Below are positions 1 through 64,000 of a stretch of 64,000 nucleotides of DNA, one piece after another. A program made the translations under genes and the position numbers. Numbering within the stretch: position 1 is the first letter of the stretch; every line of letters begins with the position of its first letter. The notes beneath the pieces are model-generated. The model was not told where the DNA came from. It saw only the letters and a list, made by a program, of their open reading frames with translations, and did no database searches. Source of the DNA: Plasmodiophora brassicae (taxonomy: Eukaryota); assembly GCA_036867785.1 (NCBI GenBank), contig CP145426.1, positions 496,001 through 560,000 of the forward strand, given 5' to 3'.

Positions 1-2051
1 GGGCAGCAAGACGTGCTGACTCGGTAATGGGTCCGTACCGGTGCTGAACGGGACGACGCGTTGTGCTAACGGGGACCCGGGCGTCGCAGGGTTCCTCCAG
101 GCGAAAGTCGAAACGACGACGACAATGCAGAGGATGCCGAGGCCGACGACGGCTAGTACGAACACCAGGACGATCGCGTAGTCGGTTAGCCAGTGACTGA
201 CGTCGTTCGGTGACGAAGACGGATGGTCTGTTGCAGACGGACGTCGAAGGACGATGGTCGTATGCGCTGCTGATGACGTCGTTGACCTGGGTAACCACGA
301 CCTGGGTAACGACGCCTTAGAACTGTGCCGGGCTGCCGACGTGCCGACAGGCAGATCCAGGTTCTTCCTCGGCGTCGTATTCCTGGAACTGAATGTCCTC
401 AGCGGCGGCGACTTCCTGGAGCCAAGTGTCCTCGTCGACGACGCCTTCTTGGTCGATGTGGACACACGCCGGGTCTTCGTCGAGGGCAACTTGGCAACGG
501 TGGTGCAGTTGATGGCGACGGAAAGTTGCTTGGTGGTACCGGGACAGGGGTCCGAGCCGAATGTGGAAGCGGACGCCGTTAGGAGACACGACGTCTTGTT
601 GACGCAGGCTTGCCTGACAACAGACACGCTGTTGATGGAATTGCACGATCCGAGCGTGTACACGCCGGATTGTCCCGACGGGGTGCCGTAGGACGCGAAG
701 ATGATGCGGGATATGATGGCGGGCGCTTTGCAGAAGAGCGACAAGTACGCGCCATCCGCCGCGGTGCCGAAGGTTCCACTGGAATCATCTGCCCATGCAG
801 TTTGTCAGTGAATGCCTGTAAGGTTGTTCTAGGGCTCGTTGCATAGCAGACCGGGCGAGCAGAGATTCGTGCTGTACCCAGAGATCGATGACGGAGGTTT
901 CATTGGCCAGCACACGAGTGGGTTGCTGGACCTGAGTGTACAAAGCCGTAAGTGGACAAGAACATGCGGGAAACTGGCGGTCAAGTTTACCAAACATCAA
1001 TCTGCGTCAGTTTGATCGCGTTGCGGAAGATGCCATTCGGGAGGCGCATCAGTTTAGCATCGAGGTATAACGACCTGCACGACACCATCTCATTAGCAGC
1101 ATCGTCAAAGGTAACCCAGCTGAAGCGCTGACGAACACGTATGCGAGAGATGTGCATTGGTCTAAGAGCCCGTCAGGAATGGATGGCAGGGCCGGATTCG
1201 AGTCTAGAAATAGAGTTTGCAGGAGCGACTGGGACTGAAATGCCCCAGGCTCGATGTAGGTGATGGAGTTGGTTCCAAGGTTTCTGCACCGAACGTTGAC
1301 ATGGGCATTAGGATATGCTTGGACGAGCGAGTAACGGACAGCCACGTGAGTTGATTTAAATTGGCCACAGTCGTCGTGGTTATCGTCGTCAGTTTGTTGA
1401 CGCCCAGGTTTCTGCATCCACTCTGTAGTTGACCCCGGAAAAGGGCACATATCGACTTACAGGGATTTCAGTGAGGTACACGGGGTAAACACGCCGGCAG
1501 GCAATGTCGACAGCGAATTTCCAACCAGGACGAGGGTTTGCAGGTGGGTCAAGTCGGCGAACAGCGTAGAAGCCGACAGCGTTGTTATTTGATTGCTGTG
1601 CAAATCCCTATGGATTGTAACCGGCCTTAGTCCTGTCAAAGCTCATTTTTGACATGCCGTCGTTCGATACAGGTAGGTTAGCGAACTCATTCCTGCAAAC
1701 GTGCCGTTCGCAACGCCAGGCAGCTGACACGAGGTAATCGATCTGAGTATCCGTTTAGAACAAGGTTAGTTTAGGGGGAATTGGCTGGGCATTACACAGA
1801 GGTGATCGACGACCGTGACGTTAGGTCAAACCAAGCGCTGGTCAAAATTCCAGTCCCCATTTTACCGTTGAGCGAGCTGTTTCCGGTATCAGAACGATGG
1901 ATCATCCACACTGACTGACCACATACATGGATGTACTGCTGATGCATGATCCCTGGTACCAGTCGCAAATGCACCCGTTGGCCTGCTTGCAAGTCTGCGC
2001 TAATGCGGGCGCCACCGTCAACGCGATGGAGATAACGACGGCCCCACGCAT
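1..2051 (-). CDS. LRR + SUEL/rhamnose-binding lectin + S/T stalk + TM surface protein, copy 1 (multi-exon; 3' end runs off window)
   Basis: Signal peptide MRGAVVISIALTVAPALA, Cys cap CKQANGCICDWY, LRR exons (DLHSNQITTLSASTLFADLTHLQTL; NLGVNKLTTITTTTVANLNQLTWL; NLGTNSITYIEPGAFQSQSLLQTL), then lectin (LFCKAPAIISRIIFASYGTPSG...CLLTAS..FGSDPCPGTTK) and hydrophobic TM near 115-180. An upstream ATG at 2084 is also possible. Confidence 0.8.
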
Positions 2052-2194
2052 GAGAGCGAGGCTTGAACGCAAGCGCTGTCCCATAATCACGGACAGCATT
2101 TGGCGGCCGACAAGTTTTAACACTATAGTACCCTTTCGCCGACCCCTGGTTTAGACGACCACCGAGTCAGTATCAGTGCTTCGTCACAATATTC

Positions 2195-2272
2195 TGTAGA
2201 CCGGACCGCCCAACTACCGGTAGGCCACGAGAGCAGCTGCTCCCGTGGCCTAGTTGGGCGGTCCAGTCTACA
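2195..2272. repeat. Near-perfect 78-nt hairpin (inverted repeat)
   Basis: tgtagaccggaccgcccaacta pairs with tagttgggcggtccagtctaca; inner taggccacg pairs with cgtggccta. Confidence 0.85.
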
Positions 2273-2564
2273 ATTCTTTCGAGATGGGATTATATCGATC
2301 TCAGCGCCTTTCTACATAGGAGGCAACCCAGCTTTTCGGCTGCTCTGACCAGAGTGCCATAGTGACAGGCACGTCCGGCACTCTGGCTGACCAGGTCACG
2401 AGCCTCTGCCCGCCACGTCTGCAACCGATTGCTGGTTTGGGCGGATTGCATTTACAACGGTCGAACTGCCCTGGGTAGATGATCGTGGGCGTATCCACAG
2501 GCCGACACAGACAGATCGCGGCTGACGGGGCCAGGGATCTTTACTGATGTTTTGACGACCATGA

Positions 2565-4858
2565 TCACGAGACGTCCGGTTCACTCTGTGATGTCGTTGA
2601 CATCGTCGTCATGGCACCCTGGTTGAATTTGTCGCGAGCCTCGGTACGACGCGGGCGCGAGCGGTGACTGGGCCGCGATGCAATAGCGTCGCTTCGGGGT
2701 ATTGGCGTCGACGTAGGATACTGTAAACGCTGGTACATGGCGCCCGCGGGCAGCAAGACTTGCTGACCCGATAATGGACCCGTACCGGGGCCGAACGGGA
2801 CGACGGGTAGTGCTAATGGGGAACCAGGCGTCGGAGAGTTCCTCCTCCTGACACAAAAGGAAACGACGACGACAATGCAAAGGAAGCTGACGCCGGCGGC
2901 GGCTAATACGAACACCAGGAGAGTCGCATGATCGGTAACCCAGTGACTTAGGTCCTGCGGCGACGAAGACGGACCGTCTGTTTTCGTATGACCTTCTGAC
3001 GACGTCGTCGATCTGGGTAACGACGTCATAGACCTGTTTCTGGTTGTCGACGCGCGATAAGATGTGGACATCGCTGGTTTCTTGGTCGACAATGTCATGC
3101 CGACGCCGACAGGCAAACTGGACGCTCTCACTGTTGTCGACATCCTGGAACTGAATGTCCTCAGCGGCGGCGACTTCCTGGAGCCAGGTGTCCTCGTTGA
3201 CGACGCCTTCTTGGTCGATGTGGACACACGCCGGGTCTTCGTCGAGGGCAACTTGGCAACGGTGGTGCAGTTGATGGCAACTGAAAGGTGCTTGGTGGTA
3301 CCGGGACAGGGGTCCGAGCCGAACGTGGAAGCGGACGCCGTTAGTAGGCACGACGTCTTGCTGGTGCAAGCCTGTCTGACAACAGACACGCTGTGGTTGG
3401 AATTGCACGATCCGAGCGTGTACACGCCGGACTGTCCCGACGGGTTGCCGAACGACGCGAACAGCACGCTGGATATGATGGCGGGCGCTTTGCAGAATAG
3501 CGACAAGTACGCGCCTTCCACTGCGGTGCCGAACGTTCCACTGGAATCATCTGCCCGTGCAACATACCAGTCGTTGAGAATACAGCGCTCTATGGAGCTG
3601 ATCGAAACTTGCCAGGGGCACACAGGTTCGTACTGTATCCGGTGATCTTTGACGGAGGTTGTTTCGGCCAGCACACAATCTGCTGTGGCGCCCTGTATGT
3701 CCTGCAGGTACGCACTCGTCAGAGTTGTGCTTTACCCAGCATTCATCACGCGTGAGCAGTGTGGGCATACGTGACATCGGTCAGCATTGTCGCGTTGCGG
3801 AAAATGCCATACGGCAGGCGCATTAGCATGGGGCAGGCGTGAATCGCCCTGTACGCATACCATTAGCAACACGTCGCCCACAAAGGGAGTCATGAGACCG
3901 CTGACGACGAACAGGTGTCCGAGCGATGTGCTGTAATCGAAGAGACCATCAGGCAGGGATGCCAGTGGCGGGTTGGTGTCCAAGAACAGCGTCTGCAGGA
4001 GGGACTGCGCCCGGAGCGCGCCAGGCTCGATGAACTGGATCGAGTTCGTTCCGAAATTTCTGCGACGGGAACTTCGCATCAGGTTGCTGGCCAGCACAGA
4101 TGCCCGACGAACATGGTAATGAGCTGGCTGAGGGTCGACAGGGCGTTCGTCGGTATGGATGTCAACTGATTAATGCCGAAGTTACTGCGATATGACCACG
4201 AGTCAGCACCGTTCACGTGTGCCAATGGTCGGCTGCGGGGAATTACAAATCCGTCAGCGACGTACACGGGGCAAACAGACGTTCTGGCAGGGAGGTGAGC
4301 GAGTTCGTGCCCATGTCCACCGATTGCAGATTGGTCAGGCTCGCGAACGCCGCAGGTGAGCCTGGCAGCGAAGTGATCACGTTACCCTCCAGCGACCTAT
4401 TCACCATGATCGTCGGCATGGGGCGCACGGCTAGGTTAGGGGGTTTGGTACAGAGTGGTTAGCGCCGACATGCCCACAAACGTGCCGTTGTCGATACCAG
4501 TTAACTGACAGTACGTAATTGACCTGACGAAGGACAACAGCAGGCCGGGTCACAGTCCCAGCAACCCGAGACGCAGGTTGGAGGTTACACATAAGTGATA
4601 GACGACCGGGACCACAGGTTGAACCAAGCGCTGGTCAACATTCCACCCGCGGATGACTGGGCGTTTAGCGAACTGACATCCGTCGTTGATGAGCCACGAC
4701 GTCGGTGTGACGATGAGATGCAGGACGTACATGTAGGTGCTGCTGGTGCATGCGGTCGGATACCAATCACAGATGCACCCGTTCGCCTGCTTGCAATACG
4801 TTGCGAATCCTGGACAAAGCAATAACGCGACGTAAAGGGCGATGAGAACCTCACCCAT
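2565..4858 (-). CDS. LRR + SUEL/rhamnose-binding lectin + S/T stalk + TM surface protein, copy 2 (multi-exon)
   Basis: Signal peptide MGEVLIALYVALLLCPGFA, CKQANGCICDWY cap and LRR exons (SLEGNVITSLPG.., NFGINQLTSIPTNALSTLSQLITM, NFGTNSIQFIEPGAL). ORF 2565-3674 carries the lectin (LFASFGNPSG..CNS...ACTSKTSCLLTAS..FGSDPCPGTTKHLSVAINC), an S/T-rich stalk and TM LLVFVLAAAGVSFLCIVVVVSFCV. Confidence 0.82.
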
Positions 4859-5150
4859 TCTTCCTGGGACGGCGCTAGCGTGGGAGCGATGTCCGACAAT
4901 GACGGTCAGCGTGTGCACCACATGTGGCCGGCACTGTGAAGCCGAGCCCCGAGGGATGACAGCGGACATGACCCGCCCACCTAACCGACCCATCCGAGTG
5001 GTCAATTGCATCGTGTGTGAACTGCGTTGGCGTTTTATATTGGTAGGTGGTGCGATGGGCCTGGGATCGCCGACTTTCGCCGTTCCGCATCCATGCCGCA
5101 TCTGGAGAGGGAAACCGTCAGCGGGTCGTGCGTGTGTGTGTGTGGCAATA

Positions 5151-8100
5151 TCAGGACCGTCCAACGGTGACCCACATTCGATTGACACGCTCAGTGAACT
5201 CGGCCAGCTCCTTGGCGCGCATGGACGATGTGCCGGGCGACACGCGGACGATCCCGAGGAAGTGGTCCAGCGTGAACTCGCTCTGGGAGCACGCGACGAC
5301 GTGAGCGCGGCGCTCATCCGTCAAGCGGGCACCTTACGCTGTGCGACTGGATCCACGCCAGCAGCTCGTTCGGCTGCAGGTAGTACGCCTTGATATAGTC
5401 GTCAACGCGTGCCCCGCCCGGGATGGGCCAGACGCCCGCGACGTCCCTGAGCCCGCGCTGCAGGTACCCAGAATCTACGAGGCGGCACCGATGAGCACAC
5501 ACACACACACAGAGAATACGGTGCCGTGCCTCACCCAGGGACATGGCCGCCCGCCCCTCCGTCGTGCACTTCTTCACCGAGCTGAGCGCATCGACAACCA
5601 GGTCCATCGTGATGCGCAGGCAGTTGCCGAGGAACACCTGGGAAACGGCCGCCTGGATCTCGTTCGACGACGTCATCTTCGACAGCCGCGCATGCAGCTG
5701 CTGGAACGACTTCTTGATCCTGTCGACGTACGTGTTGCACGTCTCCTTCAGCTCGGAGATGTCCCACTTGCAGGTGCCGATTAGGCCCAGGACGGGCCGC
5801 AGCGTCTCCGTCATCAGCCGGGTCGCTGCGCGCGCGTTTCGATCAGCGAAACCGTTGGCACACACGGGCAGCAGCTGAGGGCGACGGGGGTAGTACCGAG
5901 GAACCAGTAGACGGCCTGCTCCAGGTCAGCGCAGAGGCCGGCCGTGTACGCGGCCGCATCCGGGATCTCAGCGTTCTTCGTCGTGACGTACTGGGCCGTG
6001 ATCGGGACAACCCTGCAGGAAACGCGTTGTCAGACGTACGACGGCAAGCGACGAGTTCGACGGACCACTGGTATGCTCCAGCGATGCGCTTGAGCGACTC
6101 GATGGCCAGGTACCGGACGGGCAGACCGAACAGGTCCTCGATGCCGTCGAGTTGCACGCCAGCCTGCAGCCTGGCGATCTGTGGCCCGCTGGGCGACGAC
6201 GTGGTCGCTGGCTGCTGCTGCTGCTGCTGTTGCTGCGCTATGAACCGCACCGCCCCAGCAGCGAACTTTCGTTCGCCGATGCCGGACACGATGTGGTTCA
6301 GCACCGTGCACAGCCGAGGGAACCGTTTCAGGAAGGCCCCGTACGCCGGGTGCGTCTCGAGGAAGCGCGCGTACTCGGGGCTGAACAACGAGAACACGCC
6401 GAGCAGGTACACGTGGAAAAGGTCGACCGACAGGGACGCTACGTGAGTGGCCACGCTCGGCAGGCATCGCTCCAGCTGCAGGTACCGCCCCAGCGTTTGC
6501 ATCGGCAACTGGACAACGAGACGCGGTGAGCACACGACAACGACCCGGACGATGAAGGCGAACGCCCTGACCAGTGCGGATGACGTCGTGATCCACGGGA
6601 CGGCAGACGCCGGCCGGAAGACGGCACTGACAGGGGCCGTCGCCGCTGACGGCGACGGCCCCGGCGACGACGACGCCAGACGAAGAATGTCGACGCCGTC
6701 GGCGAACTGCTGGAAGAGCCTGTCGTGATCGGGCCTGGCGGCATGGTCGGCGAGCTCCATCTGGACGGCCTCGTGTCGCAGCTCCTTGATGTCCGAGTAC
6801 CAGAAGTCGGCCGCCAGCGGGACGCGTTGCCACGACTCGCTGTCGATCGCCAGGACGAGCCGCTCGACGCTCTGGGCGCGCACACCGGCGACGTCAGGGG
6901 GGTGCACACATGTCGTCGTCGTCGCCGCCTACCTGGACGTGGAACGAGGTGGCAAACTGCATGCACTTGTCGGCCAGGGCGGGGCGCAGGACGCTGGAGA
7001 CGATGCCGCTGAACTGCTCGCCGACGCGCATCAGGACCTCGCTCCTCGTGCTCATCGACTCCATCTGCCGTTGCGAGTCAGCCCCCCACAATGGCCCGGG
7101 TTGGGACCAGCGACTTGACCTCGGCAATGTTGTTCTCCAGCGCGGTCGCCGTCGTCGACCGCAGCAGCTGGACGAGGCGGTGCTGGATGCGTTCCCAGAG
7201 GGCGACCCGGCCCTGGCCGAGGCCATGGGCGAACGCACGGCCGGCATCGCAGGTCGGCGGGTCCGCTGCGAATTGCTCGTCGAGGACCTGCCGCACGACA
7301 AAGTACGTGTGCATGGCGACGAGCGCGGCGTGCAGGGCGGCCTCGTAGCAGGCCGAGAACTGGGCGGGGCGTACCGACGCGCAGATGTCCAGGAACGTCA
7401 ACGTCGACGTCGTCGTGTCGGCCCCGGCGACCGCCTGGCACTGGCGCTGGACGCCGGCGTGCATGGCGGCGTCGGTCGCGTGGGCAAACGCCTCCGAGAC
7501 GCGGTTCGCGAACCCGAGCTGGACCTCCATCAGGTAGAACGCCTGCGCCATGCCCTGCAGCGCCTTCGTGTCGAGCGCGTGCGCCCCCGACACCGCTTCC
7601 AGCAGCAGCGCGTCCAGCGACGCCTGCAGATGGCGCTCGAACCGCGCGTACCCGTCGGCGAACGTCTGCAGGACGGCGCTCGCCGCCTGGATGCCCTCGA
7701 CGTCCCGTTTCAGCTGGTCGGCACGCGCCAGCTGCTCCAAGGCGGACGCGAACGATAGCGAGCGCATGGCGTCCTGGAGCGCGGCGTCGGCGGCGACGAG
7801 GTCCAGCAGCGCCTTGCACTTCTGTCGAACGGCCTACCAGACGGTCGGCGGGGTGGGTGGGCGGCAGCCAGCGGCACAGGCGACATCGTACGTTGATCCG
7901 GATCAGCTTGCGATGCAGGGCGACGGTTCGGAACGAGTGCGTCACCAGGTTGCGCTGGGCGTTCTGTAGCACGCGCCGGGTGCCCGACACGAGCTCGACC
8001 GAGCCGGCCAGGTCGTTCTCGATCGCCTGGATGCCCTCCATGATGTTCACTGCGAACAACAACGACCCACGTTCAATGGGTCGTGCGCGCGCGCGCCCAC

Positions 8101-8532
8101 GTGTCTCTCGCGAAACGGTACCGAATGCGTTGTAGTTGGCGAAGATCTGGGCGGACAGCTGCTGGCCGATGCCCTTCTCGAGCCGATGGTGGAACTCGAG
8201 GGCGGCGTTCAGGTCCTTCTCGGTGCAGGACGCGTCCAGCTGCCGGACGACGAACTGGGCGCACTCGTCCTCGTCGGCCGTGTAGAACCGGCTGTCCATC
8301 TCGGCGACGATGCGCGTGTCCGTCTCGGTGCGGGGCGGGGCGTTCGGTCCCTGAGCGGATCACGGGGTCAGCACCCCCCGACGACGGTGCCGCGGCGCTG
8401 GGGGAGGCGGCCGACCCTGGACCCGACCGAGTCGACGCGGGCCGGCGCCGTCATCGTGCCCCGGCCGTAGTCCGTCTGGGACGACTCGCCCTTGATGGAC
8501 ATCTGCGACGTCCATTTCTTGAAGGCGTTCAT
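5151..8532 (-). CDS. VPS50: Syndetin / VPS50 (EARP complex subunit), multi-exon
   Basis: N-terminal Vps54_N-like segment (DSRFY...QLSAQIFANYNAF). C-terminal syndetin motif LVVDALSSVKKCTTEGRAAMSL..PIPG..VDDYIKAYYL..EL..WIQSH. Confidence 0.85.
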
Positions 8533-8883
8533 CGCCGCGCCCGGCCGTCTGTGTGCGTGGCGCGACCCGCCTCCACAAGCACAAAGTGACGGCCGCGAAC
8601 CTGCCCCGCCAATGGGATTGGAGTGACGGTCGGTTGCCACCTGCCACGCTTGTCGAACGAGGCCTGCCTATGGTTTCGTACGTTCGAGAGGGGCTGCTCG
8701 GTCATCTGGGACAGTTGACGAAACTCGCACACGAATACGGTGACCGGGCCATTGCAATGCGCAACGCGCTGCCCTCTGAGACGTCCAGTACCGAAATCGA
8801 GACCTGGGTAGATTTGGCCATTAGACGCATCCGGTCCTGGACATGTGTGTTCAAGCACAATGCAGCCGCGTCCCAGCAGGAGT

Positions 8884-9126
8884 GAGTTTGAGTTTGAGTT
8901 TATTTGTGCTTCGCGCTTTTCACGCAGGCGCCTCGGTCTCGAGTCCGAGGACCGAAGGTTCAGCCAGCAGAACGCCAACATCCCCCGGCCTGGCAGTGCC
9001 GGCCCATCACCTTTGTACTGGGCTCTTCGCGCCTGGACGATAGCAGAACGGAACGTGATTCGCTCGGACTTGTCAACTGCACGTTGTCGATTTTCTTCGC
9101 CATACCGTCTATGCCGGGATGCCGAC
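8884..9126 (-). mobile_element. Short non-LTR retroelement copy (SINE-like or 5'-truncated LINE 3' end) with (AAACTC)n tail
   Basis: The reverse complement matches 59653-59975 and 63728-64000 and the LINE 3' end at 42373-42520; it ends in ...gcgcgaagcacaaataaactcaaactcaaactc. Confidence 0.8.
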
Positions 9127-9180
9127 GGCCGTTCTCAAGGCGATGGAACGCGATGCCGCCAGAAAACACGATAGTATGCG

Positions 9181-9382
9181 CCGCCAGACATCGATCGCCG
9201 ATGAAAGGGCGTCATCCACGTAGTCGCCTTCGTCTCCGACGTCATCTCCTGGCAGACGATGGATCCGATGCTCCGGCAGGCGAGCAGTGCCCGGCATATG
9301 CAGCATGTGCAGGAAAGGACACGAACCCGCGGATGTCGTGAGGCACCAGGCCATACAGCGCGAGCAGGACTTTCATGGCCGC
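9181..9382 (-). repeat. Duplicated segment A (paralogous to 10792-10994) encoding ...AAMKVLLALYGLVPHDIRGFVSF
   Basis: Direct repeat sharing cgccagacatcgat...gtcatctcctggcaga...gtgcccggcatatgcagca...ggacacgaacccgcggatgtcgtg...catggccgcg. Confidence 0.8.
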
Positions 9383-9796
9383 GCAGGGAAAGCAGATCTC
9401 TATGCCTCGATCATTGCCGTGCGGCTGTGAAGCCACGTTGGATGCGTGAACGTTGACGGCGGCTCCCGTGAAGGAGCCGCTCCTGCGTGTCATCAGCTGT
9501 CCATGTCCACGATAGCGACCAAGTTCCTGATCGCGACCGGTGCCGCAAAAGTGAGGCCGAATTTAGGCCCCGACTGGACAATGCAACGCCGCGACTGGGC
9601 GACCAGTCCGCACTCTGCTGTCCGTCGACAGCGCCGCGACTGGGCGACCGCCGACCAGATCACCAAACGATTGCGCCACGGTCCAGTGCAAATGTATAGC
9701 GTCAACCTACCAGCGCTTGCTCCCGTTGCCAGCGCGGCCGCGGCGGCCGTGTCGCCGCCCGTCGCTCCGGGCATCGCCGCCGGCGCCGCTCTGACG

Positions 9797-10370
9797 TGCG
9801 GCACCAGGCCGTACACGGCGAGCAGACCGTCAACGGCCGGGCCAGGCATCGCCTTGAGCGCGGCGGTCGTCGCTGGAAATCCGGCCGGGACAGCGCCGGT
9901 GTTATCCACGAGCGGGTCGATGGGTAAGACGTCCTGCGACAGCTGGCTGTTGATCAGGCGTGATATGGACCGTGACTCGCTGTGGCAGTTCAATTCAACG
10001 GTCAACGAAGAGGCCAGATCCGTCGTACGACCCGACCCTACCCATGCTGCAGCGCGTTCATTATGGGCAGCAGCGCGTTCGCAATGGCTGGGGCAAACCA
10101 GGCGGGCGCGCCAGCACCCGGATACGCCTGCGCGGCGTGCTCTCCCACGACGGCATGCGTGCGTATGCTGTCGGCGATGACCTCGGCGTCGGTGACCGCA
10201 GGCGCCGCCTGGTTCGCCCGGCTCAGTCTCTTGCGCGCATGGCTGTCGGCGACGGCGGCCTCGACGTCAGGCGGGTCAAGAGCGGCGCTGGCGGCGATGC
10301 CCGGAGCGACGGGCGGCGACACGGCCGCGCTGGCAACGGGAGCAAGCGCTGGTAGGCTGGCGCTATACAT
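9797..10370 (-). pseudogene. Mug135-like / DUF1773 family gene, 3' end disrupted by an inverted copy of its own 5' end
   Basis: APAWFAPAIANAL... then RLINSQL..LPIDPLVDNTGAVPAGFPATTAALKAMPGPAVDGLLAVYGL resembles the DUF1773 C-terminal pattern (FP.T...L......LL..YGL). Confidence 0.5.
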
Positions 10371-10443
10371 TTGCACTGGTCCGTACCGCTAGGCGTTCTA
10401 TAACGCGTTACGTTCCATTTATGAAGATTTTCCATGCATCAAG

Positions 10444-10655
10444 GCATGTTTCACACTTGTCCTGATTCTAGGACCACTTCCTCGGTATCGGAGTCGCTGT
10501 AGATGAAGTGGTCGTCGATTTCCTCGAATTCGAAGAGACCTGTGATCGCGAGGTCGGTCGCGTCGAGAACCCAAAGGAAATCGACGACCACTTCATCTAC
10601 AGCGACTCCGATACCGAGGAAGTGGTCCTAGAATCAGGACAAGTGTGAAACATGC
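10444..10655. repeat. Perfect inverted repeat, 81-bp arms, 50-nt spacer
   Basis: 10444-10524 (gcatgtttcacacttgtcc...gtcgatttcct) is the reverse complement of 10575-10655. Confidence 0.92.
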
Positions 10656-10791
10656 TCACGGCAACGTCGTCGACCGTCGCCGGCAACTGGGCCGTTTCTT
10701 GGGCCTCTACCACAGGTCCATGCTACACGCGCCAGACAGGCGATCGACTGATACGTTGGAGCGCGATTCCGACAGTTACACGATAGGAGCA

Positions 10792-10994
10792 CCGCCAGAC
10801 ATCGATTGCCGATGACATCGCTTCATCCACGGCTTGCAGACGTCGTCGCCGACGTCATCTCCTGGCAGATGATTGGGTTGGGCTATGGCAGGCGAGTAGT
10901 GCCCGGCATATGCAGCACGTGCAGGGAAGGACACGAACCCGCGGATGTCGTGTGGCGCCAAGCCATACAGCCGAGCAGGACCTTCATGGCCGCG
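10792..10994 (-). repeat. Duplicated segment B (paralogous to 9181-9382)
   Basis: Same motifs as segment A; encodes ...LYGLAPHDIRGFVSFPARAAYAGH. Confidence 0.8.
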
Positions 10995-11208
10995 ACCAGC
11001 GCGCCGATCCATTATCTCAAGCAGCCAATTCGCTGCAAGTTGGCCGCCGCGCAGATCGACATCAATGGGCGCAGCGGATCGTCGCGGGCGTTTCGTCAGG
11101 ACGACGTGAAGCGCGCCGCGCCATTCGGCGTACACGGCGCCCGTCAGCGCCGATTCGCCGTCGACGCCGTCGCGAGCAGGGAGATGTTGGACAGGGCAGC
11201 GTCGATTT

Positions 11209-11582
11209 GACGCATGACACGTTGGTACATGGCCGCGGGCGACAATACTTGCTGACTGGGTAATGGACCCGTACCGGGGCTGAACGGGATGACGTGAGGT
11301 GCTAATGAGGAACCAGGACGCGGGAAGGCCATCCTCCTGGCACAAACGGAAACGACGACGACAATGCAAAGGACGCCGGCGCCGACGGCGGCTAATACGA
11401 ACAGCCTCAGAAGAGTCGCAAGATCGGTAACCCAGTGCCTTAGGTCCTGCGGTGACGAAGACAAAGCGTCTGTTACAGGAGCCGTATGACTGACGCCGTC
11501 GACATCGATGGTTCCTTGGTCGACAATCTCATGCCGACGCCGACAGGCGAACTGGATGCTCTCACCTTTGTCGACATCCTGG
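11209..11582 (-). pseudogene. Truncated third paralogue of the LRR-lectin receptor (stalk, TM and cytoplasmic part only)
   Basis: SSSPQDLRHWVTDLATLL..FVLAAVGAGVLCIVVVVSVCARR..PFSPGTGPL..QQVL matches 2730-3145. The stalk (RASSSPVGVGMRLSTKEPSMST) is in another frame, and no lectin or LRR lies upstream. Confidence 0.7.
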
Positions 11583-11884
11583 CAGGTGCCCTTGCACTTC
11601 GCGATCCGCTTATCGAACAGGAACACGACCTGGTCCAGCCGTCGCGGGAACCCATCGATCAGGAAGTTGCAAGCGCCCACCTCGGCGCGCGACGTCAGTT
11701 GAAGCCGACAACCACCGCCATCGTCGGCTTCGATGGCCACAATGCTGCCGAAAGCCGACGTCCCGAAACGCCGCAGTACCCAGTCGGCATCATACGAAGC
11801 TCTGCCCGACTGCGACAGTACAACGGAGTCTCCTGATCAGTGAACCAACCTAGGCCTGCCGCGGTGGATATATATTCAACGGCG

Positions 11885-12886
11885 TCACAACGTGACACGA
11901 CCGTAAACGGGGTGATGATCGGACAGGTCTGCGTTCGTGATCGGATGCCTGGCCGTGTGCACACGAAGCGTAGTTGCGTTGGGCAGAGATGATTGCCCCC
12001 GAAGGCGCAGCGACAGGACATAATCCAAGTGTTCGTGCTTCGTGTCCCCAATGCGCGCCATGTAGGAATTCGTGTCCGGATCCATCGAGTGATCCGGCGT
12101 TGTGCGACGCTTTGTGAGCGTCATCGGGGCCGCTTGCAGCACGTGCACCATTTCGTTCCATTCCTCCGTTTCCTGGTCGCTGGCCGCCTCCGCATACCCG
12201 TTGACGTTCAAGTCGCCGGCCACGATCATCACATCCAAGCGGGCGTTCTCTTCCCGGTCGACGAACTGCCGAATCTGCCGAAGCTGATCCTGTCGTACCT
12301 CTCGAGCCGCTTCATATGCCGTATTAGAGAACGATACACACAGCGGATCGTTCGCCTGGAGGTGCGTCCCAATGATCCCCACCGATTTGCCGTCGATGCG
12401 GGTCTCGACGAAGATGATCCCCTTTGCTGCGAAACAGTCCAGCCCGCAGCACTTTTGGAATGTCAGCGATGATTCCCGAATCAGCATCGATCGTAACGCG
12501 ATCATAACGCCACCATTAATCAAGAACGGGTGGCGCGCAGGCTTCACAATGTGGTCGAAGCCCATGAGCGACAGGTCGTTGGCCAAGCGATTCACCGTCG
12601 ACTTGGCAAACGCCTCCTGCAGGACGTCGACCACGTCGAGTCGCGGCGATCGCATGACTTTGGCCGAGGCGATATGTTCAACGCGGTCGACGTTGGGGAC
12701 GTACATCACCCACTGGAGGGTCGATGGGAACGATTGCACGTTGTACGATACCAAGTTGACAACGCCGCGTTCGGGTGTCCGGTGACGTCCCCAGATCGCC
12801 TCGCGTGCCGGGTTCCAATGTGCCATATGAATGATCAGACAGGCCAATAGCGGGGCCCATTGGCGGAAACGGGTTGAGGAGTGCAT
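11885..12886 (-). CDS. Endonuclease/exonuclease/phosphatase-family enzyme, neutral sphingomyelinase C-like (intronless)
   Basis: Motifs LVSYNV, LQEAF, INGGVMI, CCGLDCFAAKG, IGTHLQA, VAGDLNV, LDYV, LSDHHPV; hydrophobic N-terminus. Confidence 0.85.
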   Translation of the reverse strand: MHSSTRFRQWAPLLACLIIHMAHWNPAREAIWGRHRTPERGVVNLVSYNVQSFPSTLQWVMYVPNVDRVEHIASAKVMRSPRLDVVDVLQEAFAKSTVNRLANDLSLMGFDHIVKPARHPFLINGGVMIALRSMLIRESSLTFQKCCGLDCFAAKGIIFVETRIDGKSVGIIGTHLQANDPLCVSFSNTAYEAAREVRQDQLRQIRQFVDREENARLDVMIVAGDLNVNGYAEAASDQETEEWNEMVHVLQAAPMTLTKRRTTPDHSMDPDTNSYMARIGDTKHEHLDYVLSLRLRGQSSLPNATTLRVHTARHPITNADLSDHHPVYGRVTL

Positions 12887-14511
12887 CGATCACCTCCCGC
12901 TCGGTACGCGACGCGCGAACGCTGACGTTGTCGACAATGCAGCCCAGCCGTGTGTCGTGGAGAGTCCTGTTGACCGCGTTGGCCGGGTCAGGTCGCAGTG
13001 CAGGGACACCGGAATTTGATTTGCCGCACTGCAAACTCCCTGGATGGGGTACTATGACATGCAGGGCTCGGATGTCGAAAATAGCTTTTCCGTTATATGA
13101 ACACATCGTCGGAGGAAGAGGTTGTGCCGAACGTTCGGCAGAGCGTCGACGAGGCATTGGCCCGCATGGGCTTGCAAACCTGGGGCGATTGAGCAATATC
13201 TGGGGCTCTTGATAAATAGAGACGCTTGCGTTTGCGATCCTCTTGCGCTGGGGCGCTTGAGGTCTATTCTGACAAACAATCTACAGAGGAAAGACGTTAT
13301 CCGGTAGCAAAATGGACACCTTCCCCGTACCCTTCCCCTTATGTACGGTCGGGGGCACTGCGACCCCGTCGGCGCAATCTACGGCAAGAGAGACGTCTTT
13401 CGGGGCGTCTGCAGTTGACGAGTTCGTTCTACCTACCGATCGTGCTGTTATCGACTTGCGTTCCAGGGTTCACTTTGCTTGTTGACGGCGTTCTAGGTCG
13501 GTGCTAACGAAGGTCGGCGGCGTCATGTTCGACTGGGCGCCGCTGGAGCCACAATATAAACGCACAGCCTATTTGACATGGACCTGTTCGTCCGCGAAAT
13601 TGCCACACTCGAGTACCGGGCCAGCAGCTTGAAACTTCCGTACTCGCCACCTCCACGTAGCGGGGCCGGCATCCAGCACCAATGACAGTCTATCCGCTCC
13701 ACAGATCAATACGCATGGTCGAAAGAGGAGCGCCTGGCCCTGTAGTACTGCAGAGCGCGGTCGCCAAGCGCATGCACCCCGTGGTCGTTGCCTTGGTCAG
13801 TACAGCACGACGGTCACGCGACCATACCGTATCCGTCAGATGTGCAGATGTCAGGTGCTTGAAACGTCGTTGCGCTCCATCAGGCTCGTTCAGCTTCTGC
13901 AATGCTCATCATCATATCCTGCTCGTCCGGGCCGCGGAAGAACGCGTCTCTGCCGGACGCGACATCGTAAGATCGCCCGCATCAGCGATGAGCTGAGCGC
14001 CGGCCTTGATCGGCCTCCGCCACAACAGGTTCCCGGGAGGCGACTTCTGCGAGAACCTGCTCCCGCTGCTGCCAGAGCGTGGTGTTCAGCTCGGCGCGGT
14101 GCGCCTGCAGCCGGGTGCTTCCACCACCATCGCAGGTTGATGCATATTATGGTCGCGGCGCCGTGCGCATCTGGGGTGTCGGGTGCGTCTGGGGTCTGTT
14201 GTTGTTCCTGCCGTTGGGCAAACCGTCACGAACGAACACGACGAGTTGATCACCGACTGACGTCGGTCTCCCCAGCGACGACACCCGGCTTGGACACGAC
14301 GATTGCCTGCGCTGACACCAGATTCAGGTACGGCTCGTCGCAACGTTCCCAACGCACCAGTCTCCTCCCGTGTCGTGTCACGGTGCGCCCTGTTGTGGCG
14401 TGCCCCGCAGACGTGTCACTACTGTCCTCCGATTTGCACGCCCTAATAATGCCCTAATTGGCAGGTGCTGTGCGCCAGGCATCCACACGGCACACATGCA
14501 CAGCGGCGGCG

Positions 14512-14778
14512 TCATCCGGATCTGGTTGCGTTGTATTCCTCGAGTTCTTGCCAGTAGACGGTCCAGACGCAGTTCGCGCAGTTGCAGCCGCAGCAGCTCT
14601 CCGGCGACGGCTCCTTCGGCGGGTACAACGGGCAGAACGCGCGACACGCCCGCCGCGGCTCCACCGCGTCGTCGCCGGTGCGCCGCTCGCTCAACCGACG
14701 CTCCAGGTCGGCGAACGCCTTCATCCCGGCGCTGTCCCTCGTACTGAGCCACCTGCGCCACGCTCGCCGGATCGCCAT
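14512..14778 (-). CDS. OXLD1: Oxidoreductase-like domain protein (Oxidored-like), probably mitochondrial
   Basis: PPKEPSPESCCGCNCANCVWTVYWQELEEY motif; Arg-rich N-terminus MAIRRAWRRWLS. Confidence 0.75.
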   Translation of the reverse strand: MAIRRAWRRWLSTRDSAGMKAFADLERRLSERRTGDDAVEPRRACRAFCPLYPPKEPSPESCCGCNCANCVWTVYWQELEEYNATRSG

Positions 14779-14929
14779 CGACGGCCACAGCGCCGCAACA
14801 CAAAAATCGGTCGCGACGTCGCCCACATTCCACAGCAGCACATTTTTCAGTGCGGGAAGGTGTGCCGGGCGCGGAATCACAATCGGCAGCTGCATCCGTT
14901 GTCCCGTCATTTTGGTTATTGTTCCGGGG

Positions 14930-16840
14930 ATGACGTTGCCGAAGGAACGGCTGGAGTCGTTCCTGTGCCCGATCACGTTGGAGGTGATGGTCGACCCGGT
15001 CGTGGCGGCGGACGGGCACTCGTACGAGCGCAAGGCGATCTCGAGGTGGATCCGTGGGCGGGGACGGGCGACGAGCCCGGTGACGAATCTGCCGCTGCGG
15101 TCGCGGGACCTGCGACCCAACTACGCCCTGAAGCAGGCGATACACGAGTTCACGGCGATGCACGCCGCGCAGCACCCGCGTCCGATATTTCGTGCGAAGC
15201 GGAGGACTCGGAAACGGATTCGAGGCAAACCCAAATCCGAGACGACGTCCCAGATCACTCTTGAACAAATGTTCGGGGAATTCTCGGAGACCCTCTTCAC
15301 ATCGCCACCAGGCTCGTTGCCGTCGTTTCCGAATCCGTCTCCAGTTTCCCCGCCCTTTTCAGCAGGCCTGAACAGTGGTACGTCGCCATTGCCATCGACG
15401 CCATCAGCACGACAACCATCGAACCAGTCGCAATTTGCGACTGCCTCCTCGACTGCTTCCCGTTGCGAGGCTTTAGTGTCCGGATCGCCTGGTCCGTTGG
15501 TGCCTCCAACCCAGGAGCCGTTTCAGTTTTCGTTTGGGTCGTCGTCCTCGTCATTCCAGACTGCGTCTCAAAATGGTGACCGCTCTAAATCGCAGACGAA
15601 ATCGGCCCCTTCGTTGCCATCAGACCAGCAGGCTTGTTCGTTTTCGTCTGGGCTCCCAGGCCAGATGCCATGTAATGCCTTTGCAATGCCTGATTTGCGT
15701 GCACCTCCAGTAAGCTCGTTACCGTTCGACTGCGGGTCACTATCGATCGGACAACCGAAGGGCGGTACTACCGCTTCGTTCTCGCTTGGGTCGCCGTCAT
15801 CCAGCCAGCCATTTTCTTTGTCGAATGGCACAACATCATCGCCGTTTGCCCCTTCGTTCTCCGGCAAGTCGTCAGCTGATCCGGTGTCGACTGTCGAATC
15901 GTCGTCGGCTCAGAAGATTGCACCATCCAATGCCTCGATTGCGCCCGGAACGTTCTCGACGCTGTCAAGTGCGCATTTGGCGTCCGTCCTATCACAGCCT
16001 CGCATTGCAAACGGTTCGCCACTGTTTTTCTCGTCACCAACGAACAAAGCTTCTTCAGAGCCAGCTCCGTCGTTCGCGCCGGAACCATTCCCATTTGCTC
16101 CGTTGTTCACGATTGGGTCGTCGTCGACCCGCCCGAAGGCAAGCACAGGTTCAGTTGCTCTCGGACATTCGGCATCGTCGCCGAGCGCACCAAGCGGCAT
16201 CTCGTTCGACAGATCATTGACGAATCGGTCGACAGCGGGTGCAGCAATCCCATCGACGACCAGTACGAACTTCGCGTTTGGTTCATCAGGTTCAAACCAA
16301 TCGGATGCGACGCCAGTTTTGTTTGGAACGTTGTCATCAACCGAAGCACCGGCCGACAAGCCACCGTCTGTCATCGATGCACTTCCATTTCAGCAAGCAG
16401 GTTTCAGAGGGCTCTTTCCATCATCATCATCATTGTCGACGAGCAACACTGTCCCGGTCACGTTCGGGGTCACTGACTCGCAACCTGCAAGCGGGACGTC
16501 GGTCTCCTTCACTTCAGCACAGGCAACGTTCTCTTTCGGAGCGCCGTTGAACGAACCCGCGTTGTCTACCGGTCGCGACAACGTCCTGTTCACATCCGGG
16601 ACGTCGTCAGCAAGGTTCCCTGGTCACCAAGTTACAGGCGAGTCTCTGTTCACCGTCGGGCCAGCACTGACAACGTCCTCTCTCGGGCCGGCGTCGTCGA
16701 ACGATCTGGCGCCATCTGCCGCCCGCAACGGTCTCCCGTATGCGTTTTCGTTTGGGCCGCGGACCAGTGACGGGTTCGAGCAGTCGCTTGACACGTCGTC
16801 GTCGTCGCCGTCCAACCGTAAGAGGCCTCAGAACACGTAA
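14930..16840 (+). CDS. U-box E3 ligase domain fused to a long S/P/F-rich FG-like disordered region (intronless)
   Basis: FLCPITLEVMVDPVVAADGHSYERKAISRWI..TSPVTNLPL...LRPNYALKQAI, then basic RAKRRTRKRIRGK, then FSFG/FAFG/FTIG/FSLG motifs. Confidence 0.85.
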   Translation: MTLPKERLESFLCPITLEVMVDPVVAADGHSYERKAISRWIRGRGRATSPVTNLPLRSRDLRPNYALKQAIHEFTAMHAAQHPRPIFRAKRRTRKRIRGKPKSETTSQITLEQMFGEFSETLFTSPPGSLPSFPNPSPVSPPFSAGLNSGTSPLPSTPSARQPSNQSQFATASSTASRCEALVSGSPGPLVPPTQEPFQFSFGSSSSSFQTASQNGDRSKSQTKSAPSLPSDQQACSFSSGLPGQMPCNAFAMPDLRAPPVSSLPFDCGSLSIGQPKGGTTASFSLGSPSSSQPFSLSNGTTSSPFAPSFSGKSSADPVSTVESSSAQKIAPSNASIAPGTFSTLSSAHLASVLSQPRIANGSPLFFSSPTNKASSEPAPSFAPEPFPFAPLFTIGSSSTRPKASTGSVALGHSASSPSAPSGISFDRSLTNRSTAGAAIPSTTSTNFAFGSSGSNQSDATPVLFGTLSSTEAPADKPPSVIDALPFQQAGFRGLFPSSSSLSTSNTVPVTFGVTDSQPASGTSVSFTSAQATFSFGAPLNEPALSTGRDNVLFTSGTSSARFPGHQVTGESLFTVGPALTTSSLGPASSNDLAPSAARNGLPYAFSFGPRTSDGFEQSLDTSSSSPSNRKRPQNT

Positions 16841-17293
16841 AGCACCGAAAGTATGATTGGGTTTAGTAACGTGCGTCACCAGGCGCAATCAGCCATCGCC
16901 CAGTGCCCACCTGCGTACCGACCGTCACCGTCCCACTCCTGGGTCTTCCCTTCCCGATAGTAGTCCCAGGGCATTAAGCGCATAGGTGTGCTCTAAGTGA
17001 GCCCAAGGGGCCCGCCTGGCCTATCGCGGCGGCCCCTGTCATCGTATATGCAGTGACAGCCGGTGGCGACTTCATCGGCATCGCGATCCGACCGCCACTC
17101 CATCCGATTCAGGAGCCTGCTGATTCTCATGTTACCGACCTGGCCATGCCCGCATTTCACCATCGCGAATTCCATTGTCGTGTCTGCGACGCGCTATGTG
17201 GCCTTCAAATCTCGGCCGACACCATTGGCATCTTCGCGATCACCTGCCGGATGACTCGACTAGCTCACCTGGTCGGAACGTCGATCACCATTG

Positions 17294-18163
17294 ATGGCCG
17301 CCCCGCGTCGCACCCTCTGGCGCTTGCTTAAATGCATCGCCCTATTCGCCACCATCACGTTCCTGTTGCTGGCCGTCCTGCATGTCACCGTTCAGGTGTC
17401 TTTGTCGTGCAACTTAGACTACGCCGGCATCGTCATTTTCGTTTCGTTTACCTATCTCTGTTTGAGATCGCCCCTGTTCTACGTGCAGAACCGTTACGAC
17501 CAGTTTCCGTGCGACGCGAGCCGGACGCGTTCGGTGAGCTCATCGGGCACCGTCGCCAATGCGGTCGGCGCGAACGTTATCACGCAGGGATTGGCTCCAT
17601 TGGCCGTGAACGTGACCAGCAGGTGGTTGTCCACCCTCGAGACGCTGTCATTTCACGCTGTCGGCAACGTTGACAGAACTTGCTCTACTGGGAGCAGGCC
17701 ACATCAGCGTTGGACGTGCCCGACGAAACAATCGACGTGTTGTTCAACGACGATATCCGTCGGCTCATTCAGATCGAGGTCAACGTCGCGTTCAATCTTA
17801 AGGTTGACCCTATGTACCGTGTGGTGGGACCTGTCTAACGAAACCGCCCAGCAGGAGCCGTTAGCATTGCAACGAGACGCCCGGGAACTTCAGGTCGCCG
17901 TACTGTGGTCGTTGGTCAACTGACGGCAACGGCGTCCAGCAAACGTTTGCTGCTTCGTCAACTGAGACCAGGTCCGCATCACTGCTCGGCGTGCATCCGT
18001 CCCTTCTGATTCGTGACGTGTCCAGCATGATGACGGCGGATGTGTCCCTGCGCTCCATGACAACGCCCATGTTCAACGAGCTCTTGAATTGCGTGCATGG
18101 CCGACGAACAGTAATCTCAGGTCAGCGTCGGCCGCAACAGGCAATAATTATATGGATGATTTA
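17294..18163 (+). CDS. Hypothetical membrane-anchored or secreted protein, multi-exon (bounds approximate)
   Basis: N-terminal hydrophobic stretch CIALFATITFLLLAVLHV and GT..AG-bounded segments; no recognisable domain. Confidence 0.35.
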
Positions 18164-18180
18164 GAACGACTGAATACAGT

Positions 18181-19477
18181 TCAAGACACATCGTCATCAT
18201 CGTCGTCATCGTGTTCTTCGTCTGCCGGTATCGGCGGGTCGTAGACGACGGCGCCGACCTGCAGCGATTTCGGACGATTTAGGGCGTGCTCCTCAACGAG
18301 TCGGAACGACCCATCAACGTTGACGACGAATTCCAACAGGATCACGTCGTCGTCGCCGTCGGTGATGATGAGCAAGCGCTGGTCAACCCATCGCCCAATG
18401 CATCGCGTTCTTCTCCGGTTCCTCTGACCGGCTAGGCGAACCTACGTTTGGCATCAGCAATGGGGCACCCAACAGTCAGACTCTGCGACAACCTGGAACC
18501 CAGATCTCGACATCACTGACGACAGTATGCTGCCCGATGACGACGACTTAACCTATGTGGAACGTTAGGCACGACGGCGTCTGACCATAACGAACGTCGC
18601 GTTACGAGAGTTTCAGGCGCGAGGACGTACACGTGGACGGTGTCGGTATCAGATGTTGACGACAGGAAGTGACCGGCGGCGTCGAACGCCAGTGAGGACA
18701 CGCGAGCGGACGTAATTCCTCTGCGGAACTCGTGCAAGATCTCGCCGGTGCCAACGTTCCATACGCGAATAACCGTGCCACGAAGCGACGCCGTTGCAAC
18801 GAGCGTCCCGGGCGCGTTGAACGCCACGGCGGCCAAGGCTGTGCCATGCGCATGGATCAGCGTGTGCACGCGCACCAGGTCCAGGTCGAGCAGCGCCAGG
18901 CTCGACTCGTGCGTCGAGATCGCCAGCATCCGTCGGACAGCATTAACGGCACTCGTCCCCGTTGCATTCATCGGCGTCGTCTGCGATTGCATCGACTGCA
19001 GCGTCGACAGGTCGAACACGTGGAACGACGTCTCCAGGACAGCCACCAGCCTGCGATACGTCATCAGCGAGGGATGCTGCTGTTGACGTGCCCGTGGGAA
19101 TGGCAACCGTGTTGGCAACAGGTGAACAGCGACAACGGACGATCGGAAATCGAAGTCGGCGACGGCATCGCCGGTCTGCGCGTTGACGAGCCGCAACCGT
19201 CTGGGGGAGAACGCGGGGTCCTCCGCAGTGCCCACCAGGGCGACTGTAGAACATCAGCGACTGGCGGCAACATCGGTTGATATGCCCTGCCCGTCTATGT
19301 ACCGAGGGGCGTGTCCTCCAGCTGGGCCATGCGGCATGCGCCCGTGCCGGATCGGTCGACGAGCACGCCGAACGGACGGATCTGGTAGATGGAAAACGAG
19401 CGCGCGCGCCCGACCAGCACCGCCGTCGACGCCGCATTGAAATCGGCGCAGAGCAGAGCGTCGCCGCCGGTGGCCAT
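18181..19477 (-). CDS. ATG18: PROPPIN / WIPI autophagy WD40 protein, multi-exon
   Basis: SPRRLRLVN, IHAHGTALAAVAFNAPGTLVATASLRGTVIRVW and the lipid-binding EFRRG motif, then TDTVHVY. Confidence 0.9.
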
Positions 19478-19620
19478 CAGCGGCGGAGAGTGCCGAAGAT
19501 GGCCTCAGTGGCGGGGGCGCCCCCCCGGACTCCGTGGCGGACTTGGGGCGGGGCGACGTGCCACTTGGCGGCACGTGGGCCGTGGCGTGCTTCGGCTGTT
19601 CATTTCGGCGGCAAACGACA

Positions 19621-22282
19621 ATGGGTGCCTCGCAGTCCACCGATGCGTTCGACTACGAGAAGCAGCTGGAGTCCGACACGACGCCGCAGTCGACGGCCGT
19701 CGGGCACGCGCGCCCCGACACCGACCCGAAGGTCTGTTCCCCGCCGCGTCGTCGTCGTGTCGTCCCCGCCCCGTTCTGATCGGCCCGCCCCGCAGGAGTA
19801 CACCGAAATGCGACGTTTCCTGAAGTACGAGAAGGCCAACATGAAGTACGTCAACGAGGGCACGCCGGACGAAATCCGGTCGCTGTGGCAAGCGCTGGCG
19901 TACGTTCGGGATATCGCGCCGTTGTTGCGTTTACTCGCCAGACGTGCTGACTTGCGCCCCAGGAAAACCGCTGCACGAGTCCCGTCGAACCCTGCGTTCG
20001 GGACGCGCGTCTTTGACGACATCTCGAATGGGGATTTCAAATGGCAGACGTACCAGGAAGCGCTCGACCAGGTACGGGAGCGGTCCTTACCACAAACACG
20101 CGCAACGCGCTGAGTCGCTGTAGTCGGTGGCTGTCGGCCGGGGCCTCGTGTCTCGCGGTCTCGTTGCGGGCAATAACGTGGGCCTGTTTGCCGCCAACCG
20201 TGCCGAGTGGATGATAACGGCATTCGGGGTATGGTCACAGCGCATGCGCGTTGTCCCGATCTGTGAGCACTTCGCGTCTCATTGCTTGCGTTCACATTCT
20301 CATGAAGGAATCATGCAGACTCCACGCTCGGGCCGAACGCCGTCGAATACATCGTCAACCATGCCGAGCTGACCATCATCTTCGTCAGCAAGGACAACAT
20401 CAACGAGGTTCTGTCCATCGTCGACAAGACGCAGGTTGGTTTCTCTTTCGCAGCAGCGTGTTGTGCAACGGTCGCTGACCTACCGATTGCCGCTCGCAGA
20501 TCAAGCTGTTGGTCCAGTTCGACGTCAACGAGTCAGCGTACGGCAACGCTCGCGATTCTATCGACGAAGCGCATCGGGCAAAGGCGGAGAAGGCTGGCGT
20601 CAACTTGATCGGGTTGTCGGATTTGATCGCGGAAGGTGATTTGCTTCAAAACGGTCATCCGGTCTGTTTCGGCGTTTGACGCCAATAATGATAGGCCAGA
20701 GACGTACCGACGTGGACGTTGTCGAACCGTCCGATGACGATCTTGCGTACCTGATGTACACGTCGGGAACGACCGGGCAGCCGAAGGGCGCAATGGTTTC
20801 GCATGGCAATGTCGTCGCCGCCGTTGCCGGCGTTGAGAACTCGGTCAACGTCCTTCCGACGGATAGCTACCTGTCGTTCCTCCCGTTGGCACACATCTTT
20901 GAGACGTGCGTTGAGGTACGCGCACGCGAGCGCCGGCAATGGGGTAGCGCGCCGCTGAGTGTTGCCACCAGGTGGCTATCATTGTTCGAGGTGGGAAGAT
21001 CGGATTCTGGCAAGGGAACATCAAGAAGCTGACCGAGGACCTGGGCGCCCTGCGTCCGACCGTCATGGCCGCTGTCCCGCGCGTCTTCCAGCGCATCTAC
21101 CAGACGGTGTTCAGCACGGTCAACAGTGCCGCCTGTCTGAAGCGGACGCTGTTCCTGCGCGCCTACGCCAGGCAGACCGAGGCGGTCCGTTCGGGAGCGG
21201 GGCGCTCCTCGATCTACGACTCGCTCGTGTTCTCGCCCGTTGCCGCCAAAGTCGGCCTTGGCAACATCCGCGCCATTGTGTCGGGTGGCGCGCCCCTCCC
21301 GCCCTACTTGTTCGAGTTCATGAAAGTCATCTTCAACTGCATCGTCGTCCAGGTACGCTTGGTCGACGGGTGCTGGGTCTCTTTCTCTCCCGTCTGAATC
21401 GCTGCAATAGGGATACGGCCTGACGGAGACGTCGGCTGGTCTCACGATTACGCTGGGGACGGACCGCAACGCCGGCCACGTTGGTCCACCTGTCGCCTGT
21501 GTCGACGTCCGTCTTCGGTCGATCCCCGAGATGGGCTACAAGGTCACCGACGCGCGTCCTCGCGGTGAGATCATGGTCCGCGGCCCGAACGTGTTCCAAG
21601 GTCAGTGTCCGCGTCAGGGACATTGGGTGCGACGCGACTCACATCTCGTCCAGGATACTTCAAGAACGAGCAAGCCACGAAGGAGTCGTTTGACGAGGAC
21701 GGGTTCTACTGCACGGGCGATGTCGGCAGGTGGAACCCGAACGGGACGCTGTCCGTCATCGACCGCAAGAAGAACATCTTCAAGCTGTCGCAGGGGGAGT
21801 ACGTCGCGTCGGAGCACATCGAAGCCGTCTACGGCAAGTCCCCGCTCGTCGGCCAGCTCTGGATCTACGGCAACAGCTTCAAGTCGTTCGTTGTCGCTGT
21901 CGTCGTCCCGAACGGCGAGCGGTTCATCGAGATCGGCACCGAGCGAGGGTGGTACAAGGGACCGGCGTTCGGCCGCGAGGGCTTCCCGGAAGCGTTCGCC
22001 GACATGTGGGCCTCGCACCACGACGACCTGAAGAAGGTCCTGGTCGGGTCGCTCAACGACCACGCCTCGGCGCTGAAAGGGTTCGAGAAGGCGCGCGACG
22101 TCCACGTCGAGTACAACGTCAACCGCACCGGGTTCGGGTTCACCGAGGAGAACGAATGCATGACGCCGACGTTCAAGCTGCGGCCCCCCTTCCTCCTGAA
22201 GCGGTACCGGAACGAGCTGCGCGAACTGTACGCCAAGAACGGTGAACCGCCGGCCGCCGACGAGAAGTGGCCCGGCGAGTAA
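19621..22282 (+). CDS. ACSL: Long-chain acyl-CoA synthetase, multi-exon
   Basis: MGASQS start (possible myristoylation), [14 protein letters not shown]-binding motif, [60 protein letters not shown]. Confidence 0.93.
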
Positions 22283-23654
22283 TCGGTTCTCGCAACGTCC
22301 CCTGTTATAGTAAACTCGATAGTGCCGCCCAGCCACTGGACGTCCACAGACGCGTTCGGGCAGCAGCAGCACCACCCTGACCCGTCATCACTTGCCGAAG
22401 GAATGTCGTGACCGTCACCGGGACGTGGTGCGTGTTATTATTATATAGCTATGGCAGGTTAGGCAGGGTACTGTACAAGAAGACGGGCGCCCCCGTCGCG
22501 ATCGTCGATTGTTCGTTCTAGTTGTCGCGTTTGCCGGGCATCTCGTTCTGCGCGCCGGTAGGCGGACGTCAGAGCGGAGCGTACGGCGTTCCCCCGGTCG
22601 TACGTACCTGTCGGTCATCGTCGATCTCGAGTATGGGTTCGAGGGTGGGCGGCGGCCGCGTGGGCGTGACGCCGCCGGGCGTCGTCGGCGACTTGGGCAC
22701 ATGATACGACATCGTGGGCGACCTGGGCGCCGGCGACGGCCAGCATTCGTCATAGGGGCGATGCCGCCCGGCGACCTGACTCATGGCGGCACGTCGCAAC
22801 GAGCGCGCGGCGCACGTCGCGACACGAAAGCACGGGGGACGGACGACGGGTCGCCGCTTGTGACCCCCAAAAATCTCAGACCCGGGCCACACACCCACGA
22901 CGTCATAGCGTTACGTACCGTACGACGTGCGCGCGAGGTCCGGCCCGGGCGACGCGGCCCGATGCGTTTTGCGCCGCGAACCCAAATATCTCCACCCGCA
23001 CAGTGTGTGTTACACGCGGCTTCGGCCTGCCGAGAAAGGGCGGGGTGGATTTTGCGGCCCACCTCGAACCACCTGGCAACGCGCCGTCTGTCAACATCAT
23101 CGCACCCGAGGTCAAGACGAGGTGACGGTTCCATCCACTGTTCGTATTGCTGGGAACCGGTGAATACACTTGCAGACGACACCCAGTGTTATCCTATTAA
23201 ATGCGAAAGGCTGACTTCCTGGCACTGATTTGATCTATGAACATGCAGGATGACGCCAGCGCCCTGTCGGCCTTGGCTGTAGGCGATCGTCGATGGGTGA
23301 CTGCGCATAGACCACAGGCGCACTGATGATTACAATGTCGATGAGCAGCGCAGCACAATGGCCAGATGTGTGGATGGAGATATGCGGGACCCTGGAGTCA
23401 AACGGTTACCCTCGGGATTCCTTCTTTCGCACGATAAATCAAGTTAAACATGGGGCCGTCACGCCCCTGTTATAATGGCAGGTTTCGCCCGAATACAGGT
23501 GGCCCCACTGCATTACTAGTTTGCATACAAGGTACGCGGAATTGATCCCTGCCTACGCATGCACCCATGGGTCCAGCTTAATGCCAGTATCAAGACGTCG
23601 GCTGGATCGTCGTGCCTAGACGTAGGGGGGCGTAGATAGGTTACCATAGCCAGC

Positions 23655-25393
23655 ATGACCGTCAATGCCGACGTGTCAGTGGTGGAGTCGACGACCGCGT
23701 CCGCCGTCGACGGCGACGTATTCTACCTGGAGGAGAACGGCCAGCTCATCCTGCCGTACGTGCCCCCAGCGTACCTGAACGTGAACTCGGCCAAGATCCT
23801 CGACGGCCTCTTCATCGGCAACAAGGACGCGGCCACCGACCTCGAGTTCATCACCAGCAACAAGATCACGCACATCGTACACACACGTGTCCCCCGGTGA
23901 TCACAGCGATGGCCTCTAAGCGTGCACCTAATTGGCAGATCAACTGCGTTGGGCATCTGCTACCAAGCTCGTTGGCGAAGCTCGGCGTCCAGTACCTGAA
24001 TTTCCAATGGATCGACGCCAAGACGACCGTCATGTTCGACGCCGACGGAAAGACGCTGATGCGAATCGTATCGTTCATCCAGTCGGCGCTGGCCAACCAC
24101 AACGGCATCCTGATATTCTCCATTCACGGCAAATGTACGTTTCCGGACGATCGCCCGCGAATACGGCCATTGATGGACGCCGTCGTTGATGGCCAGCTCG
24201 ATCGTGCTGCGTGGCGGCCGCGTTCCTGATGCATCAGTTCTCGTGGTCGCTGCAGAAGGCGCTGGAGTTCATCCAGTTCAAGCGCCCGGACGTGAACCCG
24301 AAGCCGTACTTCCTGCGCCAGCTGCGCCGCATGGAGAAGGCGCTTCTGCGGAACACGCGCGACCCGGTCGATATCGCGGGCAGGTGGCTCGACCAATGCG
24401 CATCGCCCCACGAGCTCGTCGCTCGCAACACCGTATGGACCCATGCGCGCCTGTCTGCGCCCATGCATGGGCTGAGAGGCGTCACAGTTCCTCAACGGGC
24501 ACTACATCAAGGCGGAACATGAGAAGGGCGCCGATTTCAAAGTGTACGAAGACTTTGACCAAGTGCCGGCATCGCGGGCGTCGCCGGCGTCCAGCTCGAA
24601 GACGTTACGGTGGATCGATGAAGTGTCGCCGGATACGACCCTGGAACGCTCCAGCGGGAAAGCGTATTCGACGACACCGACGGCGGCAACAGCCGAAATC
24701 GTGTCCATCTTGAAGACGAGGGCGGGATCGGGCCCACGTCGTCCACCGTCGGAGGTGGTGACGGTTGCGGAGCAGGCCCCCGTTCACAAAGTGAAGAGCG
24801 CCTGGAACATGATCAGCGCGGGGGAGCCCATGATCAGCATTCGACGACCGTCGTCCGCCCAGTCCGATGTGGAGGATCAACAGGCGCATGCCATGTTCGT
24901 AAACTGGCCTCGGCGATGGTTCCGACGAGTGCTGACGTCGTGCAGGTCGATGGGGTGGCGACCACGATCACTGGTGGGACGCGTGGGCAGTGCTGGGTCG
25001 GCGTTGGCGAAGAAGTACAGAAAGAGCAGCACCGCACGCGCGTCTTCGATGGCGCACGCTGCGACGGTATCGTCGCTGGCCAAGGTGAAGAACGCCATCA
25101 AGTACAGGACGGGCGACGTGTCGGCAGCGACGCCGCTGACGAAGAGGATACCGTCGTCGACAGTGGCGACGACGTCCAGGGCGAGGACAAAGGGCCGATC
25201 CACGCCGGTCTCAGTGGCCGGGGAATTCGACGACCCCTGGTTGGGCAAGTTCGCCAGGCTGACCCTAAAGGACAAGCGGTCGCTGTCGACGACGACGCCA
25301 TCAGCGCCGCTGAGTGTCAGTGGCACCACGAAACGCCCGCTGAGTGCGTCGGCCATCAAACACCCGGCAGCGTCATCAATGAGGTCGTTCTGA
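23655..25393 (+). CDS. Dual-specificity phosphatase-like protein (catalytic Cys replaced) with disordered C-terminus, multi-exon
   Basis: KILDGLFIGNKDAATDLEFITSNKITHI(I)NC; spliced active-site loop ILIFSIHGKSRSCCVAAAFLM; ALEFIQFKRPDVNPKPYFLRQL. Confidence 0.82.
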
Positions 25394-25591
25394 ACAACAG
25401 CGGGGCATCCATTGACGCGTCCCCGGTCTACAGTCAATACAGCATCGGCCGTTCCAGCGGCGGCTGACGAACGTGTCATCATTATCAGGCGCGCTCGGAC
25501 ACCGAACCGTGAGTGTCGGCTCGGGGATTGGTAATTAGCGCGCCTGCGCCACTGGCGATGGATTGGTGGTCTCTCTGATCACATCGAACGG

Positions 25592-26388
25592 ATGACCCGC
25601 GGCGCTCCTGTCAACGTTGTGACGGGGTCCCTCTTCCTGCTCGCCGCAGCTCTTCTCAGTGCTCCCAGCATCGCCGCTCTGACGCTCTGCTCCAGCGACG
25701 CTGTGGACCACATCGTCGACAGGTCGGCGGCGATCGCGCATTCTAGATGGCTCTACAATACCGTTCGCGACCTTGGAAGAGGTGACGGCGTCGTTATCCC
25801 GCTGCCCGGCATCTACAGTGCAGAGCTGGTGACAATCCTGGACTTCATCAATGCCACCAAGGTATACGAGGTAGGGCCGCAGTACTACGCTGCTGTGTCA
25901 TCGTTAGGCGTGCCTACAGGCTGCTATCCCATACACAGGTTGAGCGCGCCGCCCAGTGGGCCCGGGACAAGCATCTGGCCACGATGGACATTGCCGAGCA
26001 GTGCCGTCTCCTGGGGGCCGCAGAATACCTCGACATGCCTTCCTTCACGATCGCTCTTGCAAGTGCAATGCACCCATCGACCGATGACATCGCTCGGATG
26101 CGTGTCATGGTGTCCAAGAAGACGTTCCGATTCGTCATGGGCATCATTCGCCTGGGTCAGATGGCGCGCACGGATGATCAGCACGCTATCGTCAGGCGGA
26201 TTCATATCCTGCTGATCGTCGGTGGCGACGTCGCCCTCGTCAACGACGCCCTATGGGAGGACTTCGACAACGTCCTGTACTGCGCCGCAGAGCACAGCGA
26301 GGAGCATGTCGTCGATCTGCTCCTGACGATCCCGGGGATCGACGCCCGCGCCCCCGACTTCTCCATGCAGTGGACGCCGCTGGACTGA
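25592..26388 (+). CDS. Secreted SKP1/BTB-like + ankyrin-repeat protein, apparently truncated by a premature stop
   Basis: Signal peptide SLFLLAAALLSAPSIAA; LTLCSSD..IPLPGIYSAELVTILDF..LLGAAEYLDMP is SKP1-like; LYCAAEHSEEHVVDLLLTIPGID..WTPLD* is an ankyrin repeat that stops at the start of the next one. Confidence 0.65.
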
Positions 26389-26657
26389 GCTCTGGCGTGC
26401 ATGTATAACACGATCGTATTGGCTGGTGGGCATCACAGGTTGGCCGAGCGCGCTCGATGGGTCCTCAGAGCTGGTTGAGTGTGCTTTACCCGAAACTGCC
26501 CCGTGGCGCGCTGCCAGACGTGTGCACCAAAACGGGGGCGGCGACCGCTCGTTTTTGCGTCTGTCGCAGGCAGCGGCGACTGGTTCAGGCCCGCGGTGCC
26601 CATTGGTCATTCGCCGGGTTGGGCCCGCCGCCCTGTTGCGCCCTGTACCGGGGCCAA

Positions 26658-29600
26658 TGTCGTCATCATCGTGGGCGGCCGCCGTCGTCGCTCGCCTGCC
26701 CGATCGGCAGCGCCTGCTGGGCGACCTGCGCAAGCGCCTGCACCGCCGGGTGCTGTCGCTGATGGTGACGCGCACCGGCCCCGTCGTCCTCGTCGTTGCC
26801 GCGTCGATCGGCGTTGTCGCCGCGGTGCACGTCCTGCTCCTCGTAGGCCAATGTGCGATGGGATCCGATACGGGTGTGTGTATAGGGGCTGACGTGTGCG
26901 CGCGTCTCGTGCAGACTCCGCGTTCGTGGTCGGCTGTGCGACCCGCTCCTGCCCGCACGCCTACAACAACATCGGGCGACGGTCGTTCCAGGGCGACCTG
27001 TGCGCCCCGGTGTTCGACGTCGTCTACACGTGGGTCAACGGGTCCGACCGGGCCCTGATCGAACAGATCCAGCGGTACCGCGCCGAAGGTGCTCGCCCCG
27101 CTATCGACGTCGTCCACCCGGCTGGGCGGTACTGACATGCGATGGCGTTGTTCAGACGGGGAGCTGGCCAGCGACATCGCCAGCGTCGACAAGCACAACG
27201 CCGATGCGGCGGCGATCGCCGAGGCCACTGGCGCCGAACCCACCCAGCCGGAGGTCGTCGACGAGAAGAAGCACGGGCAGAACCGATTCAGGGGTGGGTG
27301 GAGGCGCGTGCGTGTTCACGCACCCATGGGGGCGTTGTGCGGGTGCGGGTTGTCCCTGACCGTCGTGTGCCTGCCGTCTGTCCAGACAACGAGGAGCTGC
27401 GGTACTCGCTGCGGTCGCTGTGGCTGTACGCGCCCTGGGTCCGCAACGTGTACATCGTGACGAACGGGCAGGTGCCGTACTGGCTGGACCTGTCCAACCC
27501 GAACGTCTTCATCGTCACGCACGGCGACATCTTCCCGAACCGCGCCGACCTGCCCGTGTTCTCGTCGCCGGCCATCGAGGTGCACCTCCATCGCATACCG
27601 GGCCTGTCGGACCGCTTCCTCTACTTCAACGACGACACCATGCTGGGCAACGTCGTCTGGCCGGACGACTTCTGGAGCAGGGAGGGCGGCCAGAAGGTCT
27701 ACCTGTCCTGGGATGTCCCACAGTGCAACGCCGGCTGCCCGGATTCCTGGCTCAACGACAACTACTGCGACCTGGTATGGGGTGCCGGGACGCGCCTGCC
27801 CGCGCCCGCTCGCTCTGACCCGACCGCGGACGCTCAGGTGTGCAACACCTCCTCCTGCAACTACGACGAGGGCGACTGCCTCGGGCCGAACATCAACGAC
27901 CGCGGGCCAAAGTCGTGGAAGAACAGCCGGCCGCAGGCGTCGTCGTCGGCGCGCCCGGGCCATGTCCCGCGTGCGCCCATCCAGCAGCAGGAGCTTCCGA
28001 CGCAGACGTACTGCGGGACCGGCTGCCCGAATTCCTGGCTGGGCGACAAGGTCTGCGACCGGGCCTGCAAGACGGCGCGCTGCGGGTTCGACGCGGGCGA
28101 TTGCGGCACCGCCCTGGTTCGGGAATCCGTGCATCGCTACGAGCTGACGCGCAACGGCACCGAGATCGTCATCCCCGCCGATCGCATGTCCGCCTACGTT
28201 GACATGGCTGGTAAGCGCTGCGCCTGCTGCTGCGTCGCCGCGTTCGCCCTACCGACCGTCGTTTCGTCGTGCAGGGCGGATCCCGTACACGATCACGTCG
28301 GCCGAGCACGAGTGCGAGCTCTTCATGCGGTCGGCCATCATCATCCAGAGCGAGAAGCTGCTGATCCTGGTGCTGTTGCCCGCCGGCGAGGCGCCCGCCA
28401 CCTGTACCGTGGCGATCACGGCGCGCAAGACGGATCCCGATGGTGGCCCCGCGACCGATGTCCTCACCGTGTTCACCCTGCACCGACAAGGGACCGCGTC
28501 CAGCGCGGCGTCGTCGTCCAACGATACGGCCGTGGGCGTCGTGGAACCGGGCGCTGGCGCCGGCGTGTCGTTCGTCGACGAAGCGCAGAGCGCCGGCGAT
28601 GGCCCTGCCGACCCAGCTGGCAGGGCGCTGCTGTGGACGGGGGACGTCCTCGACCTGGAACATGTCGGCCAGTAGCCCTGTCGCTGCGTCCCCGATGCTG
28701 ACGGGGCGGGTTGCAGGTTCTGCGACAGGTCGCCGTCGAAGGCGTCCCGTCGGACAGGTTCCCGTCCGGCGTCGCCTTGCTGGGCGATATGAACGGTATG
28801 CACCGCCGGGCCGGGCCCTGGTGGTTGCACGTGCACTGCCCTGATGTGCTGTCTGTCTCAACGCAGAGGGTGACTGGGCGCTGGCGGAACGGTTGGTCGA
28901 GCGGAAACGCGAGCAGCTGGTTCGCCTGGCGGAGGACGAGGTCCTGGCAACGGTGGCGGAGCACGTCAGGAGGAACGAACGGGAGGCGGGCATGATCTGG
29001 CCCTGGCAGTTAGTGAAGGACTTTGCCCGGAGGGTGACGCCGCGAAACCGCCGCCTCCTGGATGCGTTCGGCGATTCGCTGCGGTTCGTCACGCGGCTGT
29101 ACAACGCGTACTTCTCGGTACAGTCCAGGAAGGTGCCCGCCCACATGCCGCACATGATCGACAAGAACATCGTGTACGAGATGCAGTCGATCTGGCCGGC
29201 AGAGTTTGCGGCGACGTCGTCGCACCGGTTTCGATCGTCGTCCGACATCCAGTTCGCCTTCTCCTACTTCTACTACATGATGGAGAGGTACGCCGCCTGG
29301 CTGCTGCTGCCACCTGTCGTCTGACGACGCACCGCCTGCACAGACCGGAGCGATTCGATGCCACCGCGTTCTTCCGCAACGAGATCGATCTGGACCGCGA
29401 TGGGTACGTCTCGGAGATGGAGTTGCGCCATCTGACCAGTCTCAACCGGCAGCTGTCGTTTTCGGAGCTGACCAACACCCTGATCAACTGCTCGGTACGT
29501 GTCCCGTCGCCATCCCAGACAGGCCAGAGCGCGCTGACCCCGCGATTGGACAGGTGGCCATCGCCCAGTCCCGAGGTCACCGGCTGTCGCTGGACGAAGG

Positions 29601-30156
29601 CGTCAGCGTGACCGAGGAGACCGTGCGCCTGTGCCCGCCCGTGCTGTCCATGTTGCGACCTATCGTGGAAGGTCGGAAACATTTCCGGCATCAGAAGGCG
29701 TCCATGGAGCAGGTCACGTTCTACATGGTCGGAGACAACGCCACCCTCGTCAGGCAACGTCTCGAGGTCGGGCGCCCCCTCCCCCGCAGGGTTGCTGCTG
29801 CTCCGTCTGGCCTGACCCGCGTGCAGGAAATCCTCGTGGAGCGCAAGAAGTTCGTGTGCCTGAACGACGACATGCGGAACCCGGAACCGAGCGTCAAGAC
29901 GGCCCTGTCCGAATTCTTCGAGGCGTACTACCCGATGCGGTCACCGTTCGAACTGCCGCCTGGCACGACCAACCGGTTCCTGTACATTGGCCCGCTGCGA
30001 TGGTGGATGCGGTTCGTCGCCCTCCTCTGGTTCCTGTTCGAATCCGCCATTGTCGCCGTGGTCATCTACGTCGTCATCAGAAGGGACGATGTCATTGCAT
30101 GGCTCCGGAAGCGGGACGCGAAGGTCAAGGTCGATAAAACCATGGTCGCTTTCTAG
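26658..30156 (+). CDS. GNPTAB: Stealth-family N-acetylglucosamine-1-phosphotransferase alpha/beta, multi-exon
   Basis: [11 protein letters not shown] (CR1), [36 protein letters not shown] (CR2), LNR repeats ([24 protein letters not shown]), [19 protein letters not shown] (CR3), EF-hand [20 protein letters not shown] (CR4), N- and C-terminal TMs. Confidence 0.92.
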
Positions 30157-30294
30157 GAGACGCGTGCCCCGAGCACCCAGTAGCGCTTCAACGGGGACCA
30201 CCACGTACAGGGTGACCCCATAAACAACATTGTAGATACGGTGGTTGTTCGACAGGTGGCACGGCCCAGGTGAACGTCCCGATGGGACGACGGT

Positions 30295-32454
30295 TCAACC
30301 GGCAGGTCCTGGATCCATTGTGTCACAGCGTCGCCTGGACGGCGAACGCCCCTGCCCCGCCGTGCCCTTGATGACGCTTCGCGTGTCGACGGATGCGGCG
30401 ACCTCCGCCGACCTGGATCTGTCCCGGAGGATCCGATATTCCACAGCGGCGATGATCGGCTGGCCATTGCTGTCGGTGACTGTCCGTCCCCATCGACGTA
30501 GGGCGCGACGGACGACCTGTGCCTGCTGCTGCTGCTGCTGCTGCTGGGCATGGACATCGTCCAGCGGGACCGATATATGGCAGGATGCAGACTGGCCCGA
30601 CCTCAGGCCGACCTGCACAGCGAGGGCAGTCCTCAGAACGCATCCAGGGCATGCGGTGACCGGCGAGGCGTACCCCAATCAGCAGGTGAAGGCAGGACGC
30701 GGAGCGCGGCAGCACATTGACAGGAACGGGTTCCCCCAGGGCTCCCGTCCGGAAGGAGACACAGCCCTGCCGATCCGGTTGGATGCCGACCCGCGTCGAC
30801 ACGACAAACGATGGGTCGTCCGGGTTGGGCGAGCACAGAATCCGGTCGATGACGACGCTGGAACACGATGTCGTCGTGGTCGACAACGGCGCCTGCCCCG
30901 GGCTGATGATGAGCTCTAATCCAGCGTAGACGCAGCTGCACAGCGACCGATCAGCAACGCTGGACGGGCGCCTGCCTGTTCGGGCGTGGGACACGCACGT
31001 ACTCGTGGTCGGTGTGAACAGGCAGGTCCTCGACCGGGTGGATGGCGTACAGGTCCCGGCCGCCATCCGACACGACAGGTACCAGCACCGACGACGACAG
31101 GTCGCGCGACGCGAACAGTACCCTGCAACAACGATGACGTCGGTGAGCACGTGGCGGGTCACAGGCCGCCACGTGCAAACGGATCTGTGTATACCTGTCG
31201 CACCAGGACGGCACGCGAACCTTCGGTTGCCCCGATCCGGCTTTGTACCTGCGGAACACACAGGGGGCGGTGGGTATGCGCCGTCCAACGGTGTGCACAC
31301 TGGTCGTACCAGCAAGGTCGTGATTCGACCGCGTACCGCTGGCCGGTCAACGACCGCATCGGGTCGAGCTTGTACGACGGCGGGAAGCGTATCCTGGGTT
31401 CGGCAAAGTCGACGAAGCACTGCTCCGCCCGCATCGCGTGTCGCAGTTCGTCCCGTTCGAGCAGGGCCTCGAGGTCGTTGCTGTGCCACAACACGTTGGG
31501 CGATACGCGCGTGACGCCAGTGGACGTGCGTGCGTACCTGGCAATGGCGGCCAGGGCGTCGTCGACCGGCATCTGGACGCGGAAATTCAGGTCGCCCATG
31601 ACGATGCAATGGTCGACGGCGTGCATCAGTTCACAGTCGGTGGCGCCGCCTGCGGTTGTGCCGGTTCAGTTCCACCCGCATCGCAGAGCGTCGGCGGTCG
31701 ATCGATCTCACACAGCGACCGGGCCATGGCCCTGCACAGCGTCGCCGCATCGCGCAGGCGGTTGTCCAGTGAGCTGGACGCCAGATGGGCGCCGACGATG
31801 GCCACCGAGACACCGTCGACGTCGAGCAGCGCGCCGGCGCCGCCCTTCGACCCCTGTACGAGCGACACACACACATTGGATGGGGCGGTCGTGGGCGTCG
31901 AATGACGGGTCGGGTCGCACCTCCAGGTGGCCGGTCGAGAACGACCCCGAGCGCAGACAGCGAACGCGATCGCCGCGCGCGTACACAGCAATGCCCGTAA
32001 ACTTGGGCCGCACGAAGGCGCCGTCGCCGCGCCCCCATGTCCGATCACCTGTCGCGTCGTTCAGCACGAGGCAGGCGGGCGGCGATGGGGAACGACAACG
32101 CCCCCAGACACGTACGCAGCAGCGCCAAGCGGTGGCAGCGCCTGACCGACATGACCTTGGCGATGCGATCGAGCAGGGCGTCCGACCTGCACTCCTGGAC
32201 GGCGAACGCCTGCCCGGCACTGGTCAGCAGCAGGCAACTGCTGGGCACGCGCGCCCGCTCTGTCTCCCCCCACGTACATAGACGTCGTACCCATCGGGGA
32301 GCGCCTGACAGCACGCCCCCGGTCCACCATGGTCGTCAGCGGCGGCGCCCAGGTTCCACGTCCAAGCCAGGATGCGCCGACGTCGCCCGCCGACGACGTC
32401 CCGATCCACGTCCCCGGCAGAACCCTGCTGGGACGACGACGACGACGCCTCCAT
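30295..32454 (-). CDS. Inositol polyphosphate 5-phosphatase family protein, multi-exon (3' end approximate)
   Basis: ILAWTWNLGA, SKGGAG..VAIVGAHLAS, IVMGDLNFRV, LLERDEL, FAEPRIRFPPSYK, RPCWYD..RVLF, TDH. Confidence 0.78.
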
Positions 32455-32613
32455 GACGTGACAAGCCCGCCCCGATCGGGAGGTGCGCGACGGAATCCGC
32501 GCCGTCGCCATCGCAAGACGCCGCCGGCAACGACGAACAGGCCTAAACATCGATACGTGTACTGTGGGTGGACATGACAATACGATAGGGGGTGGGACGC
32601 GGGCGGGGCGCTA

Positions 32614-35600
32614 CTACTGGCGCCGGTTCGATCGCCGCACGAGGCGGAACGTGTCGCGCGTCCGGGTCGATGACGGCGGCGCTGCTGCAGGACGTGTTGT
32701 GCCGCGGGCGGTCGCCTTGCCGACGTTGTCGTCGGCCATGAACGTGTCGACGAGGTCGCTGTCGCGATGGGTCTCGTCGACGACGCCGTCGCTGCTGTCC
32801 AGGTCGACGGCGGCGAAGTCGTCGCGTTCCTGCAACATGGGGCGAAGGTCAGAGCGGGCGGGGCCCAACACGGTGCCACGCGAACGGGAACCGACCTCGT
32901 CGTGGTGCACCTCACGGGTGGCGATGCCCTCGCCGCGCCGGACGACAGGCGACGACGACGTTCGCATTGCGCCCGGCCCATCATCATCATCGTCGTCCTC
33001 GCCATCATCCTGGGCGGCGAACACTTCCTCGTCATTCGCAATCGTGTCGTCGTCGTCGCCCGTGTCGCTGTCGGACGACGACGCATCGGCCAGGGACGAC
33101 GAATGGGAGAACAGTTTGGCCCGGCGCGGCAGGGACCTGCGCGAACCGACCGACGCGGTCGGCGTGGGCGCGGGGCTCGTCGTCTTCTGCCTCTTGGGTC
33201 TGGGGGTCGACGGCGCCGAGTGCGTTGCCGCTGACGTCGGTGGCGCCGCCGGGGCCTTGATTGTAAACCCTTGCGGCAGGTATGAACCTTGAACGGGGCC
33301 CTCCAACGTCTTGAACCACTGCGCAGGCAACGACAGCGGCGACGACGACGAGTCCTCCGTCAGCGATGACCATTCGGCGCCCTGGTACTTGTGCCGGACG
33401 ATTTGAAGCGACACTTCCACGAGGGCGTACAGGGGTCGCGAGTCGCGCCCCCCAGCCAGCACGGACGACTTGAGGCGCGTCAGCAAGGCCAACATGAAGG
33501 CGAAGTTGTGGTGGTGGGCGGTCAGCACACAGTCTGCACCAATGACGACGGGTCATCCGAGGCAGGCACAACGCAGACCGGTGTGGCGGATGGAAACGGA
33601 CCCATGAACGCTTGGATGTGTCGTGCCGCGCGCCGCAACGCGTCCGAATCGCCTGGGTCGACGTCGGCGGACAGCACATGCAGAAGATAGACGAGCGCGT
33701 ACTCGGGCATGTACGACAGGGACACCATTCTCACACCAGGCTGCGCTCGTCGCGCCAGCATCGCCGACGCCTGCCTGAGACGCGCGACAAGGACGGACAC
33801 GTGTTTACGAGCTTTCCGCGAAACCTCGATATCTGCCATCGGCGTTCAGCTCCGGGTGTGCGTCACCGTTTCGTCATTCCACGACGCCTCACCGGAATCG
33901 TTGATGGCCAGCACGAGAATGATCGCGTACCGGAACGGGATCCGCAGCAACAGCAGCTGCGACCAGGCAGAGTCGACGGCCGCTTCACGAACGGCGACAG
34001 AAGATGCCGGGTCCGTAACCAGGCGGGTGAGGGCGTGGAATTCATCGACCGTAAGGAGACCTACTGGAATTGTCAGGTCCATGCTAGCGGCAATTCGGCC
34101 AGGTGCCAACGTTCGTATTTCGGCTGTGATATCACGACGAACAGCGTCTCGATAGCGGCGATCAATTGAACATCGAGGTCGTCATCGACCTTGCAGCCAG
34201 GGAACTGCCCCTTGGCCCGTACGATATCCATCAGCAGTCGAAGCAGGGGCCGAGCGTCCCCGTCCTCCCCAGATCCCAACAGATGGTTTGTGACGAACCG
34301 CAGCCCTGCATTGGAGACGGGTTAGAAGCAGACGGCATCGGGAACCGATACCGATAATGCCGACCAGCTGCCTTGGCAGGACCCAGATGTCGCCCGTCGC
34401 TTGTAAAGACTTCGTTCTGGACGCGCTGTACGAGGCGATCATCAGGGTCGGCTTCCTGGAACAGATCCATACGATTGCGAGCAATGTGGGCGCAGGCCGA
34501 CAAGACTGGAGCCGACTCAGGCGCGTCCATGTTCAGGGCCAGCCGCACAACATCTCGGAGGACATCGTCCTCCCTCGACGAGGACAGGATCTCAGCGGCA
34601 CTAGTGGCCTGCGCAACCGACCCGCTCTCGCAGAGGCTGCGAAGGACTTCAGTCGGGGCGCGCTCAAGAGCAACGCCGGCAGCACAGCATCGCGAAACGC
34701 ATCGCAGCGCTGAATCGGTAATGGCCGTCGCAGGGAACGCAATTAGAGAAGCCAGCTCATCGAGAACGTCAGCCATCATAGCAGGTGCGTGCTCTGAGAA
34801 CGCGGACAGCAACGCCATCGCGTCTGCCGCGAGGCGCGGATTGCCTAGCGACGGCCATCAGAATATCCCGCCCGTCGATCTGCAACGGGGAACGTACCTT
34901 TGGGTGCATTGTGGTGCCTCGCTAGTTCAACCAAGGGCCCAACATTGTCTTTCCCGACGGTCGTCATAGCAGCCGCTGCGGCGGTAACGTCGGCGGCATG
35001 CTGCACCTTCTTGTTGCCGGTCAGAGCAGAGTGCAGATTGCGCATGGCTGTGCGAACGTCCTCGACGCCCAGCCGCAGATCGATACACGCACGGAGCCAT
35101 TTGTAGACGTTGCCATCCTTCTGTTCGAAGACGGGCTTCAGGTCAACCTGCGCACCGTGCAGCAGCACGACACTGTAAGCAAGCACCGCCCCGCAGCACA
35201 GGACAGACGTTCGACGACCTGTGTGGGGAGCAACGTCGACAGCGTTGCAAGGCGTTGATCCCGTTGCGCGATGGCATCCGCGTCGCCCGCAGCGGCGCGG
35301 CTGCGCAGGCTGAGAACGTCGGTGAGGCACGCTCGCACAGCGGCCTTCTCCGCAAAGTAGTGACGAATGAACGCGCGCCGGTTCGTCTCGGAGCACGTGG
35401 CGAACGTCGCCAGCAGGAGGGCCGTCCGCGCATTCGGGTCCAGCCCGCGGTCGATGACGTCGATGTCGATTCTCTCGTCGGCGAACGCCCCTTTGTCTGG
35501 CAGTGGTTTCGCGAACAGCCCAATGAGCTGCTGCGGGATGCCGCTGAACTTCTTCAGGTGGGACGGAACGGGGCGCGCCTCGCACCAGTGCCGCGCGCAG

Positions 35601-37181
35601 TGCATCTTGAACAGAACAGCGAGCCCCGTAATGCATTCCCGACGGACGGCGGGCTTCTTGTCCATCAGCCGGGCGGCGATGGCCTTGAGCAACGAGGACT
35701 CGACAACATCGGGATCGGTGGCGGCAACTGCACAGACAGACCGCACCTACACGAGGCACAGTCGTCAGAAACAAGCACGTCCTTCAGAGGCAGGGCCGTG
35801 TTCAGAGTGTGCCTCCGAAACGACCAGGGTTCAGACCAAGGCACAACGAACGCGCTCGTTCGGATCCAGAGCGCGATCGACCAGAAGTGATGTCAGGTGA
35901 ACGCGTATTTCCGGGACCTACGCGGCAGCGAATTGGGCGACAGCCCCGCTGGCGAGGCACGTCCTCGACTTACGTAGCATAGGATGTCGGGCGCGCGTCC
36001 AACAAACTCCTCGCGGATCCCGTCGTTAATATCAGTCGACCGCTTGAGGTATGCATTCAGCAGCAGCGTGAATTCCGACGGCATCTCGCCCTGTTCCTGC
36101 GAGAACACACGACCGAACAGCTTGACGAATTCGAGCCGAACCGTGTCGTCCTGGGATTCCAACGCGTCCTTCCAGATGTTGTGTCAGTTGCCTACTGGAG
36201 CGACAGCAACTGGGACATGCGATGGGACCTGCAGTTTGGGGAGAGCACCGCGAAGAATGCTACAGTCAAGACATGCCAACTGATAGATCAGATCCAGCTG
36301 CTGAACGCGAGTGCCAATGTCGGTTGCGCTCTCCGACGTCTTGTCCTTAGCTATCGCGCCCTGATGGCACCGGCAGTGTCAGCCCGGTACGGAACGACGA
36401 GCACTGGCGTAGCATACGATGATGTCGGTGAGGACGCCCTCGATCATGGGCTTGCACTCGCGAACAATGCGTTTCGCTAGGTCGGCACTGCGAGGCGACG
36501 ACGAGTCGAGGATAGCGCGCAGGACGATCACGACCAGGGATCTCGGCACGGGATCGGCTTCTTCCAGCACACTGCATAGCATATCGCGAAGGCAATTCTC
36601 GAACGGTTGCGGCAGCCCTCGAGCTGATATCTTGATGCAGGTTTCAAACAGCTCTACGAGGACAACCTCGTTCTCGTCGTCGTCGCTGCTGCTGACGTTG
36701 GCCGGGTCCAGCAGCACCAATGGAATGCGCACCAGTGACAGGGTCTCCAGTATGTGGAACTGCCGCGACAGGTACGACGACGATGTCGACTCGCCAATCG
36801 ATGCCAGCTGTCCGATCAGAAGGCGGAAGACCTGTGCGGCAGGGGGATCAGTAACAGGACGGCGTGCCTGAATTCGGCACACAGCTCGACCTGCTGGAGC
36901 TGAGCGCCGATCCACGGCGACTGGGGCGCTCCGATGCGAAACATCTCGACGATGCAGGTCGCGGCATACATTCGTATATCAAACTTGGACGACGACAGGA
37001 TGGCATGGGATGCGAGCTCGCGCGCCAGGACCGTCATGTCCGGGTGGTCGTCGGCCTGCACGATGGCGAGCGCCTTGGCGAGCGTCTTGAGCGTGTTGAG
37101 CAGATCGCGATGCGTGGCCTTGGACAGGGCGCCGGGTCGGCAGGCGGCCCGTACCTCGCGCAGGGCGGCATCGGAGGACAT
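32614..37181 (-). CDS. PDS5: Sister chromatid cohesion protein PDS5, multi-exon
   Basis: ATCIVEMFRIGAPQSP, FHILETLSLVR, VRLEFVKLFGRVFS, RLMDKKPAVRRECITGLA, YMPEYALVYLLHVLS, and an acidic/basic tail. Confidence 0.88.
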
Positions 37182-37531
37182 GACGCGGGCTACCTCCTGA
37201 CAGGGAATCGGCAGCACACGCCGTCCGCGCGCCCCTCCCCCCCCCAAAATAACAGCGCCCCGTCGACACACCTGCCTTGAACTCGACTGCACCGATCCAT
37301 CCCGCACGGTGCATATCCGGCTGCTACGACGGCGTCAAACAGCAACAATAACAACAGCGGCTGAAACAGTGCCGGGGTGCCATTCCTCGACGCCCCCCAG
37401 CCGTGGGCTGCAAGTGCAGAAGGACGGATATTCTGCGCGCGCACCCACTGTGTGCTGACGCGGGGTCGTAGGGGTCACGCGCGGCCATCCCCCGCTTTTG
37501 TGAGGTGCGTGTTCGTGTGCCGTCGTCGACG

Positions 37532-39897
37532 ATGACGACGTCAACATCGCATCGGCGTCTGCAGCACATCGCGAGCAGCAGCCATGTCGGCACGTCGGCG
37601 ACGGCCAGTGCGTCGCCGGCGTCGCTGTCGAACAGCATGTCGACCGATGACCTGCGCCGCCTCATACAGGCGCCGCCCAAGTTCGACGTGGCGCGCCTGA
37701 AGCATATCCTCGATCATGTCCGTACTCGTGTGTCGGTGCGGTGCCTGCGCCCCCGAGGTTGCTGACATGATCTGGACGCGTGTCAGGACAACCACGAGAT
37801 GCGCGATTCGCTTCGTGAATTCCTGCGCCAGCCGTTATTCACGCCGCGGTACCACGTGTCGATGCGGTTCGAGCGCGAACTGGCCCTCGAGCGTCTCCAG
37901 CGCCTCTGTGACGCCGGCTACATATCCGTGCTGGATTTCTGGAAAGACCCCAGGCGCATCTTCGCGGCGCACGAGATCGGTGGTATCCCGGACGGCAGCT
38001 GTGCCACCAAGATGACCGTCCAGTTCAACCTGTTCGGCGGCACCGTCCTCAAGCTCGGTAGGGCCGTACGCATCGCTTTGGGCCAGCAGCAGTGCACCCA
38101 CGGCATTGTCGATAGGGACGAAACGTCACCATGACGCCTACGTGAAGGGCATCGACAATCTCAGCGTGCTTGGGTGTTTCGGCCTAACCGAACTGGGCTA
38201 CGGCAACAACGCCGTCGAGATGGAGACTACGGCGACGTACGACACCGAGACGCAGGAGTTCATCGTCAACTCGCCGACACCGCTGGCCCAAAAGTACTGG
38301 ATCACGAACTCGGCCGTCCATGCCAAATGGTGCGTCGTGTTCGCCCAGCTGTACGTTGGCGGCAAGCACCACGGCGTGCATGCCTTCGTCGTTCGCATTC
38401 GCAACGAAGACATGTCCGTATGCCCCGGCGTACGCATCGACGACATGGGTCACAAGATCGCCCTGAATGGCGTCGACAACGGCAAGCTTCATTTCGAGCA
38501 CGTTCGGATCCCCAGGGAGAACCTGCTGAACCGGTACTCGGATGTGTCGCCTGACGGCGTATTCACCAGCGAGATCCCCAAAATTCGTGACCGCTTCCTC
38601 AAGGTCGCCGATCAGCTTCTCAGCGGTCGTATCTGCATTGCTTCGATGCTGATTGGTGCCTGCAAAGTTGCCGTCGCTGTAACCCATGTCGCACGCTGTG
38701 GTAGCAGTTCCCGGTTCTGACACAGGTGTCGCACAGGTTGCTGTTCGCTACTCTGCGACCCGATTGACGGTCGGTCCATCCGGTAAATCGGACACACCGA
38801 TTCTGCAGTACCAGCTGCAGCAGCGCGCTCTGATGCCACTGCTGGCTCGAATATATGCGCTTAACATCGCCCTGAACTACGTCAAGGACCGGTATGCCCA
38901 TGTCGTTGGCGACAGCAGCGACCACCAGGACATCGTCATTCTTTGCTGCGCCGTGAAGCCGATAATTGCATGGCACAGCGAGCGGTGCGGTACCATCTGT
39001 CGTGAGCGTTGCGGAGGGCAGGGATTCCTGTCTGCTAACCAGATAGGCAACGTGATCGGATTCGCACATGCGGGCATGACCGCAGAGGTATTGAACCGGC
39101 GTCCCAATTTATCGTTCACGCGAACCGTTCTCCGTTTCAGTGTTTAAATACCTCATTTGGGGGTCAAAATTTAATCGGCCACTCCTCGTCAGGGGTAGTG
39201 ACTCTCATTTGCAGGGTGACAACCGCGTTCTTTGGCAAAAAGTCGCCAAGGAAATTCTCGATCGTGTCCAAGCAGGAAAACATGGATTCGGAAAGCCGGG
39301 GAATCATCCGCTTTCCGGTGAGTGACATTCTTTGATGACCCGGGTGTCGTGGAACGTGACCTACTGATGTTGACGTCAGGTTTACTGGTCCGCCGTGAGA
39401 AGTTGCTGCTGAAACAATTGATTACGGCAATGGCGGCCGCGGGATCGTCCCCGTCGAACCAGTTCAATGTGTGGATGAAGAAGGAATCAGACACAATCCA
39501 GTCGCTAGCCCTGGCTTACACGGAGCGCATTGTTGATGAACAGTTCGAGATTGTCATCCAACAGTAGGTCCCAGCGCTGCAGGCGGCTGCAATGGTTTGC
39601 TCACTTTGAAGTGTTTGTAGGGAATCTGGCGAGTCAGCTTCGATACTGTCCACCATTCGTTCTCTCTTCCTGCACGACTGCGTTGAAAGCAACCTGTCCT
39701 GGTTTATTTGCAACGGATTGGTGTCGCCTACCGAAGGGTTAGCGGTGCAATCGGGTGCCCGCTCTCTGTGTTCTGCATTGGGGAACGTATCTCTGGCTCT
39801 CGTCGAAGGGTTCGGGATTCCCAGTCATTTGCTATCGGCACCAATTGCCCAAGACTGGGTCCGCTACAATGTTGGGCCAAATAATGGAGAGCTCTAA
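37532..39897 (+). CDS. ACOX: Peroxisomal acyl-CoA oxidase, multi-exon (start 37532 or 37637)
   Basis: [86 protein letters not shown]. Confidence 0.92.
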
Positions 39898-40459
39898 GTG
39901 CGTCGCCCTATGCTGGTTGTAGTACACACCGAATTTTGAATCCTATATATGGACCGTGATTTGTGAAACATCGAAAGATTAAGGTCTCGCTTAGATATTT
40001 ACGGTATTGAAACATATGCTCTGTAAGACTTTGAGAAGAGCAATACAGGCGCGCAATTCTAAATTTTGAAGTTGCTCTACGTCGTCCAAAATTTGGGCCT
40101 AATTGCGTCAGTTTCTCGTTTGCTGCAAAAAGCGACTGCTGGTAGCTCCGATGGGCGAACAAGTTCACAGCGGAGCCAATGGTCATGACCTTCATGACAG
40201 CCAGCCCCGTAAAGCAATTCTCACCGCCCCTGGAACAGATGCACACACTGACCTCGGTGGTTGCCACGCAGATGCTTCTTTGAGCGAGAACCTGTGAAGA
40301 AAGCCCAATTTCACTGATGACCAACGGCGGATGGCAGTTGAGTCCCTGATGACCTTGCAGAGGTACCCAGCAGTTCCTGAAACGCTCCTCTACCGTCCCA
40401 AGGAAGTTTGATGTGCGATCGTGTGATGACTGAATAAATCCCGAACCCCGCGACGGACT

Positions 40460-40690
40460 TCGCCCGCCCGTGTGGGAAACTGGATGACCGTCTGCTGGGA
40501 CCATTCCAAGTTGTTCGCACAGTTAACCCTGTCGCATACGAAAAGTGAAGCTGCCTCCTACCTCGCGCCTACATAACGTCTTCCATGTGTCACAGCTGGA
40601 ACCGTATACGCCTAATGTCCTTCCGCATCGCCAACAGCCACCGCCGCCGCCCATTGTATTGGAAGATGACGACCAGCCCCTGTAGCCCAT
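40460..40690 (+). mobile_element. Degenerate Ty3/Gypsy integrase C-terminal relic
   Basis: KLDDRLLGPFQVVRTVNPVAY..LPPTSRLHNVFHVSQLEPY..PPPPPIV (GPY/F module), disrupted by frameshift and stops. Confidence 0.75.
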
Positions 40691-41478
40691 TCCTAGCTTG
40701 GACGTGCGCTGGCAAGCCATGAACCACAATCATGGTCTTTTTTCAAACAGGCAAAACCCAGAATCACGGTCTTTTTGTGAAACGGTATCCTTGAATCCGT
40801 CAGATCTGAACAGATCTAAAATCAGCCCTCTCAAAATAGTGTTCGGACTCCGAAAACGCCCTCACGACATTAAATAGAGGTCCGGTTTGTACCCTAAATA
40901 GGTCTGCATTGCTCTTCGTGCCAGCAGTCGTCGTCCTGAGGTCCTGGCGGATTCTGGTCAGCATGCCCGACAGGGAGGCTTCGAAAGGTTTCAATAATAT
41001 GCCTCGTTTTCACCCAAAATGGAGCTGCCGCGACGGGTGCCACGGACATTTTCACATTGCGGTTGCCGGCGAGCTGCTGAGGGACGGCAGTTGCAGACAT
41101 GGACGAGCCGGGGAGTGAAGGCGTATCGCAGCCGGATCCAAGACCACCTACGTCTTCCACTTCGCCATTATGTTCAGCTGTTTCCACTGAAAGAGCAGAT
41201 GTGCAGCAGGGGAAGGCGATAATGTATATCACCTTAAGCTCATGGTGAACGTGAAGCCGTATCAGAGCGCCCAGAAGGGAACCGTCCAGCATGTGGGCAC
41301 CAAGGAGGTCGTGTTTTGCAACCTTGCGGAATTTCGATCTGCAGTGTTCGACATGGCTGTCGAGTATGCCGATTGCATCGCTGTCAACACCGAGCATGGC
41401 TTCGTAGTTCGCCAGCAGCCGGTAAGCCTTTAAACAACCAGACACATCAAAGGGCGCGAATGCCAATCCAGTTAGATG

Positions 41479-41817
41479 CTAAGTACCTTCCGAGTAAGAC
41501 CAAACTCTGAAATAATCCTCCAAACAGTAGGAAATAATGCTGGCGTGCCATTCGAGCATGAACGCCTGTTGCGTTTCGTCTAGGAACGCCAGAGGATGAT
41601 CCGACACGTATCGAACAATCCACTGGCGATGACGGGTCTTCTCGTATCGACGAACCCACCGGCTGATCGTCGACTTACTTGTACGGTATATATGGGCGAT
41701 CCGGGGAATCGTGAACCCCAGGAAGAAATATGCATACACCGCATGCAGCCTAGTACTCACCGACGCGTGTTCCGCGTCAATCGCGGCACACAATCCTTCA
41801 CACAACGACAGCGACAT
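41479..41817 (-). mobile_element. Relic of an IS630/Tc1-like transposase N-terminal HTH
   Basis: HASVSTRLHAVYAYFFLGFTIPRIAHIYRTSKSTISRWVRRYEKT..HPLAFLDE; degenerate afterwards. Confidence 0.55.
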
Positions 41818-41915
41818 GTAATGCTATGAGTGGTGGCACTCGTCGCGGAACTGCGACGGGTTAATTAGGCGTCGCAGTTCCATTTCACCTGAGAATCGCA
41901 ATAACGCGCATTGCA

Positions 41916-42372
41916 TTGAGTACGGTCTCAAGATCATCGGCCGAGATCCTGCGACGCACAAGGTGTGCTCTGTGCGGTGCTTGTTCTGCGCCTTCTGTGG
42001 GCGCGAGGAGAAGGTTGGCGCGAAGCGCGCGCAAGAAGACGGAGAACGTCAAGTACTTCGATAAGTTCAAAGCGCAATACTACAAGCAGCACATCGCATT
42101 GCAGCATGCCAAGGAATGGGAAACATACCGCTTGCTCTCCAACGACGACAAGCTGGCGTACTTCGAGAACCGTCAAAACGTGCAGCACACCCTTGCTCGT
42201 TACTGTCTAGCTGAAGACTCGATCACGTTCCTGATCCACCGCCCGATTGTCGACGATATCGTCGGAGATCTCCTGTTCAACCGCAACGACGAGGACGTCG
42301 CGATGCCGTGCGAACGTGCTCTGGCACTGTTCCAGCTGCCAGACCGCGACGGAGAGTCTGTCGACGAGGCAG
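41916..42372 (+). pseudogene. Transposon-derived ORF relic split by the LINE; continues at 58681-~58770
   Basis: YKQHIALQHAKEWETY..IVDDIVGDLLFN..CERALALF..SVDEA rejoins across the TSD to DDSCYFVEINSL. Confidence 0.5.
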
Positions 42373-42549
42373 TTTAGTTAGTTTAGTTTAGTTTATTTGT
42401 GTTTCGCGCTTTTAACGCAGGCGCCTCGTTCTCGGATCCGAGGACCGTAGGGAGGCTCGCAGAACGCTCACTTTCCCCGACCTGGCAGAGCCGGTCTGTC
42501 ACCTCTGTTCTGGGGTCTTGCAGGGTGGCGGCTCCGGGGCGAGTCTAAG

Positions 42550-44482
42550 TGTGGAGAACTACCTGACAACGCTGGTGCACGACAGTGTGCGATGACTACC
42601 GATCACGCGGTGTATCGAGTAGACATGAGAATGCTGACTGAGGACCAGGGCGCGGCTGGTGAAGGCCTTGGTCTCGGAACGTGGCTTGGTGCCGGAAGGT
42701 GGCTAGATGCCGGAAGGTGAGTGGCGTGAGTCATGGTGGTGGAGATGACTCATGACATCATCCCCCGCCAAAAAGGGATGTGGGGGTGGAAGGTGCGCGT
42801 GATGAGCGGCTTGATGAGGTTGCGGGTCAAGTGAATCTTGATGGTGCGCGTGATGTGCGGCTTGATGTGATTGGGCTTGCTCGCAACTTGAGAACTGTGC
42901 GATCTGGCTGGAGACGCGGCTCATATTTGTTTCGGACTCGCAGAATCTGTGACAGGGTTCTGGAGTTGCGGGTGAGAGAAGTGTCGGGAGCTGCTTCGGA
43001 CCTGGATGTTGACACGTTCAGTGTCGGAGATGGCACACTTCTGGGCCATTGTTGAGTGTAAATTTGCTTGTCCGCGCTTGGGCGGCGATATCAATGCCGT
43101 GGACGTCAAGAAAACGAGTGGATGTGCATTCGTGGCGGTGATGCCGCTAGGTCTGTTCGATGGCAGTCGGTGATGTCGTTACCGTGGGCGATGCCGATGA
43201 CGTTGCCATATACGCTGGGACGTTCAGAGCCGGAGTGGCACATTCCTGGGCTGAGACTGATTGATGCGGATGATGAGGGTGGCGAGGAGCCGGTTGAAGT
43301 CGTTGAGTGGAGGTCGATGAGACCGATTGATACAGATGATGAGGGTGGCGTGGAGCCGGTAGGACCGTCGGTGATGTCGTTACCATGGACGATGGCGATA
43401 TCGTTGCCATATACGTTGGGATGTTCAGCGCCGGAGACGGCTGAGACCGATTGATGCGGATGATGAGGGTGGCGTGGAGCCGGTAGGACCGTCGGTGATG
43501 TCGTTACCGAGGACGATGGCGATGTCGTTGCCATATACGTTGGGATGTTCAGCGCCGGAGACGGCTGAGACCAATTGATGCGGATGATGAGGGTGGCGTG
43601 GAGCCGGTAGGACCGTCGGTGATGTCGTTACCGAGGACGATGGCGATGTCGTTGCCATATACGTTGGGATGTTCAGCGCCGGAGACGGCTGAGACCCATT
43701 GATGCGGATGATGAGGGTGGCGTGGAGCCGGTAATGCCGCTGGAGAAGACTTTGTAGAAAACTCTACCCAGGGCAGGCTAGGAGGGTCGTAAGAGGCGCC
43801 GTTCACTAGGGATCGTGAACGACGTGCAGATGTGGCTGACGGAAGATCTGCGCTTGTAGACAGTTGCGTCTGGAAGTTGAACAATAGAACTCGTGGAACC
43901 TCGGGAGATTCGCGGGCAGAGGTACCCAGTACGGTGAATGCGGAACGGGGGCGACGGCTGGAATGGTGCCGGTTGTTGTGCCGGAAGAGCGACTTCCATG
44001 TGGATGAAAGTCTCCCCGATGATGTCGGGTACCGGCCGGTGGATTTGCGTCCGGCGCGGATGGTACGGTTCTGAACCGGGGGTCGTGTTGATGACGGCGC
44101 TTGACGATATCCTGCATGGAGTCAGCGGGCGCATGCGGGTATCTAGCGTGTCGTGCATCGCGCTGTTGCTTGTTGGAGAGGCCGTGCTTGTCGGACCTCA
44201 ATGATCGCGCGGAAGAGGATATGGTTAGGAGCCCTTTTCTCCACCTTCGTGTCGGTTGGTTCATCGCAAAAAAATGTGGAGAACTACCTGACAACGCTGG
44301 TGCACGACAGTGTGCGATGACTACCGATCACGCGGTGTATCGAGTAGACATGAGAATGCTGACTGAGGACCAGGGCGCGGCTGGTGAAGGCCTTGGTCTC
44401 GGAACGTGGCTTGGTGCCGGAAGGTGGCTAGATGCCGGAAGGTGAGTGGCGTGAGTCATGGTGGTGGAGATGACTCATGACA
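42550..44482 (-). mobile_element. Non-autonomous LTR retroelement (TRIM/LARD-like, 1933 bp) inserted in the LINE 3' UTR
   Basis: Apparently identical 208-bp TG...CA LTRs (42550-42757, 44275-44482); TSD CTAAG (42545-42549, 44483-44487); minus-strand PPT ggcgggggatga next to the left LTR; no recognisable pol domains. Confidence 0.92.
43167..43732. repeat. 124-bp tandem repeat (about 3 good units plus a degenerate one) inside the LTR element
   Basis: Unit gatgcggatgatgagggtggcgtggagccggtaggaccgtcggtgatgtcgttacc...ctgagacc recurs at ~43329, 43453, 43577 and 43701. Confidence 0.9.
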
Positions 44483-44771
44483 CTAAGGGCTCATCGAGTC
44501 CTCCAAGGTTCGTAGGTGATTGGTCTTCCTCACTTCGGTTGACCGGCCTACACTACTGACGACATCCACCCCCCTGTGGGAGGTGGTCACCTTTTTACAG
44601 GCGCCCCTTCACCTTCCACCTGCTCAATTGACCCCCTATGGTCAGTCCTAAACGACACTTAATTTCTGGGCTGTCGGGCACCCATAGGACAAAGGCGGCG
44701 TTGCCTTGGTGGTGCAGCGCTTCTGCACCTTATAAACGTTGTTCTTCGGCCTTCGGCCTGTTGCTTTGTCA

Positions 44772-46550
44772 TTAGATGAATATGCATCGTTTGGATTTTG
44801 CAGATTTGAGTATTCTTGTCATTTCGTCTTCGTGCTTCCATAGAGTTTCTGCGAAGGAGTTTTTCCATAATCGTTCGTATGTTTCGCGCTCATGTTGTAG
44901 TTTGTGGCGTAGTGCAGTGCAGTGTACCAGTTGGTGTTCGATAGTCTCCTCAGCACTGTTGCAGTGCCTGCATTGGTCTGATTCTCCGGACATTGTTTTG
45001 TCAATATTGTGTAGGTGTTTACGCGCTGCACTGTGCCCGGATCGTGCTCTGTTGAGAAGTGGGTGCGTATGTAGCTTTCTGCTGTTGTACGCGATGTCCC
45101 ATGCGTCGTCTATGTATCGTTTTCGTTTCGGGTAGTCGTCCCACTTGCTGTCTTTGATGTTATTTGTTAGGTAGTCTTCTAGCCGCTCGGCTGCTAGTCG
45201 TCTTAGATGGAGTTTGTAGGAGGACAGGAGTGGTGTGTGGTTTACCCCACATTTTCCTTTCTTTGCTGCTCGCTTTGCGAGCTTGTCAATCTCCTCGTTA
45301 TGACCTATTTCCAGGTATTTGATCCTTTTTCTGCTATCCGAGTCTGTCTCCGAGTCGTCCTCGCTGCTTTCCTCAGTCAATGACGCATTTTGCGTAGGTA
45401 GTGAGTCGTGCGATGTGTTTGTGTTGTCCTCTTCTTCTGCCCTTTGGCCCGTGTGGTTCGTGCCGTCACTGGCTTTGCTTTTGTCTGCATCCGATGTTTG
45501 TGTTTGATTCCCCATCTGCGATCTGGGGTGGATTGGCGGGTTTTCGTAGTCTCGACTCGGGGATTGGTCAGTGACTGTTTGCCTGGGTGGATTTTCCCTG
45601 TCAGTGTCCGTGTTTACATACGACTCCGAGCATTCGGTCTTCTGTGAACTTGTGTCCGTATTTTCTTCATCTGGTTTTGGGACGTGGCTGGGGATGAAGT
45701 GTATGTGTACCTCGTTGTTATTCTCTATTAGGTTGGCCAGCTTGTCAGCATTAGCTGCGACCTCGTCGTGCACCCTTTTTGGCCTTGTTGGGAGCGATTG
45801 CAGCTGTTTGATCCACGATAAGGAGTCCGAGAAGATGTGTACTTTAGTGTCGTTGAAGTTCTCATCGATGGCGACGTCCAGTCCGCATCCTAATGCAATG
45901 AGTTCTGTTTCGTAGCTGGAACGGACGATGACCGGGCTTAAGGCGGTTTCTCTCACTGTTTCAGTGGGCGGGTACTCCCTATTGTCTATGACGAGCGCAG
46001 CTGCTCCTGCGTTCTCCCCGGGGGTCAGGCTTCCATCAGTCCATATTTCTATAGGTGGTTCTTGGGGTAGTAGCTCGTCTGTGAGGTGTTTTTCGATCGC
46101 TTCTGATCTAGAACTCGTGTGGAATTGCACCTGATAGAGTTTTTCCAGTGTCTGTTCACTTAGTTTTACTTTTGGATGTACTTCAGTGTACGATCTGGGC
46201 ATGTCCTCGTTGAGGGTCTTCCCCACTATTCCTAGGGGGCTCCATCCATCTCCCTCACCGTCCCAAGTGCTGTATTCTCTACCTAGCAGGGTGTCATTGG
46301 CAATTGCTGACAGGACTGTCATGGTAGCGCTTGTGCATATCGCGTCTCGTAATAGCGGAAATCCAGTCATTGCGTGTAGGAGGGGAATTGGTGTGGATCT
46401 GAACGCTCCTGAGTATGTCCTCATGTACTCATTGTAAGCTGTTTCTAGGGGCTTGATGGCACTTTTCATTTCTTTACCTGTTTCTGCCCCAAGTATCGGC
46501 ATGTAGTAATTTAGTTTGCCCCCGATGAATCCTTTGCATATTTGGTGGTA
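44772..46550 (-). pseudogene. LINE ORF2, 3' part: RT thumb, RNase H, CCHC finger
   Basis: GAFRSTPIPLL, IWTDGS, SSYETELIAL, IFSDSLS, IHFIPSHV...GHNEEIDKLAK, CRHCNSAEETIEHQLVHC. Confidence 0.88.
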
Positions 46551-47429
46551 CCACCACGGGAAGATGAATTTGCATGACGGGGACGAAATTTTTGCATGGC
46601 GGGGACATAATTTTTGCATGACGGGGAACAAATTGAAGGATGGCGGGGAACACAACGAATGGATGGCGGGGAAGAAATGCGTCGATGAGTGGCCCAAAAT
46701 AAATGGATCGGCTCGGGACGGACGAGCGGGCCCCCTCACTGTGTACCTACCGTACCGTTGCAGGACGACGTCACCAGAACAATGGCAGGGATACAACCGA
46801 TAACGGTAAGCGGATACCGTACAGTATCGCCGACGTACCTACCGTACCGTATTCTGACTTCATATCCCACGGTAGGTAGGAGGGTTGCAATCGTCGCAGA
46901 CGTCCGCTCGTAGGCGAGTCGGTCGTCCTGCGATGAACCCGGAGCGGATTCCTCGTTTGGACCCTACAATCGCGTCGGACCCTAGGCTCTGTGAAATCGA
47001 CTTTACGACACCGGTTGCAAGGATCCAGAACGCCGCTGAGCAACGCCGCCTGGAAGAACAGTGTCGAATCGCTCGCGAAAAAGCTCGGCAGCGCGCATAC
47101 CAGCAATTGCAGCAAATGGAGAGCGCTGCTGACCATGTTCGGGCTGTTGCTGACAGGGCGATCGACCGCATCCATCAAGTCGCCGACCGAAAACGACGCT
47201 TCGCTGACGAATTGGTCGAGTGGCAGGCCCGACTGTCGGCCGACGAAGTCGCTGTCGAATCTGTTCCAGAGCGATTTCGTAAGGCTCTTCTCCCGCGGAA
47301 GCCACACGTCGACGAAGACGAAGATCGTATTATGCATGCTCTTGACGGCAAGCGATCGCAGGTGGAGATCGCACGCTGAGAAGGACAATAATGAAGTGGA
47401 TGTATTACGTACGGCGTGTGCGGCGGACG

Positions 47430-50400
47430 TTACAGTGGCGACGTAGTCGCCGACGGTGTAACGGTTGCCAACGCCGGCGGGCACGGAGTCGCGGAGTGCG
47501 TGACGGCGTTCACGTGCTGCAGGCATGTGCTGCTGGTCGTAGTGGATACGTTGTTCGACACGCCCCCTCCAGCAGCACACGGCCTGGGACTTGTGTCGAT
47601 GATGCCGGCCAGGAGCAGGTTCGCATGATACGAGGTGCTGAGAGCGGGCTTCGTGAGGTAGTCTGCAGCCATCTCGGCGGACGGGCACTTGTGGACCACG
47701 ATCAAACTGGCCTCGACGGCCTCCCGGGTGTAGTGAAACTGCACCTCGATGTCCTTCGTGCGATCATCCATCCGACGATAGCCAGACCAGGCCTTCGCGC
47801 CTTGATTGTCCTCGTATACGATCGTCGGACTGGAGCGTGCGAAGCCGATTTCGGTCAGGAATGACCGGATCCAGGCCAGCTGGCGGGTAACAGCACACAG
47901 CGACTTGATCTCTGCATGTGTGGACGATAAGCTAACTTTGACTGCGCCCAGGTCTTGGCGACGTGACTGCCAGTGCACGGGGCCGCCAGCCAGCAGGATG
48001 ATGTGGCCGGAGCGCGACCGTCGCGTGTCAGGGTCGGATGCCCAATCAGCGTCGGCGTATGCGATCAGACGATCTTCGGGCTGGCGTTCGTATCGGATGC
48101 CGTGCGTCATGGTGCCGGCGAGGTACTTAAGAACGCGTTGCCCCGCACGCCAATGCTGGATGCCGGGATTCGAGGAGAATTGGGCCAGTACATTCGTTAT
48201 GTACGCGATGTCGGGACGGCATCGATGGGCGAGCCATGTCAGGCAGCCAATAAGTTTGAGGTACGGCTTGGTCGCCATTTCGTCACGGTCGAGGTCGCTT
48301 TGTGGACTCATTGTCGTTGATAGGTGAACGCCAGGCTGGTGCGGCGTGTCGACCGGATGACAATGCGACATGTTGAAGTCGCTCAACACCTTCTCGATGT
48401 ACTCGGCTTGGTCAAGGGTGATGGCGCCGGTGCCAGGTTCGCGGCGGATGCGCATGCCAAGCAGGGTCGACGGTTCACCTTGATCGGTGATCTCGGCCAT
48501 CGTGGAGAGCTTCTCGAGAACGGATTCCGCGAACGGGACGTCATTGTACGCCAGCAGACCGTCGTCGGTGTGCACCGACATGATCATGAACTTTCCATCG
48601 CGATCGTACCGGAAGACGCAGGGGTCCGCGATGATCGATTCGAATCCGAGTGATAACAGCATCTCCCGAAGCGTCTTGTACCAACGTTCGGCGCCTTGTT
48701 TCGTTCCATAAAGGGCCTTTTGCAGTTGACGAACTCGGTACGGGACGTGATGATCGGTGAAGCCATCCGGCTGACGAATGTAAACATCATGGAGCATGTC
48801 GGCGTTCAGGTATGCGGCCACCCAGTCGACCTGGCGAAGATGCAGGCCGTGCTGCGCCGCGAGCGCTAGGATAACGAGGAACGCAGTGGCACGGGCGGTC
48901 GGCGCGAACGTATCGTCGAAGTCGATGCCGGGGCGTTGTCGGAAGCCCTGAGCACAGAGTCGGGCGGTGAACTTGCGGATGCCACCGTTGCCACTGAGCG
49001 AGGACTTCACTCGGAACACCCACTTGGCGCCAACAGCGATCTTACTTTTCGGCAGGTCGATTAGCGGGCCGAACGTGTCCTTGGCGTCCAGTGTTGCCAT
49101 CTGGGTGACGGCGGCGTCCCACCAGTGGCCAGCGAAAGGTGATGAGAGGGCATCGGCCATTGAGTTGGGTACGGGAATGTCGGTCGCTTTCAGCTTCGAC
49201 AGGTCGGGTCGTGGTAGACGGGCTGGGTCGATCGGGGCGGATACCTTGGCTCGACATGCCTTGGCAGCTGCGCCGCGACATGTCGGACGGTTGGACCTGA
49301 TGGCCTGATCGATCAGACGGCGCTCCTCAACCTGCTGCCAATGCCGGATCAGTCGGCGGGAGCGACGAGGAGGGCGCTGTGTCGGGAACGTTAGGGTCGG
49401 ATTCTGGAACCAGGCGTCGACCGTCGAGGACCACCGTGTCGACGAACGATTGGCCGCCTCCGGCGCCTTCCACCATTCACCAGGCGGTTGACGACGACGA
49501 TTCGATCGGCGAGGGCGTGGCACGTCGATGACATTGTGGTCAACGATATCAGCAGCATCGGAATTGTCGTGGACGTCGGGGTCGGCAGCTTCGTTGGGAG
49601 AGTCGTTGCTGGACGCCGAACCTTCGTAGTCGGGATCATCTTCAGCGTCATCATCATCTTCGTCGGTGGATACGTCATCAGGAGACGGTGAGCGCGACGG
49701 TCGGACGATCTCGGAAGGCGATGACGCAGCGGCAGGTGACGGAGGCTCGGGAGGGGATGCTGCGAGAGAGGATGCTGACGTCGATGGTAGAGGTGCCATG
49801 ACGGCGTCGGAAGAGACGGGCGTCGGGACGATCGTGTCAACGTTCGGCGCAGAGCTCGACTCGGGACTGGACGGTGGCGCTGATGATGAACTAGCAGGGC
49901 TGGATCTTCCAAAGCCGAATGTGAACGAGGTCTCCAGGAACTCGGCAGTCGTGCTCTCGAACGTGTCTTCCCGGTCCACGTCGTAGAACCGCCAAGCCTT
50001 CATGCCGGGCGTGAAACCGATAAACACAGCGCGAACACGACGAGGCTCCAACTTGCTCGGCTTCTTCGTGGCTGGATGCGGTCGCATGGCATAGGCATCG
50101 CAACCGTAGACACGAAGGGCCGAGATGTTAGGTAGGGCGCGACGAGCAGCCTCGAACGATGTGCGACGCCCGGGAAGGACTGATCTGGGGTGGATGTTGT
50201 ACAGTATCGCAGAGTAGGACAGCGACCAGGGCCACGTGGAGTCAGGCATGCGAGAGTGGCACCGGATTGAGCTTTCGATACCGCAGAGCGTGTGGTTGAC
50301 GCTTTCAGCGCGGCCGTTCTGCTCGGGCGTGTACGGGACAGATTTGCGGTGCAGGATGCCGGACTCGTTGTAGAACAGGACGCACGCCTTGGAGTTGTAC

Positions 50401-52385
50401 TCGCCGCCACCGTCGGTCTGGAACGTCCGGATACCACGTCCTTCCTGGTTGCGAAGACGCGCGTCATAGTGCTTGATGACGTCGAGCGCCTCCGATTTGC
50501 GACGTAGCAGATAGACGGACAGGTACCGAGAGGAATCGTCCAGCATGGTCTGGTAGTACTCAAAGCCGCCGACACCGACGACAGGCCACCGTCCGGACAG
50601 ATCGCTATGGACGAGATCGCCAACACGACGCGCGCGCGACGTACTGGGAGGGAATGATGACCGTTTGCCCTTGGCGAGTAAACATGCAGCGCATGGACAT
50701 CGATCTTGCGGCCTCGGGATTGGCCCGTCGAACTTCATGCCACGACAACGTTTGTGCAGGATGCGCAGGTTGCCGTAACCCAGGTGGCCGGTTCGAGCGT
50801 GCCAGACAGCTGGAGCTGCGGCGGTGACCTTAGCGACGCGGCATGAGACGCTGGATGCGATCAAGGAGCAGACTCGGGCAGAGTGAAGTGTGCCGGGCGC
50901 GGAGGTTGGAGCGGATAATGGAATCCGGTACAGGTTATCGTGTCCTCGTTGACTGACGGCCACTGGCTGACCGACGGGCGCCGTCCAGTTGGCCCCCGAG
51001 TAGATCTTCGCGGTATCGCCGTCGAACACGATCTTGTGACCTGATCTGGTGAGCTGGCCAACTGATACTAGCGCTTGGCCAAGTCGGGGAACGTGCAGCG
51101 AATCGATACTCGTCGCCTGGACATCCATGCCGAATGACGTCACGCCTCGACCGGAAGTGGTCGTACGCGACAGATCGGCTAGCTCAACTTCCGGTCCGGT
51201 GCCTTGGCGATAGCAGCTGAGATGTCGGCGCAGGGGCGTCATCGTCGTGGAACACGCTGAGTCCAGTAGGCCTACTGAGTTCGCGTACACGTCGATGGCG
51301 TGGCGTGCCGACAAAGCACGCATCGGCTCGGGCGCCGGATCGATCGGATGAGCGCCAGACGTTGGATACTCGTTGGACGTTGGTGAGGATGTATTGCTTT
51401 TCGCGTTGCTGTCGCGGTACCAGATGTGTCGTTGCAGCGTGCATTCGCCGTTAGTGTGCTTGGATCCGGGATGGAAGACGCAGGACTCGTTGCGTCGTGG
51501 TCCACGGGGACGCGTCGATGTGGCGCAACTGGAGCGGTTGGCCGTTTGGAACGCGTCGTGTCGGTCCCGCACGTCTTGGACCCTGATCTCCTCGCTTGTC
51601 AACGACCCGACGACCTCGGAGACACTGGGCAGCGTGTCCAGAGCACGATTGTGCAGGCCAGCGACGACGGCGTCGAGATCGGATGATGCGTTGGCCAAGA
51701 TGAGGACGGCGACCAATGCGTCGGTGAGGGACAGCATCTCGGTCGGTACCGTCGACCGGACGCGATGAGCCGCTGCTTGAACTCGGGCGGCGTACGTGGC
51801 GACCGACTCGCCGGGCATGTGCTGGACCGTGACGAGGTCGCGGACGGCGCGCACGACCGATGCCAGCGACGACGGGCTGTACGCCTGGAACAGCACGCGC
51901 CAGCACTTGGCAGCCGAGCCTGCCTGAAACAAAGACAATGCGGACGCGATCTTGTGGTCCAGCATGTGGACGAGTAGAATCTCGCGCGCGGCTGCCTCGA
52001 GAGCTGGGTCGTGTGCCGTACCGGTTGTCGCAGTCGGCGAGCCATCTTCGTTGATCCCGATGACGTCCGCGTACCCACGATTGCGAAACCAGAGTGCAGC
52101 TGTCTGAACCCAGGACGTGAACGAGTCGGGAGTACCGTCGAACTTGGGCATGGGCAGTCGGCCTGCGTCGCTTCGGCTGTGCGCCTCGGCGATGATCGGC
52201 ATGGCCGGGGTCGATGGACAGCTGGTCGGACGCGCCAGCTGCTGCTGCAGGACACGGAGACGGTCGATCTTCTCCTGCCTGGCGATCGTTGCCTCCGCTT
52301 CGGCAATTCGGGTGTCGATCTCCTCGAGCGACAGATGACGCAGCGGGTCGTCATCCGTGTTAGGCGTCGCCTGGCGCTCGGCCAT
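47430..52385 (-). CDS. Copia gag-pol polyprotein, 1651 aa
   Basis: Gag knuckle CVFHPGSKHTNGEC, protease LLDSACS, WHARTGH..CAAC, integrase VHSDL/TDGGGEY/QNGRAE, RT ARLCAQGF..KALYGTKQ..VHTDD, RNase H YADADWA..ADYLTK. The IN-before-RT order defines Copia. Confidence 0.96.
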   Translation of the reverse strand: MAERQATPNTDDDPLRHLSLEEIDTRIAEAEATIARQEKIDRLRVLQQQLARPTSCPSTPAMPIIAEAHSRSDAGRLPMPKFDGTPDSFTSWVQTAALWFRNRGYADVIGINEDGSPTATTGTAHDPALEAAAREILLVHMLDHKIASALSLFQAGSAAKCWRVLFQAYSPSSLASVVRAVRDLVTVQHMPGESVATYAARVQAAAHRVRSTVPTEMLSLTDALVAVLILANASSDLDAVVAGLHNRALDTLPSVSEVVGSLTSEEIRVQDVRDRHDAFQTANRSSCATSTRPRGPRRNESCVFHPGSKHTNGECTLQRHIWYRDSNAKSNTSSPTSNEYPTSGAHPIDPAPEPMRALSARHAIDVYANSVGLLDSACSTTMTPLRRHLSCYRQGTGPEVELADLSRTTTSGRGVTSFGMDVQATSIDSLHVPRLGQALVSVGQLTRSGHKIVFDGDTAKIYSGANWTAPVGQPVAVSQRGHDNLYRIPLSAPTSAPGTLHSARVCSLIASSVSCRVAKVTAAAPAVWHARTGHLGYGNLRILHKRCRGMKFDGPIPRPQDRCPCAACLLAKGKRSSFPPSTSRARRVGDLVHSDLSGRWPVVGVGGFEYYQTMLDDSSRYLSVYLLRRKSEALDVIKHYDARLRNQEGRGIRTFQTDGGGEYNSKACVLFYNESGILHRKSVPYTPEQNGRAESVNHTLCGIESSIRCHSRMPDSTWPWSLSYSAILYNIHPRSVLPGRRTSFEAARRALPNISALRVYGCDAYAMRPHPATKKPSKLEPRRVRAVFIGFTPGMKAWRFYDVDREDTFESTTAEFLETSFTFGFGRSSPASSSSAPPSSPESSSAPNVDTIVPTPVSSDAVMAPLPSTSASSLAASPPEPPSPAAASSPSEIVRPSRSPSPDDVSTDEDDDDAEDDPDYEGSASSNDSPNEAADPDVHDNSDAADIVDHNVIDVPRPRRSNRRRQPPGEWWKAPEAANRSSTRWSSTVDAWFQNPTLTFPTQRPPRRSRRLIRHWQQVEERRLIDQAIRSNRPTCRGAAAKACRAKVSAPIDPARLPRPDLSKLKATDIPVPNSMADALSSPFAGHWWDAAVTQMATLDAKDTFGPLIDLPKSKIAVGAKWVFRVKSSLSGNGGIRKFTARLCAQGFRQRPGIDFDDTFAPTARATAFLVILALAAQHGLHLRQVDWVAAYLNADMLHDVYIRQPDGFTDHHVPYRVRQLQKALYGTKQGAERWYKTLREMLLSLGFESIIADPCVFRYDRDGKFMIMSVHTDDGLLAYNDVPFAESVLEKLSTMAEITDQGEPSTLLGMRIRREPGTGAITLDQAEYIEKVLSDFNMSHCHPVDTPHQPGVHLSTTMSPQSDLDRDEMATKPYLKLIGCLTWLAHRCRPDIAYITNVLAQFSSNPGIQHWRAGQRVLKYLAGTMTHGIRYERQPEDRLIAYADADWASDPDTRRSRSGHIILLAGGPVHWQSRRQDLGAVKVSLSSTHAEIKSLCAVTRQLAWIRSFLTEIGFARSSPTIVYEDNQGAKAWSGYRRMDDRTKDIEVQFHYTREAVEASLIVVHKCPSAEMAADYLTKPALSTSYHANLLLAGIIDTSPRPCAAGGGVSNNVSTTTSSTCLQHVNAVTHSATPCPPALATVTPSATTSPL

Positions 52386-52416
52386 GGCGAGTAGAGGCTC
52401 AGCGCCTGCGCCTATA

Positions 52417-52428
52417 CGACTGTTAATC
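52417..52428 (-). promoter_or_regulatory. Putative primer-binding site GATTAACAGTCG, complementary to the tRNA-Asn(GUU) anticodon arm
   Basis: Abuts the 5' LTR; the plus strand reads CGACT-GTT-AATC, a tRNA-Asn anticodon stem-loop sequence. Confidence 0.7.
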
Positions 52429-54002
52429 TGAGAAGGACAATAATGAAGTGGATGTATTACGTACGGCGTGTGCGGCGGACGTTACAGTGGCGACGTAGTC
52501 GCCGACGGTGTAACGGTTGCCAACGCCGGCGGGCACGGAGTCGCGGAGTGCGTGACGGCGTTCACGTGCTGCAGGCATGTGCTGCTGGTCGTAGTGGATA
52601 CGTTGTTCGACACACGCGAGGTCGGCTGTGCTCAGTCAACGGTCTCCCGTCATTTGAACGGGGTATCGCAAGCCCGCGACGGTGCTGCTCGAGGCCGACC
52701 GCGGAAGCTGTCGGATGAGATGTTGAATGCTGCAGCGCGATTCATGTTTCTGCTCCCTGGTGCGACACTGACACTTGCAGCCGCGTTTCTCCAGTTGTCC
52801 TACCATGTCGTCGTGTCCCGGAAGACTCTTGGTATACACTTGCGGCGTAGGGCAGGGTTCCGCCTTGGTGACTTCAAAACCTTCCACGTACAACGCAATG
52901 CGCCAGAAACAATCGACAATCGGTTCAGATACATTGCCCGTCTGGAGTCGGAAGAATATCGCCGGAAGTTCGGCCCGAACCCGCTCTATGACGCGATCTA
53001 CTACGATGAGATGCCACTGGCTCGGATTGCCAACCGAAAAATCTGGTCCGTTCGCGGTTGGATTCCGTCTCTGGTTGAAGAATCGGTCAGAGGACGCCAC
53101 GTTTCGCTTCTGCTTGCTGTGAGCCCAGCAGTTGGGGTTGTATGGTACGAAGTTCTCGATAAGACAATTGATGGTGACGCGTTCCTCGCTTTTTGCAACA
53201 ACTTGGTCAAATCGTATGTGAATACTTCCAGGAATAGTCGCCCACGGCTGTTCATTTCGGATAATGCTCGATTTCACCATGCTCGCTCGGTGGAGGCCTT
53301 TTTCGGACGCGACGAGGTCGCTCGCCACCTTGTCCTTGAGTTCCTTCCGCCATATTCGCCCTTTCTCGATCCCTGTGAAGAACTGTTCGCGCTTATTAAG
53401 ATCCGTATATGGCTCAATTGGATTGCCGGTTCCTCGGACGAGCGGTCACTTGCAAGCAGCAAGCAAGCACTAGTAGAAGAAGTTCGGCAAATAACAACAG
53501 ACGATATCCGTCAGACGTACGACCACATGAGGGAATTCCTATCGTATTGCAAGGACCGGCGACCTGTCTTCACCAAAAAGTTGTACGACTGTGCACACCA
53601 TGGAGACGAGGAGCGGATGTGTCCGACGGGATCTTTGGAAGTGGATGATTTACTGAACAGTTACCTGCCCCAGTTTTATGAGGAGTTTACACCGAGCCGT
53701 TGTCAGCATCTTCGTGATATGTTTGGTTGTTCACGACTGACTAAAGACATCGTCGAGCGGTTCTACGACGCACAGGTGCGTTCTCCGGGAGGCGGCGGCG
53801 CCCATGGCACTGTTCGCTGAGCCGCCGCCACGCGCACGCACCTAACGCTCCAGCAATCGGTTCCAGAGAGACAAAATACATGCACCACGATCCATTATTT
53901 TTGTGCTCGTCATCCTTCAATTTGTTCCCCGTCATGCAAAAATTATGTCCCCGCCATGCAAAAGTTTCGTCCCCGTCATGCAAATTCATCTTCCCGTGGT
54001 GG

Positions 54003-56469
54003 TATATTTTAATTGGGAAGTTGTATTTTAGCAGCGACCTGACTACTTTGCTTCTTTGTTTTATGCTGGCCGCTACACCATTAAGGTCGATCATCATCAT
54101 ACCATGTCTGTTTTCCTCATTAGCCCTTAGTGTGATTCCTAGGTATTTGACCTCTGGTGCTGTCCTTATACTGGTTTTGTTTGTTTTAAGAGCGTCGTCC
54201 GGGTTGTACTCGTTGAATAATATTACCGTCTTGTCCCAGTTGATTTTAATATGGTTGGCATCGCACCACTTCATTAGTGCCGCGTTCTTTTTGTGTAGAG
54301 TGCGTTTCACTTGTTTCTTCGTTCTCCCAGTGGCCCAAGAGGCGATGTCATCTACATATATGTTGCTAGAGTCTTCGTCAAGTGGTGCATCGTAGACTTA
54401 AATTGCCCAGAGTAGGACACTGAGGCTGGATCCTTGCGGAATGCCACTGGTTTGAGGGTGTTGTTTGGAGGTGGATCCTCGGTGTGATAACTCGAACTTT
54501 CTGTTTTTGAGCCATTCATCGATTATGAGGATGAGGTATGGGTCAATTTGCATCTTACGCATTTTCGATATTAGTTTTATATGCTGCACCCTGTCGAAGG
54601 CTTTTGCGAAGTCGTAGAATATTGTTGCGAACTGCTGATTTTTGGCTGCTGCGCATCCTGCATGGTGAAGTAGGCGCATTAATGCTTGCGCTGTGTTGTG
54701 GGCTTCCCTACCCCCCGTCTGATTTGTCGGGAGGTGCTGTTCAGCTTGGTGTCTAATTCGGGTTTCGATAATCGATTCAGTTATCTTGGCTAAGTTGGCC
54801 AGGAGGGCTATTGGGCGGTAGTCGCCTGGTTTTGACTTCGGGATGGGCCTGACTTTGGCGATTTTGAGGTCGTTTGGGAAATGTCCGTTTTTGATTATGT
54901 CGTTGTTGATGGCTGCCAGGAAATAGTTCGCTATGGCTTCGTCCTCGCACGCTCTCTTTATGAGTGCGTTGGTGACGCCGTCGTAGCCTCCGGCGGATCT
55001 CTTTTTGGCTCGTTTTAGGGCCTTGTCGAGTTCTCTTTGTGTGATCGGCTCTGGTGGTTGGATTTCGTTTTCTGCTTGCAACTTCATGATTAGTGATTGA
55101 TGCGTGATATATTCTTCTTCCGTCACTTTAAGGTCGTCAGCGTTATATATGCTTGCGAATGTTTTTGCGATTTCTTCTGTTTCTAATCCTGCTCTTTCCG
55201 TATTGGTTCTGAGGGGCTGGCGTTTGCTGTTCAGGTCGGGGTTGATTTGCTTAATGAGTTTCCAAGTAGCAGCGCCTGTGGAGTCTGCGATGGCCGTCTC
55301 TGCCAGGGCTGTGTATCTCTCGAGCTTTGCTTCTTTGTACTCTCTCAGTACCTCTTTGTTCGTGACTCGCACTGTTTCGCGCAGTTCTTCTATGTGTGGC
55401 TCCTGTTTCTTCTCTCGTTTGGCCTTACGGAGCTGTTCATTTGCCTGTTCTTTTTTGCAGCATGCTTCGGCGAGGGCTGGGGTCCAGAATCTATGAGTTT
55501 CTTTTGGTACTATTTTGTACGCTATACTTTCCATGATAATGCTGTTCAGTTTGCTTAGGTGGGCGTGGTCGGTACTTTCATTTTCCAGTGCTAATGATAT
55601 GTTTTCTACTGTCAGATTAATGTCTGTTGTTGTTTTGGTGTCGCTTCCGTCATAAGATCCTTCATTGGTGCCAACTGGGATTGATGTTTCTGTGATCGTG
55701 ATTATATGGTCGCTATCCATGGCCGGGCCTGTCTTCCAAGCAACGATGTCTTCTCGTGCGTCACTGTTGCACATGGTGATGTCTAGGACGCTGCCTTTTT
55801 CCTCGTTGGCTGGGTCGTATCTCGTGGGTAGTGCTATATTGTTTAGGACCTCGAACTCTGTTAGCAGCGAGTCTATCTCGTGTTTTCGGGCCGTCACTGT
55901 GGGATCAAATCGACGGTCACGCGTATTAAGGTCGCCTGTGATTATTGTAGGTCTGTTCTCTTTTGCGACTAGGCGTTCAATTTCTGCCCAGTATGCCTTT
56001 CGCGTTCGCCGCTTTACGTCCGGGGCGATGTATGGGTGAATGAGTAGTGTTACGTTGTTGATTATTGCAACCTGAGTAGCTATTCTTTTGTTTTCAAAAC
56101 GAGCAAGCGGTCGAGTTGTTCCTTAGGAAACTCTTTGACGTCCATGTTCTTTGTCCAGAAAATTCCCGACTGCGTATTCAGATCAGTGTGCATGTGGTTG
56201 GGGAAATGTGCTATCTGCCTCCTGTGTCCCAGTTCCGAGATGCATAGTATGTGGATATTGTTCTGTTTTGCATATTCAGACAGTCGCTCTGCTTTGAGTT
56301 CGGTTAGTGTTCGGGCGTTCCATTGCCCAATGTTTAGCGTAGCAATTTCCTCGTCCTCCGGGTTTGGAGCCTGTCGCGGGTCTGTGAAGACGATAACGAA
56401 GTGATTTATTCCGACCGACATCGGCGCGAGACGGCGGCGACGTAACGCTGTGTAACAGGGGCTTGCCAA
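54003..56469 (-). pseudogene. LINE ORF2, 5' part: AP endonuclease + reverse transcriptase
   Basis: LNIGQWNARTL, ILCISE, ITGDLN, LDITM, DSDH; RT AGGYDGV, YRPIALL, FYDFAKAFDRV, GIPQGSSLS, YVDD. Frameshift near 56100 and in-frame TAA at 54398-54400. Confidence 0.9.
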
Positions 56470-56924
56470 GCCGCTACCGACAACGGCGCCAGTGGCGGAG
56501 CCTCTGCCGTGGACGTTACGCAGTCGCGCACAGTCACGGTGTCACCGTTTGCCGGTGGTACGACATGGTCCTTGACACTATCGTTGTGATGTAGTCTAAT
56601 ATTGATGTTTGCCTGGATGTCGACGTGTTGCTAGGTCCGTTGCCTGGCGGGGGGATTCTATATATTGCGTCTCGCGCTTCTTCGAGCCTCTTGTTGTAGG
56701 CTGTGTCGAGTGACATATTTTTCGAGTTGGTCTCCATCTCGTGGCTGTATCCAGGGTCTGCGTATGATGATTCGTGTCTGTTGCCTTCCCTAGAGGTGTC
56801 CTTCGAACCTCTCCTAGGTCGTCTGTTCTGTGGCGGTATGTCTGTGGGCGTCACCGAGCACCCGGTTGGATTGCGTTTATGTGTCAGGTTGTGTCTAGCC
56901 TCGTGTCGGTATCGTTCATTGGTG

Positions 56925-58657
56925 TCATAGCGGACATTGCTCGTAGAAGTGGCCCTCCTTTCGGCAAGTGACGCAATGCTTCCGACGTGTCGCTTTGTTC
57001 TCCTCGTCCAGCGGGCATTTTGATGTGCTATGGGCTTCGTTGCAGCCGTATCCGCACCTGAGGTTGTCGCACATTTCCTCCATGCAGGCAGGGTCTTTGC
57101 ATATTCGGCATACCAAAGTGTCGGTCTTACGCCCTCTCGGTAGGGGTTCTGCGTTCCATGTCCGCTGTCCCATCTCGATGGTCGCCCTGGCAGCGATAGT
57201 GCTGGCGTCCGCATTGGTCGCGAAAGTGGCAATCGCATTGTTCCCATTCTTCGTCGGTGTGAGTTTTGTCGGGCGCGGGGGCTTCGCCAGGAACAGCACG
57301 TCCCTGAAGAGGTGCGGCAGTAGTCTGTAGACAATGAGCTGCCTTGAGCGATCATTTGTTTCATCTTTGGGTGGACGAATCTCGTGTTCCATTGCGATGG
57401 CAGCTTCTTCGAGTTTTTTGTATGTGCCTGTTTAGCATTCCTTAGGGGGGCATATGTAATCGGTCCTGGCCGTGTACCTTGTGGTAGGTTTCCAAGATAT
57501 ATGTCTCCATTGTCACGGGGCGCTACATGCTGGATATCAATACGTTCGGCAGCGGTTTGGTCATGCAGTCGTATTGCTCCGAGTAGGTCAAAGCAGGACA
57601 TCGGGCGTGGGGGGGTCCATATCGCCGCCTCATATGTCTCCTTGTTCTTTGGTGCATAGGTGCATCCACGGGTTCTGTTTGCGCGGATCAGATCTCCAAA
57701 CGTTGTACCAGCTTTCCGGGGTGGGGCTCCCCGCCTGGGGGGTCCTCTGGGTGTTGTCTTCGGGTGCGTGTTCGCATGTCTGTCATCTGTACGTTGTCGC
57801 TTTCGGTTCATGACTGATGTGACTCTGGGGTTGGCGGGTCCGTACGGAGTCCGTGCGTGTTTAGTTTGAATATTAGGGCGTTCTCCTATTGCTGGTGGCC
57901 TATTTTTACATTCGGTTGGCGTTTTGTGTCGTTTTGTTTTGATACGGGGGTTGTCGAGTCCGTACGGAGTCCGTGTGTGTTTGGTCGGGTTATTAGGGCG
58001 ATCTCCTATTGCTTCGGTTGCCGTTTTGTGACGTCCTATCATGATGTCCGTTGTACTATGTTCATTTCCTGAGGAGTGTGGGTGAATCTCAATATTGCCT
58101 GCTTCAGGTACTGTGAGACTTTCTGCTACATGGGCGCAGTACTTCGTTCTGTACAGTGTCTTCGTTGCGAGCGTCACGTTGTTATTGTTGCACATTGTTC
58201 GTGCTATTAGTGGCTCGTGGCCAATATTTGTGGGTGTACCTGTAGCTGCTGGGTTTGTGTAGGGCGCTGAGGTTAGATGTGGTATGGAGACTCGAGTGGG
58301 CAAATCGGGAGGTCGAGGTTGTTTGTTGTGTTCGTTCACAGTGTACCGCTCGTGCGGTTGGGTAATGCACCGCTCGTGCGGTTGGGTAAGGTACCGTTCG
58401 TTCGGTTGGGTAAGACACCGCTCGTGCGGTTGGGTAGGGCTCCGCTCGTGCGGTATGTGCAGGTGTGTGTCCTGCATGGAATGGGTTCGCCGTTTGTTGC
58501 TAGCGGCAATGTAGCCCTCCTGCTGATCGCAGGTCGCTAGAGGGGCCAGAGCCGCCCGATCAGTGCGGTCTTCTGGGCGGCTGTCTGGGGCGCTGTACGC
58601 GTCGCCCACATGGGTCCCTCTCCCACTCAGGTTCTTGAACTTGACGACGACCTCCAT
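56925..58657 (-). pseudogene. LINE ORF1 (gag-like, Cys/His knuckles), frameshifted
   Basis: Frame change near 57420-57426 (AKQA+ca+YKKLEEAAIAMEHEIRPP); ends in CGYGCNEAHSTSKC..CVTCRKEGHFYEQC. Confidence 0.7.
58346..58453 (-). repeat. 24-bp tandem repeat encoding (TQPHERxx)n in the LINE 5' region
   Basis: ccgctcgtgcggttgggtaa recurs about 4.5 times. Confidence 0.85.
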
Positions 58658-59652
58658 CTCACGGCATTTTCGCGGACTGGCGACGAGGCAGACGACTCAT
58701 GCTACTTTGTGGAGATCAACTCTTTGAGGGGGCGCTGCCCCAGTGACCTAGCTGGCCAGCAGTACTAGCAGGTCAGCAAGCAGTCGTGGGACCGCAAGGT
58801 CCCCAGTTCGAGGCACGATCTCCCCTGTAGTCAGTCTCGAGCCAATATCCCAATGAGTTTATCATCCATCCCATCCACGGCGTCGGCCATGCCATCACAG
58901 TGGAGCTAAATCCGTGCAGGCCCCCTTTCCTCAGGACAGCAGGACCGCCTCCTCAGGACAGCAGCATCTTGAGGTCGGGCACGAGATGCTAAATATAGAG
59001 CCCCGCTCTACACCCCCAAAAAGTCCCGGTGCACAACAGCCGAAAATGTTGAAGGGGTGTGTACTGATCAGGCAGCCCGAAGTGTCAGAGCAATTGGGGC
59101 TGCTTGAAACTGTACATTTGGAAGTACATTACATGAATTGGTTGATTTCGAGATAGTTTATTAATTAGTCAGATACCTCTCATTGGGAAACCGGTAGTTG
59201 TTAATTCCGCATACGCCCTTCAAAGTAACTCCAACAACATTCAATTCATGGCGTCGCGTGCTGCCCATGTGCTTGAAATGTGCCAATTCCTGACTGAAGT
59301 GATGAAAAGTGCATGTTGTGGCACTTCCGCACATATGTGAGCCGAAGTGACGAAAAGTGCGCTTTAACCCAGGAATGTGTGGCATTCGACACGCATTCGT
59401 GACGCATTTTGATACACATCGATACATGACATGAACTTGTCCAGAAGTGTACACTAGTGTACACTTTCTGGCCACACGAGTACGCGCTACCTGGCGGCTT
59501 CATTGTACCAATTGCAGACACTACGCGAGCAGATGGTCGACGATAACTTCGTTCCGGTGATGCGATCTGTGAGGTCGTTGCCACAATAGTATATTACGCT
59601 GAGTTAAACAGTTCGAAATATAACTGTACACAAATGCGTTTGTGTTCACTTT

Positions 59653-59975
59653 CAAGCAGCCCCATTAGGGGTCTCGCTTGAGCGTCTGGGAGGTAAAGGA
59701 ACGGCCCGTAACAAGTGTATGTCGGCTCCCCGGCATAGGCGGTATGGCGAAAGAGGTCCGATAAGAGTGCAGTCGACAAGTCCGAACGAATCACGTCCCG
59801 TTTCGATATCGACCAAGGCGCGATGAACCCAGTACAAAGGTGATGGGCCAGCACTGCCAGGCCGGGGGATGTTGGCGTTCTGCTGCTGAACCTTCGATTC
59901 TCGGACTCGAGACCGAGGTGCCTACGTGAAAAAGTGCGAAAAACAAATAAAACTCAACTCAACTCAACTCAACTC
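59653..59975 (+). mobile_element. Short non-LTR retroelement copy with (AACTC)n tail
   Basis: Near-identical to 63728-64000 and homologous to 8884-9126; ends in aaataaaactcaactcaactcaactcaactc. Confidence 0.82.
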
Positions 59976-60200
59976 TTTGAGGCAATTCCGACCGATCCTG
60001 AAGTTCGTGTCACGAGGCTGCTCTTTTCGAATGACATCGTTACTGTTCACTGACATGAAGAACGAAACCGGTCTAACATACTCCCTCCGTTTCACAAAAC
60101 GCAACCGTACAGGTACATTGAAGATGCATGGCCATCTGAAATGTACCTGCAATGCAACTGGTCAGGTGACGTTCCCGATACACCGGCGTCATAGAATGTA

Positions 60201-62367
60201 CTTACGGTGGAAACAAATATTTGCATCACTCGGAAGAAACACTTGGATCACTCGGAAGAAAGTTTTGCATCAACAGGAAGAAATAAGTGGATCAATCGGA
60301 AAAAATGTTTGCATCATCCGGAAGAAATCTGTGGATCAACCGTCAAAAATTAATGGATCACCGGGAGCCGACGTTAGCTGGCGACGACGAGGCGGCCACC
60401 TCAGCATCGAACGCTGCAGCGCAGCAACGTAGCTCGAGAGGTACACCTACTTGTCAGTGCCAACATTTGGAGGATAGCTTACAGGATCCATCGTCTGCAG
60501 CTCGGCGCGGCCGTCCGGCGAAGAACCCAGAAAGCATCCCGCGGCTGGATCCGACCATCGCGTGTGATCCACGAGTCGCAGACATCCGGTTCACCCCAGC
60601 GGTTTCCGGTACCCTGCACGCTGCCAATCAGCGACGACTTGATGAACAACGCCGAGTTGCTCGAGAGAAAAGCCGTCAGCGTGCATTGCAACAACTACAG
60701 CAGCTCCAGTGTGCAGTTGATCATGTTCGCGAGGTCGCGAACAGGAAAATCGAACGTTACAGGTCGATATCGGATCGCGAACGAGCGTTCGCTCAAGAGT
60801 TGTCCCAGTGGCAAGTCAAGATGCTAGCAGGTGAAGTCGACATCGACTCTGTTCCGGTTCATTTCCGAAAGGCGCTTGTCCCCAAGAAACCGCACATCTC
60901 TTTGGAAAGCGAGGAGATGATCAACGCTCTTGATGGGTCCAAGTCTCAGCGCGACATTGCTGCTGAAGTTGGGTGTTCGCAATCGACTGTGTCTCGCCAT
61001 GTCAATGGAGTTTCGAAGGCTGAATCGGGGAAACGAAGAGGCCGCCCGGACAAACTTTCCGATGAGATGATCAATGCGGCTGCCAGATTCATGTTCCTCT
61101 GCATCGGGGCGACAATTGCCGTCGCTGCTAAGTTCTTGAAAGTGGCTTTCAACGTCCGCGTCACCTCTCGAACCCTCAGCAAGCATCTTCGTGATCGAGC
61201 CGGCTTCCGTCTAGGGGACTTCAAATCCTTCAACGTCAAACGTAACGCCATTGAGACCATTGAGATGCGCTTCCAGTACGTTTCGCGTTTGGAGTCGGAC
61301 GAGTACCGTCGAATATTTGGGCCGAATCCACTCTACGATGCGGTTTACTTCGATGAGATGCCTCTTACACGCGTGTCAAACCGGAAAGTCTGGTCAGTTC
61401 GAGGCTGGGTCCCGTCTCTCTCTGAGGAGCCTGTTATGTCCGGCAAGCACGTATCACTACTGCTAGCGTTGTCGCCGGCCCTTGGTCTCATCTGGTACGA
61501 AACAATGGACACAACAGTTGACGGCGACGTGTTTCTGGAGTTTTGCAAGAGCATGGTCCAGCACTACGTGCAGACGACATGTGACAATTCACGCCCGCGC
61601 CTCTTCATTCTCGATAATGCCCGCATTCATCATGTCCAGCGCGTCGAAACGTTTTTCAAGGGGGACAGTGTCTCGAAGCACTTCAAGATGCAGTTCTTGC
61701 CTGAGTATTCGCCATTCCTGAACCCTTGCGAGGAGATCTTCGGGCTGCTCAAGATACGCATTTGGGTCAGTTCTGCGACAGAGTCCTCGGTTCACATAGG
61801 GAAGGCGACTATGAAGCGATGCTTACTGGATGAGGTGAATCGTATATCAGTTGACGATATCCGGCGAACGTACGACCATATGAGGGAGTTCCTCGCGTAC
61901 TGTAAGGATCGACGACCCGTCTTCACGCAGAAGCTCTACGAGTCGGCGCATCACGGAGATGAAGCGCGCACGTGCCCAGCCCTCCCCCTCGACGTCGAGG
62001 ATCTGCTGAATAGTTACTTGCCGCAGTTCTATGACGAGTTTACTCCAGATGGCTGTCAGCATTTGCGCGATGTGTTCGGTTGCTCGCGCTTGACGAAGGA
62101 ATTTATCGAGAAGTTCTGCGACGGTCACGTTCATGCAACGCAATTAGAAGATGCTGCTCCCGAAGGCGTTCCGAATGATCCACGGGTCACCATTCACTGA
62201 AAGCCCACGTTATTCCCATGATCAGTCATGACGGAAATAATACATGGATCATGATCCACATGTTTTTTCCGCTTGATCCACTTATTTCTTCCTGTTGATG
62301 CAAAAATTTCTTCCGAGTGATCCAAGTGTTTCTTCCGAGTGATGCAAATATTTGTTTCCACCGTAAG
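60201..62367 (+). mobile_element. Intact IS630/Tc1-type DD38E DNA transposon (2167 bp)
   Basis: ~105-bp TIRs cttacggtggaaacaaatatttgcatcactcggaagaaac...; TA TSD (60199-60200, 62368-62369). Confidence 0.94.
60353..62200 (+). CDS. DD38E transposase, ~615 aa (start and a possible short 5' intron uncertain)
   Basis: HTH SQRDIAAEVGCSQSTVSRH, RRGRPDKL, YFDE, ILDNA, EYSPFLNPCE; open frame throughout. Confidence 0.9.
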   Translation: MDHREPTLAGDDEAATSASNAAAQQRSSRGTPTCQCQHLEDSLQDPSSAARRGRPAKNPESIPRLDPTIACDPRVADIRFTPAVSGTLHAANQRRLDEQRRVAREKSRQRALQQLQQLQCAVDHVREVANRKIERYRSISDRERAFAQELSQWQVKMLAGEVDIDSVPVHFRKALVPKKPHISLESEEMINALDGSKSQRDIAAEVGCSQSTVSRHVNGVSKAESGKRRGRPDKLSDEMINAAARFMFLCIGATIAVAAKFLKVAFNVRVTSRTLSKHLRDRAGFRLGDFKSFNVKRNAIETIEMRFQYVSRLESDEYRRIFGPNPLYDAVYFDEMPLTRVSNRKVWSVRGWVPSLSEEPVMSGKHVSLLLALSPALGLIWYETMDTTVDGDVFLEFCKSMVQHYVQTTCDNSRPRLFILDNARIHHVQRVETFFKGDSVSKHFKMQFLPEYSPFLNPCEEIFGLLKIRIWVSSATESSVHIGKATMKRCLLDEVNRISVDDIRRTYDHMREFLAYCKDRRPVFTQKLYESAHHGDEARTCPALPLDVEDLLNSYLPQFYDEFTPDGCQHLRDVFGCSRLTKEFIEKFCDGHVHATQLEDAAPEGVPNDPRVTIH

Positions 62368-63727
62368 TATCTTTAATACATATCAACTTCTCCGAAATAT
62401 ATGCTCGCTAGGTTGCAAAAATGGCTTAAAACATGAATAGTTGCACCGAAATAATTCGTTGTATTCAACTATTGGTCACCAAGGGTCGGGAATGTCAGAC
62501 ACGAGCCGGAATCGGTCATCCATCATAGAGAACCGCAGCTTTCGTGTCACGTTCTCCAACAGGACGGCGTTGAAAGTCGCCATGTCAGCGGATACTTGAT
62601 CAAACGAGCGTTCATCCCGGAACACGTCGTGGTCGGCGTCGATGCCGGTGTTGTCGATGGCATCCTTGAAACTGCCCAGGAAATCCATCAGTAGGGACTT
62701 GGCCCGACAATGGCCTTCTTCACAACCTTGACTTTTCTGGAAGAGGAACTGTCAGAAATTCCCAAAGTGCGCCTTCTCTTGTTAATTTGGCTGTGTATAA
62801 CTGCAAGCGTGGCCAAATCAGAAGAAATATCTCAGATCCGTCACAAGCAACGCCACATACTGTTGCCGGTCTTCCTTTCGGGGAATTGTGCGGCTATATC
62901 CTTTGCTATGAACTTCTCTCGCACTAGCCAGGAAATTGCAGCCCTGCGAATTTCCGTCCTTAAGGAATTTGGGACTGCGTCCGTCAGGTTGCCATCGGCC
63001 ACCGTACTAATTAACGTGAATCAATCCATTAGAAAGGCAGCATGACAAAATACCTTTCCGTCAGGCTGACGCACACATCCCGTAGCTGGCCGCGTTCTGA
63101 CTCCACTTTCTGCCTCTTGGAGTTGCCGAGGTACGGCACAAGCAGTGTCGGTTCAAGAGGAACGGGGTCTTTGCGTTTGAAACACTCGACGGTTGCACCA
63201 TCTTTCCGGGTATAGGCGTGGCCACTCCATTGCGATCCCTGGCCTGAAACGGATTCATCTAGGGGAGTCTCACTGTCTCCTATTTCCAAGGACCGGCCAC
63301 GGCCACCGTTAACGGTGGCCCGTCCTTGGAATTAGGAGGTTGCCATTCACTTCAAGCTGGCGGTCCGGTACAGGCCGACTTACCGGTATCGATGGCGGCT
63401 TCACGATCGGCAGGGCCGTGGATGGACGACGGTTGCGCGTCAGCGGCGCCATGTCACTTGGGCGATTTGAACTGAGCGCCCCACCAAGTCCCCGCAATCC
63501 GTGGCGGACTCCGCGGCGCTTTACTTTAGGGCCTGCTTCATATAAGGCGACGTGATGAGTTTTTTGGCCGCCTCAGGTCGACCGGTTAAAAAACGATTCT
63601 CCAGTGTGCCTTGTGCGGCCACCGGATCCGTCGTCGTCATTGGGCACGCGATGACCTCGGTGAGTCACGGCTGTATGGCTTGTGGTCGTGAGCCGCGTAG
63701 CCACGATTTCGGGCTGTGTTTACTGAT

Positions 63728-64000
63728 CAAGCAGCCCAAAGTGCCAGAGACATTAGGGGTCTCGCTTGAGCGTCTGGGAGGTAAAGGAACGGCCCGTAAC
63801 AAGTGTATGTCGGCTCCCCGGCATAGGCGGTATGGCGAAAGAGGTCCGATAAGAGTGCAGTCGACAAGTCCGAGCGAATCACGTCCCCGTTCCGATATCG
63901 TCCAAGGCGCGATGAACCCAGTACAAAGGTGACGGGCCGGCACGGCCAGGCCGGGGGATGTTGGCGTTCTGCTGCTGAACCTTCGATCCTCAGACTCGAG
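63728..64000 (+). mobile_element. Another copy of the short non-LTR retroelement (runs off window; 5' limit uncertain)
   Basis: cattaggggtctcgcttgagcgtctgggaggtaaaggaacggcccg... is near-identical to 59661-59910. Confidence 0.82.

Follow-up and report, generated by a model that had tools for sequence, protein, structure and literature searches.

A Ty1/copia element of Plasmodiophora brassicae with a candidate primer binding site for a half-molecule of tRNA-Asn(GUU)

The window, the whole 64-kb stretch of DNA of the clubroot protist Plasmodiophora brassicae analysed here (G+C 51-65%), contains a complete Ty1/copia element on the minus strand at 47377-52612 (Table 1). A repeat search of the window returned two direct repeats of 186 nt that are 100% identical, at 47376-47561 and 52428-52613, with a spacing of 5052 nt. 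Read on the minus strand, these resolve into 184-bp long terminal repeats (LTRs) with TG...CA ends, TG lying at 52612/52611 and CA at 52430/52429 in the 5' copy. The element combines the features of the Ty1/copia group: TG...CA LTRs, a 5-bp target site duplication (TSD), the domain order gag-protease-integrase-RT and a polypurine tract (PPT). Its single open reading frame extends 131 nt into the 3' LTR and matches the Pfam families Retrotran_gag_2 (residues 133-271), Pol_BBD (Pol beta-barrel of the protease region, 373-449), gag_pre-integrs (511-572), rve (590-687), SH3_retrovirus and RVT_2 (1108-1349), with no separate Pfam match to RNase H in the 1651 residues. A partial protein on record from P. 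brassicae, PBRA_001014, is 99% identical to this reading frame, and a second protein of the same species, PBRA_009598, is 57% identical. The element had been predicted to be young and intact, and the 100% identical LTRs, the 5-bp TSD and the 1651-aa frame agree with this; it is apparently a recent insertion, competent by appearance, with activity suggested by the identical LTRs and the intact frame.

Table 1. Features of the Copia element and its surroundings (positions in the window; "-" strand features are read on the minus strand)
Feature	Position	Strand	Evidence
TSD, 5' copy, GCGTG (minus-strand reading)	52613-52617	-	pentamer repeated at 47376-47372
5' LTR, 184 bp, TG...CA	52429-52612	-	identical repeat; contig loose ends (X18) at 52429
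Putative primer binding site (PBS) GATTAACAGTCG, complement of an Asn(GUU)-type arm, nt 29-40; maybe extending to 52415 (14 nt, GATTAACAGTCGTA)	52417-52428	-	
Putative leader intron, 53 nt, GTACGTAA...TCGTATAG	52412-52464	-	contig joints X1, X2, X18; GT..AG
Single ORF gag-PR-IN-RT(-RH), 1651 aa (P0001)	47430-52385	-	Pfam domains
Polypurine tract GGAGGGGG, 2 nt 5' of the 3' LTR	47563-47570	-	sequence reading
3' LTR	47377-47560	-	100% identical repeat
TSD, 3' copy	47372-47376	-	sequence reading
Interrupted DDE_3 transposase frame, right part	52613-53817	+	Pfam DDE_3, E 1.5e-15; 567-codon frame once the element is removed
Interrupted transposase frame, left part	~46876-47371	+	

Deletion of the element in silico restores a plus-strand frame of 567 codons across the insertion site, which, together with the DDE_3 match in the right part of this frame, indicates that the Copia element is nested, in antisense orientation, in a DNA transposon. 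Contigs of four public runs (X1, X2, X3 and X18), whose kind we guessed to be RNA, were placed on positions 47000-53000. One X18 contig joins 47371 to 52613 with five shared letters, as in an uninterrupted target with a single copy of the TSD, and its first 252 nt are without a match on the window. This junction may come from an empty allele or from a paralogue of the host DNA transposon that carries no insertion, both being possible since that transposon may have further copies. Whichever the source, the junction confirms a precise insertion of the integrase type, and it is for insertion precision alone, rather than as proof of polymorphism, that we use it.

Contigs of all four runs also carry two GT..AG joints on the plus strand, at 47886-47950 and 48259-48322 (65 and 63 nt), in antisense orientation to the stretch of the element that encodes pol/RNase H. 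Transcription reading through from the disrupted transposase gene on the plus strand could account for these joints, as could an antisense transcript from the element family.

The window holds further repeats. A 124-nt unit is repeated in tandem at least three times, with 90-100% identity, at 43309-43753, between the members of a 211-nt repeat pair at 42547-42757 and 44272-44482. Another pair, at 59663-59911 and 63751-64000, consists of repeats of about 250 nt that lie 4088 nt apart, are 94-98% identical and lack TG...CA ends; a 637-aa frame between them runs off the end of the window. A search of the window with six motifs of other PBS types, allowing at most one mismatch, found no second element with a recognisable site.

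The 12-mer GATTAACAGTCG (52428-52417) directly adjoins the CA end of the 5' LTR and is followed by TA, with the gag ATG at 52385. The trinucleotide TGG is absent throughout the 43-nt leader by reading of the sequence, so the leader offers no place for the CCA end of a tRNA to pair. The original prediction had placed a PBS immediately behind the 5' LTR with no canonical TGG-type site, and in both respects the leader is as it described. In the 64-kb window the 12-mer has one exact occurrence, and with up to two mismatches it is found at four sites against 4.07 expected; near-matches at this chance level indicate that it is not a general repeat. It is the position and the conservation of the site, and not its count in the window, that argue against a chance resemblance. 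Self-priming of the Tf1 type requires a complement of the PBS near the transcript start. Three inverted repeats were found in 52370-52625, none of which involves 52417-52428 or ties the site to the LTR, and a Tf1-like mechanism, with no inverted repeat linking the PBS to the LTR, is thus unsupported.

In contigs of X2 and X3, one sequence matches the LTR and exactly the 14 nt that follow it (GATTAACAGTCGTA) and then departs from the window at 52415. Sharing both LTR and PBS with the element, it may come from a variant or from a non-autonomous relative. Among the contig pieces listed, none spans 52411-52583, and invariance of the PBS among copies or isolates is not claimed here.

Read as RNA, the complement of the PBS is CGA-CUGUUAA-UC, which can be laid out as an anticodon arm with a 7-nt loop. 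In tRNA numbering, the loop would comprise C32, U33, the anticodon GUU, A37 and A38, U33 and A37 thus flanking GUU, and it would be closed by the pairs A31:U39 and G30:C40. The Asn(GUU) arm shape that had been proposed for this complement is thereby recovered. The anticodon complement within the PBS is AAC, corresponding to GUU and Asn, and not the ATG of initiator tRNA-Met. To judge from its letters, the site beside the 5' LTR would pair with an anticodon stem-loop rather than with a CCA end, which is the geometry of half-tRNA priming.

ARAGORN found no tRNA gene in the 64-kb window and no tRNA-Asn in 80 related loci (described below), where the sole tRNA was one tRNA-Arg, in L078. As a stand-in, prokaryotic genomes were scanned for the 14-mer TACGACTGTTAATC, which gave at least 120 matching stretches. 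Among the matches listed, two lie inside tRNA genes; both genes are tRNA-Asn(gtt) from archaea of the Thermoplasmatota, in which the 14-mer occupies gene positions 28-41 and the arm reads TACGA/CTGTTAA/TCGTA. The other 118 of the 120 listed fall outside tRNA genes, and the 14-mer alone is accordingly not specific to tRNAs. The two archaeal cases demonstrate that genuine tRNA-Asn genes can have an arm of this kind; these examples are archaeal only, and P. brassicae may differ. Searching the literature for the letters of the arm turned up nothing evidently relevant to eukaryotic tRNA-Asn. The anticodon arms of eukaryotic tRNA-Asn vary between taxa, so a stem mismatch of two letters between the PBS and the tRNA-Asn of P. 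brassicae is possible.

Relatives of the element were sought by a locus search with an alignment of four proteins, which yielded 80 metagenome contigs; the same query in viral_contigs gave 43 pattern matches, none of which was confirmed as a relative. Several of the short metagenome contigs have identical ends, which we read as collapse of the LTRs, with one LTR and the leader lying inside the contig. The closest relative with DNA is L001, whose RT-RH region is 58% identical to that of the window element. It reads ...TTCTCA-TA-GATTAACAGTCGA-ATGG and thus carries the same 12-mer, 2 nt past an LTR-like end and shortly ahead of the ATG of gag. The 13-mer AGATTAACAGTCG is common to both elements, while around the conserved 12-mer the rest of the leader and the LTR have diverged. 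After the 12 shared nucleotides of the site the two split at the 13th (T in the window, A in L001), which suggests that the duplex between PBS and tRNA is short. In L001 the site is set off from the LTR-like end by two extra bases, and the conservation of the Asn-type site comes from this one independent relative. The start of the L001 contig (1-130) is a diverged LTR-like copy with no PBS behind it, in contrast to the second copy at 4130-4246, after which come the PBS and the start of gag. This duplicated stretch may be a tandem arrangement or a chimeric assembly.

Two further relatives, L002 and L004, carry GATTAAGAGTCCCA, a Lys(CUU)-type site, where the window element and L001 have the Asn-type site. 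L002 reads ...TCTAACA-GATTAAGAGTCCCACT, 18 nt ahead of its ATG, and L004 reads ...GTTTA-GATTAAGAGTCCCAAC within a non-coding stretch after pol, the LTR end of L004 being undefined. When about 100 nt of LTR end and leader of the four elements are aligned, the sole invariant block is AGATTAA[C/G]AGTC. Between the Asn-type and Lys-type pairs the anticodon letter changes in concert with those of the stem (GTCG versus GTCCCA), and this co-variation points to two different tRNA templates rather than to drift from one. Conservation among related Copia elements, to which the original prediction had looked, is therefore split: L001 has the same 12-mer, and L002 and L004 have the Lys(CUU) version in the same place. 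In L004, the leader from the Lys-type site to the gag ATG (~2620-2910) contains about seven tandem units of about 40 nt (...catatatacacttaggtgtaca...).

A maximum-likelihood tree of the RT-RH region, built with a careful search from 40 rows comprising the window element and metagenome loci only, joins the window element and L001 with support of 100/100, and these two with L002 and L004 with support of 100/99. The Asn-type and Lys-type pairs are sisters without a resolved outgroup, which leaves the direction of the switch unreadable from the tree. Among other loci of the search, L048, L056, L065 and L069 have CA|GGTTATGAGCCC or GGTTATGGGCCC, a half site of initiator tRNA-Met in the same register. 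The agreement in register that had been noted between the window site and initiator-Met half sites is seen, for instance, in L069, where CA is followed directly by GGTTATGAGCCC. L021 (5979) and L023 (512, 6547) have the anticodon-arm-like site GATTATGAGACTT after CATT, which by our reading looks like an elongator-Met arm, and L020 (~5107-5125) and L022 (~295-315) have the arm-like site GTTATAACCTTGG right after CA, which may correspond to an arm of Ile(UAU) type whose end is at nt 39. The ordinary site TGGTATCAGAGC is present in 13 of the 40 rows. PBS type clusters on the tree, with 6 changes against a mean of 11.6 for shuffled labels and none of 200 shuffles reaching so low a number; the 15 rows without an assignable site were kept unlabelled in this test.

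The contigs of the public runs add a feature that overlaps the PBS. Contigs of three of the four runs (X1, X2 and X18) skip 53 nt, 52412-52464 or 52411-52463, the joint running from 52410 to 52464, and on the sense strand of the element the skipped segment begins with GT and ends with AG. This putative intron would take in the terminal 36 nt of the LTR (52464-52429), the whole PBS and the next 5 nt of the leader. The shorter sides of the joint measure only 20-30 nt, and the interval is flagged as 'between: not known'; a transcription start near 52490 could explain the short sides. The contigs suggest a leader intron whose removal would take the PBS with it, which we regard as a lead and not as a result. 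The PBS sits near the 3' end of the putative intron and contains TTAAC, which we take to fit the branch-point consensus. With the site so placed, part of its conservation in the window element could have another cause than priming.

The best explanation of these observations, and in our judgement a likely one, is that the element is primed by a half-molecule of tRNA-Asn(GUU). Minus-strand DNA synthesis would start from the 5' part of the tRNA and not from its CCA end, the primer having its 3' end in the 3' strand of the anticodon stem at about nt 40, as in copia and Ty5. The 12 nt behind the 5' LTR would pair with C29-C40 of tRNA-Asn, for which the expected partner in tRNA-Asn(GTT) at nt 29-40 is CGACTGTTAATC, and elongation at C40 would give strong-stop DNA, a copy of U5 and R. 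We infer that the arm is present in the tRNA-Asn of the host, that this tRNA also occurs in a truncated form and that the truncated form serves as primer. This reading is favoured by the anatomy of the element, the position of the PBS, the absence of TGG and of a self-complement, the conservation of the site and the co-variation between Asn-type and Lys-type sites.

The close kinship with Lys-type elements raises the question of whether another tRNA half-molecule, above all that of Lys(CUU), is used with mismatches, the Asn-like appearance being that of a drifted Lys-type PBS. The core of the site in the sisters L002 and L004 is indeed one anticodon-complement letter away from that of the window element, and the fungal FunCo1 Copia elements carry ATTAAGAGTCT. 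Against this stand three differences in 14 nt between the window site and the Lys-type site, one in the anticodon and two in the stem. L001 shares both core changes, in the anticodon and in one stem letter, and has a letter of its own at the third position, a pattern of co-variation. A crippled PBS would moreover be unexpected in an element whose LTRs are identical and whose frame is intact, and we hold the use of a mismatched Lys primer to be very unlikely. A chance resemblance of a random 12-mer beside the LTR to a tRNA-Asn arm seems more improbable still. Such a 12-mer is short, 118 of the 120 prokaryotic 14-mer matches listed lie outside tRNAs, and the fit was judged from arm geometry rather than from the host tRNA; but 13 nt are identical in L001 at the homologous place within otherwise diverged DNA, for which our own arithmetic gives a probability of the order of 1e-4 that two random 100-mers share a 13-mer, and the register is the one common to the Lys-type and iMet-type sites.

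The putative intron bears on a different alternative, in which the conserved block is some other cis element of the leader (a branch site or the 3' part of an intron, or a packaging or dimerisation signal), with priming taking place elsewhere or from an unknown primer. The 53-nt GT..AG joint on the sense strand, which covers the block in contigs of three of the four runs, and our reading of TTAAC would both suit this explanation. The interval between the LTR and the ATG, however, holds no other PBS candidate, with neither TGG nor a self-complement, and the anticodon-arm geometry is kept in all four related elements with two different anticodons; on inspection, L001, L002 and L004 have no obvious matching GT..AG around the block. 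We consider this explanation unlikely, if less so than either a mismatched Lys primer or chance.

Priming by a half-molecule of tRNA-Asn can be extended to a joint reading that is more speculative and, taken as a whole, rather doubtful: a primer swap inside a single clade of protist Copia elements, between Lys(CUU) and Asn(GUU) with the nt-40 register of the cut kept, an activity that recognises the shape of the arm, and an intron that sorts transcripts. If it were true, the primer-making activity would recognise the shape of the anticodon arm rather than one tRNA, and splicing would sort transcripts into messengers without a PBS and PBS-bearing genomes for reverse transcription. A scheme in which all half-tRNA primers are decoders of ANN codons (U36 and t6A37: iMet, Met, Ile, Lys and Asn), which would suggest a single nuclease determinant, was rejected because anticodon-loop PBSs of Tyr and Asp are given in the accessible part of Kojima 2024 (PMC10886601).

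Half-tRNA priming is a known style, probably met here with a less common tRNA, and it does not amount to a new mechanism, since plant and fungal elements have already been inferred to use truncated tRNAs other than tRNA-Met. Should the tRNA-Asn primer be real, as seems likely to us, a rhizarian plant pathogen and tRNA-Asn would join the Copia lineages with truncated-tRNA priming. Our literature search, which was thin on subscription journals and did not take in supplements, found no report of a half-tRNA PBS in plasmodiophorids or other Rhizaria, and that of the window element is apparently the first in a plasmodiophorid. The Asn-type site and its Lys-type sisters form a clean pair for studying switches in primer choice. 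Transposable elements of P. brassicae are reported, in the part of a preprint that is accessible, to concentrate structural variation (bioRxiv 10.64898/2026.10.14.759018), and the window element is probably active in this species, to judge from its sequence.

Drosophila copia and yeast Ty5 (Hemivirus, Pseudoviridae) are among the known systems closest in manner of priming, and experimental proof of priming by a half-molecule of initiator tRNA-Met is said to exist for both. As in these elements, the PBS of the window element abuts the 5' LTR and fits the anticodon stem-loop, which would allow priming by no more than a short 5' piece of the tRNA, and the register stops about 4 nt past the anticodon. 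They differ in the tRNA, which is initiator tRNA-Met in copia and Ty5 and would be Asn with anticodon GUU (AAC in the PBS) in the window element, and in that the present case concerns a rhizarian host and is read from sequence. The likeness to the genus Hemivirus is one of priming type, our tree containing no named hemiviruses. For priming in copia and Ty5, the accessible text of Kojima 2024 (PMC10886601) cites Kikuchi 1986 and Ke 1999.

The original prediction had held that priming from the anticodon arm was not known to be described for a tRNA other than tRNA-Met, and on this point the literature contradicts it. According to the part of Donnart et al. 2017 (PMC5445492) available, the FunCo1 PBS ATTAAGAGTCT is the complement of a stretch within tRNA-Lys. 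The sisters of the window element, L002 and L004, carry GATTAAGAGTC, and the window site is one letter from that core; the FunCo1 sequence itself is not found in them, the window element reading ATTAACAGTCG and L002 and L004 reading ATTAAGAGTCC. The comparison with FunCo1 is by PBS alone, and the tRNA is Lys(CUU) there and Asn(GUU) here.

In the sections of Neumann et al. 2019 (PMC6317226) at hand, half-tRNA PBSs are given for Copia lineages only, with 1/2tRNA-Met in Osser, Bryco and part of Gymco-II and 1/2tRNA-Ile in Bianca, and tRNA-Asn appears solely among the PBSs for tRNA 3' ends, in 2% of elements. Bianca resembles the window element in that a half tRNA other than tRNA-Met is assigned to a Ty1/copia lineage, for which, in the same sections, PBS type is characteristic; the tRNA is Ile in Bianca, and in the window element it would be Asn. 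Kojima 2024 (PMC10886601), as far as its text is accessible, describes anticodon-loop PBSs of Tyr, Ile, Asp and iMet in Helenus and Copia families of rust fungi and, in one statement, has tRNA-Asn-GTT chosen once; the text is inconsistent here, giving Asp in two places and "Asn-GTT" in one. Helenus elements and their Copia partners reside in fungal hosts, and Helenus is non-autonomous, whereas the element described here is autonomous and resides in a plasmodiophorid.
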